A stretch of DNA of 56,227 nucleotides from an uncultured Actinomycetes bacterium. Lineage in GTDB: Bacteria; Actinomycetota; Thermoleophilia; UBA2241. The stretch is from the NCBI GenBank assembly GCA_963755025.1, contig CAVWIH010000029.1, positions 1-56,227 of the forward strand, given 5' to 3'. Under the pieces are notes generated by a model that ran no database searches, had not been told where the DNA came from, and worked only from the letters and a program-made list of their open reading frames with translations. Positions within the stretch are counted from its first letter, which is position 1, and every line of letters starts with the position of its first letter. Shown here piece by piece: positions 1-56,227 of the stretch. The position numbers and the translations under genes were made by a program.

Positions 1-353
1 CCGCTTTCTCCGGCGTTGGAATGGGCCGCTGGGCCTGGTCGAGCGACGCCTTCGACTTCGATCACGACGGCTTCCCTGACCTCTACATCACGAATGGCAT
101 GGTCTCCGGCCCTTCGCGCACGGAACTGGCTAGCAAAGATTCTTCGCCCGATCTCAACAGCTTCTTCTGGCGGCAAGTGGTCGCTTTCTCTCCCGACGAA
201 GCCCGCGCATCTCACGAATACGAACTCGGATGGAATGCGATCAACGAGTTGATCCGTTCCGACTACACCTGGAGCGGATTCGAGCGCAATGTTTTCTACG
301 CCAACAACCGAGACGGAACATTTTTCGACGTTTCCGCCGTGGTCGGCCTCGAC
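1..353 (+). CDS. Internal fragment of an FG-GAP repeat / CRTAC1-ASPIC-UnbV-type protein, cut at a chimeric junction
   Basis: Translation has [25 protein letters not shown] (FG-GAP Ca-binding DxDxDGxxD motif) and [27 protein letters not shown]. Similarity stops abruptly at ~353. Confidence 0.65.
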
Positions 354-356
354 GCG

Positions 357-596
357 CAGGCCGATACCCGTGTTGCCGCTGGTCGGCTCGATCAGCACGG
401 TTTTACCAGGCTGAATTTTCCCAGCGCGTTCGGCCTCGGTGATCATGCTGACGCCAATGCGATCTTTTACACTAGCACAAGGATTCGAGCTTTCCAGTTT
501 CGCCACCACATCGGCGGCGCAGCCTTCTGTCACTTTGTTCAGCCGCACCAGCGGCGTGTTACCGATCAACTCCGTAACGTCACTTGCGATTTTCAT
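357..596 (-). CDS. cysK: Cysteine synthase A, N-terminal ~80 codons only (not in the ORF track)
   Basis: Manual minus-strand translation from ATG 596: [80 protein letters not shown], with the SVKDR PLP lysine and TSGNTG motif. Confidence 0.9.
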
Positions 597-731
597 AGTT
601 GAGCTATCCTGAGGATGCATATTCGACTCATAATACCCTACTAAGACTACTAGCGTACTAGTATATAATCTGTGATCCAGATCACCGGCAATAAGCACTC
701 GAGCCCCCGGATTCTACTCGATTCTTCGCAA

Positions 732-1012
732 ACGATGCTCTGCCTGGGCAGGCCAAAGGCGCCGCCGCACATGGTCGAGCGCTACGAGAAGCACGTCGTC
801 CACAGAGACGCCTACCGCCGCCTGAGCGACGCGCAGCTGCGCGAAGTCTCGGGCGACCTCGACCGCCTGTACGACGCCGCGGCTCCGGCGGTTACGACAA
901 CTACGCACAGGAGGTCTACGCCCGCAAGGTCGCGACCGACTTCGCGCTCGAGGCGAACCGCTCAGTGGCGTGGTGGCTCGAGCGCTGGCGCACGGGATAT
1001 AGGACCGAGTAA
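732..1012 (+). pseudogene. Nitroreductase family protein, 3' fragment (frameshifted)
   Basis: TMLCLGRPKAPPHMVERYEKHVVHRDAYRRLSD...SVAWWLERWRTGYRTE* matches the C-terminus of 26931-27700. Confidence 0.8.
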
Positions 1013-1081
1013 GAGAACAAGGGCCGCCGTCTGGCACACTGGGGCGTTTGATTCCCTCCGCCGCCCCTGCTTCGAGCCCTC

Positions 1082-2848
1082 CTACTTCGTTGTCGAGTGC
1101 AGCGTGGCGGACGGCGACTCGTCCCTCCGCGGTCGTAGGCATCGAGCCGCAGGTCGCGCACCCCGGCCCGAGCCGCATCGGACGCGACGTCGGAGAGCAG
1201 CGCTTGCGCTGCCGACTCGGCCTCGAGTCGCGCCACGTAGTGGGCGATCTCGCGATCGATCGCGGCCTCGTCCCAGCCGAGCACGGGCGCCATCAGGCGC
1301 GCGGCGCCCTCGGAGGCCAGGCCGGCCGCGGTCGGGCGCCTCGAAGGCGATGTGCGTGCGGCGGGTGAGCACGTCGTCCAGATGCAGCGCGCCTTCGCAC
1401 ATCGCGGCGTAGCGCACCTCGCCGGCCAGGTACTTTCGGCGCCGGCAAGCGGGGCCGCCAGAGCAGGGTCGGCGACGAGCAGGTCGAGCACCTCCTCGGC
1501 CAGCGTGCCGTAGCGCGCGACCAGGTGGTCGAGCTGGCCCGCCGACAGGGTGGCGGCCCCGGCGTGCCGGCTCAGCCTGAACCCCGCGCCCGCCCGGCCG
1601 ACGGCTCCCAGCACCGGGATGTCGGCGGTGCGGCTGGCGTCGCTTGCGAACGGCAGGTCGGCTGCGGCCTTGTCGACCGCGTCGCGCGCCATCAGCCGGT
1701 AGGTGGTGTACTTGCCGCCCGCCACGCTCACGAACCCCGGCGCGCTGCGCCGCACGGCATGATGGCGTGACAGCTTCGCCGTCTCCTCCGCCGTGCCGCC
1801 GAGCAGCGGTCGCAGGCCGACGTACACGGCGATGACGTCTTCGAGCGGAGGGGCTCGGCAAGCACCTTGTTGGCGTGTTCGAGCAGGTACTGGATGTCGG
1901 CGTGCGTGGCCGCCGGGTGGTCGAGGTCGTAGTGCCAGTCGGTGTCGGTGGTGCCGATGATCCACTGCCGGCCCCAGGGCAGTACGAACAGCACACTCTT
2001 CTCGGTAGGCAGGATGAGCGCGTAGTCCGACTCGATCCTGTCGCGAGCCACGACGATGTGCACTCCCTTGGACGGCCGCACGATCATGGGGTCGGCGATG
2101 CCCGGCCAGGCGCTCCATCTCGGTGGTCCAGATGCCCGTGGCGTTGATCACCGCGCGAGCATGCACGTCGAGCTCGCCGCCGCCCTCGAGGTCGTGCAGG
2201 CGCGCGCCGGCCACCCTGTCGCCGTCGTGCAGGAACTCGGTCGACCGCCACCGCCGACGCGCAGACCGCGCCCAGCGAAGCCGCCGTACGCGCGAGCACC
2301 AGGGCGAAGCGCGCATCGTCGACCTGCGCGTCGTAGTAGCGGATGCCGCCGGCAAGCACGTCGCCGCGCAGCCCCGGGGCCACCTTCAGGCAGGCGCGCC
2401 GCGACAGGTGCCGGTGACGCGGCACCGCCGGATGCAGGCCGGCCAGCGAGTCGTATAGCAGGAGACCCGCGCCCATGTAGAAGCGATCCCAGACCCTGCG
2501 CCTGAGGGGGAACAGAAACGGCGTGGGATGGACCAGGTGCGGGGCGATCTTCTCGATCAGCAGCCGCCGTTCGTGCAACGCCTCGCGCACGAGGTCGACG
2601 TCGAGATGCTCGAGATATCGCAGGCCACCGTGGATGAGCTTGCTGGAACGGCTCGACGTGCCGGCGGCAAAGTCGCGGCGTTCCACCAGGGCCACCGACA
2701 GGCCGCGACTCGCGGCGTCGAGCGCGACCCCGCAGCCCGTCACGCCGCCACCGACGACCAGCACGTCGAAGGTCTCGGCGGCGAAACGCTCCAGAGCGCG
2801 CCGGCGAGCATCGGGACCCAGCCACGTCACGCGCGCGTCAGCGACCAC
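1082..2848 (-). CDS. glpD: FAD-dependent glycerol-3-phosphate dehydrogenase/oxidase, left copy, several frameshifts
   Basis: DVLVVGGGVTGCG, GTSSRSSKLIHGGLRYLE, IIGTTD and GGKYTTYR spread over several frames; GGAGG RBS before GTG 2848. Confidence 0.85.
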
Positions 2849-2890
2849 CGTGCGACCTCCGTGTCCCACGCCGCTTTCTGTCGCGGCGAT

Positions 2891-3640
2891 TCAGGCACCG
2901 GCACGACCGGCCGGCGCATCACTCACGCGGTTCACGGCAAGCTCGAAGACGTCGGGTACATGCCACTCCGAGGAGAGCATCACGGGTCGTCCGAGCTCGT
3001 CGAAGTCAACCTGTTCGATCTGCTGCAGGGGAGCGCCGACGGGAACCTCGAGCAGGCGCGCCAACCGCGCGTCGGCGACCACAGGATGCAGAGTCGCAAG
3101 CGCGCTGCGCACCTCGGCGTGGGCCTGCTCGAGCAACGCGTACAGCGACGACAAGTCGGCGACACGATCGACGGCGTCGCCGAGCAGAGCCGTGGAGATG
3201 CGGTCGGTCGAGTACACGGCCGGCCGGCCGTCGGCTGTGCGGATCCGCTCGACGAACAACACGGAGTCCGTGGGAGCGATCGCAAGCGTGGCCGCCTCGT
3301 CGCTCGTCGCCACGCGGACCAGGTGGCGGATCAGCCTGCGTCCCGGCTCGAGCCCGGCTTCGCGGATCATGGCCATGTAGCTCAGGTTGCGGTTCAGCGT
3401 GTGGCGATGACGCGGCAGCGCCGTCACGAAGGTACCGGTGCCATGTCGGCGCACCAGATACCCGGCCTCGACGAGCCCACGCACGGCTTCGCGGATAGTC
3501 GCTCTGCTGACTTCGAAGCGAGCCGCCAGCTCATCCTCGTTGGGGAGCCGGTCGCCGGCGACGTAGACGCTCGAGAACAGGTCGCCGAGCAACGCGTCGC
3601 GCACGCGGTCGGGCAGCTTCGCGCGAGGCTTTCCGTCCAT
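2891..3640 (-). CDS. GntR family (HutC/UTRA) transcriptional regulator
   Basis: RLPNEDELAARFEVSRATIREA...RRHGTGTFV HTH plus UTRA-type C-terminus. Confidence 0.9.
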   Translation of the reverse strand: MDGKPRAKLPDRVRDALLGDLFSSVYVAGDRLPNEDELAARFEVSRATIREAVRGLVEAGYLVRRHGTGTFVTALPRHRHTLNRNLSYMAMIREAGLEPGRRLIRHLVRVATSDEAATLAIAPTDSVLFVERIRTADGRPAVYSTDRISTALLGDAVDRVADLSSLYALLEQAHAEVRSALATLHPVVADARLARLLEVPVGAPLQQIEQVDFDELGRPVMLSSEWHVPDVFELAVNRVSDAPAGRAGA

Positions 3641-3649
3641 GCCCGGACC

Positions 3650-4337
3650 CTAGTCGCGGACCGCCGTGGCGGCCGCCGTGATGGTCAGGACCTCGCTGAT
3701 CTGGCCGGCCAGGTCGGGTGCGCCGGGCAGACGCCCCTCGAAGATCGCGCCACCGATCGTGAACCCCCACGCCCCCGCTCCGGCGACGAGACGGATCTGT
3801 TCAGGCGTCGCGATCGAGCCGGCCACGATCACCGGCCCGGGCGAGGCGACCACGACGTCGCGCGTGAGGGCGATGGGGTCCTGCCCGGGACTGCGATACG
3901 CGAGCAGGTCGAGACCGTAGACGCTGTTCAGCGCCGACAGGTCGCGGGCGTCCTGGCTGATCTCGGCGATGCTGCCCAGCAGAACGCTGGGGTGGCCGTC
4001 GATGCGACCCGGGAACGGGCAGGTACTTGATGCCGCTGCCGGCGAGGATGCGCATGCCGTCGGCGGCATACGTGCCGCCCATGATCCAGTCGACGCCGAT
4101 CTGGCGGCCGGTCTCGAGCGAGACCAGCTCGGACTCGCGCGAGGTGGAGACGACCTCGAGCATGACCTCGAGCCCGTCGGCGTGGGCCTTGTCGGCCACC
4201 ACGGCGAGCTCTTCGGGGGTCGCGCCGATGTCCTTGAAGCCGACGTAGTGCAGCGCCGTGCCGCGCAGCGTCTCGTAGACCTTGGCGGCATCGGGCACGG
4301 TGCTGTCGTTGTGGGTCAGCATGAAGATGAAGTTCAC
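3650..4337 (-). CDS. Uncharacterised phosphate-binding TIM-barrel protein (frameshift ~4018)
   Basis: Two frames join to match intact 23599-24285; C-terminal AGSI...GFTIGGAIF resembles ribulose-phosphate-binding barrels. Confidence 0.7.
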
Positions 4338-5185
4338 CGGTGGACCTCCTGGTCATGGGAAGAGGGTTCAGGCAGAAGCTGGGCGAGGCCGTCGATCACG
4401 AAATCGGGTTTCACGGGCGAGCCTTCGAGGCTGTCGAGGTGCGTCGCTCCGGTCAGGATGAGAACGCCCGTCATGCCCAGCGACAGCGCCATGGCGACGT
4501 CGGTCAGCAGCCGGTCGCCGATCAGCACCACGTCGCCCGCAGGCAGGCCGAGCCGGTCGAGCAGGGCCTGCGCCATGTGGATGCTGGGCTTGCCCACGAT
4601 GGCCTCGGCCTTGGCGCCGGTGCTGGCTTCGATCGCGGCCAGCATGGCGGCGCAGTCGGGCAGCCCGCCGTCGGGGGTCGGACAGTACGGGTCGGGGTTG
4701 GTCGCCACGATGGTCGCGCCGTGGTAGCGCACCGCCTGAAAGGCGGCGTTCAGCTTTTCGTAGTCGAAGGTGCGGTCGAACGAGACGACCACGACCTGGG
4801 TGGCGGCCGGGTCGGTGGTGACCGCAAAGCCGGCCTCGCGCAGCTCGTCGATGGTCGAGCGCTCAGCCACTGCGAGCAGCGTCTTGCCCGCGTGCTTGCG
4901 CTCCAGGTAGTCGACCAGGGCATCGACCGATGTGACCACATCGGAGCGCGGCGTCGCCACGCCCAGGCGGGTCAGCTTGCGGGCGTAGTCGTCGGCGGTC
5001 TGCAGCGGCTTGTTGGTGACGTAGACGATGCGCGAGCCGGCGGCGCGGATCGCGGCGATCGTCTCGGCGGCGTGCGGCAGGAGGGCGTCGCCCAGGTAGA
5101 CGGTGCCGTCGAGGTCGAAGGCGTAGCCCGGGTAGAGGCGAGTGGGCCGGCGGGTCGCCGGCACGCTGGCCGCGTGCGAGCTCAC
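4334..5185 (-). CDS. HAD-IIA phosphatase (NagD/AraL-like)
   Basis: FDLDGTVY, VTN, ATNPD, VGKPS, IGDRLLTDV motifs; GTG start overlaps the upstream stop. Confidence 0.9.
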   Translation of the reverse strand: MSSHAASVPATRRPTRLYPGYAFDLDGTVYLGDALLPHAAETIAAIRAAGSRIVYVTNKPLQTADDYARKLTRLGVATPRSDVVTSVDALVDYLERKHAGKTLLAVAERSTIDELREAGFAVTTDPAATQVVVVSFDRTFDYEKLNAAFQAVRYHGATIVATNPDPYCPTPDGGLPDCAAMLAAIEASTGAKAEAIVGKPSIHMAQALLDRLGLPAGDVVLIGDRLLTDVAMALSLGMTGVLILTGATHLDSLEGSPVKPDFVIDGLAQLLPEPSSHDQEVHR

Positions 5186-6600
5186 CTGCCACCGCCGAGG
5201 ACGACGGCGTCGCCCAGCACGGCGTCGACGCAGGCGTCGTCCCAGATGCCCAGGAAGCAGGCCATGTCGGCCACCGAGAAGCGCGAGCGCATGAGGTGGC
5301 AGCTCGCCACCGCCCAGCGCGCGGCGGCCTCGTCGGGCGCCGGTCGCACTTCGCGAAGCAGGGCGGGCGCGCCGGCGCTGCGCAGCGCGGCCACGAGGTC
5401 TTCGGGAGCGGCCAGCAGCTCGCGCAGCTTGCGGTCGTGGGTTGGCCAGTCGCGCGCCGCCGCCGTGATGGCCTCGCCGGCGCGCGTCCAGCGGGTCAGC
5501 TTGCGCGCGCAGTCCTGCCAGCACTCCTCGCCCATGGCGCCGCTGGGGTCGACGTCGGCGAAGGCGGCCCGCACGTCGGCTTCGAAGCGCGCGGCGTCGG
5601 GCACCCGGACGTGCGCCAGGCCGCCGTCGGCGAGCACGTCGAGGACGCGGTGCCAGAGCAGGGCGGCCACCACGCTGGCCGCCCCGACCTGGGCGCCGTG
5701 CAGGGCGGTCTCGTTGCCGGCCTTCATGGTGGCCATCTCGATCAGGTGGCTGACGGCGTGCTCCATGCCCGAGCAGGGGGCGGTCGTGCCGGCGATGCCC
5801 ATGGAGATGCCGCTCAGCGTGAGCGTGGTGGCGACCTCGCCGAGGGCCGCGCGATCGGCGCTCGGCACGAGCGGCGCCGCGGCGAGCAGGGCGGGGCCCT
5901 TTTCGCGGGCGAGCGCGACCACCGTGGGCAGGTAGACGTCGTCCATGCCCAGCAGGGTCGCCAGGTACCAGTCGGCGGGCGCCGTGAAGGTGGCGATCAG
6001 GTCGGCAAAGCCGGAGACGTTCATCTCGACCGGCGCCTCGACCAGCACGTCGGTGTCGACGACCAGGGCGTCGGCCCAGGTCGTGGGCGTGGTGCGCTTG
6101 ACACCGCTCACGAGCAGGACCGAGCGATCGTCGGCGAAGCCGTTGACGCTGTCGGCCGTCTGCACGATGACGTAGCCGGTGCCGTGCGCGGCGGCGACCA
6201 CCTTGCCGATGTCGGCGACCGTGCCCGAACCGACCGCCACGACGCAGCCCGCGCCGGCGGCCTCGCTCGTCGCCTTGGCGAGGGTGGCTTCGTCGGCGTG
6301 GGCGCCGTGGCCGGGGCTGCCGACCGTCACGGTACGCACGGTGAGCCGCGTGGCCAGCGCGTCGGTGACCGCGCCGAGCAGGTCGGCCGAGCGATAGCGC
6401 TTGGGCGTGTGATCGGTGAGCACGACCACCGGTCCCGTAGCCCCGCGCGCGGCGAGCACGGCCGCGACGACATCGGGCAGCGTCTCGAGGGCGCCCTCGC
6501 CGATGACCACGTTTTGCAGGCCGAGCGGACTGAGGACGGCGCCGTCGGGGGCGGCGGCGAGCCGTCCCCGGAGCGCATCGAGGTCGAACAGGTCGGTCAT
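5182..6600 (-). CDS. sn-glycerol-1-phosphate dehydrogenase-like (AraM/EgsA family) polyol-phosphate dehydrogenase
   Basis: VGSGTVADIGK, TADSVNGF, GFADL, SGMEHAVSH, LHGAQVG motifs. Confidence 0.8.
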   Translation of the reverse strand: MTDLFDLDALRGRLAAAPDGAVLSPLGLQNVVIGEGALETLPDVVAAVLAARGATGPVVVLTDHTPKRYRSADLLGAVTDALATRLTVRTVTVGSPGHGAHADEATLAKATSEAAGAGCVVAVGSGTVADIGKVVAAAHGTGYVIVQTADSVNGFADDRSVLLVSGVKRTTPTTWADALVVDTDVLVEAPVEMNVSGFADLIATFTAPADWYLATLLGMDDVYLPTVVALAREKGPALLAAAPLVPSADRAALGEVATTLTLSGISMGIAGTTAPCSGMEHAVSHLIEMATMKAGNETALHGAQVGAASVVAALLWHRVLDVLADGGLAHVRVPDAARFEADVRAAFADVDPSGAMGEECWQDCARKLTRWTRAGEAITAAARDWPTHDRKLRELLAAPEDLVAALRSAGAPALLREVRPAPDEAAARWAVASCHLMRSRFSVADMACFLGIWDDACVDAVLGDAVVLGGGR

Positions 6601-8075
6601 GGAAGAGCCACCTCCACCGCATCGAACAGAGTCAGGTACTTCTGATATGCCTCGTCGTAGACCGCCACGGCGTCAGGCCGCGGCAGGAGTGGCTCGGGGG
6701 CCAGGGCGACGACCCGCGCCACCGCGTCGGCGGCGTCGGCGAACAGGCCGCAGCCCACGCCGGCCAGGATGGCCGCGCCCAGGGCGGTCGGTTCGGACGC
6801 CAGGACGGCGCGCACCGGGCGCCCGGTGACGTCGGCCTTGATCTGCATCCACAGGGGACTGCGGGCGCCGCCGCCGACCACGCGGATCTCGGGGCCGCCG
6901 AGCCCCATGGCGTCGAGCCGCACGACGATGTCGCGCAGGGCGAAGGCGCAGCCCTCGAGCACGGCGCGCGCCAGGTGGCCGCCGCCGTGGTTCAGCGACA
7001 GGCCGGCGAACACGCCGCGCACGCGGTCGTTCCAGCGCGGCGCCGTGGCGCCGCACAGGGTGGGCAGGAACAGCACGCCGTCGGAGCCCGCCGGCGCCGC
7101 GGCCGCCACGTCGAACAGCTCTCCCTGGCGCACGCCGAGCACGTTCTCGGCCAGCCACAGGGTGCTGCCGCCCGACACGAAGCCGGGGTTCTCGATGAGC
7201 CAGGCGCCGTCGACCGCGTGGGCGTGCGTCTCGACCAGCCGCTCGGGGTCGAACACGATCTCGGCGGCCACGGCGGTGACCGGTTCGGCCGTGCCCGTCA
7301 CGTCGGTGATGGTGCCCTGCGACACGGCGCCGGCGCCCAGCGAAGCGGCGTGCTCGTCGCCCGTGCCCACCACGACCTCGCAGCGCGTCGTCAGCCCAAG
7401 GCGCTGCGCCGCGTCGGCGCGCAGCCGCTCGGCGATCTCGTGCGACGGGCGGATCTCGGGCAGCGCCGCGGGGTCGATGCCGGCCGCGCCGAGCAGGGTC
7501 TCAGACCACGCTCGCCGGCGGATGTCGTAGAGCAGGGTCGACGAGGCGTTGGCGTGGTCCTGGGCGATGAGGCCGGTGAGCCAGCCGAGCAGGTAGCCGC
7601 CCACCGAGGCCATCACGGCGGTCGCCCGGTAGGTCTCGGGCTCGCAGTCGCGCAGCCACATGATCTTGGGAGCTATGTGCGAGGCGTCAGCGTTGAGCCC
7701 GGTCGTGGCGAACAGCCAGTCGACGCCGACCTCGTCGGCGAGGCGACGCGATTGGCCTGAAGCGCGGCGATCGAGCCAGATGATGCCGTCGCGCAATGGC
7801 CGGCCGTCGGCCGCGACGGGCACGACGCCGTCGACCTGGCAGGCGAGGCCCAGATGGCTGACGGCCTCGCCGGGCAGGCCGCTCGCGGCAAGCAGCTGCG
7901 CCACGACGCGCTCGATGCCCTGCTCCCAGTCGCGCGGGTCCTGGTCGGCCCAGCCCGGGGCGGGGTTGGTCATGGTGCAGGTCGCGTTGGCTACGCCCAG
8001 CAGCTCGGCGTCGGGGGAGAGCAGGATCCCCTTCACGCTCTGCGACCCGACATCGATACCGATGATGTGACCCAA
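6597..8075 (-). CDS. FGGY family carbohydrate kinase (xylulokinase-like)
   Basis: IGIDVGSQSVK, IWLDRRA, GTGDEHA, VGGGARS motifs; TTG start with AAGGAG RBS. Confidence 0.9.
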   Translation of the reverse strand: MGHIIGIDVGSQSVKGILLSPDAELLGVANATCTMTNPAPGWADQDPRDWEQGIERVVAQLLAASGLPGEAVSHLGLACQVDGVVPVAADGRPLRDGIIWLDRRASGQSRRLADEVGVDWLFATTGLNADASHIAPKIMWLRDCEPETYRATAVMASVGGYLLGWLTGLIAQDHANASSTLLYDIRRRAWSETLLGAAGIDPAALPEIRPSHEIAERLRADAAQRLGLTTRCEVVVGTGDEHAASLGAGAVSQGTITDVTGTAEPVTAVAAEIVFDPERLVETHAHAVDGAWLIENPGFVSGGSTLWLAENVLGVRQGELFDVAAAAPAGSDGVLFLPTLCGATAPRWNDRVRGVFAGLSLNHGGGHLARAVLEGCAFALRDIVVRLDAMGLGGPEIRVVGGGARSPLWMQIKADVTGRPVRAVLASEPTALGAAILAGVGCGLFADAADAVARVVALAPEPLLPRPDAVAVYDEAYQKYLTLFDAVEVALP

Positions 8076-8206
8076 AGTCGGCTCCTTCGGCCTGACCGTG
8101 CGCGCTGGCCCTGGTCGGCGCCGACGCGCGGACGCGCCGGCGCGAGGTGCGCCCCGGTGTGAGGGGGGCGGCAGGGCGCACCCCGCGACCTGACGCGTAG
8201 TCTACA

Positions 8207-8235
8207 ACGATAACGTCAGACGTCTGATGTTTCAA
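8207..8235 (-). promoter_or_regulatory. Sigma70-type promoter with palindromic operator in the spacer (mirror of 19702-19730)
   Basis: TTGAAA-N17-TATCGT on the minus strand; spacer contains palindrome TCAGACGTCTGA. Confidence 0.7.
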
Positions 8236-8284
8236 GCCGGCGCAGAGGGCCGGGGCGACGACTGCGCGCGGTGGGGGTCCGGCC

Positions 8285-8325
8285 GGCGGGGCGGCCGCAC
8301 GCCGTCGGCGTGCGGCCGCCCCGCC
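8285..8325 (-). terminator. GC-rich hairpin after the APC permease
   Basis: GGCGGGGCGGCCGCACGCCG-T-CGGCGTGCGGCCGCCCCGCC; no U tract. Confidence 0.5.
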
Positions 8326-8349
8326 TCTTGCAGAGCCGGGCGGGGGCGG

Positions 8350-9937
8350 TTACAGGCCCTTGTTGACCATGCGGCCCAGGACCTCGTACTTCTGGGCGTT
8401 GCGCGACCTGATGACGAGCGCGATCACGACGCCCATGATGAGCCACGCGGTGCCGACCCAGGGGATCGCCGTCACGACGAAGATCTTGCCGCCGAGGGTG
8501 GAGATGTTGGCCCACAGCAGGTAGACGGCGTAGCCCATGCCCAGCGAACCGAGCAGCGGCGCCACCAGCCAGCGCATCCAGTGTTCGTAGTGACGGTTCT
8601 CGGCGCGGCCGAAGTAGCTGATGGTCGCGATCCCGCTGAAGGTCATGATCACGAGCACCAGGAAGGTCCCCACGATGGCGAGCCAGCCGTAGAGCTCGAG
8701 GTAGGGCGCCGTCTGGAAGTCGGCGAAGTTCTGCGTGGGCTTGTTGACGTACCACATGAGGATGAAGAGCAGGATGAGCACGGCGGCGACGCCCGACTGG
8801 AAGAAGCTGCCGGCGTACGGACTCTGCCAGCGCTTGTGCGTCTTGCCGAGCCAGCGGTTGAGGATGCCCTCACGCCCCATCGCGTAGAAGTAGCGCGTGG
8901 CTGCCGTGTGGAAGGCCATGGCGCAGGCGAAGGTGCTCGTGATGATGAGCCACTCCATGACGTCTTTGGCGAACGGGTCGACGGTGGCTGGTGACGGTGA
9001 AGAAGAACGTCCCCGGGTTGGTGGCGGCGTCGTTCGAGGCCGTCGTGAGACCGTGGCCGAGCACGACCGCCCACGAGGTCAGCGTGAACAGGACGCCCAG
9101 GCTGATGACCGCGATGTAGGTGGCGCGCGGCACCATCTTGCGCGGGTTGCGCGCCTCTTCGGCGTAGTTCGCGGTTGCTTCGAAACCCGCCCACGACCAC
9201 AGGGCGAAGAAGATGCCGACGCCCGGAGCGGCGGCCTTGATGCCGGCTCCCACCGGCGCCGAACCCGGGTTCAGCGGCGCAAAGCTGATGCCCGTCGGGC
9301 CGCCGCCCTTGGCCAGGACGAAGATGTCCATGACGAGCAGCAGGAGCACCTCGAGCACCAGCGCGACGCCCAGGATACGAGCGCTCAACTTGACGTCGAA
9401 GTACGTCAGCATGGCGACGAGCGCGAGACCGGCGAAGGCGTAGATCGGCCAGGAGAGGTTGATGTGCAGGAACTGCGAGAACGTGCTGCGCGTGTAGTAG
9501 GCGAAGATGCCCCACTCCCCGGCCTCGAACACGGAGTAGGCGGCCATGCCGCCCCAGCCGGCGGCCATGCCCAGCGGCCGGCCGAGCCCGTGGCTGATGT
9601 AGCCGTAGAAACCGCCCGCCGTGGTGAACCGGCGAGCCATGGCGACGTACCCCACCGAGAACAGGAAGAGCAGGATGGCCGCGAGGATGAAGCCGCCGGG
9701 AGCCGCGGTACCATTACCGAAGCCGACCGCGATGGGCACGTTGCCCAGCATCGCCGACATAGGGGCGGCCGCGGCGAGAGCGAGGAAGAGCACGCCGAGC
9801 AGACCGAGAGCGTGCGGCTTGAGCTTGTTGACGTCGTCGAGCAGCGAGATGTCGACCGATTCAGAAGCGGTCGCGGCGGCTGCCTTTGGTGGTGGGTCTG
9901 TCCTGGGTGGTTGAGTCGTCGAACCTGTACTGGCCAT
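8350..9937 (-). CDS. APC family amino acid/polyamine permease (frameshift ~8988)
   Basis: Many TM segments, AGGFYGYISHGLG and GFEATANYAEEARNP; split into 8870-9937 and 8350-8958. Confidence 0.85.
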
Positions 9938-10022
9938 CTGGTGAACCCCCTTGCATCGAAGCGATTCCGCGAGACTCGAAGTGGAGAGTGCGGGGTGACG
10001 CTCGGACCCCCGTCGGTAACGG

Positions 10023-10820
10023 TCACATGTCGATCGTCGCTATTCCGGGACCGACGCGCTCAAGACTGAAGCGCACCCAGTCCGCTACGTGGTACTCGAC
10101 CGAGTACACGACCGCCCGGCCGCGCTGGTCGAAGTCGACCTGTTTGATGCACAGCAGCGGAGCTCCGGACTTGGCCTCGAGACGGTCGCGCAGCTCTGCC
10201 GTGGCCCGGCAGGGGACAAGCTCGGCCTCGCCGCGGTAGATGACGATGCCGTGCAGCTTGTGGAGCAGGGAGTACAGGGACTGTTCCTCGCCCGAGGCGA
10301 CATCGTCCAAGTCGTCGCGAGCGAACAGCGGGCCGGGCACGGAGTCGATCGAGAAGACGACCGGGCGGGCGTCGGCCAGGCGCACCCGTTCGACGCGCCA
10401 GACGGAGTCGCCCTCTGAGAGGGCGAGCCGTTCGGCAAGCTCGGCGTCGGCCGTGACGGCCGCAACCATGCTGTGGCGCACCGAGGGCGCGTAGCCCGCC
10501 GCGCGGATCATGCTGGTGATGCCGAAGTTGCGATTGAGCTCCTTCTGGATGGGGCGTTCGCGCACGAACGTGCCCTGGCCGTGGCGGCGGCGGATCATGC
10601 CGCGTTCTTCGAGCAGGCGCAGCGATTCGCGCAACGTGGGCCGCGAGACGGCGAGCTCGCCGGCGAGCTCCGCCTCGGAGGGCAGGCGAGCGCCCGGCCG
10701 GTAGGCGCCGCTCTCGATGGCCGCTTCGAGCGCCTCGGCGCACGACTGCGTCAGCGTGACCCGATCGCGCCGCACCACGCGCGGCTCGCGCTGCGCGCGT
10801 GCAGGGTCGCCGGGGTTCAC
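10023..10820 (-). CDS. GntR family (HutC/UTRA) transcriptional regulator
   Basis: [23 protein letters not shown]...RRHGQGTFV plus UTRA-type C-terminus. Confidence 0.9.
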   Translation of the reverse strand: MNPGDPARAQREPRVVRRDRVTLTQSCAEALEAAIESGAYRPGARLPSEAELAGELAVSRPTLRESLRLLEERGMIRRRHGQGTFVRERPIQKELNRNFGITSMIRAAGYAPSVRHSMVAAVTADAELAERLALSEGDSVWRVERVRLADARPVVFSIDSVPGPLFARDDLDDVASGEEQSLYSLLHKLHGIVIYRGEAELVPCRATAELRDRLEAKSGAPLLCIKQVDFDQRGRAVVYSVEYHVADWVRFSLERVGPGIATIDM

Positions 10821-12361
10821 GACCGACCGTCCGCCAGCGCGTCGAACACCGGGCAGAGCGCGTCGTAGGTCTGCACGTAGGTGGCGTAGACCTCGTCGTA
10901 GCGCGCCCCCAGCTCGGCCCGGGGCTCGAAGGTCTGGTCGATCTGCACCATGGTCTCGGCCGCCTCCTGGGCGCCGCCAAAACGACCCTCGCCGACGCCG
11001 GCCAGTATGGCCGCACCCAGCGTGGCGGCATCGGGCTGCCTGGTGGTGAGGACCGGACGCCGCGTGACGTCGGCCTCGATCTGCTTCCAGAGCGGGCTGC
11101 GGGCGCCGCCGCCCAGTGCGCGGATCTCGGGTACGGCCACGCCCAGGTCTTCGAGCACCTCGACGTTGCGGCGCACGACGCAGGCGATGGATTCGAGGAT
11201 GGCGCGCGCCACGTGCGCCCGGCCGTGCCGCAGGCTCAGGCCCACGACGGCGCCGCGCGCGTTGGGGTTTGACTCGGGCGCCATGGCGCCCTGCAGGTGC
11301 GGGATGAGCACGAGGCCCTCGGCGCCTGCCGCGATGGTGCCGGCCTCTTGCGAGAGCAGGTCGTAGGCGTCGAGCCCGAGCGAGGCGGCCACGGCGCGCT
11401 CGGCCTCGGCGAACTGGTCGCGGAACCAGCGCAGCACCACGCCGCCGCTGGTGAACGTGTGGAACATGTAGGTGTCGGGCACGCCGTGGTAGTGGCACGG
11501 CATGCGCCGCTCGGGGTCGAGCCGGGCTTCGGACAGGGTGGCGCACAGCGCGACTGCGGCGCCGGTGTTCTCGCTGAAGCGCCCCGGGCCCACGGTGCCC
11601 ACCCCGATCGCGCCGCACGCCTGGTCGAGCGCTCCCGTGCAGACCGTCATCGAGCTCGGCAAGCCGAGCTCGCGGGCGGTCGCCGGCAGCAGCGTGCCGA
11701 CCGCCACGCCGGGTTCGACGATGGCCGGCAGCCGCGACTCGTCGATACCGAGGGCGGCGAGCATCTCGGGCCACCAGCGCTTGGTGCGGAAGTCCCAGTA
11801 GCAGGTCGAGGTGAGCAGCGAGCCTTCGCTCACGTACTCGCCCGTGAGGCGCCACAGGAAGTAGTCCTCGATCAGCAGGAAGCGCGCGGTCTGCTCGAAC
11901 ACGCGCGGCTCGTGACGCGCCAGCCAGAGGATCTTGGCGGCCGGCCAGGTCGGCAGCATGCACGGCTGGCCGGTGACCTCGTAGAAGAGCTGCTCGTCGA
12001 AGCGGTCGGCGAGCTGGGCCGATTCGTCGGTGGCGCGCCCGTCGAGCCAGACGATGGCGTTGCGCGCCGGCGCGCCGTCGGCACGCACGGGCAGCAGCGT
12101 CTCGCCCTGCGCCGAGATACCGAGCGCCACGACGCGGGCGGCGTCGACCCCGGGCTCGTCGAGCAGGTCGTGGACGGCGGCGGCGAACTCGCTCCAGTAG
12201 GTGGAGGGGTGCACTTCGACCACGCCGTCGGCCGGGGTGAGCAGCGAGTACTCCCTGGTGGCGCTCGCCACCAGGTCGCCGCTGTCGGTGTAGGCGGCGC
12301 ACTTGAGGGCCGTCGTGCCGAGGTCGAGGCCGATCAGCAGAGGGGCGTTGGACTCACTCAC
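10817..12361 (-). CDS. FGGY family carbohydrate kinase
   Basis: IGLDLGTTALK, AIVWLDGRA, GALDQAC, LGGGARS; GTG start at 12361 overlaps the cupin stop. Confidence 0.9.
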   Translation of the reverse strand: MSESNAPLLIGLDLGTTALKCAAYTDSGDLVASATREYSLLTPADGVVEVHPSTYWSEFAAAVHDLLDEPGVDAARVVALGISAQGETLLPVRADGAPARNAIVWLDGRATDESAQLADRFDEQLFYEVTGQPCMLPTWPAAKILWLARHEPRVFEQTARFLLIEDYFLWRLTGEYVSEGSLLTSTCYWDFRTKRWWPEMLAALGIDESRLPAIVEPGVAVGTLLPATARELGLPSSMTVCTGALDQACGAIGVGTVGPGRFSENTGAAVALCATLSEARLDPERRMPCHYHGVPDTYMFHTFTSGGVVLRWFRDQFAEAERAVAASLGLDAYDLLSQEAGTIAAGAEGLVLIPHLQGAMAPESNPNARGAVVGLSLRHGRAHVARAILESIACVVRRNVEVLEDLGVAVPEIRALGGGARSPLWKQIEADVTRRPVLTTRQPDAATLGAAILAGVGEGRFGGAQEAAETMVQIDQTFEPRAELGARYDEVYATYVQTYDALCPVFDALADGRS

Positions 12362-12689
12362 CAGGAGCCCCCGACCAGACGACCGTGGCCGACACCTCGC
12401 CGATGTTGATGATGGTGTGGGGCAGCCCGGGCGGGATGAGCAGCGCGTCGTTCTTGGCGAGCTCGTAGTAGCGCTCGCCGTCGTAGACGAGCACGTGCCC
12501 CTCGGCACAGAAGAAGACCTCTTCGGAGACGCCGTGCCCGGGGTCGACCTCGCCCCGCTGGCCGGGCGGCACCACCGACGTGCCGAACCACAACGTGGCG
12601 TCGCGCACGTACTCGCGGCAGTGCTCGACGCCCTCCATGAAGTTCTTGGCGTCGCCCTCGCGGATCAACGCAGCTTCCCGATCTGCCAT
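12354..12689 (-). CDS. Cupin domain protein
   Basis: GHGVSEEVFFCAEG...LLIPPGLPHTIIN cupin motifs; AGGAGG RBS before ATG 12689. Confidence 0.85.
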   Translation of the reverse strand: MADREAALIREGDAKNFMEGVEHCREYVRDATLWFGTSVVPPGQRGEVDPGHGVSEEVFFCAEGHVLVYDGERYYELAKNDALLIPPGLPHTIINIGEVSATVVWSGAPGE

Positions 12690-12714
12690 CCCACCCCTCC
12701 TGCTCGATGGGCGC

Positions 12715-12772
12715 AACATAGAACAGCACTTCGTTATCAGTCAAGTGGACGTCTGACAGCGGACGTCAGACG
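12715..12772 (-). promoter_or_regulatory. Sigma70-type promoter with upstream operator-like inverted repeat (mirror of 15178-15235)
   Basis: TTGACT-N18-TATGTT; upstream CGTCTGAC-N7-GTCAGACG shares the TCAGACG core with the 8207/19702 operator. Confidence 0.65.
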
Positions 12773-12880
12773 ACTGCCCGCGTTGCGCGGCATTTTCGAG
12801 ACATTTACGAGGCGTTCCTGGGCGCTACGAGGCGTTGCCGGGCACTGCGACACGTTACGAGACGTCGCACCGCGCGGGCA

Positions 12881-12927
12881 GGAGCGAATGCCGCCCGCGA
12901 GCACGGCTCGCGGGCGGCATTCGCTCC
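12881..12927 (-). terminator. Perfect 22-bp-arm hairpin downstream of the aminotransferase (mirror 15023-15069)
   Basis: GGAGCGAATGCCGCCCGCGAGC-ACG-GCTCGCGGGCGGCATTCGCTCC. Confidence 0.6.
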
Positions 12928-13030
12928 CCCCTCGTCAGGCGGGACCGGCAGGCACGACTGGCCGCCGCGACAGCGGGCGCGACGGCCCGTCGGGGACGTG
13001 GGCGCGACGGCCGCCCGGACGGTGGGCGGC

Positions 13031-13975
13031 TTAGACGCCCTCGACGCTGGCCAGCACGGCGGCGAAACGCGCCAGCGCGTCGTCGATCACCTCGTCGGTG
13101 TCGGCCATCGAGGTGTAGAGGCGCGAGCCGGCGAGCGTGACCAGGCCGTTGGCCATGAAGGCGGCGCCCATCTCCTCCATCATGTGCTTGCGCGGCTTCA
13201 TGTCGCGCAGGAAACGCACCGGGTTGTGCAGGTCGAGCAGCATCACGCCGGAGGTCTCGAGGTGCACGATCGAGCCCTGGTTGAAGGCCACGTACGGCAG
13301 GCCGAAGCGCGCGATCAGGTCGTTCAGGCCCTTCGCCAGACGGTCGCCGGCGCGGCCGGCCAGGACCGGCGCATTGGTGCGTTCCATCTCGAGCAGGGCG
13401 AAGTAGCCGGCCGCGCACGAGAGCGGGTTGGCGCTCAGCGTGCCGCCCACGTAGGCGTGCTCGCCGCTCTTGCCGCCGATCCCCGAGGCGAAGCTCATCA
13501 TCACCTCGGCGCGGCCGCCGACACCGCCGGCCATGGGGTAGCCGCCGCTGATGCACTTGCCGAACACCGTGAGGTCGGGCTTGACGCCGAAGTAGCCCTG
13601 AGCGCCGCCCAGGCCGAGCCGGAACCCGGTGACCACCTCGTCGAAGATGAGCAGCGCACCGAACTCGTCGCACAGCTCGCGCACCTGCGCGTTCCACTCG
13701 AAGGGCACCGGCCGGGTGCCGCTCTCGGGGCCGATGGGCTCGACGATGACGGCCGCGGTGCCGCCCAGCAGCTTGTTCTGGGCAAGCTTGCGGCGCAGCG
13801 CCTTGAGGTCGTTCGGGTAGACCTCGCGCGTGCGCCCGGTGACGCCCATGGGTATGCCCTTGGCCTCGAAACGCCAGGTGCCCGGCACGTGCAGGCCGTA
13901 CACCATCTGGTCGCTCCAGCCGTGGTAGGCGCCGCCCACCTTGATCACGTACTTCTTGCCGGTGTGGGCGCCGCC
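13031..13975 (-). CDS. Class-III PLP aminotransferase (HemL-like), 5'-truncated at the fold-back centre
   Basis: [43 protein letters not shown]; N-terminal part absent. Confidence 0.85.
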
Positions 13976-13992
13976 GCGCGGCGCGCGGCCAT

Positions 13993-14920
13993 CACCGGCA
14001 AGAAGTACATAATAAAGGTGGGCGGCGCCTACCACGGCTGGAGCGACCAGATGGTCTACGGCCTGCACGTGCCGGGCACCTGCGTTCGAGGCCAAGGGCA
14101 TACCCATGGGCGTCACCGGGCGCACGCGCGAGGTCTACCGAACGACCTCAAGGCGCTGCGCCGCAAGCTTGCCCAGAACAGCTGTGGGCGGCACCGCGGC
14201 CGTCATCGTCGAGGCCATCGGCCCCGAGAGCGGCGCCCGGCCGGTGCCCTCGAGTGGAACGCGCAGGTGCGCGAGCTGTGCGACGAGTTCGGTGCGCTGC
14301 TCATCTTCGACGAGGTGGTCACCGGGTTCCGGCTCGGCCTGGGCGGCGCTCAGGGCTACTTCGGCGTAGAGCCCAACCTACGGTGCTTCGGCAAGTGCAT
14401 CAGCGGCGGCTACCCCATGGCCGGCGGTGTCGGCGGCCGCGCCGAGGTGATGATGAGCTTCGCCTCGGAATTGGCGGCAAGAGCGGCGAGCACGCCTACG
14501 TGGGCGGCACGCTGAGCGCCAACCCGCTCCGTGCGCGGCCGGCTACTTCGCCCTGCTCGAGATGGAACGCACCAATGCGCCGGTCCTGGCCGGCCGCGCC
14601 GGCGACCGTCTGGCGAAGGGCCTGAACGACCTAATTGCGCCGCGCTTCGGCCTGCCGTACGTGGCCTTCAACCAGGGCTCGATCGGTGCACCTCGAGACC
14701 TCCGGCGTGATGCTGCTCGACCTGCACAACCCGGTGCGCTTTCCTGCGCGACATGAAGCCGCGCAAGCACATGATGGAGGAGATGGGCGCCGCCTTCATG
14801 GCCAACGGCCTGGTCACGCTCGCCGGCTCGCGCCTCTACCTCCCGATGGCCGACACCGACGAGGTGATCGACGACGCATGGCGCGTTTCGCCGCCGTGCT
14901 GGCCAGCGTCGAGGGTCTGA
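13993..14920 (+). pseudogene. Mirror copy of the class-III aminotransferase, many indels
   Basis: Same motifs scattered over three frames. Confidence 0.85.
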
Positions 14921-15177
14921 GCCGCCCACCGTCCGGGCGGCCGTCGCGCCCACGTCCCCGACGGGCCGTGCGCCCGCTGTCGCGGCGGCCAGTCGTGCCT
15001 GCCGGTCCCGCCTGACGAGGGGGGAGCGAATGCCGCCCGCGAGCCGTGCTCGCGGGCGGCATTCGCTCCTGCCCGCGCGGTGCGACGTCTCGTAACGTGT
15101 CGCAGTGCCCGGCGACGCCTCGTAGCGGCCAGGAACGCCCCGTAAATGTCTCGAAAATGCCGCGCAACGCGGGCAGT

Positions 15178-15235
15178 CGTCTGACGTCCGCTGTCAGACG
15201 TCCACTTGACTGATAACGAAGTGCTGTTCTATGTT
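15178..15235 (+). promoter_or_regulatory. Promoter and operator-like repeat of the cupin-kinase-GntR-APC unit
   Basis: CGTCTGACGTCCGCTGTCAGACG, then TTGACT (15206)-N18-TATGTT (15230). Confidence 0.65.
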
Positions 15236-15260
15236 GCGCCCATCGAGCAGGAGGGGTGGG

Positions 15261-15591
15261 ATGGCATCGGGAAGCTGCGTTGATCCGCGAGGGCGACGCC
15301 AAGAACTCATGGAGGGCGTCGAGCGCTCCGCGAGTACGTGCGCGACGCCACGTTGTGGTTCGGCACGTCGGTGGTGCCGCCCGGCCAGCGGGGCGAGGTC
15401 GACCCCGGGCACGGCGTCTCCGAAGAGGTCTTCTTCTGTGCCGAGGGCACGTGCTCGTCTACGACGGCGAGCGCTACTACGAGCTCGCCAAGAACGACGC
15501 GCTGCTCATCCCGCCCGGGCTGCCCGGCACCATCATCAACATCGGCGAGGTGTCGGCCACGGTCGTCTGGTCGGGGGCTCCTGGTGAGTGA
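15261..15591 (+). CDS. Cupin protein, mirror copy, frameshifted
   Basis: Reverse complement of 12354-12689 with indels. Confidence 0.8.
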
Positions 15592-17123
15592 GTCCAACGC
15601 CCCTCTGCTGATCGGCCTCGACCTCGGCACGACGGCCCTCAAGTGCGCCGCCTACACCGACAGCGGCGACCTGGTGGCGAGCGCCACCAGGGAGTACTCG
15701 CTGCTCACCCCGGCCGACGGCGTGGTCGAAGTGCACCCCTCCACCTACTGGAGCGAGTTCGCCGCCGCCGTCCACGACCTGCTCGACGAGCCCGGGGTCG
15801 ACGCCGCCCGCGTCGTGGCGCTCGGCATCTCGGCGCAGGGCGAGACGCTGATGCCCGTGCGGCCGACGGCGCGCCGGCGCGCAACGCCATCGTCTGGCTC
15901 GACGGGCGCGCCACCGACGAATCGGCCGAGCTCGCCGACCGCTTCGACGAGCAGCTCTTCTACGAGGTCACCGGCCAGCCGTGCATGCTGCCGACCTGGC
16001 CGGCCGCGAAGATCCTCTGGCTGGCGCGTCACGAGCCGCGCGTGTTCGAGCAGACCGCGCGTTTCCTGCTGATCGAGGACTACTTCCTGTGGCGCCTCAC
16101 GGGCGAGTACGTGAGCGAAGGCTCGCTGCTCACCTCGACCTGCTACTGGGACTTCCGCACCAAGCCTGGTGGCCCGAGATGCTCGCCGCCCTCGGAATCG
16201 ACGAGTCGCGGCTGCCGGCCATCGTCGAACCCGGCGTGGCGGTCGGCACGCTGCTGCCGGCGACCGCCCGCGAGCTCGGCTTGCCGAGCTCGATGACGGT
16301 CTGCACGGGAGCGCTCGACCAGGCGTGCGGCGCGATCGGGGTGGGCAGCGTGGGCCCGGGGCGCTTCAGCGAGAACACCAACGCCGCAGTCGCGCTGTGC
16401 GCCACCCTGTCCGAAGCCCGGCTCGACCCCGAGCGGCGCAGGCCGTGCCACTACCACGGCGTGCCCGACACCTACATGTTCCACACGTTCACCAGCGGCG
16501 GCGTGGTGCTGCGCTGGTTCCGCGACCAGTTCGCCGAGGCCGAGCGCGCCGTGGCCGCCTCGCTCGGGCTCGACGCCTACGGAGCCTCGCAAGAGGCCGG
16601 CACCATCGCGGCAGGCGCCGAGGGCCTCGTGCTCATCCCGCACCTGCAGGGCGCCATGGCGCCCGAGTCAAACCCCAACGCGCGCGGCGCCGTCGTGGGC
16701 CTGAGCCTGGGGCACGGCCGGGCGCACGTGGCGCGCGCCATCCTCGAATCCATCGCCTGCGTCGTGCGCCGCAACGTCGAGGTGCTCGAAGACCTGGGCG
16801 TGGCCGTACCCGAGATCCGCGCACTGGGCGGCGGCGCCCGCAGCCCGCTCTGGAAGCAGATCGAGGCCGACGTCACGCGGCGTCCGGTCCTCACCACCAG
16901 GCAGCCCGATGCCGCCACGCTGGGTGCGGCCATACTGGCCGGCGTCGGCGAGGGTCGTTTTGGCGGCGCCCAGGAGGCGGCTGAGACCATGGTGCAGATC
17001 GACCAGACCTTCGAGCCCCGGGCCGAGCTGGGGGCGCGCTACGACGAGGTCTACGCCACCTACGTGCAGACCTACGACGCGCTCTGCCCGGTGTTCGACG
17101 CGCTGGCGGACGGTCGGTCGTGA
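15584..17123 (+). CDS. FGGY kinase, mirror copy, frameshifted
   Basis: Mirror of 10817-12361 over three ORFs. Confidence 0.85.
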
Positions 17124-17916
17124 ACCCCGGCGACCCTGCACGCGCGCAGCGCGAGCCGCGCGTGGTGCGGCGCGATCGGGTCGCGCTGACGCAGTCGTGC
17201 GCCGAGGCGCTCGAAGCGGCCATCGAGAGCGGTGCCTACCGGCCGGGCGCTCGCTGCCCCCGAGGCGGAGCTCGCCGGCGAGCTCGCCGTCTCGCGGCCC
17301 ACGTTGCGCGAATCGCTGCGCCTGCTCGAAGAACGCGGCATGATCCGCCGCCGCCACGGCCAGGGCACGTTCGTGCGCGAACGCCCCATCCAGAAGGAGC
17401 TCGATCGCAACTTCGGCATCACCAGCATGAATCCACGCGGCGGGCTACGCGCCCTCGGTGCGCCACAGCATGGTTGCGGCCGTCACGGCCGACGCCGAGC
17501 TTGCCGAACGGCTCGCCCTCTCAGAGGGCGGCTCCGTCTGGCGCGTCGAACGGGTGCGCCTGGCCGACGCCCGCCCGGTCGTCTTCTCGATCGACTCCGT
17601 GCCCGGCCCGCTGTTCGCTCGCGACGACTTGGACGATGTCGCCTCGGGCGAGGAACAGTCCCTGTACTCCCTGCTCCACAAGCTGCACGGCATCGTCATC
17701 TACCGCGGCGAGGCCGAGCTTGTCCCCTGCCGGGCCACGGCAGAGCTGCGCGACCGTCTCGAGGCCAAGTCCGGAGCTCCGCTGCTGTGCATCAAACAGG
17801 TCGACTTCGACCAGCGCGGCCGGGCGGTCGTGTACTCGGTCGAGTACCACGTAGCGGACTGGGTGCGCTTCAGTCTTGAGCGCGTCGGTCCCGGAATAGC
17901 GACGATCGACATGTGA
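17120..17916 (+). CDS. GntR/UTRA regulator, mirror copy, frameshifted
   Basis: Mirror of 10023-10820. Confidence 0.85.
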
Positions 17917-18001
17917 CCGTTACCGACGGGGGTCCGAGCGTCACCCCGCACTCTCCACTTCGAGTCTCGCGGAATCGCTTCGATGCAAGGGGGTTCACCA
18001 G

Positions 18002-19587
18002 ATGGCCAGCACAGGTTCGACGACTCAACCACCCAGGACAGACCCACCACCAAAGGCAGCCGCCGCGACCGCTTCTGAATCGGTCGACATCTCGCTGCTC
18101 GACGACGTCAACAAGCTCAAGCCGCACGCTCTCGGTCTGCTCGGCGTGCTCTTCCTCGCGCTCGCCGCGGCCGCCCCTATGTCGGCGATGCCGGGCAACG
18201 TGCCCATCGCGGTCGGCTTCGGTAATGGTACCGCGGCTCCCGGCGGCTTCATCCTCGCGGCCATCCTGCTCTTCCTGTTCTCGGTGGGGTACGTCGCCAT
18301 GGCTCGCCGGTTCACCACGGCGGGCGGTTTCTACGGCTACATCAGCCACGGGCTCGGCCGGCCGCTGGGCATGGCCGCCGGCTGGGGCGGCATGGCCGCC
18401 TACTCCGTGTTCGAGGCCGGGGAGTGGGGCATCTTCGCCTACTACACGCGCAGCACGTTCTCGCAGTTCCTGCACATCAACCTCTCCTGGCCGATCTACG
18501 CCTTCGCCGGTCTCGCGCTCGTCGCCGTGCTGACGTACTCGACGTCAAGTTGAGCGCTCGTCTCCTGGGCGTCGCGCTGGTGCTCGAGGTGCTCCTGCTG
18601 CTCGTCATGGACATCTTCGTCCTGGCCAAGGGCGGCGGCCCGACGGGCATCAGCTTTGCGCCGCTGAACCCGGGTTCGGCGCCGGTGGGAGCCGGCATCA
18701 AGGCCGCCGCTCCGGGCGTCGGCATCTTCTTCGCCCTGTGGTCGTGGGTGGGCTTCGAAGCAACCGCGAACTACGCCGAAGAGGCGCGCAACCCGCGCAA
18801 GATGGTGCCGCGCGCCACCTACATCGCGGTCATCAGCCTGGGCGTCCTGTTCACGCTGACCTCGTGGGCGGTCGTGCTCGGCCACGGTCTCACGACGGCC
18901 TCGAACGACGCCGCCACCAACCCGGGGACGTTCTTCTTCACCGTCACCAGCCACCGTCGACCCGTTCGCCAAAGACGTCATGGAGTGGCTCATCATCACG
19001 AGCACCTTCGCCTGCGCCATGGCCTTCCACACGGCAGCCACGCGCTACTTCTACGCGATGGGGCGTGAGGGCATCCTCAACCGCTGGCTCGGCAAGACGC
19101 ACAAGCGGTGGCAGAGTCCGTACGCCGGGAGCTTCTTCCAGTCGGGCGTCGCCGCCGTGCTCATCCTGCTCTTCATCCTCATGTGGTACGTCAACAAGCC
19201 CACGCAGAACTTCGCCGACTTCCAGACGGCGCCCTACCTCGAGCTCTACGGCTGGCTCGCCATCGTGGGGACCTTCCTGGTGCTCGTGATCATGACCTTC
19301 AGCGGATCGCGACCATCAGCTACTTCGGCCGCGCCGAGAACCGTCACTACGAACACTGGATGCGCTGGCTGGTGGCGCCGCTGCTCGGTTCGCTGGGCAT
19401 GGGCTACGCCGTCTACCTGCTGTGGGCCAATATCTCCACCCTCGGCGGCAAGATCTTCGTCGTGACGGCGATCACCTGGGTCGGCACCGCGTGGCTCATC
19501 ATGGGCGTCGTGATCGCGCTCGTCATCAGGTCGCGCAACGCCCAGAAGTACGAGGTCCTGGGCCGCATGGTCAACAAGGGCCTGTAA
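18002..19587 (+). CDS. APC permease, mirror copy, frameshifted
   Basis: Mirror of 8350-9937 in four ORF pieces. Confidence 0.85.
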
Positions 19588-19701
19588 CCGCCCCCGCCCG
19601 GCTCTGCAGGAGGCGGGGCGGCCGCACGCCGACGGCGTGCGGCCGCCCCGCCGGCCGGACCCCCACCGCGCGCAGTCGTCGCCCCGGCCCTCTGCGCCGG
19701 C

Positions 19702-19730
19702 TTGAAACATCAGACGTCTGACGTTATCGT
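19702..19730 (+). promoter_or_regulatory. Sigma70-type promoter with palindromic GntR-type operator in the spacer
   Basis: TTGAAA (19702)-CATCAGACGTCTGACGT (17 nt)-TATCGT (19725). Confidence 0.7.
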
Positions 19731-19859
19731 TGTAGACTACGCGTCAGGTCGCGGGGTGCGCCCTGCCGCCCCCCACACCGGGGCGCACCTCGCGCCGGCG
19801 CGTCCGCGCGTCGGCGCCGACCAGGGCCAGCGCGCACGGTCAGGCCGAAGGAGCCGACT

Positions 19860-21339
19860 TTGGGTCACATCATCGGTATCGATGTCGGGTCGCAGAGCGT
19901 GAAGGGGATCCTGCTCTCCCCCGACGCCGAGCTGCAGGGCGTAGCCAACGCGACCTGCACCATGACCAACCCCGCCCCGGGCTGGGCCGACCAGGACCCG
20001 CGCGACTGGGAGCAGGGCATCGAGCGCGTCGTGGCGCAGCTGCTTGCCGCGAGCGGCCTGCCCGGCGAGGCCGTCAGCCATCTGGGCCTCGCCTGCCAGG
20101 TCGACGGCGTCGTGCCCGTCGCGGCCGACGGCCGGCCATTGCGCGACGGCATCATCTGGCTCGATCGCCGCGCTTCAGGCCAATCGCGTCGCCTCGCCGA
20201 CCAGGTCGGCGTCGACTGGCTGTTCGCCACGACCGGGCTCAACGCCGACGCCTCGCACATAGCTCCCAAGATCATGTGGCTGCGCGACTGCGAGCCCGAG
20301 ACCTACCGGGCGACCGCCGTGATGGCCTCGGTGGGCGGCTACCTGCTCGGCTGGCTCACCGGCCTCATCGCCCAGGACCACGCCAACGCCTCGTCGACCC
20401 TGCTCTACGACATCCGCCGGCGAGCGTGGTCTGAGACCCTGCTCGGCGCGGCCGGCATCGACCCGGCGGCGCTGCCCGAGATCCGCCCGTCGCACGAGAT
20501 CGCCGGGCGGCTGCGCGCCGACGCGGCGCAGCGCCTTGGGCTGACGACGCGCTGCGAGGTCGTGGTGGGCACGGGCGACGAGCACGCCGCTTCGCTGGGC
20601 GCCGGCGCCGTGTCGCAGGGCACCATCACCGACGTGACGGGCACGGCCGAACCGGTCACCGCCGTGGCCGCCGAGATCGATGTTCGACCCCGAGCGGCTG
20701 GTCGAGACGCACGCCCACGCGGTCGACGGCGCCTGGCTCATCGAGAACCCCGGCTTCGTGTCGGGCGGCAGCACCCTGTGGCTGGCCGAGAACGTGCTCG
20801 GCGTGCGCCAGGGAGAGCTGTTCGACGTGGCGGCCGCGGCGCCGGCGGGCTCCGACGGCGTGCTGTTCCTGCCCACCCTGTGCGGCGCCACGGCGCCGCG
20901 CTGGAACGACCGCGTGCGCGGCGTGTTCGCCGGCCTGTCGCTGAACCACGGCGGCGGCCACCTGGCGCGCGCCGTGCTCGAGGGCTGCGCCTTCGCCTTG
21001 CGCGACATCGTCGTGCGGCTCGACGCCATGGGGCTCGGCGGCCCCGAGATCCGCGTGGTCGGCGGCGGCGCCCGCAGTCCCCTGTGGATGCAGATCAAGG
21101 CCGACGTCACCGGGCGCCCGGTGCGCGCCGTCCTGGCGTCCGAACCGACCGCCCTGGGCGCGGCCATCCTGGCCGGCGTGGGCTGCGGCCTGTTCGCCGA
21201 CGCCGCCGACGCGGTGGCGCGGGTCGTCGCCCTGGCCCCCGAGCCGCTCCTGCCGCGGCCCGACGCCGTGGCGGTCTACGACGAGGCATATCAGAAGTAC
21301 CTGACTCTGTTCGATGCGGTGGAGGTGGCTCTTCCATGA
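19860..21339 (+). CDS. FGGY kinase, mirror copy (frameshift ~20680)
   Basis: Mirror of 6597-8075. Confidence 0.88.
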
Positions 21340-22754
21340 CCGACCTGTTCGACCTCGATGCGCTCCGGGGACGGCTCGCCGCCGCCCCCGACGGCGCCGT
21401 CCTCAGTCCGCTCGGCCTGCAAAACGTGGTCATCGGCGAGGGCGCCCTCGAGACGCTGCCCGATGTCGTCGCGGCCGTGCTCGCCGCGCGCGGGGCTACG
21501 GGACCGGTGGTCGTGCTCAGCGATCACACGCCCAAGCGCTATCGCTCGGCCGACCTGCTCGGCGCGGTCACCGACGCCCTGGCCACGCGGCTCACCGTGC
21601 GTACCGTGACGGTCGGCAGCCCCGGCCACGGCGCCCACGCCGACGAAGCCACCCTCGCCAAGGCGACGAGCGAGGCCGCCGGCGCGGGCTGCGTCGTGGC
21701 GGTCGGTTCGGGCACGGTCGCCGACATCGGCAAGGTGGTCGCCGCCGCGCACGGCACCGGCTACGTCATCGTGCAGACGGCCGACAGCGTCAACGGCTTC
21801 GCCGACGATCGCTCGGTCCTGCTCGTGAGCGGTGTCAAGCGCACCACGCCCACGACCTGGGCCGACGCCCTGGTCGTCGACACCGACGTGCTGGTCGAGG
21901 CGCCGGTCGAGATGAACGTCTCCGGCTTTGCCGACCTGATCGCCACCTTCACGGCGCCCGCCGACTGGTACCTGGCGACCCTGCTGGGCATGGACGACGT
22001 CTACCTGCCCACGGTGGTCGCGCTCGCCCGCGAAAAGGGCCCCGCCCTGCTCGCCGCGGCGCCGCTCGTGCCGAGCGCCGATCGCGCGGCCCTCGGCGAG
22101 GTCGCCACCACGCTCACGCTGAGCGGCATCTCCATGGGCATCGCCGGCACGACCGCCCCCTGCTCGGGCATGGAGCACGCCGTCAGCCACCTGATCGAGA
22201 TGGCCACCATGAAGGCCGGCAACGAGACCGCCCTGCACGGCGCCCAGGTCGGGGCGGCCAGCGTGGTGGCCGCCCTGCTCTGGCACCGCGTCCTCGACGT
22301 GCTCGCCGACGGCGGCCTGGCGCACGTCCGGGTGCCCGACGCCGCGCGCTTCGAAGCCGACGTGCGGGCCGCCTTCGCCGACGTCGACTCCAGCGGCGCC
22401 ATGGGCGAGGAGTGCTGGCAGGACTGCGCGCGCAAGCTGACCCGCTGGACGCGCGCCGGCGAGGCCATCACGGCGGCGGCGCGCGACTGGCCCACCCACG
22501 ACCGCAAGCTGCGCGAGCTGCTGGCCGCTCCCGAAGACCTCGTGGCCGCGCTGCGCAGCGCCGGCGCGCCCGCCCTGCTTCGCGAAGTGCGACCGGCGCC
22601 CGACGAGGCCGCCGCGCGCTGGGCGGTGGCGAGCTGCCACCTCATGCGCTCGCGCTTCTCGGTGGCCGACATGGCCTGCTTCCTGGGCATCTGGGACGAC
22701 GCCTGCGTCGACGCCGTGCTGGGCGACGCCGTCGCCCTCGGCGGTGGCAGGTGA
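21336..22754 (+). CDS. AraM/EgsA-like polyol-phosphate dehydrogenase, intact mirror copy
   Basis: MTDLFDLDALRG..., GGAGG RBS, same motifs as 5182-6600. Confidence 0.8.
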   Translation: MTDLFDLDALRGRLAAAPDGAVLSPLGLQNVVIGEGALETLPDVVAAVLAARGATGPVVVLSDHTPKRYRSADLLGAVTDALATRLTVRTVTVGSPGHGAHADEATLAKATSEAAGAGCVVAVGSGTVADIGKVVAAAHGTGYVIVQTADSVNGFADDRSVLLVSGVKRTTPTTWADALVVDTDVLVEAPVEMNVSGFADLIATFTAPADWYLATLLGMDDVYLPTVVALAREKGPALLAAAPLVPSADRAALGEVATTLTLSGISMGIAGTTAPCSGMEHAVSHLIEMATMKAGNETALHGAQVGAASVVAALLWHRVLDVLADGGLAHVRVPDAARFEADVRAAFADVDSSGAMGEECWQDCARKLTRWTRAGEAITAAARDWPTHDRKLRELLAAPEDLVAALRSAGAPALLREVRPAPDEAAARWAVASCHLMRSRFSVADMACFLGIWDDACVDAVLGDAVALGGGR

Positions 22755-23602
22755 GCTCGCACGCGGCCAGCATGCCGGCGACCCGCCGGCCCACCCGCCT
22801 CTACCCGGGCTACGCCTTCGACCTCGACGGCACCGTCTACCTGGGCGACGCCCTCCTGCCGCACGCCGCCGAGACGATTGCCGCGATCCGCGCCGCCGGC
22901 TCGCGCATCGTCTACGTCACCAACAAGCCGCTGCAGACGGCCGACGACTACGCCCGCAAGCTGACCCGCCTGGGCGTGGCGACGCCGCGCTCCGACGTCG
23001 TCACGTCGGTCGATGCCCTGGTCGACTACCTGGAGCGCAAGCACCCGGGCAAGACGCTGCTCGCGGTGGCTGAGCGCTCGACCATCGACGAGCTGCGCGA
23101 CGCCGGCTTTGCGGTCACCACCGACCCGGCTGCCACTCAGGTCGTGGTCGTCTCGTTCGACCGCACCTTCGACTACGAAAAGCTGAACGCCGCCTTTCAA
23201 GCGGTGCGCTACCACGGCGCGACCATCGTGGCGACCAACCCCGACCCGTACTGTCCGACCCCCGACGGCGGGCTGCCCGACTGCGCCGCCATGCTGGCCG
23301 CGATCGAAGCCAGCACCGGCGCCAAGGCCGAGGCCATCGTGGGCAAGCCCAGCATCCACATGGCGCAGGCCCTGCTCGACCGGCTCGGCCTGCCTGCGAG
23401 CGACGTGGTGCTGATCGGCGACCGGCTGCTGACCGACGTCGCCATGGCGCTGTCGCTGGGCATGACGGGCGTTCTCATCCTGACCGGAGCGACGCACCTC
23501 GACAGCCTCGAAGGCTCGCCCGTGAAACCCGATTTCGTGATCGACGGCCTCGCCCAGCTTCTGCCTGAACCCTCTTCCCATGACCAGGAGGTCCACCGGT
23601 GA
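22751..23602 (+). CDS. HAD-IIA phosphatase (NagD/AraL-like)
   Basis: FDLDGT, GKPS, GDRLLTD motifs. Confidence 0.9.
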   Translation: MSSHAASMPATRRPTRLYPGYAFDLDGTVYLGDALLPHAAETIAAIRAAGSRIVYVTNKPLQTADDYARKLTRLGVATPRSDVVTSVDALVDYLERKHPGKTLLAVAERSTIDELRDAGFAVTTDPAATQVVVVSFDRTFDYEKLNAAFQAVRYHGATIVATNPDPYCPTPDGGLPDCAAMLAAIEASTGAKAEAIVGKPSIHMAQALLDRLGLPASDVVLIGDRLLTDVAMALSLGMTGVLILTGATHLDSLEGSPVKPDFVIDGLAQLLPEPSSHDQEVHR

Positions 23603-24285
23603 ACTTCATCTTCATGCTGACCCACAACGACAGCACCGTGCCCGATGCCGCGAAGGTCTACGAGACGCTGCGCGGCACGGCGCTGCACTACATCGGCTTC
23701 AAGGACATCGGCGCGACCCCCGAAGAGCTCGCCGTGGTGGCCGACAAGGCCCACGCCGACGGGCTCGAGGTCATGCTCGAGGTCGTCTCCACTTCGCGCG
23801 AGTCCGAGCTGGTCTCGCTCGAGACCGGCCGCCAGATCGGCGTCGACTGGATCATGGGCGGCACGTGTGCCGCCGACGGCGTGCGCATCCTCGCCGGCAG
23901 CGGCATCAAGTACCTGCCGTTCCCGGGTCGTATCGACGGCCACCCGAGCGTGCTGCTCGGCTCGATCGCCGAGATCAGCAACGACGCCCGCGAGCTGACC
24001 GCGCTCGACGGCGTCTACGGCCTCGACCTGCTCGCCTACCGCAGCCCCGACCAGGATCCGATCGCCCTCACGCGCGAAGTGGTGGCCGCTTCGGCCGGTC
24101 CCGTGGTCGTGGCGGGCTCCATCGCCACCGCCGAGCAGATCCGCCTGGTGGCGTCGGCCGGCGCCTGGGGTTTCACCATCGGCGGCGCCATCTTCGAGGG
24201 ACGCCTGCCGGGCGCGCCCGACTTGGCCGGCCAGATCACCGAGGTCCTGACCATCACGGCGGGCGCCGAGGCGGTCCGTGACTAA
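23599..24285 (+). CDS. Uncharacterised phosphate-binding TIM-barrel protein, intact
   Basis: 228 aa alternating beta/alpha pattern, AGGAGG RBS, C-terminal VAGSI...GFTIGGAIF. Confidence 0.7.
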   Translation: MNFIFMLTHNDSTVPDAAKVYETLRGTALHYIGFKDIGATPEELAVVADKAHADGLEVMLEVVSTSRESELVSLETGRQIGVDWIMGGTCAADGVRILAGSGIKYLPFPGRIDGHPSVLLGSIAEISNDARELTALDGVYGLDLLAYRSPDQDPIALTREVVAASAGPVVVAGSIATAEQIRLVASAGAWGFTIGGAIFEGRLPGAPDLAGQITEVLTITAGAEAVRD

Positions 24286-25042
24286 GGAGTCGCTCGTGCC
24301 TCGCAAGCCTCGGCCCACGCTGCCCGACCGCGTGCGCGACCTGCTGCTCGCCGACCTCTTCGCCGGCGTCTACGTGGCCGGCGACCGTCTGCCCAACGAA
24401 GACGAGCTGGGGGCGCGCTTCGAGGTGAGCCGGGCGACCATCCGCGAGGCCGTGCGCGGCCTGGTCGAGGCCGGCTACCTGGTGCGGCGCCACGGCACCG
24501 GCACGTTCGTGACCGCGTTGCCGCGCCACCGCCACACGCTGAACGCCAACCTGAGCTACACCGCGATGATCCGCCAGGCCGGCTTCGAGCCGGGCCGCAA
24601 GCTGCTGCGCCGCCTGGTGCGCGCCGCCAGCAGCGACGAGGTGAGCGCCCTGGCCCTCGCGCCGGCCGACACCGTGCTCTTCGTCGAGCGCATCCGCACG
24701 GCCGACGGCCGGCCGGTCGTCTACTCGACCGACCGCATCCCGACCGCGCTGCTCGGCGAGGCCGTCGCCGGCGTCGCCGACGGCTCGCTGTACGAACTGC
24801 TCGAGACGGCCCACGCCGGCGTGCGCAGCGCCCTGGCGAAGCTGCGCCCGGTGGTCGCCGACACGCGCCTCGCCCGCCTGCTCGAGGTGCACGTCGGCGA
24901 CCCGCTGCAGCGCATCGAGCAGGTCGACTTCGACGAGCTGGGCCGCCCCGTGATGCTCTCGTCGGAGTGGCACGTGCCCGACGTCTTCGAGCTGAGCGTG
25001 AATCGCATGAGTGACGCAGCGGCCGGTTCGGCCGGTGCCTGA
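24278..25042 (+). CDS. GntR/UTRA regulator (start may be GTG 24296)
   Basis: LPNEDELGARFEVSRATIREA HTH; diverged from the 2891-3640 copy. Confidence 0.9.
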   Translation: MTKESLVPRKPRPTLPDRVRDLLLADLFAGVYVAGDRLPNEDELGARFEVSRATIREAVRGLVEAGYLVRRHGTGTFVTALPRHRHTLNANLSYTAMIRQAGFEPGRKLLRRLVRAASSDEVSALALAPADTVLFVERIRTADGRPVVYSTDRIPTALLGEAVAGVADGSLYELLETAHAGVRSALAKLRPVVADTRLARLLEVHVGDPLQRIEQVDFDELGRPVMLSSEWHVPDVFELSVNRMSDAAAGSAGA

Positions 25043-25080
25043 GTGACCGCCGCAAGCGGCGCGAATCTGGAGGTTCGACC

Positions 25081-26838
<1,758 letters not shown>

Positions 26839-26930
26839 GCGCGCACACAGAAGGAGCGCCGGGGCGGATCGTGCGCGCTGCGCGAGGCGGAGGCTCAGGC
26901 GGTCGGCTCAGGGGTTGCTCGGCGGTCGGC

Positions 26931-27700
26931 TCAGGCGCCGGAGCCCCAGCGCCTGAGCCACCACGCCACCGAGCGGTTCGCCTCGAGGGCGAAGTCCGAC
27001 GCGACCTTGCGGGCGTAGACCTCCTGGGCGTAGTTGTCGTAAGCGCCGAAGCCGCGCGCGCCGTAGAGGCGGTCGAGGTCGCCCAACACCTCGCGCAGCT
27101 GCGCGTCGCTCAGGCGGCGGTAGGTGTCGCGGTGGACGACGTGCTTCTCGTAGCGTTCGACCACGCGCGGCGGCGTCTTGGGCCGCCCCAGGCAGAGCAT
27201 CGTCACGGGGAACGTGTAGCGCGGCAGGTGGAGCAGCTCGGCGTGGGTCTCGCCGAGCTCGAGGATGTCGCCGATGTAGCACGAGCCTATGCCCAGCGAC
27301 TCGGCGGCGATCACCGCGTTCTGCGCGGCGATGAGGGCGTCGCAGCAGGCGAGCATGAGCTCGCCGGGGCCGGGCGCCACGTCGCCTGGCACGCCCGCGA
27401 TGCGCTCGACCCCGGCGCCGCGAACAGATCGGTCCACTTCTGCAGGTCGGCGACGAAGACCAGCACCCAGGGCGCTTTGGCGATGAACGGCTGGTGGTCG
27501 CAGGTCTCGGCGAGCCGGTCCTTGAGCGCCTGGTCGGCGACCTCGATGATCGAGTACAGCATCATGTTGCCGGCCGTCGGCGCCCGCATGGCGCTGTGCA
27601 GGATGGCCTGTTTTTCGTCGTCGCGCAGCAGTGTCGCCGCCCAGGAGCGCGTCGAGCAGCGGCCATTGAGCAACGCGATGGTGTTGTTGTCGAGGGTCAC
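26931..27700 (-). CDS. Nitroreductase family protein (NfsA-like; frameshift ~27420)
   Basis: RCSTRSW, RAPTAGNMMLYSII, DALIAAQNAVIAAESLGIGSCYIG. Confidence 0.85.
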
Positions 27701-27768
27701 CTGCGCCTCCTTGTGGTGGGCGGCAGGCGCGCCGGCCGAGCGCGCGCGACGGGGCCCGACGATCGCTG

Positions 27769-27827
27769 CCTTTACAGACTAGACGAAACTTATCGTGGAT
27801 TGATAATATGTGTCTAGTCTGTAAAGG
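27769..27827. promoter_or_regulatory. 16-bp perfect inverted repeat flanking an AT-rich promoter-like core
   Basis: CCTTTACAGACTAGAC-N27-GTCTAGTCTGTAAAGG, with inner TTATC/GATAA; right arm overlaps the ATPase RBS. Confidence 0.75.
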
Positions 27828-27832
27828 AAGCC

Positions 27833-29026
27833 ATGGACCCACGCAGGAACCCGTACGCTCCGGGGGCCGGCACCAAGCCGCCGGCGCTCGTGGGGCGCGA
27901 CAGGCAGATCGAGTCGTTCGACATACTGCTGGAGCGCCTCGAGAACGGCTACGCCGAGCAGTCCATGATCGTCACCGGCCTGCGGGGTGTGGGCAAGACC
28001 GTGTTGCTCGACGTCTTCCGCGAGAAGGCCGAGAGCCGCGACTGGGCGACGGTCGAATGGGAGATCGAGAAGAATTCGGCCTTCGCCCCCAAGATGGCCG
28101 CCCACGTGCGCCGCGCGCTGCTGCAGATCGCCCCCAAGGCGCGCTGGACCGACCGCCTGCTGCGCGCCGCCTCTATCCTCAAGTCGTTCACCGTCACCTT
28201 CTCGACCGACGGCGCGATGACCGCCGGCCTCGACATCGACGCGCTCGACGGCCGCGGCGACAGCGGCGTCCTGCCCGACGACCTCAGCGACCTGTTCGTC
28301 GCCATCGGCGAGGCGGTCTACGACCAGGGCGTGGGCGTCGTCTTTCTGATCGACGAGATCCAGTTCCTGCGCGCGCCCGAGCTCGAGGCCTTGATCGTCG
28401 CCCTGCACCGCTGCACCCGCCGCTCGCTGCCCATCACCCTGGTGGGCGCCGGGCTGCCGCAGATCCCGCGGCTCGCCGGCGAGGCGCGTTCGTACAGCGA
28501 GCGGCTGTTCCGCTTTCCACGTATCGGCGAGCTCGAAGCCGCCGACGCACGCGACGCGCTGGTGCTGCCGGCCCGCGAGGCGGGCATCGAGTTCGCCCCC
28601 GAAGCGGTCGGCTTCATGGTCGACTACACGCAGGGCTACCCGTACTTCCTGCAGGAGTACGGCCGCATCGTGTGGGACGAGACGTCGGCCTCTCCGGTGA
28701 GCACCGCCGACGTGCGGTCGGTGCTGCCGCTCGTCGAAGCCGGTCTCGACGAGAGCTTCTTTCGGGTGCGCGCCGAGCGCGCCACCGAGCTCGAGCTGCG
28801 CTACCTGTACGCGATGGCCGAGCTGGGCCCAAAGCCGCAGCGCGCCAGTGAGGTCGCGCGCCGCATCGACCGTACGGTCGAGCAGGCCGGCCCGATCCGC
28901 TCACGCCTGATCGACAAGGGCCTGCTCTACACGCCGGGCCACGGCTACGCGGCCTTCACGGTGCCGCAGTTCGACCGTTACATGCTGCGCTGTCACGCCG
29001 ACCTGGGCGGCGTCGTCGGCGTGTAG
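27833..29026 (+). CDS. AAA family P-loop ATPase with probable C-terminal winged helix
   Basis: NPYAPG..P..LVGR, Walker A GLRGVGKT, Walker B FLIDEIQ, GYPYFLQ, RSRLIDKGLL. Confidence 0.85.
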   Translation: MDPRRNPYAPGAGTKPPALVGRDRQIESFDILLERLENGYAEQSMIVTGLRGVGKTVLLDVFREKAESRDWATVEWEIEKNSAFAPKMAAHVRRALLQIAPKARWTDRLLRAASILKSFTVTFSTDGAMTAGLDIDALDGRGDSGVLPDDLSDLFVAIGEAVYDQGVGVVFLIDEIQFLRAPELEALIVALHRCTRRSLPITLVGAGLPQIPRLAGEARSYSERLFRFPRIGELEAADARDALVLPAREAGIEFAPEAVGFMVDYTQGYPYFLQEYGRIVWDETSASPVSTADVRSVLPLVEAGLDESFFRVRAERATELELRYLYAMAELGPKPQRASEVARRIDRTVEQAGPIRSRLIDKGLLYTPGHGYAAFTVPQFDRYMLRCHADLGGVVGV

Positions 29027-29163
29027 CCGTCGACCTCGCGCGCCTCGTACGCGGCGGCACGACCTTCCGGCCCGGCGACGGTGGGTCCTCTGGCGCGGTC
29101 GGCGCCCGGTGCTATGCTGCGCGCAAGCCGAGGGTGCGTTCGGCTCGGGCGAAGGGGGGGCTC

Positions 29164-30880
29164 GTGAGTCAGACCGGCAACGGTGTGGGGAGCGGTCTCG
29201 GCAAGTACGTGCTTGCCGTCGACCTCGGCACGTCGGGCGTGAAGGCGGCGCTGATCGCCGTGAACGGTCGCGTGGTCGCCTGGGAGAGCGAACCGGTCGC
29301 CCTGCACGTGCTGCCCGGCGGCGGCGCCGAGCAGCGCCCCGACGACTGGTGGGACGGACTTGTGGCGGCGGCCGGGCGACTGCTGCGCAGCCGCCCGGCC
29401 GCCGACCGCGAGATCGCGGCCGTGTGCTGCTCCGCCCAGGGTGAGGGCACGGTGGCCGTCGACGCCCAGGGGCGGCCGCTCATGAACGCCATCCTCTGGA
29501 TGGACATGCGCGGCGCGCCGGCCCTCGCCCGCCAGTTCCACGGCGTCGTCAACTACTCGGGCTTCAGCGTGCCGCGCATCCGCCGCTGGATCCGCCTGAC
29601 CGGCGGCATGCCCTCGCCGACCGGCAAAGACCCGGCCGCCCACATGCTGTTCGTGCGCGACGCCTTCCCCGAGGTGTACGAGCGCACCTACAAGTTCCTG
29701 AACGTGCTCGACTACCTGAACCTGCGCCTGACCGGGCGCTTCGTGGCCACCGACGACTCGATCCTCACCTCGTGGGTGACCGACAACCGCCACCCCGGCC
29801 GCATCCGTTACCACGACGCCCTGGTGCGCGACTGCGGCATCGCCGCCGACAAGCTGCCCGAGATCGTGCCCTGCACCGAGGTGCTGGGCCCGCTCACCGC
29901 GGCCGCGGCCGGGGCTCTGGGGCTGCCCGCCGCCACGCCGGTGGTGGCCGGGGCCATCGACAACACCGCCGCGGCCATCGGCTCGGGCGCGGTCGACGAC
30001 TTCGCCACGCACCTTTACATCGGCACCTCGTCGTGGCTGGCCACGCACGTGCCTTTCAAGAAGACCGACATCTTCACCGGCATCGCCTCGGTGCCCTGCG
30101 CCGTGCCCGGCCGCTGGCTGCTCACGGCCCTGCAGGCGACCGCCGGCGGCAACCTCACCTTCTTGCGCGACAACGTGCTCTACCACCACGACGAGTTGCT
30201 CACCGAGGAGAGCCTGCCCGACGTCTTCAAGATCTTCGACCGTATGGCCGCGCGGGTGCCGCCGGGCAGCAACGGCGTGATCTACACGCCCTGGATCTAC
30301 GGCGAGCGCGCCCCAGTCGACGACCGCGCGCTGCGCGCAGGCCTCTACAACCTCTCCCTCGACAACACGCGCGAGGACATCGTGCGCGCCTTCCTCGAGG
30401 GCGTCGCGCTGAACACGCGCTGGCTCATGAAGCCCGTCGAGAAGTTCCTCGGCCGGCCGGTGAAAGCCATCAACCTGGCCGGTGGCGGCGGCCAGTCGGC
30501 GGTCTGGAGCCAGATCTTCGCCGACACCCTCGGAGTCGAGGTGCGCCAGGTGCGCGACGCCATTCAGGCCAACGCCCGGGGCGCCGCCTGGATCGCCGCC
30601 GTCGGTCTGGGCGAGATCACGTTCCCCGACGTGCCCGGCCTGGTGGGCATCGAAGAGGTCTTCGAGCCGCGGGCCGCCTACCGCGCCGTCTACGACGAGC
30701 GCTTCGCCGCCTTTCTCGAGAATCCACAAGCGTCTGCGCGGCCTCTACCGGCGCCTCAACCGCGACGCGCCGCCGCCGGCGCCGCTGCAGAGCGCTCCCG
30801 ACGACACGGCCGCGCGGCCACCGGTGGCCGACGGGACGGCGCCGGCTCGCGCCTCGCAGGGGGCTCCGCCGGCCTCGTGA
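29164..30880 (+). CDS. FGGY carbohydrate kinase (frameshift ~30721)
   Basis: LAVDLGTSGVK, WMDMRG, GERAPVDD, LAGGGGQS; true end IHKRLRGLYRRLN is in the next frame. Confidence 0.88.
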
Positions 30881-30941
30881 CATTCGCCTTTTTGCGTCGC
30901 CGGGTCCATCATTGACGCACCATCCGGGAGGGGAGGTCCAG

Positions 30942-32282
30942 GTGCAGGCTGAAGGCGTGAACGACACCTACCGCGTGTACGGCTACCGCTGGGTCGTGCT
31001 GGCGGTCTTCATGCTCGTCAACGTCGCCATCCAGATGCTGTGGATCAGCTACTCGCCGATCACCAGCCAGGCGGGCAGGTACTACGGCGTCTCGACCTGG
31101 TGGATCGGCTTTCTCCTCATGACGTTCATGATCGCCTTCGTCCCCCTCTCGCTGCCGGCCGCCTGGGTGATCGACGCGCGTGGCTTTCGCCTTGCCGTAG
31201 GGTTCGGCGTGGTCCTCATGGCGGTCTTCGGCGTGGCGCGCGGCCTCGCCGGATCGAACTACACGCTGGTGCTGCTCTGCACGATCGGCCTGGCCATCTC
31301 CCAGCCGTTCCTGCTCGACGCGTGGACCAAGGTGCCGGCCAACTGGTTCGCCCAGGGCGAGCGCGCCACCGCCGTCGGCCTCATCACCCTCGCCAGCATG
31401 ATGGGCATCGCGCTGGGCTTCGCGCTCACGCCGTTCCTCGCCAAGAGCATGTCGATCGCCCATGTCCAGCTCGTCTTCGGACTGTTCGCGGCCGTCACGG
31501 CGGTCGCCTTCCTTGTCCTGGCCCGCGAGCGGCCGGCGACGCCGCCGTGCCCGCCGGGCATGGACGAGCGCGCGCTCATGCTCGACGGCCTCAAACACGC
31601 CCTCACGGTCAAGCCGTTCCTCGTCATGCTGGGCGTCGCGTTCATCGTCATGAGCGCTTTCAACGGCGTGACGACCTGGGCCGAGCAGATCATCAAGCCC
31701 CGCGGCTTCACGTCGACTGAGGCCGGGATCATGGGCAGCCTGATGCTGATCGCCGGCGTCATCGGCGCCGTCGTGCTGTCGGCCCTCTCCGACCGCCAGG
31801 GCAAGCGCGTGCGCTTCATGGTCATCGCCCTCGTGGCGACCGTGCCCGGCATGCTGGGTGTCGCCTTTGTGTCGTCCACCTTGCTGCTCTACGCCTTCGC
31901 CGCCGTGCTGGGCTTCTTCCTGGTGGCGGTGCTGCCGCTCGGCATGCAGTACTCGGCCGAGATCACCAACCCCACGCCCGAGGGCACCTCGAACGGGCTC
32001 ATCCAGCTCTGCGGCCAGATCTCGGTGGTCTACGTCGCCGTCATGGCGGCGCTGCGCACGAGCAGCGGCTCGTTCACGGTGTCGCTGCTGCTGTCGGCGG
32101 CGCTGCTCGTGGGCTGCGCGCTGGTCGTGTCACGGCTGAAGGACCCGGCGCCGGCCACGGCCCGGCCCGCGGCCGTCGAACCGGCCGCGCCGCTCGCGCA
32201 GCCGGCGCTCGAGGAGCTCTCGGCGACGACTCAGGCGCCCCTGGGGTCAGACCAGGCGCGTCACGAAGTCACGCACGCCTGA
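30942..32282 (+). CDS. MFS transporter
   Basis: GGAGG RBS, YGYRWVVL, about 12 hydrophobic segments, WFAQGERATAVG, LSDRQGKR. Confidence 0.9.
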   Translation: MQAEGVNDTYRVYGYRWVVLAVFMLVNVAIQMLWISYSPITSQAGRYYGVSTWWIGFLLMTFMIAFVPLSLPAAWVIDARGFRLAVGFGVVLMAVFGVARGLAGSNYTLVLLCTIGLAISQPFLLDAWTKVPANWFAQGERATAVGLITLASMMGIALGFALTPFLAKSMSIAHVQLVFGLFAAVTAVAFLVLARERPATPPCPPGMDERALMLDGLKHALTVKPFLVMLGVAFIVMSAFNGVTTWAEQIIKPRGFTSTEAGIMGSLMLIAGVIGAVVLSALSDRQGKRVRFMVIALVATVPGMLGVAFVSSTLLLYAFAAVLGFFLVAVLPLGMQYSAEITNPTPEGTSNGLIQLCGQISVVYVAVMAALRTSSGSFTVSLLLSAALLVGCALVVSRLKDPAPATARPAAVEPAAPLAQPALEELSATTQAPLGSDQARHEVTHA

Positions 32283-32342
32283 GCGACGACCACGAAGTCG
32301 ATCGGTGGTACAGGCGCGCTCTTTCCGGTCGCGCGCAAACCT

Positions 32343-33938
32343 TCAGTCGACGCCCGGCAGGCGGCGCAGCAGACGCAGCGCCGCGGTCATGACGGCGGCG
32401 TACTGGGCGTGGTCCAGGGGCCGCGGCGTGTCGATGGGCAGCAGGCGCTGCTCGGCGACGGTCTGCGCCTCGGTGTATTTGAGGATGCCCTGGGCGCCGT
32501 GGCGGCGGCCCAGCCCCGACTCCTTGAAGCCGCCCATCGGCGCACCCGCCGAGCCCCAGGCGGCGGCGTAGGCTTCGTTTATGTTGACGGTGCCTGCTTG
32601 CAGCCGCGCCGCGACTTGGCGCCCCAGGCGGGCGTCGCGCGTCCACACGCTGGCGTTCAGGCCGTAGGGGGTGTCGTTGGCGCGCTGCACCATCTCGTCG
32701 AGCGAGTCGCAGCGGTACACGGCGGCCACGGGACCGAAGGTCTCGTCGCGGCAGAGCGCCATCTCGTCGGTGACGCCGGCGAGCAGGGTCGGCTCGTAGA
32801 AGTAGGGGCCCAGGTCGGGGCGGGCGCGGCCGCCGGCCAGCACCTCGGCGCCCTTGGCCACGGCGTCGTCGACGTGCTCGCTCACTTTGGCGAGCTGGTC
32901 GGCGCTGGTCAGCGAGCCCATGTCGACGCTGAAGTCGAGCGCCGCCCCGAGGCGCACGTCGCGCAGCGCCGCGGCGAGGCCCGGCACGAAAGCGTCGTAG
33001 AGGTCGGTGTGCACGTAGAGCCGTTCGATGCTGATGCACAGCTGGCCACTGTTGGCGCAGATGCCGCGCACGGCGCCGGCGACGGTGGCGCGCAGGCCGG
33101 CGTCGGGCAGCACGAGCAGCGGGTTCTTGCCGCCCAGCTCCATGGAGCAGTCCTTGAGCTGGGCCGCGGCCTGCGCGGCCACGATCTTGCCGGTCGCCGT
33201 GGAGCCCGTGAACATGAGGTAGTCGGTGGCGTCGATCAGGGGCGTGCCCAGCTCGGCGCCGCGCCCGGTGACCACCTGCAGCAGGGCCGGCGGCAGGCCG
33301 GCCTCGTCGAGCAGCGCCGCCGCCCACAGCGCGATGTACGGCGTCTGGGCGTCGGGCTTGAGCACCACGGCGTTGCCGGCGAGCAGCGCCGGTAGGGCGT
33401 CGCCGATCGAGAGCGACAGCGGGTAGTTCCACGGGGAGATCATGCCGATCACGCCGCGGGGATGGTGCAGCTCGGTGGTGCGGGTGAGCAGCGGCAGGGC
33501 GCCCTGGCGGCGGTGTGGCCCCAGGTGCGCGGCGGCGCTGTGCGCGTAGTAGCGCGCCTGGATGACGATGTCCTCGAGCTCTTCGAAGGCGTGGCGGCGG
33601 GCCTTGCCGGTCTCGAGCTGGATCAGGTCGAGGGCCTCGCGGGCGTGGGCGATGGCCAGGTCGTGAAAGCGCAGCAGCAGGGCGGCGCGTTCGCTCAGGG
33701 GGCGCTGCGCCCAGTCGCGCTGCGCGGCGCTCGCCGCGGCGACCGCCGCGACCACGTCGCCTTGTGTGCCGGCCGGCACTTCGCCGAGCGGCTCGCCGGT
33801 GAACGGCGCCTCGATCGCGATCGCGCCCGAGGGTGCGGCCACCACGACACGCTGGGCCAGGCGCGCGAGCGAGGCCGTGGTCACGTTCGGCGACCACCGC
33901 CGCTCGGGTACTGTGCCGTCCGCGACGATCGTCGACAT
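32343..33938 (-). CDS. NAD(P)-dependent aldehyde dehydrogenase (succinate-semialdehyde DH-like)
   Basis: SPWNYP, FTGSTATG, MELGGKNP, NSGQLC, ETFGP, PMGGFKESGLG. Confidence 0.92.
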   Translation of the reverse strand: MSTIVADGTVPERRWSPNVTTASLARLAQRVVVAAPSGAIAIEAPFTGEPLGEVPAGTQGDVVAAVAAASAAQRDWAQRPLSERAALLLRFHDLAIAHAREALDLIQLETGKARRHAFEELEDIVIQARYYAHSAAAHLGPHRRQGALPLLTRTTELHHPRGVIGMISPWNYPLSLSIGDALPALLAGNAVVLKPDAQTPYIALWAAALLDEAGLPPALLQVVTGRGAELGTPLIDATDYLMFTGSTATGKIVAAQAAAQLKDCSMELGGKNPLLVLPDAGLRATVAGAVRGICANSGQLCISIERLYVHTDLYDAFVPGLAAALRDVRLGAALDFSVDMGSLTSADQLAKVSEHVDDAVAKGAEVLAGGRARPDLGPYFYEPTLLAGVTDEMALCRDETFGPVAAVYRCDSLDEMVQRANDTPYGLNASVWTRDARLGRQVAARLQAGTVNINEAYAAAWGSAGAPMGGFKESGLGRRHGAQGILKYTEAQTVAEQRLLPIDTPRPLDHAQYAAVMTAALRLLRRLPGVD

Positions 33939-34112
33939 CCTGATCCCCTCCCGAACGCTTCGTTTTGACCTAAGGGTACACCTCGTTCGCGGCCCGGCGC
34001 GTTCACCGGCGCCGGCCGTGCGAGCTGCGGCTCGCTGTGCCGGCGGATCGTGCGCGGGACCGCTGTCTCTGGCCGGCGCGACCGGCGCGACCAGTGCCCG
34101 GTGTCGCTCGCG

Positions 34113-35741
34113 CTAGCCGGCGCGACCGTCGACCGCGCCGCTCGCGTTCAGCCGGTGGTACAGGCCTTTGAGCTTGCCGTAGAGCTTGCGGTATTCGGCG
34201 TAGCCGTCGGCGTAGGCCTGGGCGTGGACCGACGGCAGGAACGTCGCCGCCGCCGGCGCGAACGCGGGCACGTCGTCGAAAGTGAGCTCGCCGAGGCAGA
34301 CCCGGGCCCACAGCGCGACGCCGCGCAGCTGCGCGTGACGAGGGTCGGCCACCTGTTCGACGGGGCGCCCCAGGACGTCGGCGTAGATCTGGCACCACAG
34401 GTCGCTCTGCGCGCCGCCGCCGAGGATGCGCACCTTGGGGACGGACCGCTTGAGGAACTTCTCGTAGGCGTCGAACAGCCAGCGCGAATTGTAGGCGACA
34501 CCCTCGAGGACCGAGCGCACGAGCATGGCGCGGTCGGTGCGCAGCGACAGGTTCAGCCACCCCGCGCGCGCGATCTTGTCTTCGACCGGGCTGCGCTCGC
34601 CGTTCAGCCACGGCATGAACAGCAGCCCCTCGCAGCCCGCCGGGGCACGCTCGGCAAGGCGCAGGAGATCCTCGAACGACGGTGAGCCCGCCTCGGGCGC
34701 GGCGCCGCTCGCGCCTATGCCGCTGCCGCCGCCGAGCAAGCCGTCGTCTGGCGCGACGATCTGCTCGCGGAGCCAGTGCAGGCAGGCGCCGCCGGTCTCC
34801 TGGTTGTTGGCCACGATGTGGTGCGCCGGGTCGAGGCCCGGCACGGTGGCGATCTGGTGCAGGATGTCGGTGCGCTTGAACGGCACGCGAGCGCCCACCC
34901 AGGCCGTGGTCGATATGGCGATGTGGGTCTCGTAGGGGGCGACCGCCCCAGAGCCCATGACGGCGGCGTGCAGGTCGGGGATGCCGCAGACTACAGGCGC
35001 CCCGGGCGCGACGCCGAGGTCGGCCGCGACCTCGGGCAGCAGCGGGCCGAGCACGGAACCTGTGGGGATGAGCTCGGGCAACCGCGCCGGGTCGCGGCGC
35101 GTCCTGGCGACGAGCGAGTCGACGTAGCCCAGCGGCGCGCCCAGGCGGTTGTCGGTGAGCCAGGAGCCGATCATCGACGCCGGCGTCGCGGCGGCCCGGC
35201 CGGTGAACCTGAGACCGACGTAGTCGACCGGCTCGAGGATCACGGCGGTCCTGGCGTACACCTCGGGCAGCCGCGCGCGCAGCAGCAGCGAGTGGCCGGT
35301 GGGATCGGCGCCGCTCGGCGTTGGCGCTCCACCGGTGAGGCGCAGGAACGGCAGCACCTTTTGCGGCGCGAACCCCGAGATGTTGACCGCACCGCCGATG
35401 ACGTCGCGCGAGAGGTCGCGGGCGCGGGTGTCGGACCAGAGGATGACGTCGCCGACGGGCTGGCCGTCGGCCCCGACCGGCACCGACGAGGCCCATTGCC
35501 CGGTGATCGCGACGGCGTGCAGTTGGTCGCCGTCGGCCCCGGCGCCCTCGATCGCTTCGCGCGCCGCCTCGCGCAGCTCGGCCCACCACTCGGTGGCGTT
35601 CTGGGTGGCCGCGCCGTCGCGCCCGATGTAGACGTGGACCGGGCGCATGGCCGTGCGGCGCACCTCGCCCTCGAGCGAGACGACGGCGACCTTGGGCCCG
35701 CCGTTGCCGAGGTCGATCGCCAGTATCCAGCGCGCGCTCAT
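34113..35741 (-). CDS. FGGY carbohydrate kinase
   Basis: LAIDLGNGGPK, WSDTRA, GERSPVED, LGGGAQS. Confidence 0.9.
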   Translation of the reverse strand: MSARWILAIDLGNGGPKVAVVSLEGEVRRTAMRPVHVYIGRDGAATQNATEWWAELREAAREAIEGAGADGDQLHAVAITGQWASSVPVGADGQPVGDVILWSDTRARDLSRDVIGGAVNISGFAPQKVLPFLRLTGGAPTPSGADPTGHSLLLRARLPEVYARTAVILEPVDYVGLRFTGRAAATPASMIGSWLTDNRLGAPLGYVDSLVARTRRDPARLPELIPTGSVLGPLLPEVAADLGVAPGAPVVCGIPDLHAAVMGSGAVAPYETHIAISTTAWVGARVPFKRTDILHQIATVPGLDPAHHIVANNQETGGACLHWLREQIVAPDDGLLGGGSGIGASGAAPEAGSPSFEDLLRLAERAPAGCEGLLFMPWLNGERSPVEDKIARAGWLNLSLRTDRAMLVRSVLEGVAYNSRWLFDAYEKFLKRSVPKVRILGGGAQSDLWCQIYADVLGRPVEQVADPRHAQLRGVALWARVCLGELTFDDVPAFAPAAATFLPSVHAQAYADGYAEYRKLYGKLKGLYHRLNASGAVDGRAG

Positions 35742-35742
35742 G

Positions 35743-37206
35743 TCAGGAGACCTTTCCGTCGGGCGCGACGGCGTGCATGGCGTCGAGCACCTTGAACATG
35801 ACCGACGTGACCAGCTCGTTGCCCTTGGGGCTGCCCCCGAAGCCGTACACCGCCCCCGACTTGGCCGTCTCGCCCTTGTGCTGTTTGGCGTAGTCGACGG
35901 CGCCGTGCAGGGCCTCGACGAAGGCCTCGGCGACGCCGGGCGCCGTGTTGGGCCGCGTCACGCAGAAGTGCAGGGCGGGCGGGAGCTGCGCCGCGTTCAT
36001 GCGCCAGCCCTGGGCGATGAGGGAGTCGTTCACCAGGTAGATGTCGAGGTCGCCGGCCGACTTGAAGGCGACCAGGAAGAAGGGGTCGCCCATCACCTCG
36101 AGCTCGGGGAGCGCGCGGACGCCGTCGCGGATGGTGGTCGCAGTGCGCATGATGGCGTCGGCCGCGGCCAGGTAGCCCGACTCGCCGGTGACCAGCAGCG
36201 CCGCCCACGTCGAGGCGAGGATGCCGCCGCTGCGCGAGCCGGCGAAGCCCGGCGACAGGTAGAGCCCGCCCGGCCAGTCGGGGTAGGCGAAGTACTGCTG
36301 TTGGCGCGTCTCCTTGTCGCGGTAGAGCAGCACGCTCGAACCCTTGAGCGCGTAGCCGTACTTGTGCGTGTCGGCCGAGATCGAGGTCACGCCGGGCACC
36401 CGAAAGTCCCAGAGCGGCACGTCGTAGCCGAGGCGCTCGACCCAGGGCAGCAGCCAGCCGCCGAGGCAGCCGTCGACGTGCAGGCCGATGTCGTGCGACT
36501 GCGCCAGCGCGCCGATGTCGGCGATGGGGTCGATGAGTCCGTGAGCGTAGTCGGCCGCGCTGGCGAAGAGCGCGATGGTCTGGTCGTCGATCTGCGCGGC
36601 CATCGCCGCCACGTCGGCGACGTAGCGGTCGGTGAGCGGGGTCTTGCGCACCTCGATGTCCATCCAGTGGGCGCCCTTGTCGAGGGCCACGTGGGCGGTC
36701 ACCGGCATGACGACGTTGGGCCTTGTGACGCCGCGCCTGGCGCGGGCGAGCTCGCGATAGGAGTACAGCGCGGTGATCAGGCTCTCGGTGCCGCCGCCCG
36801 TGATGACGCCCACCCCCGTGCCGTGCAGCAGGTCGCTCGCCATGGCGATGATCTCGCCCTCGAACTTGGTGGCGCTCGGGTACATGTCGCGCTGCAGCAC
36901 GTTGGCGTGCGAGAACTGGTCGAACACCTCGCCCAGGAAGTGATAGTGGTCGTGGTCGCCGCAGTAGAGGCTGCCCGAGACGGTGCCCTTGTCGCCGCGC
37001 GCGTCTTCGCCGTGAGCCATGCCGGCGATCTCGGCAAGGACGGCGGCCCGGTCGAGCGGCGCGGCCGGCACTCGCCGGTAGGTGACAGTGTCCTTGTAGG
37101 GGTAGAGGTCGCCGATGACCTTCGCGATCGTGCTGTCCGGGGCATGCTTCAGCGCGCCTCTCACCACGACGTTCCTCAGGGCTTGCCTGATCTTGTCGAA
37201 AGCCAC
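35743..37206 (-). CDS. PLP-dependent sphingosine-1-phosphate lyase-like protein (group II decarboxylase fold)
   Basis: VSGSLY, TGGGTES, AHVALDKG, HVDGCLGG, SISADTHKYGYALKG, WPGGLYLSPGFAGSRSG; GTG 37206 with GGAG RBS. Confidence 0.85.
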   Translation of the reverse strand: MAFDKIRQALRNVVVRGALKHAPDSTIAKVIGDLYPYKDTVTYRRVPAAPLDRAAVLAEIAGMAHGEDARGDKGTVSGSLYCGDHDHYHFLGEVFDQFSHANVLQRDMYPSATKFEGEIIAMASDLLHGTGVGVITGGGTESLITALYSYRELARARRGVTRPNVVMPVTAHVALDKGAHWMDIEVRKTPLTDRYVADVAAMAAQIDDQTIALFASAADYAHGLIDPIADIGALAQSHDIGLHVDGCLGGWLLPWVERLGYDVPLWDFRVPGVTSISADTHKYGYALKGSSVLLYRDKETRQQQYFAYPDWPGGLYLSPGFAGSRSGGILASTWAALLVTGESGYLAAADAIMRTATTIRDGVRALPELEVMGDPFFLVAFKSAGDLDIYLVNDSLIAQGWRMNAAQLPPALHFCVTRPNTAPGVAEAFVEALHGAVDYAKQHKGETAKSGAVYGFGGSPKGNELVTSVMFKVLDAMHAVAPDGKVS

Positions 37207-37435
37207 TGGACTCCCCTTTGCTCCGGACGGCCCCACGACCTAGACGAGCGTGCGCGGGCGGCGACGTACACGCTCCGAGCCAACCATAGAAGCGACCGAA
37301 ACGCAAAGGGTCGACGGCGTCGCCGGCGGTCGAGGTGACGTTCACGCTCTCGCGCCCGGCCGCCCGCGGATGGCCGGGCGCAAGAGCACCCCGTGTGGTC
37401 TGGGCGCGGACGCAAGAGCGCCGGCCGGCGCGCTC

Positions 37436-38410
37436 CTAGCCGCTCGTCTGCGCCGCGGCGGGCTCGGCCGAGAAGTCGAGGGCGGGCCCGTCGGGGACGA
37501 TGCGGCTCGGGTTCAGAAAGTCGTGGGTCGTGTAGTAGTGGCGCTTGATCTGCTCCATGGCCACCGTGGCCGCTATGCCGGGCCGGCCGTACAGGTCGCG
37601 CGTGTAACGCCACAGGTTCGGGTAGTCGATCACGCGCCGCTGGTTGCACTTGAAGTGGCTGTAGTAGACGGCGTCGAAACGCACGAGCGTGGGGAAGAGG
37701 CGCCAGTCGGCCTCGGTGAGCGCGTCTCCCAGCAGGTAGCGGTTGCGCGACAGCCGGTCCTCGAGCTCGTCGAGCGCCGCGAAGAGCGCCCGGAACGCGG
37801 CGTCGTAGGCCGCCTGGCTGCGGGCGAAGCCGGCCTTGTAGACGCCGTTGTTCACGCGGTCGTAGACGAAGTCGTTGAGCGAGTCGATGCCGGGCCGCAG
37901 GCTCTGCGGGTACAGGTCGACGTGCTCGGTGGCGAGGCCGTCGAAGGCGTCGTTGAACATGCGCACGATGTCGGCCGACTCGTTGCTCACGATCTGCCCG
38001 GTCTCGGTGTCCCAGAGCACCGGCACGGTCACGCGGCCGCCGAAGGCCGGGTCGGTCGCCGCGTAGGCTTCGCTGAGCAGGGCGAAGCCGTTGACGGCGT
38101 CGGTGTACCGGCCGCTCAGGCCGGTGGCCGGCTCAGTGAAGCTCTCGCCGGTGAACGCCCAGCCCCGCTCGTCGCGAAACGGGGCGGCGTAGGAGATGCC
38201 GACCGCCCCTTCGAGACCCTTGACGACGCGCGCCAGCACGGCGCGGTGCGACCAGGGGCAGGCCAAGCTGACGTACAGGTGATAGCGGCCCGCCGTGGCG
38301 GGGAACCCGGAGCTGCCGTCTGCCGTCACCCAGCGCCGAAAGGCGCTCTCCTGCCGCACGAACCGGCCGTCGGAGGCCAACTCGGGGCCTAAGTCGAAAC
38401 TGCTCGCCAT
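37436..38410 (-). CDS. Glutathionyl-hydroquinone reductase (GST omega/Xi, YqjG-like)
   Basis: GRYHLYVSLACPWSHR, TVPVLWD, NESADI, VNNGVYKAGF, RFDAVY. Confidence 0.92.
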   Translation of the reverse strand: MASSFDLGPELASDGRFVRQESAFRRWVTADGSSGFPATAGRYHLYVSLACPWSHRAVLARVVKGLEGAVGISYAAPFRDERGWAFTGESFTEPATGLSGRYTDAVNGFALLSEAYAATDPAFGGRVTVPVLWDTETGQIVSNESADIVRMFNDAFDGLATEHVDLYPQSLRPGIDSLNDFVYDRVNNGVYKAGFARSQAAYDAAFRALFAALDELEDRLSRNRYLLGDALTEADWRLFPTLVRFDAVYYSHFKCNQRRVIDYPNLWRYTRDLYGRPGIAATVAMEQIKRHYYTTHDFLNPSRIVPDGPALDFSAEPAAAQTSG

Positions 38411-38553
38411 GCCGCCCTCCGTCCTTGATAGTCTGGTGCGCGTGGGAGTGCCCGCGCCGCTGGCGCCGCGCCACCCCTGGAGACACGATTGCCGCTGCCG
38501 GCGCGGGGGAAACGAAGCATGTGGGCGTGCGCCGGCTCGGGCGCCGCGAGGCT

Positions 38554-38579
38554 GATTAGTCGAAGCCCGCTACGGGTAC
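38554..38579 (+). promoter_or_regulatory. Possible SigB/SigF-type general-stress promoter
   Basis: GATT-N16-GGGTAC upstream of the holin-like gene. Confidence 0.4.
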
Positions 38580-38646
38580 GGTCGGAATCACAGACAGCCC
38601 GAGCTTGCCGTCGATGGGGAGGGGATCGGGATGAGGGAGTACAGTC

Positions 38647-39297
38647 ATGGGCCTTCGTGAACGTCTGACTGCTTCGGCGGCCGAGATCCGCGCGCGCAGC
38701 CAGCGGCTGGTCGAGCTCAACGTCGAGATGCTGACCAACGAGCTCAAGCGCAAGGGCCAGCAGTACGGCACCGCGATCGGCTTGTTCGTGGGCGCCGGCG
38801 TGCTGGCGCTCTACGCGCTGGGCTTCGCCCTCACGACCATCGCCGTCGTGCTCTACATCTGGCTGCCCCTGTGGCTCTCGGTGCTGATCGTCACGGTCGC
38901 GCTGTTCCTCGTCGTGCTCGTGCTCGCGCTCGTGGGGCGCAGCACCCTGCGTCAGGCCAAGACGCCTTCGCCGGAGCGCGCCATCCGCGAGGCCAAGTCG
39001 ACGGCCGACGCGCTCAAGACCAACCTGCGCAAGACCGCCGACGACCTCACGCCGCGGCGCAACGGCAAGGTCCCTGCCGGCCTGGCGGCGGCGCCCGGCG
39101 ATGCCGCGATCACGCAGCCGCTCGCGTCGCGCCGCGGCCCCTCGACCCCGCTGCCCGCGGGGCCGCTCGGCGGCTCGCCCGGCACGCCGCCCGCGGGACC
39201 GCTCGGCGGCCCGTCCAGCACAGCCCCGTCCACGCCGCCCGGTCCTCCTGCACCCACGCCGCGCGACGTACCACCCTCCGACCATGAGGAGTCGTGA
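38647..39297 (+). CDS. Actinobacterial holin-X-like (YqjE-type) membrane protein
   Basis: N-terminal helix, two TM segments, PERAIREAK-type helix, Pro-rich tail. Confidence 0.65.
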   Translation: MGLRERLTASAAEIRARSQRLVELNVEMLTNELKRKGQQYGTAIGLFVGAGVLALYALGFALTTIAVVLYIWLPLWLSVLIVTVALFLVVLVLALVGRSTLRQAKTPSPERAIREAKSTADALKTNLRKTADDLTPRRNGKVPAGLAAAPGDAAITQPLASRRGPSTPLPAGPLGGSPGTPPAGPLGGPSSTAPSTPPGPPAPTPRDVPPSDHEES

Positions 39298-39545
39298 TGG
39301 CCGGTAAGAGCCCGCAGCGCAGCCTCGACCAGATCGCCGCCGAGATCGACTCCGAGCGGTCTGGTCTCATCAAGGCGTTCGACGTGTTGCGCGGCGACCT
39401 GACCGAGGCCGCCGCGTCCGACAACCGCACGGTCGCCGGCGGCCGCAAGGCCGCCCTGCTGCTGCCCGGGCTGGCGCTGGCCGCGACCGCTACGGCACAG
39501 GGCCTCATCGCCGGCCTGCGCGGCCGCAAGGACACGAAGGCCTAG
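39297..39545 (+). CDS. Small DUF3618-like protein
   Basis: RSLDQIAAEIDSERSGL...L pattern, coupled to the holin-like gene by TGATG. Confidence 0.55.
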   Translation: MAGKSPQRSLDQIAAEIDSERSGLIKAFDVLRGDLTEAAASDNRTVAGGRKAALLLPGLALAATATAQGLIAGLRGRKDTKA

Positions 39546-39617
39546 CGCGGGAGCGACGGCCCGCACCAGACCACAACGCGACAGCGCGAGTCGGGGGGCG
39601 CGCGCCAGGAGGCGCAC

Positions 39618-39974
39618 ATGATCGACGGAGCCCACGTCATCCTCTTCGTCCCCGACGCCGAGGCCACGCGCGCCTTCTTGCGCGACGTGCTCGAGCTGCC
39701 CGCGGTCGACGCCGGCGAAGGCTGGCTGATCTTCGCCCTGCCGCCCGCCGAGCTGACCGCTCACCCCACGAGCGGCGACGTCAGCCACGAGCTCTACCTG
39801 CTGTGCGACGACCTTGCCGCCACGGTCGCCGACCTGCGGGCCAAGGGCGTCGAGTTCGTCGACGAGCCCAGCGAGCGCGACTGGGGCACGGTGATCACAC
39901 TCAAGGTGCCCGGCGGCGGCACGCTGGCGCTCTACCAGCCCAAGCACAAACGACCGCTGCCGCGACCCATCTAG
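39618..39974 (+). CDS. VOC/glyoxalase family protein
   Basis: GAHVILF, FLRDVL, ELYLLCDDL, ERDWG, LYQPKH; AGGAGG RBS. Confidence 0.88.
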   Translation: MIDGAHVILFVPDAEATRAFLRDVLELPAVDAGEGWLIFALPPAELTAHPTSGDVSHELYLLCDDLAATVADLRAKGVEFVDEPSERDWGTVITLKVPGGGTLALYQPKHKRPLPRPI

Positions 39975-40061
39975 GGCCGATCGCGGGTAACGTGACGGCC
40001 GAGACCCACGCGCCGTCCGGCGCCGCCGTTGCCGGCGTGGGGTAAACGAAAGGAGACCGTC

Positions 40062-41076
40062 ATGCTCGCTCGCGCTCTGGGTGCGACCGGCCCCGCCGTC
40101 TCGGCCCTCGGCCTCGGCTGCATGGGCATGTCAGCCGTGTACGGGCAGGCCGACGACACCGAGAGCATCGCCACGATCCACGCGGCGTTCGATGCCGGCG
40201 TCACGCTGCTCGACACCGGCGACTTCTACGGCATGGGCGCCAACGAGCTGCTCATTCGCGAGGCGCTGCGCGGCCGCCGCCGCGACGACGTCGTGCTGAG
40301 CGTCAAGTTCGGCGCGCTGCGCGCGCCGGACGGCGCCTTCATCGGCGTCGACAGCGCGCCCGACCGCGGTCAAGAACTTCCTGGCCTACACGCTGCGCCG
40401 CCTGGGCACGGACTACGTCGACGTCTACCGGCCGGCGCGCCTCGACCCGGCCGTGCCGATCGAAGAGACGGTCGGCGCGATCGCCGAACTGGTGCAGGCC
40501 GGCTAGGTGCGCCACATCGGCCTGTCCGAGATCGGCGCCGAGACGCTGCGTCGCGCACAGGCCGTGCACCCGATCTGCGACCTGCAGATCGAGTACTCGC
40601 TGATCTCGCGCGGCATCGAGGACGAGGTGCTGCCGGCTTGCCGCGAGCTCGGCATCGGCGTGACCGCCTACGGCGTGCTCTCGCGCGGACTGATCAGCGG
40701 CCACTGGGCAAAAGACGCCCCGCTCGCGCCGGGCGACATGCGGGGGCGCTTTCCGCGCTTTAGCGGCGCCAACCTCGCGAAGAACCTGGCGCTCGTCGAC
40801 GCCTTGCGGGGGCTGGCGCGGCGCAAGGGCGCGACGGTCGCCCAGCTCGCCATCGGCTGGGTGCTCTCACAGGGCCCCGACATCGTGCCGGTCGTCGGCG
40901 CCCGTCGCCGCGACCGTCTCGCCGAGGCCTTGGGCGCCCTCGAGCTCCAGCTCTCGGCCGCCGACCTGGCGACGATCGAGGCGGCCGTGCCCAAGGGGTC
41001 GGCGGCGGGTGATCGCTACGACGCTCGCCAGATGACCGCCCTCGACAGCGAGCGCGGCCTCCCGTCCGCTTCCTGA
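40062..41076 (+). CDS. Aldo/keto reductase (frameshift ~40360, in-frame TAG 40504)
   Basis: [40 protein letters not shown]. Confidence 0.88.
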
Positions 41077-41094
41077 GGTCCCCTCCCCGGCGGC

Positions 41095-41977
41095 GGCCTC
41101 GGTAGAGGAAGTCGCGCAGGCGCTGCGAGTCGCGGGTGCTGCGCAGCGCGACCAGCGCCTTGGCTTCGATCTGGCCTATGCGCTCGGGGCTCAGGCCGAA
41201 CTTGCGACTGACTTCGTCGAGCGTGGCCGGCGGTTCGCCGGCCAAGCCGAAGCGCGCCTCGATCACTTCGCGCTCGCGTCGGTTGAGGGCGCCCAGCACC
41301 TCGCTCAGCTCCTCGGCCCGGATGAGCTCGCTCACCACGCCCGACGACGCCGCTGCCTGTTCGTCTTCGAACACGAGGCCGGGCGGCTCCCCGGTGCGTG
41401 CCTGATCGGCGATCGCCCGAATGATCGCCTGGCGGATCCACCAGGTGGCGTGACTCGCAAACCGGTAGCCCTCGCGGTACTCGAACGTCTCGGTCGCGCG
41501 GATCAGGCCGAGGCTGCCTTCCTGGACCAAGTCGAGCAGGCCCAGCCCGCGGCCCGTGTAGCGCTTGGCGATCGACACGACCAGTCGCAGGTTGGCGTCG
41601 ACCAGCTTGCGCTTGGCCGCCATGTCGCGCGCCTCGATGCCCTTGGCCAGGGCGATCTCGTCGTCGGCGCTGAGCAGCGGCACCTGCGCGATCTTGGTGA
41701 GGAACGCCCGCAGTGTGTCGGCGCCCGGCGCCCTGTTCGGCGCGTCCGGCGGCGCGGCCGTCGCCGGTTTGTCACTGTCGATCAGCTCGATGCCCTGGTC
41801 GATCAGGCAGAGCAGCACGTTCTCGAGCTGTTCCGGGCTAAGCTCTACGTCGTTCAACACCGCGGCCAGACGCGCGCTGGTCAGCCGCCCCTGTCTGCGC
41901 CCCTCGTCGAGCAGCTCGCGCACCTTGGCGGCGGCCGGTCCCACCGCCCCGCACGCGGGCGGATCAGTCATTGCCAT
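41095..41977 (-). CDS. RpoD-like sigma-70 factor lacking most of region 3 (3' end uncertain)
   Basis: Region 1.1-like N-terminus, 1.2 [12 protein letters not shown], region 2 [13 protein letters not shown] / DLVQEG / ATWWIRQAI, region 4 [20 protein letters not shown], ends LRDFL; read-through to 40760 probably an error. Confidence 0.85.
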
Positions 41978-42121
41978 GTCGTCTCTTTCTTCGCTTTTCC
42001 AGACCATGGTACTCGCGTGCCGGCGGCGATGTCGGGATCAGCACGTTCCGCGGCGCGGCGCACGACGACGCCGGTGCGCGGCGCTCGACAGCACCGCCGG
42101 CGCAGGGCAGGATGGAGACGT

Positions 42122-43384
42122 ATGATCCGCGCCATCCTGCTCATCGACATGGACGCCTTCTTCGCCTCGGTCGAACAGGCGCGCCGGCCCGAGCTCGCCG
42201 GCCTCCCGGTGGTCGTCGGCGGCCGCGCCGAGAGCCGCGGCGTGGTGAGCACCTGCTCCTACGAGGCGCGCGCCTGCGGCGTGCGCACCGCCATGCCCAT
42301 GGCGCAGGCCCAGCGGCTCTGCCCGCAAGCCGCCTTTCTGCCGGTCGACATGAAAGCCTACGTGGCGGTGCACGAGGCGCTCCTCGAGATCTTCGGGCGC
42401 TTCACCGACCTGGTCGAGCCGGTGTCGATCGACGAGGCGTTCCTCGACGTGACCGGCTCACGCCGCCTGTTCGGCAGCCCACAGGCGATCGCCAGCCAGA
42501 TCCAGGGGCTCACGCGCGGCGAGCTCGGCCTGTCGTGCTCGATCGGCATCGGGCCGACCAGGCTGCTCGCCAAGCTGGCCGCCGAGCTCGACAAGCCCGG
42601 GGGGCTGTCGACCCTCACCGAGTCCGACGTCGGCGGCCGCCTGCGGGCGCTGCCGGCCGGCGACCTGTACGGTATCGGGCCGATGACGGTCGAGCGCCTG
42701 CGCAGCGTGGGGATCGTCACCATCGGCCAGTTGCAGGACGTGCCCCTGGCGGTGCTACAGGCCACCTTCGCCAAGTCGGCCGCCGCCCTCAAGGAGCTCG
42801 CCTTCGGCGGCAGCGACGCCGCCGTGCACTCGGCCCACGCGGCGCCCAAGTCGCTGGGCCACGAGGTGACCTTCGCGCACGACGTCAGCGAACCCGAGCT
42901 GCTGCGGGCCACGCTGCTCGACCTGGCCGACCGCACCTCGAGCGAGTTGCGGCGCAAGGGCTACGCCTGCCGCACGGTCGCCCTCAAGCTGCGCGACGAG
43001 CACTTTCACACCTTCAGCGGGCAGCGCACCCTGCCGGGACCGACGAGCGCCACCCGGGCGATCTACGAGACGGGCTCGGCGCTGCTCGACGAGCTGCATG
43101 CCCCCGGCTGCCGGCTGCGCCTGCTGGGCCTGACCCTGAGCGGCCTCACGGCCGAGGCGACCCAGCTCGTCCTCGACGACTCGTCGCGCGAGCTGGCCCG
43201 CGACGAGGCCGTCGACCGGGTGCGGGCCAAGTTCGGCGCCGGGGCGCTGCGCCGGGCCGGATCAGATCTGGCGCCCTGCGAGACCGCCGCCGACGGACCG
43301 CCGCGCCCCGACGGACCGCCTAAGATCGACGGACCGCCGCGCCCCGACGGACCGCCTGAGACCGACAGACCGCCGCGACCCTAG
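42122..43384 (+). CDS. dinB: DNA polymerase IV (Y family)
   Basis: IDMDAFFASVEQ, CSYEAR, SIDEAFLD, AKLAAELDKPGG, KSLGHEVTF. Confidence 0.95.
   Translation: MIRAILLIDMDAFFASVEQARRPELAGLPVVVGGRAESRGVVSTCSYEARACGVRTAMPMAQAQRLCPQAAFLPVDMKAYVAVHEALLEIFGRFTDLVEPVSIDEAFLDVTGSRRLFGSPQAIASQIQGLTRGELGLSCSIGIGPTRLLAKLAAELDKPGGLSTLTESDVGGRLRALPAGDLYGIGPMTVERLRSVGIVTIGQLQDVPLAVLQATFAKSAAALKELAFGGSDAAVHSAHAAPKSLGHEVTFAHDVSEPELLRATLLDLADRTSSELRRKGYACRTVALKLRDEHFHTFSGQRTLPGPTSATRAIYETGSALLDELHAPGCRLRLLGLTLSGLTAEATQLVLDDSSRELARDEAVDRVRAKFGAGALRRAGSDLAPCETAADGPPRPDGPPKIDGPPRPDGPPETDRPPRP
43292..43381 (+). repeat. Five degenerate 18-bp tandem repeats in the dinB tail
   Basis: GAC(G/A)GACCGCC-N7 x5 encoding DGPPRP/DGPPKI/DGPPRP/DGPPET/DRPPRP. 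Confidence 0.85.
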
Positions 43385-44427
43385 GCGGTGGGCAACGCCC
43401 GCGCCGACGGCGGGGTGGGCGCTTCTCTCAAGAGCTCCATCGTCGAACAGTGCACCCCGCCGCTGAACTTCTGCACCTCGTCGTAGGCGACGGTCACCAC
43501 TTCGACGCCGTGGCGCTCGAGGAGGCGGCGCGTGTGGGGGCTCGAGTCCGACATGATCACGCGACCCGGACGAGTGACCAGGCAGTTGATCGCCCACTCC
43601 TCGCCGGGGTGCGGCCACAGCGGCGTGATGCCCAGGTCGGCCAGACGGGTCACGAACCAGTACGGCAGGTGCTCGGCGTCGACCAGCGCCTTGTCGTGGT
43701 CGAGCATGGCGAGGTGGCCGTCGAGGTGGATCGAGTAGCCGGCCAGCGGCACCCTGATGAGCTCGACATCGAGTCGGCTGAGCACTTCGTCGAGCTGGTC
43801 GGCGCCCTCTTCGTTGCAGCGGGCGGAGAGCCCCAGCGCGGCGACGTCCGGACGGATCTTGACGAACGAGCCGCCCTCGAGCGTGCCGCTGCCGGCGATG
43901 GTGCGCAGGACCGGCACGCCCGCCGCCGCCAGCGCGCGCAGCACCCCGGCCTCTTCGCCGCGGCGCTGCCGGGCCGCCAGGCGGCCGATGACGGCGCCGC
44001 CCCTGACCGTCACCAGGGGGTCGCGCATGAAGACGCCGTTGAAGAGCGGCGGCGCGAGCTGCTCGGCGAACACGACCTCGACGCCTTCGGTGCGCAGCGC
44101 GGCGACCAGGCCGTCGTGCTGGTCGCGCACGCGAGCCACGTCGGGCGCCTCGGCGCCGCTCCAGTACCAACGGCCTTCGGGGTCGACAAGCTGGCCCAGC
44201 TCGGGGTCGTAGCGCCCGTTGGTCATGGCCTCGAACTCGGGCCCGGGCCGGCGCATGAGCACCATCTTGAGCGGACTCACATCGTCGGACGCGCCCCACG
44301 GCGCGCCCCACACCGCGGCGAGCTCGCCCGGGTCGTCGAACGGCGGCAGCGGCTGCGCCGGGTAGACGCGGTCGAGGTAGCTCAGCCACGGAGCGACGCC
44401 GTTGGCGCCTTCAGTGCGCTCTTCCAC
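43381..44427 (-). CDS. Amidinotransferase / dimethylargininase (pentein) family protein
   Basis: FMRDP, RRGEE, LEGG, HLDG, GGVHCST. Confidence 0.88.
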   Translation of the reverse strand: MEERTEGANGVAPWLSYLDRVYPAQPLPPFDDPGELAAVWGAPWGASDDVSPLKMVLMRRPGPEFEAMTNGRYDPELGQLVDPEGRWYWSGAEAPDVARVRDQHDGLVAALRTEGVEVVFAEQLAPPLFNGVFMRDPLVTVRGGAVIGRLAARQRRGEEAGVLRALAAAGVPVLRTIAGSGTLEGGSFVKIRPDVAALGLSARCNEEGADQLDEVLSRLDVELIRVPLAGYSIHLDGHLAMLDHDKALVDAEHLPYWFVTRLADLGITPLWPHPGEEWAINCLVTRPGRVIMSDSSPHTRRLLERHGVEVVTVAYDEVQKFSGGVHCSTMELLREAPTPPSARALPTA

Positions 44428-44430
44428 GAT

Positions 44431-45522
44431 CTACGCCGGTTCGCCCGCGGGGGGCGCCGGCAGGTAGTGGCGCTCGGTGAAGACCTTGCGCACGTACGGC
44501 GAAGTGACGGCGCGCACGAGCCCCTCGTAGTCGAGGGCGAAATCGACGGTGTCGCCGGCGGCCAGCGGGGCCGTTGTGATGAGGAGCGCGTGGTCGCTCG
44601 ACATGCCGGCGATGTAGCTCTCGGGCAGCAGCGGGTGCAGGGCACGGGGCTCGCTGTCGCGGCGACCAAGGGCCAGCAGCACGTGGCGCGCCTCGGCTTG
44701 GGGCAGCGACGTCTCGGGGACGTGTCCGAACGCGTCGGGGCCGATGAGCCCGGGCGGCAGGCCGGGCTTGACGCGCGACTCGATGACGGTCGCCGTGAGC
44801 ATGGGGTCGGCGCGCATGAGGCCCGGGACGGGCGCCACGGCCGGCAGCGTGTAGTGCCCATAGAAGAGGGCGGCGCCCAGGCGGATGTGGCAGGCGTGCC
44901 GCGGGCGGAAGCCTTCGAAGAGGTGCGGCAGGCAGTACGTGCCGCCCAGCGAGAGCGTCGGTTCGCCCTCGCAGGAGCCGGCGACCGCTGTAAGGATCTC
45001 GTCGGCCTGCGCGAACAGGTCGAGCGAGGGCTGCAGCCCCGAGATGCAGGCGAACTGGACGGCGATGCCGGACAGCGCCAGGCCGGGCAACGCCGCGAGC
45101 CGCGCGGCGAGCGCGACGGCGTCGTCGGGCAGCACGCCGTCGCGACGGTCGCCCAGGTCGACGATCATGAGGACGGACACGGTCCGCGCGGCCGCGCGCG
45201 CGGACAGGGCGCGCGCGGTCGAAAGGTCGGAGAGCAGGAGCACGTCGGCCACCTCGAGCGCCAGGTCGAGCTCGTCGTGCTGCGGCGGACGGATGAGCAG
45301 CCGCGGGCCCAGGTCGCGAGCGGCGAGGCGCGAAAGCGAGGGCAGGCGCGAGTCGGCCAGGCCGACGGCGCCGCCGGCCAGCATGGCGGCGCCCACGTCG
45401 GGCTCGCCGTCGACCGACTTGGTGACGCCCACCACGTCGATGCCCTGCAGCGCCAGCCGCCGGCCGAGCGCGGCGCTGTTGTGCCGCACGGCGGCGAGGT
45501 CGATGGTCAGCGTGACTGCCAT
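44431..45522 (-). CDS. Alanine/ornithine racemase family PLP enzyme
   Basis: IDLAAVRHN, VGVTKS, GLADSR, VDLGDRRDG, GMSSDH; start ATG 45522. Confidence 0.82.
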   Translation of the reverse strand: MAVTLTIDLAAVRHNSAALGRRLALQGIDVVGVTKSVDGEPDVGAAMLAGGAVGLADSRLPSLSRLAARDLGPRLLIRPPQHDELDLALEVADVLLLSDLSTARALSARAAARTVSVLMIVDLGDRRDGVLPDDAVALAARLAALPGLALSGIAVQFACISGLQPSLDLFAQADEILTAVAGSCEGEPTLSLGGTYCLPHLFEGFRPRHACHIRLGAALFYGHYTLPAVAPVPGLMRADPMLTATVIESRVKPGLPPGLIGPDAFGHVPETSLPQAEARHVLLALGRRDSEPRALHPLLPESYIAGMSSDHALLITTAPLAAGDTVDFALDYEGLVRAVTSPYVRKVFTERHYLPAPPAGEPA

Positions 45523-45712
45523 GAACGCTCCCAGTGATCGCGGCCCCTCCCGCCGCGATCGGCCGGGGAGCCGGTTTTCGTGACCTGCACAACAGTACTT
45601 CAGAACTTCGGGGAGTGTCGCCGCGGCGGTATCGTCTCGGGGTGCAATCTCGTACACTTCTCACAGTGCCTTTACAATCCCGATGATCGAAGCCATCACG
45701 AGGGGAAGAGCC

Positions 45713-46687
45713 ATGAGGAACACAAGGAGCCTGTCACTGGTCGCGGCGAGCGTCGTCGTCGCGCTGCTCGCGGTCGTCCTGGCGGCGTGCGGGTCGAGCT
45801 CTACGTCCGGCGGCGCGGCGAGCGCGAGTCCGAGCACCGCTGCGAGCTCCGCGGCCGCCACGTTCAACATCGCCAACGTCAAGGCCGACTCTACGCTCAC
45901 CGCCCTGCTGCCGGCGGCCATCAAGACGGCCGGCACCATCCACGTGGCGACCGCCATGCCGTACGCGCCCTGGGAGATGTACGTCTCGGTCGGCAGCAAG
46001 CAGGCCACCGGGATCGACTACGACCTCTCCGAGGCCATCTGCGCCAGGCTGGGTGTCAAGGACAGCTTCGACCAGACCCAGTTCGACGCGATCATCCCCG
46101 CCATGCTGGCCGGCAAAGAGGACATGGTCATGGCCTCCATGTTCGACAACGCCGACCGCCAGAAGACGCTCGACTTTGTCGACTACGCCACCGACGGCTA
46201 CGGCCTGCTCGTGGCGGCCGGCAATCCCGCCAACATCAAGACGGTCGATGACCTCTCGGGCAAGACCGTCGCCGTGCAGAGCTCCACGTCGCAGGTCGGC
46301 GAGCTCAAGAAGCTGAACACCAAGTTCGCGGCCGCCGGCAAGGCGCCGGTCACCATCCTGCAGTTCCCGCAGGACGCCGACTCCGTGCTGGCCGTGACCA
46401 GCGGCAAGGCCCAGGCCCAGATGGACGACCAGTCGGTCGCCGCCTACAACGTGAAGACGGTCGGCAACGGTCAGACCCTGCAGTTCGTCAACGACCCGTC
46501 GGTGGCTTCATCGTTCTCGAACGCCATCGTGGGCGCCGGCATCCCCAAGGCCGACTCCCAGCTGCGCGACGCCGTGCAGAAGGCGCTGCAGTCGCTGATC
46601 GCCGACGGCACCTACGCCAGCATCCTCAACAAGTACGGAGAGAGCACGCTGGCCGTCACCTCGGCGCAGATCAACCAGGGCAAGTAA
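45713..46687 (+). CDS. Polar amino acid ABC transporter substrate-binding lipoprotein
   Basis: Lipobox LAAC, YAPWE, GIDYDL, FDAIIP, DGTYASILNKYG. Confidence 0.9.
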   Translation: MRNTRSLSLVAASVVVALLAVVLAACGSSSTSGGAASASPSTAASSAAATFNIANVKADSTLTALLPAAIKTAGTIHVATAMPYAPWEMYVSVGSKQATGIDYDLSEAICARLGVKDSFDQTQFDAIIPAMLAGKEDMVMASMFDNADRQKTLDFVDYATDGYGLLVAAGNPANIKTVDDLSGKTVAVQSSTSQVGELKKLNTKFAAAGKAPVTILQFPQDADSVLAVTSGKAQAQMDDQSVAAYNVKTVGNGQTLQFVNDPSVASSFSNAIVGAGIPKADSQLRDAVQKALQSLIADGTYASILNKYGESTLAVTSAQINQGK

Positions 46688-46731
46688 GCCGCGGTGAGAG
46701 CCGCGGGCACGACAGTGCGTAAGGAGGCGCC

Positions 46732-47694
46732 GTGGCAACGGTAAGCCAGGCTGCGCCGGGCGTCGAGCGGCCGCCCAAGATCGTCGCCATCCCCATTCGC
46801 CATTGGGGCCGCTGGATCAGCGCGGTGATCATCCTCTTCGTCGCGTTCGCCATGCTGTGGTCGCTCTGGCACAACCCGAACGTCGACATCAGCACCATCC
46901 GGCACAACCTGTTCGCGCCGTACGTGCTCCGCGGCGTGGTCGTCACCATAGAGCTCACCATCATCGCCATGGTCATCGGCCTGGTGGGCGGCGTCCTGCT
47001 GGCCGTTATGCGGCTGTCGCCGAACCCGGTGCTCAAGACCGTGGCCTGGGCCTACATCTGGTTCTTCCGCGGCACGCCGATCCTCGTGCAGATCCTGTTC
47101 TGGGGTTTTGTCGGCGCGCTGTACAAGAACATCTTCGTGGGCCTGCCGTTCACCGGCATCGTCTTCGGCCACGCCTCGACGAGCCGGTTGATCGGCGCTT
47201 TCACCGCGGCGATCCTGGCGCTCGGCCTGAACGAGGCGGCCTACGCCGCCGAGCTCGTGCGCGCCGGCATCATCTCGGTCGACCGCGGCCAGTACGAAGC
47301 GGCCCACTCGCTCGGCATGTCGGGCGGCCTGACCATGCGCCTCATCGTGCTGCCCCAGGCCATGCGGGTGATCATCCCGCCCATGGGCAACGAGACGATC
47401 TCCATGCTCAAGACCACGGCGCTCGTCTCGGTAATCTCGGGCACCGACCTCATGACCAACATCCAGCTGGCCTACTCGCAGAACTTCAAGACGATTCCGC
47501 TGCTGCTGGTGGCCAGCATCTGGTACCTGGCTCTCACCTCCGTGATGAGCGTCGGCCAGTACTACCTCGAGCGCCACTTCGGGCGGGGCTTCGGCCAGAA
47601 AGAGGGCGAGGCCGCCGAGAAACGGGCTCAGCGGCGCGCGGATCGGGTGCTCATGGAGACCAAGGGTGCGCCACACAGTGGAGGGCCGCGATGA
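46732..47694 (+). CDS. Polar amino acid ABC transporter permease
   Basis: [32 protein letters not shown]. Confidence 0.93.
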
Positions 47695-48473
47695 GTGTCT
47701 CCGCCGACGCCAAGCCCATGGTGCGCGCCGAGCAGGTCTGGAAGAGCTTCGGCAACCTCGACGTGCTCAAGGGCGTCGACCTGGTCGTCTATCCGCGGGA
47801 GACCTTCGTGCTGCTCGGCCCCAGCGGCGGCGGCAAGTCGACGCTGCTGCGCTGCATCAACCACCTCGAGCAGATCGACGCCGGCCGCCTCTACGTCGAC
47901 GGCGACCTCATGGGCTACCGCGAGCGCGGCGACAAGCTCCACGAGATGCGGCTCAAAGACGTGGCCAAGCAGCGCGCCAAGATCGGCATGGTCTTTCAGC
48001 GCTTCAACCTGTTCCCGCACATGACCGCCATCCAGAACGTCATGGCGGCGCCGACCCACGTGCACCACGAGAGCAAGGACGAAGCCGAAAAAGAGGCGGA
48101 GCGCCTGCTCGCCCAGGTCGGCCTGGCCGACAAGCTCGAGTACTACCCGGCGCAGCTCTCGGGCGGCCAGCAGCAACGCGTGGCGATCGCCCGAGCCCTG
48201 GCCATGCACCCCAAGCTCATGCTCTTCGACGAGCCCACCAGCGCGCTCGACCCCGAGCTCGTCGGCGAGGTCCTCGACGTCATGAAGAACCTCGCGCTCG
48301 GCGGCATGACGATGATCGTGGTCACCCACGAGATCGGCTTCGCCAAAGAGGTCGCCGACGGCGTCGCGCTGCTCGACGGCGGCGTGGTCGTCGAGTCGGG
48401 CCCGCCCGGCGAGTGCCTCGTCAACCCCAAGGAGGAGCGCACCAAGCTCTTCCTGTCCAAGGTTCTGGCGTAG
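47691..48473 (+). CDS. Polar amino acid ABC transporter ATPase
   Basis: [32 protein letters not shown]. Confidence 0.95.
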
Positions 48474-48499
48474 CCCAGACCGGCCGGCCAGGGCCGCCC

Positions 48500-49729
48500 A
48501 TGTACACCGCCGCGAGCCTCGACCTGGTGGCTGCCGATATACGCCGGCAGCCGGAGCTGCTCGCCGACACGAATGCCTCGTTGCGCGCGGCCGCGTCGCA
48601 GGCGGCGCGCGAGCTCGGCGCTCGGCCCAGCCGCGTTTACCTCACCGGCTGCGGCGACTCGCTCGACGCGCTCGCCGCCGTACGCTTTGCCTGGGAGCGG
48701 CTTCTCCGCCTGCCGGTCGAGGCCGTGCCGGCGCTCACCCTGAGCCGCTACGTCCTTGCCGCCGCGCCGCGCGACGCGCTGGTCGTCGCCCTGTCGCAGT
48801 CGGGTACGGTGAGCCGCGTGGTCGAGGCGGCCCGGCGCGCCGTCGCCGGCGGCCTGCGTGTCCTCGCGATCACCGGCAAGCCGGATAGCCCGCTCGCCGG
48901 CGAGCCGGTCGCGGCGCGCCTCGTCACTCCGTTTCGCAAGACCGACGGCGTACCGGGGATGGCCTCGTTCGTCTTCAACCTTGCCGTGCTCTATGGGCTC
49001 GGAGCGGAGCTGGCCGAGGTGTGGGACGGCGCGCCGCTCGCGCCGCCCGCGACCACACCGTCGCCCGCGCCGCTTGCGGCCGCACCATCGCCCGCGACCG
49101 CACCGTCGCCCGCGCCGCTTGCGACCGCTGGTCCCGCCTCGCTTACGCCTGTCGCCGTGCGCGAGCAGCTCGCCGCCCTGCCCACGCTGCTGCGCGCCTC
49201 GCTCGACAGCGTCTGGCCGGTCGCGGCCCTGCATGCCGCCGCGCTCGCCGCCGAACCGGGCGTCGAGCTCCTGCTGGGCACGGGTCCCGGCCTCGCCACC
49301 GCGCGCTTCGCGGCGCGCAAGCGCTTCGAGCTCACCCAGCAGGCCGTCATGGTGCAGGAGACCGAAGAGTATGCGCACGACCAGATCGCGATGGTCGGGC
49401 CGCACACGCCGACGAGCGTGTTCGCTCCGCCGGGCGCCGCCTCGGTGCGCGGCGCCGAGGTGCTGACCTCGCTGATCGAGCTGGGCTGCCCGGTGGCGGT
49501 GGTCACCGAGCGCGGCGCCGACCTCGGCCTGGGGCACGAGCCGCGGTTTCGCTACGACGTCGAGCCCGGCCTCGACGAGCTGCTCAGCCCTCTGCTGCAG
49601 GCGCTCGTCCCACAGACCTGCGCCTGCGAGCTCGCACGGCTCGTCGGCGGCTCGTTCTACGGGTACGCCGACCCCGTCGTCGAGGCGCTCGGCGACCGCC
49701 TGATCTACGAAAGCGACGTGACCCCTTGA
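48500..49729 (+). CDS. Double-SIS-domain protein (FrlB/GlmS-C-like)
   Basis: GCGDS, LSQSG, LGTGP, ETEEYAH; Pro/Ala insertion at ~49040-49145. Confidence 0.82.
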
Positions 49730-50656
49730 GCGGCGCGCCCGAGCTCCTCTGTGTCGCCGACATCGGCATCGACGTGGTCGCGCGGGTCGCGCGGCTGCCG
49801 CAGGCCGACGGCAAGGAGTCGGCGACGCTCGTAGGTGAGTTCCCCGGGGGCATGGGCGCCAACGTGGCGTCGTCGTTCGCAACCCTGGGGGGCCGCGCCG
49901 GGTTGGTCAGCAGCGTCGGAGACGACGAACGCGGCCGGCGCTGCCTCGCCGATCTACGCGCGACCGGCGTAGACGTCGAGCACGTCGCGACGATCGCCGA
50001 CGCCACCTTCTGGACGATTGCTCTGCTCGACGCGCACGGTGAGAAGTCGCTCGTCGAGTTCTCGACCAAAGCCTCGGCGCCGCAGTGGGAGCGGATCGAC
50101 TGGCGCGTGCTCGAGGGGGTCAACGTCGCCTACACGGTCGGCGCCGAGGGGCGCCACGCCTGCCGGCTGTTCGCCGAGTGTCGCGGCCGCGGCGTCACGA
50201 CGGCGCTCGACGTGGAGACCGCCGACCTGGGCGACGAAGCGGCCCTGCGCGAGCTGCTCGCCCTGACCGACGTGCTCTTCGCACCCGCCGGCTACGCCCG
50301 CGCGATGGCGCGGACCGAGTCGCTGCCGCAGGCCGCCCAGTGGCTGCTTGGCGCCGGGCCGTCGGTCGTGGCCGTCACCGGCGGTGAGCGCGGCTGTCTG
50401 GTGGCCGACGGCGCCGCGCTCACCGAGCTCGCCGGCCACCCCGTGACGGTCGTCGACACCACCGGCGCGGGCGACTGCTTTGCCGGCGCCTTCCTGTACG
50501 GCTTTGTGCGTGGCTGGCCGATCGGCGACTGCGCGCGGGTGGCCAACCTCATGGCCGCGCAGAGCGTCACGGCCTACGGCTGCCGGGGCCGGCTGCTCGG
50601 CCTGGCGCAGCTCGCCGCGCTCCCCGCGGCGGCCGGCCTCGAGATCGCTCAGGTAG
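49726..50656 (+). CDS. PfkB/ribokinase family kinase (3' end uncertain; ORF reads to 51003)
   Basis: [35 protein letters not shown]. Confidence 0.9.
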
Positions 50657-50804
50657 CCGGGTCAGGCCGGGCGGCGAACCTCGCCGTCGCGTCGGACCGC
50701 CGCGCACGCTCGCGCATGAAGGTGGCGCCCGGTGGGCGCGCACGCTCGCGCGTGACGGCGCTTGCGCGTGACGGCGGTCGCGCCCGGTCGACGCGCGCGA
50801 CGCG

Positions 50805-51905
50805 TCAGCCGGCTCCGTCGAGCAGGTCGTCGGCCAGGTCCAGGAGCATCTCGCGGTCCTCGAGTTGCGCGACCCAGGCAGGCGGGATCGCTTCGAGGCC
50901 CAGCCAGGCGCCCAGGATGGCCCCCGCGATCGACGCGGTCGAGTCGCTGTCGCCGCTGATGTTGGCGGCGGCGCCGAAGGCGCCGCGCACGTCGCCCCGA
51001 TAGCGCAACGCGGCGAACAGGCCGATGCCCAGCGCCTCGTCGGCCACCCAGCCCTTGCCGCGCTCCCCGGGCGCCTCGCGTCCGCTGGAGCCGATCTGCG
51101 CGATGGCCGCGTAGGGCTCTTCAGGCGACGCGGCGAGCGCCACGGCGGCATCGACGGCGGCCAGCGAGTGGACCGACCCCGGGTAGGCGGCCAAGGTCGT
51201 TCGAGCTTGGACGACCGCATCATCAAGGTCGAGGCCGCTCACGAGCCGGTCGATCAGCAGGGCCTGAAAGCCCGACGACGTGTCGCTCGTGACGGCGCCG
51301 TGCGTGAGGGCGGCCGCGTCGACGCCGGCCTCGAAGGCGGCCGCGCCGAGGCCGATCAGGCCCAGGGGAGCCACCCGCATGACGCCGCCGCAGCCCTTGC
51401 TGCCGTTGCGCGAGACGTCGTGCGCTCCGCCCGGCACGCCGCCGGCGAGCGCCGCCATGCAGGTGTCGCCCGGCGCCCGGTCGACCCAGTCCGACGAACG
51501 GTGCCACTCGAGGTAACGCTCCCAGATGGCGAGGCGCAGCGCGCCGAGGTCGGGCGTGCCTGGACCGGGACCGGGCGTGCCTGGACCGGGCGCGGGCGGG
51601 TGGGCGCCGCCGCCGTGGGCTGCGCTCGCGCCGTTCGTGGCCGCCCGCCATGCGGTGGCGGCCCGCCAGTCCTGGATGCCGCGCGCGGTCGCGATCGACA
51701 TCTGCGTATCGTCGGTGTAGCTGCCGGCGGCGAAGCGCCGCCACGGTTCGAGGCCGTCGATGCCGTCGGGCGGGAACGCCGCGAGGATCTCATCGCGGGT
51801 CTTGAACTCGACCGGCGCGCCGAAGGCGTCGCCGACCGCGAGGCCCACGATGCACCCACGGCCGCGCGATCGCCGCGCCGCTTGTCCGCTCGTTCCTGCG
51901 CCCAC
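50805..51905 (-). CDS. ADP-ribosylglycohydrolase family protein
   Basis: GLAVGDAFGAPVEF, YTDDTQM, GCGGVMR, THG, GDSDSTASIAGA. Confidence 0.92.
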   Translation of the reverse strand: MGAGTSGQAARRSRGRGCIVGLAVGDAFGAPVEFKTRDEILAAFPPDGIDGLEPWRRFAAGSYTDDTQMSIATARGIQDWRAATAWRAATNGASAAHGGGAHPPAPGPGTPGPGPGTPDLGALRLAIWERYLEWHRSSDWVDRAPGDTCMAALAGGVPGGAHDVSRNGSKGCGGVMRVAPLGLIGLGAAAFEAGVDAAALTHGAVTSDTSSGFQALLIDRLVSGLDLDDAVVQARTTLAAYPGSVHSLAAVDAAVALAASPEEPYAAIAQIGSSGREAPGERGKGWVADEALGIGLFAALRYRGDVRGAFGAAANISGDSDSTASIAGAILGAWLGLEAIPPAWVAQLEDREMLLDLADDLLDGAG

Positions 51906-52169
51906 TTGGCGGCCTCCTTGGGTCCTTGTCTCGGCAACGCTGTTCTACGGAGAGAACGGTAACGGAGTGGCCGACCATAGCAAAGCCGCGGTCCACGGGT
52001 CGTCGTACGCAACATTCGTCGCCGTCGTTTCACCGGCCGGGGCGCTTGGACGCGCTATTCGTGCAATCCAGCACAAACTACGAAACTCCCCAGAGTTTCC
52101 CTGTTCATGGTACGCGGCCTGGTGCGCTTGACGGCGCGCCGCGAAGGCCGATAGCCTCGTCAGCGTGTT

Positions 52170-52294
52170 TACTGGCTAGGCAACGCTCAAGCACTGACCA
52201 AAAGTGAACGGCGCGCTCCATGACGGCGCCCACCCCAAGGAAGTCCACCAGACTTCCGAAAGGAGGCAGGTCATGCACCGTAGACGATTGGCCC
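52170..52294 (+). ncRNA. Candidate structured cis-regulatory RNA, copy 1
   Basis: CATGAC/GTCATG stem enclosing GGAAGTC-N5-GACTTCC; alternative CTTCC-GAAA-GGAGG hairpin over the SD. Confidence 0.5.
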
Positions 52295-52362
52295 CGGCCC
52301 AGGTGCCCAAGCTCCACTTCCTCCACCGCCGCATCTCCTCTGTGGAGACGCCGCCGCGGTAA
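52273..52362 (+). CDS. Putative 29-aa sORF MHRRRLAPAQVPKLHFLHRRISSVETPPR
   Basis: AAAGGAGG 6 nt before ATG; TAA 52360-52362. Confidence 0.35.
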   Translation: MHRRRLAPAQVPKLHFLHRRISSVETPPR

Positions 52363-52651
52363 TCCCCTTCGTTCGCTGATCCGGTCGTGCCGGACGGTCG
52401 CTCGCGGCCGCCTGGTGCTGGTCGCGCCGCGCTTCTGCCGCGGCGCGAGACCGCCGGACCGACGCTCGCCAGGCCACCCGAATGGGCTGCGCATGCGTTG
52501 GCGCTGGACCCACGGACGCCACCTGCCGACAGGCCCGAACAGTCTGGTGGTCAGAACGGGGGACTACGAAATTACCTGCAAATTATGGTTTTCGTACGGA
52601 ACGCGGTGTTGAAGGAAGCCGCGATCTGTGCCGACAAAGACCCTATCAGTG

Positions 52652-52773
52652 TACTGGCTAGGCAACGCCTACCCGACCAAAAGCGAACGGCGCGCTTCAT
52701 GACGGCGCCCACCCCAAGGAAGTCCGCCAGACTTCCGAAAGGAGGCAGGTCATGCACCGTACACGATTGGCCC
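52652..52773 (+). ncRNA. Candidate structured cis-regulatory RNA, copy 2
   Basis: Same stems; differences from copy 1 fall outside them. Confidence 0.5.
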
Positions 52774-52865
52774 AGCCCACTCGCGCAAGACCCCCGCGTC
52801 TGACCGCGGCGGCCCCCACCGCCTGGAGACGACCCAGCGGTATCCCCTTCTTCGCTGACCGGTAG
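52752..52865 (+). CDS. Putative 37-aa sORF MHRTRLAQPTRARPPRLTAAAPTAWRRPSGIPFFADR
   Basis: AAAGGAGG 6 nt before ATG; TAG 52863-52865. Confidence 0.35.
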   Translation: MHRTRLAQPTRARPPRLTAAAPTAWRRPSGIPFFADR

Positions 52866-53113
52866 CGCCGGACGGCCGTTCGCAGCCGTTCGGCGAGAGG
52901 TCTCGCACGCGCCGAGGCGCCTTCCGAGACCACCGGATCGATGCCCATCTGCCACCGGCAAGGGCGTCGCTTGCTCTCACAGAGGCCGGGCGAGCGGTCA
53001 GGTCCTCTTGTCCCGAGACACCGCGAGGTCGCGAGCAGAAAGGCGCGACGGCACGAAGGGGCGCCCGCCAGCGATGGCGGCAGACCCCAGAAAGCAAAAG
53101 AACGGAGTCACGG

Positions 53114-55269
53114 ATGAAGCGCCACGCACTGGCGAACAAGCATCTCTGGAGCATCGCCGCAGCGATCCTCCTGGTCACCTTCGCAGTACCGGCACTCGCA
53201 TTCGCCGCCGGTTCCCGGCACCACAGCCCGAAGCCGTCCGCGTCGGTCGGCTCGACCGCGGCGTCCACGGTGAACTCCACGCTGCCGGCGACCTCGGCGG
53301 TGAAGTCCACCCTGACCGCCGCGGTGAAGCCGACCGCCGCGACCGCGGTGACCCCGGCCACCCTAGCGCTGCGGTGACCCCCGCCGCCGCGACCGCGACG
53401 ACCACGGTCACCGGCCAGACCTTCAACACCTACACCATCCCCGCCGGCACCCACGACGTGGACTACGTCGACTGCACCTTCAACGGCGGTAACGCAAGCA
53501 CAGCCGTGCTCACCCTGAACCAGACCTGCTACGACCTCACCTTCACCGACTGCACGGTCGGCTCGGGCCCCTGGAACGGCGTCACCATCAACGTCACAAA
53601 CGGCAACATCCACGACATCACCTTCACCGGCTGCCACATCCTGGCGGCGGGGCGCATGGGCATCGAGTGCACGCAGCGTCCGGCCTCCAACACCGTGGGC
53701 TACAAGGACATGAAGTTCATCAACGATACGATCGAGCCCTCAGCCGAAGAGGCGATGAGCTTCGACGGCGGCTACTTCGCCGCCAACAGCCTGATCGACG
53801 GCTGCACGATCAACGGCTCCGACAACCAGGCAAACCCGGCCTACTCGGGCGCCATCGAGATCAACGGCCCGACCTACTTCACGGTGCAGAACACGACGAT
53901 CTACGCCTGCCGCAAGAACGCCTTCAACCTCGAAGGTCCGGCCGGCGCCAACGGTCACCTCGTCTTTGCAAACGACACGGTCGACTACTCCGTGCAGAAG
54001 GAGAGCCAGCCCACCGACGCCTCCACGGCGCGCCTCACCGAGCTGCAGAACGTCAACGACGCGGTCTTCAGCAACTGCAAGTTCGTCATGGGCCACGCCT
54101 GGAACGCGGGCTACTGGACGAGCTCCTCGGGCAACGACCTCTCGACCTCGACCCTGACGGGCTCGGGTAACGGCGGCAGCGGCTTCACGCTCGACTCCGC
54201 CAGCACCGGCAACAAGCTGCCGCACGCCCCTTCGGCGACCCCGACCAAGAGCACGACCCCCACGCCCACGCCCACCCCGACCAAGAGCACGACCCCCACG
54301 CCCACCCCGACCCCGACCGTGACGCCCACGCCGACCGCGACCCCGACCAAGAGCACGACCCCCACGCCCACCCCGACCCCGACCGTGACTCCCACGCCCA
54401 CCCCGACCACGACCCCCACGCCGGTCTCCGGCGACGCCACGGTCACCGGCCAGACCTTCAACACCTACACCATCCCCGCCGGCACCCACGACGTGGACTA
54501 CGTCGACTGCACCTTCAACGGCGGTAACGCAAGCACAGCCGTGCTCACCCTGAACCAGACCTGCTACGACCTCACCTTCACCGACTGCACGGTCGGCTCG
54601 GGCCCCTGGAACGGCGTCACCATCAACGTCACAAACGGCAACATCCACGACATCACCTTCACCGGCTGCCACATCCTGGCGGCGGGGCGCATGGGCATCG
54701 AGTGCACGCAGCGTCCGGCCTCCAACACCGTGGGCTACAAGGACATGAAGTTCATCAACGACGTGATCGAGCCCTCAGCCGAAGAGGCGATGAGCTTCGA
54801 CGGCGGCTACTTCGCCGCCGACAGCCTGATCGACGGCTGCACGATCAACGGCTCCGACAACCAGGCAAACCCGGCCTACTCGGGCGCCATCGAGATCAAC
54901 GGCCCGACCTACTTCACGGTGCAGAACACGACGATCTACGCCTGCCGCAAGAACGCCTTCAACCTCGAAGGTCCGGCCGGCGCCAACGGTCACCTCGTCT
55001 TTGCAAACGACACGGTCGACTACTCCGTGCAGAAGGAGAGCCAGCCCACCGACGCCTCCACGGCGCGCCTCACCGAGCTGCAGAACGTCAACGACGCGGT
55101 CTTCAGCAACTGCAAGTTCGTCATGGGCCACGCCTGGAACGCGGGCTACTGGACGAGCTCCTCGGGCAACGACCTCTCGACCTCGACCCTGACGGGCTCG
55201 GGTAACGGCGGCAGCGGCTTCACGCTCGACTCCGCCAGCACCGGCAACAAGCTGCCGCAGAGCAAGTAA
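53114..55269 (+). CDS. Secreted protein with two right-handed beta-helix (pectin-lyase-like) domains and a PT linker (frameshift ~53365)
   Basis: Signal peptide MKRH...ALAFA in 53114-53377 joins the 753-aa frame; repeating (I/L)TFTDCT / IDGCTING / VQNTTI pattern; (TP)n linker. Confidence 0.78.
53402..55259 (+). repeat. 823-nt direct repeat, 53402-54224 and 54437-55259
   Basis: Offset 1035 nt; only differences I could see are GATACG/GACGTG and AAC/GAC. Confidence 0.95.
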
Positions 55270-55311
55270 CAGCACTCCACAAGGCAGCGAGCTGTCCCAG
55301 GGCAGCGAGAC

Positions 55312-55354
55312 GCGGCGGGGCGGGCCACCTGACGGTGGCCCGCCCCGCCGCTTT
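55312..55354 (+). terminator. Intrinsic terminator
   Basis: GCGGCGGGGCGGGCCACC-TGAC-GGTGGCCCGCCCCGCCGC-TTT, 43 nt after the stop. Confidence 0.8.
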
Positions 55355-55439
55355 ACGTGCCCGTCCGGCCGAGCCCGCTGCCCTTTCCGCGACCAACCTT
55401 GTACTATGTGGCTACTATCGTGCAGGTCTTGGGGGGGTC

Positions 55440-56227
55440 ATGAGACGGATTCGGTCGCGGGCATCGTCGTTGTCGCAGTGGCTTGCCTGGGGGGCGTCGT
55501 CGCCGGTTCCGCTCACGCCTACGTGCCCGACGGCACTCAAGGTTGGTACTGGCAGATGCCGCAGCCCGCGGCCGGTCTGGCCGACGTCACCTTCGCCGAC
55601 GCCGGCGACGCCTGGGCGGTGGGGGCCGGCGGGTCATCCTGCACAGCACCGACGCCGGCCAGACCTGGGCGGCCCAGCAGTCCGGCACCGTCGACGACCT
55701 CGATTCGGTGAGCTTCGCCGACGCCCAGCACCGGCTGGGCCTCCGGCGCGTCGACCTGGAACGACCTCGGGCAAAACGTCGTCCTCGCCACCACCGACGG
55801 CGGCGCAACCTGGGTCGACCGCACCCCCAGCGGCCTCACCCGGACCCTGACCAACGTCAGCTTCGTCGACGACCAGAACGGCTCGGCGGGCACGACGAGC
55901 GGCTATGCGGCGCATACGACCGACGCCGGCCTCACCTGGACCACGAGGCGTGTCGGGACTGCTAAGGGCGCGCCGCCGTCGACTTCGTGAGCGCCTCAAG
56001 AGGCTGGGCCACAGAGGATGGCGACATCGTGTGGCGCACGACCAACGGCGGGGCGACCTGGTCGATCGTGCATCGCTTCGACACTCAAGGGTTCGTCGAC
56101 TTCACCGACTCGAGTCACGGCTGGGCTGCGCTGGGGACCTATGGCAACGAGAGTGTATCGTTCTCCTCTCTCGCTACCAGCGACGGCGGCGTCCACTGGC
56201 GCGTCATGCGCGCCGCATCGCCGACGC
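55440..56227 (+). CDS. Secreted YCF48/BNR (Asp-box) beta-propeller protein, frameshifted, runs off the window
   Basis: Signal-like ...GSAHA; repeats HSTDAGQTW, ATTDGGATW, TTDAGLTW, RTTNGGATW, TSDGGVHW across frames. Confidence 0.8.

Follow-up and report, generated by a model that had tools for sequence, protein, structure and literature searches.

A lineage-specific structured 5' leader as candidate translational control of secreted cell-envelope enzyme genes, and its tandem duplication upstream of a beta-helix gene in an uncultured actinobacterium

Murein hydrolases are able to kill the cell that produces them, and for this reason the manner of their restraint is a question of long standing. 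The c-di-AMP (ydaO/kimA) riboswitch, an RNA with a pseudo-symmetric fold of many helices, accounts for part of this restraint in many Gram-positive bacteria. This riboswitch (RF00379) lies in the 5' leader of cell-wall peptidase genes in Actinobacteria, and one report places nlpC of C. glutamicum under its control, probably at the level of translation (PMC9960051). Further, the main text of Weinberg et al. (2017) presents four lineage-specific motifs that precede cell-wall genes (lysM-Actino, lysM-TM7, lysM-Prevotella and M23) as possible riboswitches, proposed to occupy the usual positions of c-di-AMP riboswitches, with the ligand unknown (PMC5737381). The leader described here shares with RF00379 its place before cell-wall peptidase genes of Actinobacteria; however, it has no sequence or structure match to it, is much simpler, and belongs to a family of hosts without the cyclase. 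Like the four motifs as that text describes them, it is a lineage-restricted candidate cis-regulatory 5' UTR RNA of genes for cell-wall-degrading enzymes, although the phyla or lineages and the gene families are others and the leader matches no Rfam 15 model. The term NLPC_P60 is absent from the main text of that paper, the supplements of which may list related motifs, and no description of the present motif was found in the literature searched. ROSE and fourU thermometers likewise pair the Shine-Dalgarno sequence (SD) with an upstream pyrimidine tract in a multi-hairpin 5' UTR, and the predicted pairing in the present leader is weak and imperfect, with an A-A mismatch in the window copies, as in SD-sequestering RNA thermometers. 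However, the tract here copies 16S sequence, a variable hairpin lies between the paired strands, none of the genes concerned is a heat-shock gene, and the Rfam thermometer models gave no match in the window region.

The window analysed, 56,227 nt of one contig, contains a gap of 1208 nt between a minus-strand ADP-ribosylglycohydrolase gene (Pfam), which ends at 51905, and the ATG of a secreted beta-helix gene at 53114. Two units of about 480 nt fill this gap, and their features are as follows.

52076..52560, plus strand: unit 1, with promoter, leader core, uORF1 and mid-leader, without the 3' block (repeats, alignment)
52128..52157, plus strand: putative unit 1 promoter, -35 TTGACG at 52128-52133, 18-nt spacer, -10 TAGCCT at 52152-52157 (consensus match)
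52166..52185, plus strand: P0 of unit 1, 5'-terminal hairpin (compensatory changes)
52210..52230, plus strand: P1 of unit 1, GC-rich hairpin GGCGC...GCGCC with CAUGAC (52219-52224) in the loop (pairing in the 45 copies)
52230..52236, plus strand: C-rich anti-SD-like tract CCACCCC of unit 1 (RNAalifold pairing with GGAGG)
52239..52257, plus strand: P2 of unit 1, hairpin GGAAGUC-CACCA-GACUUCC (compensatory changes)
52258..52266, plus strand: extended SD GAAAGGAGG of unit 1, AUG 6 nt on (16S complementarity)
52273..52362, plus strand: uORF1, 29 codons and stop, MHRRRLAPAQ... (ORF)
52556..53113, plus strand: unit 2, with degraded promoter, leader core, frameshifted uORF2, mid-leader and 3' block (alignment)
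52648..52667, plus strand: P0 of unit 2 (repeat and covariance model, CM)
52689..52709, plus strand: P1 of unit 2 (consensus fold)
52709..52715, plus strand: C-rich anti-SD-like tract of unit 2 (consensus fold)
52718..52736, plus strand: P2 of unit 2, loop CGCCA (covariation)
52737..52745, plus strand: SD GAAAGGAGG of unit 2 (sequence, 16S match)
52752..52865, plus strand: uORF2, 37 codons and stop (ORF)
53028..53107, plus strand: 3' leader block, hairpin GUCGCG-loop-CGCGAC at 53028-53049, then ...AACGGAG, a second SD at 53101-53107 (conservation)
53114..55269, plus strand: main gene, secreted, with signal peptide and two Beta_helix repeats (Pfam)

The duplication that the original prediction described in this gap of about 1.2 kb was recovered both by a repeat search and by MAFFT alignment. 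The former returned a direct repeat of 104 nt (52196-52299 and 52675-52778; 94% identity, spacing 479 nt), far above chance expectation, together with smaller blocks in the same register (52167-52186 and 52649-52668; 52381-52410 and 52859-52888; 52077-52090 and 52563-52576), and in the latter the mean column identity of the two units is 78%. The 99-nt core, when aligned, has 94 matches, 4 mismatches and 1 gap at its extreme end, and in the ungapped register it shows exactly the 4 substitutions that had been counted at the outset; its motifs likewise all lie where expected (CATGAC 52219-52224, GGAAGTC 52239-52245, GACTTCC 52251-52257, GAAAGGAGG 52258-52266, GTCATG 52270-52275) and recur at +479 in unit 2. 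Identity amounts to 87% in the P0 block, 47% in the promoter region, 58% in the rest of the uORF, 69% in the post-uORF block and 34% in the distal part, and the value of 95% in the core against 34-69% in the flanks reflects constraint on both copies. Contigs from two other runs, representing related strains, bridge unit 1 into unit 2 at the same locus (X1 record 3, 52253-52714, with 25 differences; X3 record 20, 52272-52751), so that the source assembly has not created the tandem form artificially. This form is not a trait of the family, being present at 1 of 44 genome loci, that of the window, and at none of 27 metagenome loci. A mobile element or MITE was ruled out, since each copy has its own promoter and a fixed spacing to the ORF start.

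The leader family comprises 45 instances from genomes, six copies of the core being in the source genome, and 27 from metagenomes, the latter confirmed by the CM among 80 candidate loci. The CM has matches in 25 of the 89 genomes from the window's taxonomic family, among them each of the 11 others of its genus, and in 0 of 125 genomes from ten other families of the class, so that within the genomes searched the leader is restricted to its own taxonomic family. In a scan of 80 loci encoding RipA-like relatives, the motif was confined to the 8 closest (59-92% identity), and 20 more distant RipA-like loci contain no Rfam family at gathering score. These counts are not independent, given that the instances belong to a single family and include many paralogues.

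From 5' to 3', the leader consists of a sigma-70-type promoter sequence, P0, P1, a CACCUC or CACCCC tract, P2, the SD GAAAGGAGG and AUG-CAC. In an unbiased MAFFT alignment of 19 copies, 4 pairs of P2 show compensatory changes. In the alignment of 45 copies, which was fitted to the model and thereby favours its own structure, compensatory changes occur at 7/7 pairs of P2 (96% paired) and 6/7 pairs of P0, P1 is 94% paired and almost invariant (1/5 pairs compensatory), and the overall covariation score is 0.382 versus 0.141 for shuffles and at most 0.114 for slid controls. The covariation supports P0 and P2 as real helices, and the frequency of U:G pairs indicates that the RNA is read from the plus strand. 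Homologues with covariation, the search for which had been proposed along with the original prediction, thus exist, and the claim of a structured plus-strand leader RNA 5' of the secreted beta-helix gene is supported. Folding energies vary more widely, with a predicted stability of -7 to -22 kcal/mol for P2 and folding z-scores of -1.2 for unit 1, -2.3 for unit 2, +1.4 at locus L083 and -3.5 at locus L057, some copies being unremarkable. The alternative that P0 is a DNA operator was ruled out, as paralogues within one genome differ in P0 sequence and the many U:G pairs would be mismatches on the opposite strand. Upstream of the element, TTGAC/TTGAA-N-TAnnnT ends 0-8 nt away in 32 of the 45 instances and 16 nt away in one more (33/45 in total). 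Unit 1 appears to carry a promoter of this sigma-70 type, which aligns with the TTGAC-N17/18-TA(A/G)GGT of its homologues, although the transcript ends and the use of the promoter are judged from sequence; unit 2 has no match to the pattern.

The 16S 3' end is GGAUCACCUCCUUUCU in genomes G006 and G013, so that the SD matches it perfectly over 9 nt and the upstream tract copies the anti-SD; specifically, GAAAGGAGG is the perfect complement of CCUCCUUUC at the 16S 3' end of G006, a genome of the same genus. In most instances the tract reads CACCUC, identical to the 16S anti-SD, and in the window's subtype it reads CACCCC, leaving the A-A mismatch opposite the SD. RNAalifold pairs the C-rich tract with GGAGG, and in partition-function folds the tract takes 56% of the SD pairing; it is, in these models, the conserved partner of the SD. 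The helix is 93% paired across the 45 copies, with covariation at 0/4 pairs, and is unable to covary because 16S rRNA fixes both of its sides. The tract may mask the SD; however, masking above control was not found, P(SD unpaired) being 0.27 versus 0.31 with the upstream sequence shuffled, and it would seem that in C-rich RNA any sequence masks the SD about equally. Outside the helices, conservation is confined to CACC(U/C)C, A/G-A-G, CGAAA and, in two subtypes, CCGACCA, most of which are accounted for by the SD and anti-SD roles. As a separate observation, P1 together with CACCUC resembles the 16S 3' end.

In all 45 instances a start codon follows the SD by 5-7 nt, and since an ORF start thus abuts every instance, the suggestion that the units encode sRNAs is unlikely. 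Most instances stand immediately 5' of NlpC/P60 murein hydrolase, CAP or beta-propeller genes, the 29 direct-type ORFs including 15 with NLPC_P60, 3 with the PcsB coiled coil only, 3 with CAP and 2 with SBBP. The window's genus has a derived form, in which a uORF of about 30 codons (29-37 codons in 12 of the 16 copies of this type) precedes beta-helix, CAP, GH16 and lyase genes; the main genes comprise 8 Beta_helix, 3 CAP, 1 GH16, 1 alginate-lyase-like and 2 of no family, and the sixteenth locus, unit 1, has unit 2 next instead of a main gene. A further 150-410 nt follow the uORF before a second, weaker SD and the main gene, and the 3' leader block is conserved at 9 of these loci despite differing main-gene families. 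The uORF has the look of an ancestral signal peptide of which the start has been kept. In common with leader-peptide operons, this form places a short ORF, preceded by a strong SD, and then a long untranslated leader before the main gene; however, it has no run of regulatory codons, no conservation of peptide beyond about 10 residues or of codons past about codon 11, and no intrinsic terminator on the plus strand, where 51850-53250 contains 0 terminator-like sites. The hairpin that comes after the uORF is GC-rich and lacks a U-tract. An arrest peptide like those of SecM and MifM, families of secretion monitors, was also set aside, as the uORF has no hydrophobic segment and at about 30 codons is too short.

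Conservation at the level of RNA rather than protein, as first proposed, holds beyond the first 10 or so codons of the small ORF: past about codon 11, substitutions are even over codon positions, with few of them synonymous, and uORF2 shares only MHR-RLA with uORF1 before passing into another frame after a 1-nt indel. It had also been considered that the element might prove to be the 5' end of a frameshifted ordinary gene. This is correct insofar as in relatives the core forms the 5' UTR and first codons of ordinary secreted-protein genes, but tblastn against 52000-53200 of the family ORFs of at least 100 aa that lie behind the core elsewhere matched, apart from noise, no more than their first 8-9 residues (best E 0.003, 24.6 bits), with no coding homology past them.

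A cmscan with Rfam 15 (4227 models) of the window region and 10 homologous loci gave no match to the element; the best matches inside the two units reached 15.5 bits, against gathering cut-offs of 39 and 45, and the 10 loci returned two tRNAs only. That release presumably includes models for lysM-Actino, M23, NLPC_P60, ROSE and fourU, and we take lysM-TM7 and lysM-Prevotella, the remaining two of the four published motifs, to be in Rfam as well. RF00379 (gathering score 38 bits) had no match at E<=10 in 51800-53400, at E<=1 in the 10 loci, or in the whole source genome, in a search that detected the B. subtilis and C. glutamicum controls. The original prediction was therefore right that the element is neither a known Rfam family nor the c-di-AMP riboswitch. 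Across the window's taxonomic family, this riboswitch was found in none of 25 genomes nor in the window's own, and the DAC cyclase (PF02457) in none of 25 sampled genomes nor in the window's own, which is 84% complete. The cyclase is present in 25/25, 11/12, 22/24 and 11/11 genomes of families f4 to f7. Sister families have the riboswitch as well as the cyclase, f7 for instance having each in 11/11, and in a sister family the riboswitch lies 5' of an M23 peptidase gene (locus L101). In a family-level lineage of uncultured actinobacteria from soil and peat that has neither riboswitch nor cyclase, genes of the same class thus bear another conserved, structured leader, which offers a natural series of leader re-use in evolution, from direct fusion through uORF coupling to tandem duplication.

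The present data probably describe a lineage-specific structured cis-regulatory 5' leader that acts on translation initiation in genes for secreted cell-envelope and polysaccharide-active enzymes. A housekeeping-type promoter would start the transcript at the terminal hairpin P0, which probably also shields the 5' end of the mRNA, and the anti-SD-like tract would form a helix with the SD across the base of P2, which would make the initiation of translation dependent on the closing stability of a three-helix fold. A trigger would shift this balance, for which a protein, an sRNA, a ligand, temperature or co-transcriptional folding are candidates. In the common, presumably ancestral form, the leader runs directly into the signal peptide of an NlpC/P60 murein hydrolase, and in the derived form of the window's genus it feeds the uORF, with the real gene further 3'. 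In the window, a segment of about 480 nt from promoter to mid-leader has been duplicated, and since the unit 1 promoter is kept and that of unit 2 has decayed, the beta-helix gene is probably read from a leader of about 1 kb with two cores and two uORFs. Membership of the family, the helices P0 and P2, the association with these genes and the taxonomic range are shown by the data; we infer the masking of the SD, the regulation itself, a role for the uORF and read-through from unit 1.

It is also conceivable, although unlikely, that the element is a constitutive cassette of strong promoter, mRNA-stabilising 5' hairpin, insulating hairpins and maximal SD that has spread by duplication. The promoter and the perfect 9-nt SD are its most conserved parts, the SD is as accessible as in the shuffled controls, and unrelated protein families lie downstream, as for a portable module. 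However, the CACCUC tract and its fixed place between P1 and P2 have been kept across diverged subtypes while the sequences of P0, the P1 loop and P2 changed, which is more than a mere insulator would need, and murein hydrolases are described as usually under tight control (PMC9960051). Even if it were only a strong expression cassette, the leader would still be a feature for annotation and a compact promoter and ribosome-binding-site module for high-GC hosts.

Somewhat more doubtful is a true riboswitch, in which a small molecule, for instance a cell-wall precursor or nucleotide messenger, would bind where P1, P2 and the SD helix meet and thereby open or close the SD. Translational riboswitches typically show this position, orientation and involvement of the SD, the gene set (NlpC/P60, CAP and glycan-active enzymes) overlaps the c-di-AMP riboswitch regulon in a family that has no such riboswitches, and the four motifs described in the main text of Weinberg et al. 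(2017; PMC5737381) provide a precedent. However, the scarcity of conserved unpaired nucleotides besides the SD and anti-SD-like tract speaks against a complex aptamer and would also suit a purely constitutive element, the loops of P1 and P2 vary freely in sequence and length, and c-di-AMP is an unlikely ligand, as 26 genomes of the family yielded no DAC cyclase. A broader and frankly speculative possibility is a new class of RNA switch that senses the state of the cell envelope by a signal other than c-di-AMP, having taken over the murein-hydrolase genes in a lineage that has entirely lost c-di-AMP signalling, with one genus coupling it through a uORF to a wider set of secreted glycan-active enzymes and the window containing a two-sensor leader. 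Just as speculatively, the signal might be a precursor of peptidoglycan, a nucleotide messenger or a protein whose normal target is the 16S 3' end. The leader is in any case a concrete RNA of about 110 nt that can be tested for a new input signal.

The mutually exclusive switch of the original prediction, in which CAUGAC:GUCAUG hides the start codon and/or P2 and CUUCC-GAAA-GGAGG form by turns, is now improbable even for the uORF subtype. Minimum free energy folds of both units do hold CAUGAC:GUCAUG around P2 and the SD, the helix is 80% paired in 19 close copies, and L038, the sole copy from another genus, has AUGC...GCAU at the same places. However, the helix shows no covariation within the subtype, and over the 45 instances only 61% of its cells are paired, with covariation not above that of shuffles, so that it is not conserved family-wide. 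The GNRA hairpin fares worse, accounting for about 4% of the predicted SD pairing, its central U:A pair being kept in 17/45 instances and lost in 28/45, and P2 is far more stable.

That each unit is an independent small gene for a peptide of about 30 aa or an sRNA, unrelated to the beta-helix gene, is very improbable: a strong SD and ATG, the rather uniform uORF length and, in unit 1, an own promoter with no main gene directly behind would suit it, but the pattern of substitutions, the frameshift of uORF2 after codon 7 beside a conserved core, the lack of any Pfam match to uORF1 or uORF2, the lack of a plus-strand terminator-like site and the direct fusion of the leader elsewhere to long secreted proteins all speak against it.

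Two further details concern the reading frames of the region. Minus-strand ORFs of 129 aa at 52105-52494 and 52572-52961 were taken as chance ORFs of GC-rich DNA, as single-base indels separate the two units. In the source assembly, the main gene at 53114..55269 is in two reading frames around 53364-53377.

The 1208-nt intergenic gap between a minus-strand ADP-ribosylglycohydrolase gene (assigned by Pfam) and the ATG of a secreted beta-helix gene contains two direct repeat units of ~480 nt each.

51905, minus strand: start of the ADP-ribosylglycohydrolase gene
52076-52560, plus strand: unit 1, first leader copy
52556-53113, plus strand: unit 2, second leader copy
53028-53107, plus strand: conserved 3' block, within unit 2
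53114-55269, plus strand: secreted beta-helix gene

Identity between unit 1 and unit 2
Promoter region: 47%
P0 (first hairpin) block: 87%
99-nt core: 95%, four substitutions
Remainder of the small ORF (uORF): 58%
Block after the small ORF: 69%
Distal part: 34%

The repeated units and near-identical core of the original prediction are thus borne out, and its short motifs were all found at their predicted positions. The tandem arrangement, a local duplication, is real and common to related strains, as contigs of two other sequencing runs, 5-6% diverged, span the junction from unit 1 to unit 2. The retention of the cores amid drifted surroundings points to continuing selection on both, or to homogenisation by gene conversion. 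In unit 2 the regular expression for the promoter finds no match and the -10 box is lost (AAAGAC where homologues have TAnGGT), so that the simplest reading would be a single transcript from the unit 1 promoter (TTGACG-N18-TAGCCT), bearing two cores and two uORFs. The second uORF leaves the frame of the first after codon 7, and unit 1 ends upstream of the conserved 3' block.

The core belongs to a new structured leader family, and this part of the original prediction stands: Rfam 15 models matched neither the window (at E up to 10) nor any of ten homologous loci (at E up to 1), and covariance models made in three successive rounds found homologues in the window's taxonomic family (family and order being the same here), where 25 of 89 genomes have hits, among them all 11 others of its genus. 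By BLAST the core occurs five times in the window's genome and is present in 9/60 related genomes; the model search added a sixth, more divergent copy in the window's genome (G000:C28:117004-117128, minus strand; locus L083), immediately 5' of a 366-aa PcsB/RipA-like NlpC/P60 gene, an arrangement that is presumably ancestral. A class-wide survey of 151 genomes gave matches only in the window's genome and 6/25 others of its family, and in 0/125 genomes from ten other families. A pattern scan of metagenome contigs yielded 80 loci, 27 of them confirmed by the model. Among named records, those nearest are MAGs whose titles give uncultured Thermoleophilia, Actinomycetota or Actinomycetes.

Elements of the leader, 5' to 3'
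Promoter: TTGAC(C)-N17-19-(TG)G-TA(A/G)GGT, the first part of the module
P0: hairpin at the extreme start of the predicted transcript
Linker after P0: often CCGACCA
P1: GC-rich hairpin with a free loop
Anti-SD-like tract: CACCUC directly adjoining P1; CACCCC or CACCC in the window's subtype
P2: hairpin after two purines, highly variable in sequence and length
Shine-Dalgarno (SD) sequence: (C)GAAAGGAGGC, after P2
Start: AUG-CA, 5-7 bases past the SD

A strict regular expression matched the promoter in 33/45 genome copies, ending 0-8 nt upstream of the element in 32 and 16 nt upstream in one more; by eye, most of the copies missed show TGGTAGGGT with a 19-nt spacer. Ahead of the -35 box, at a distance of about 10-25 nt, lies a GTAC-containing block (52112-52118, CGTACGA; 52596-52602, GGTACTA), conserved across uORF-type loci (also L002, L031-L035 and L040-L043), which may be a transcription-factor site or UP-like element.

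Evidence for structure is clearest in P2: when 19 close copies were simply aligned with MAFFT, it was the one helix to show compensatory double changes, in four of its pairs. In the 45-copy alignment, which was fitted to the model and is biased towards its structure, double changes occur in 7/7 pairs of P2 (96% of cells paired), 6/7 of P0, 1/5 of P1 (yet 94% paired) and 0/4 of the anti-SD:SD helix (93% paired), and the overall covariation score reached 0.382; shuffles gave 0.141, and slid controls no more than 0.114. The abundant U:G pairs are consistent with an RNA read from the plus strand. It is an even question whether P0 has a 5'-stabilising role.

RNAalifold pairs the C-rich tract with GGAGG, around P2. 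Because the 16S rRNA ends in GGAUCACCUCCUUUCU in two genomes of the family, the leader SD complements the rRNA tail perfectly over 9 nt, and the CACCUC tract copies the anti-SD of the rRNA itself; with both partners fixed by the rRNA, covariation is unable to decide whether the SD is masked. In partition-function folds the SD partner is mostly this far-upstream tract (mean 0.56), pairing with the P2 3' strand reaching only 0.04. However, the mean unpaired probability of the SD was 0.27, versus 0.31 with the upstream part shuffled, and folding z-scores span -3.5 to +1.4, so that thermodynamics alone shows no masking beyond that of any C-rich leader; that the 16S-like tract masks the SD is put forward tentatively. 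The mutually exclusive switch proposed originally was not supported: across the 45 copies CUUCC-GAAA-GGAGG is 75% paired (its central pair retained in only 17) and CAUGAC:GUCAUG 61%, neither covarying above shuffles. The latter helix appears in minimum-energy folds of both window units, and within the close subtype its pairing rises to 80%; it may therefore be a subtype-specific possibility, albeit without comparative support.

A start codon directly follows the SD in 45/45 copies, and two forms can be distinguished, both also seen by eye in metagenome copies. In the direct type (29 copies) the ORF encodes a long secreted protein with an M-H/Q-R/H-R/S-R-L start and then a hydrophobic segment; of the 27 ORFs scanned against Pfam, 15 carry NLPC_P60, mostly alongside a PcsB-type coiled coil; three have the coiled coil by itself, three CAP and two an SBBP beta-propeller, and four that are short, cut or apparently frameshifted matched no family. 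RipA-like NlpC/P60 genes at L067, L059 and L073 (genomes G007, G014 and G002) look frameshifted or truncated, their catalytic domain lying in a different frame from the signal peptide and coiled coil. At L055 (genome G013) a tRNA-Sec gene (112-205, minus strand; 64 bits) lies ~1.3 kb upstream of a leader copy and is probably unrelated to it. In the uORF type (16 copies, both window units included; all from the window's genus save one from a neighbouring genus) the ORF has 29-73 codons and lacks the hydrophobic segment, and a separate secreted-protein gene lies 150-410 nt further downstream: Beta_helix in eight, CAP in three, GH16 in one, alginate-lyase-like in one and no family in two, the remaining copy being unit 1, which is followed by unit 2.

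The first 9-11 uORF codons are conserved, and synonymous subtype differences there (CGA UUG vs CGG CUG; CGU AGA vs CGC AGG) suggest that the start is read. Beyond them, differences between close pairs are even over the three codon positions and mostly non-synonymous, the uORF matches no Pfam family, and in the remaining leader, checked as a possible frameshifted gene, nothing resembles the family's coding sequences. On our reading of these sequences, the uORF would be the surviving beginning of an ancestral signal peptide, translated, though not for its product. GC-rich hairpins come after it, and a 3' block (GUCGCG-loop-CGCGAC ... GGCAAGGAAACGGAG-N5-AUG) is conserved ahead of main genes from different families.

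We consider it probable that the element is a cis-acting leader setting translation initiation of secreted envelope-active enzymes; the main rival readings, a constitutive cassette (promoter included) and a small-molecule riboswitch, both appear unlikely. In Actinobacteria, cell-wall hydrolase genes are commonly headed by a c-di-AMP riboswitch. The C. glutamicum nlpC gene is described as controlled by one, probably at translation (PMC9960051). That riboswitch (RF00379) was found neither in the window's genome nor in 25 sampled genomes of its family. Three sister families have it, in 12/12, 13/24 and 11/11 genomes, with as many as 11 copies in one genome and one copy lying upstream of an M23 peptidase gene; the DAC cyclase domain was found in 0/26 genomes of the window's family and, elsewhere, in 25/25, 11/12, 22/24 and 11/11. 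With both absent, the lineage seems, from its gene content, to lack c-di-AMP signalling, its hydrolase genes bearing the present leader instead. Four comparable lineage-specific motifs have been described upstream of lysM and M23 genes, for which c-di-AMP binding was not found (Weinberg et al., 2017; PMC5737381).

The window's beta-helix gene is split over two frames (signal-peptide ORF 53114-53377; ORF 53008-55269). Contigs from three other runs (X1, X3 and X4) have one extra base after 53364, so the window assembly is one base shorter around 53364-53377, whether through misassembly or because the frameshift is genuine. A ~100-nt near-perfect hairpin at 53241-53340, within the part encoding a Ser/Thr/Ala/Val-rich linker, produced spurious sub-threshold miRNA-precursor matches (31.6 bits vs a cut-off of 79). 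Further along (53380-55266), an internal direct duplication of ~1035 nt, with identical ORF pairs (53529-53693 / 54564-54728; 53667-54170 / 54702-55205), gives the protein two beta-helix modules that are nearly identical, with a Pro/Thr-rich linker between them.
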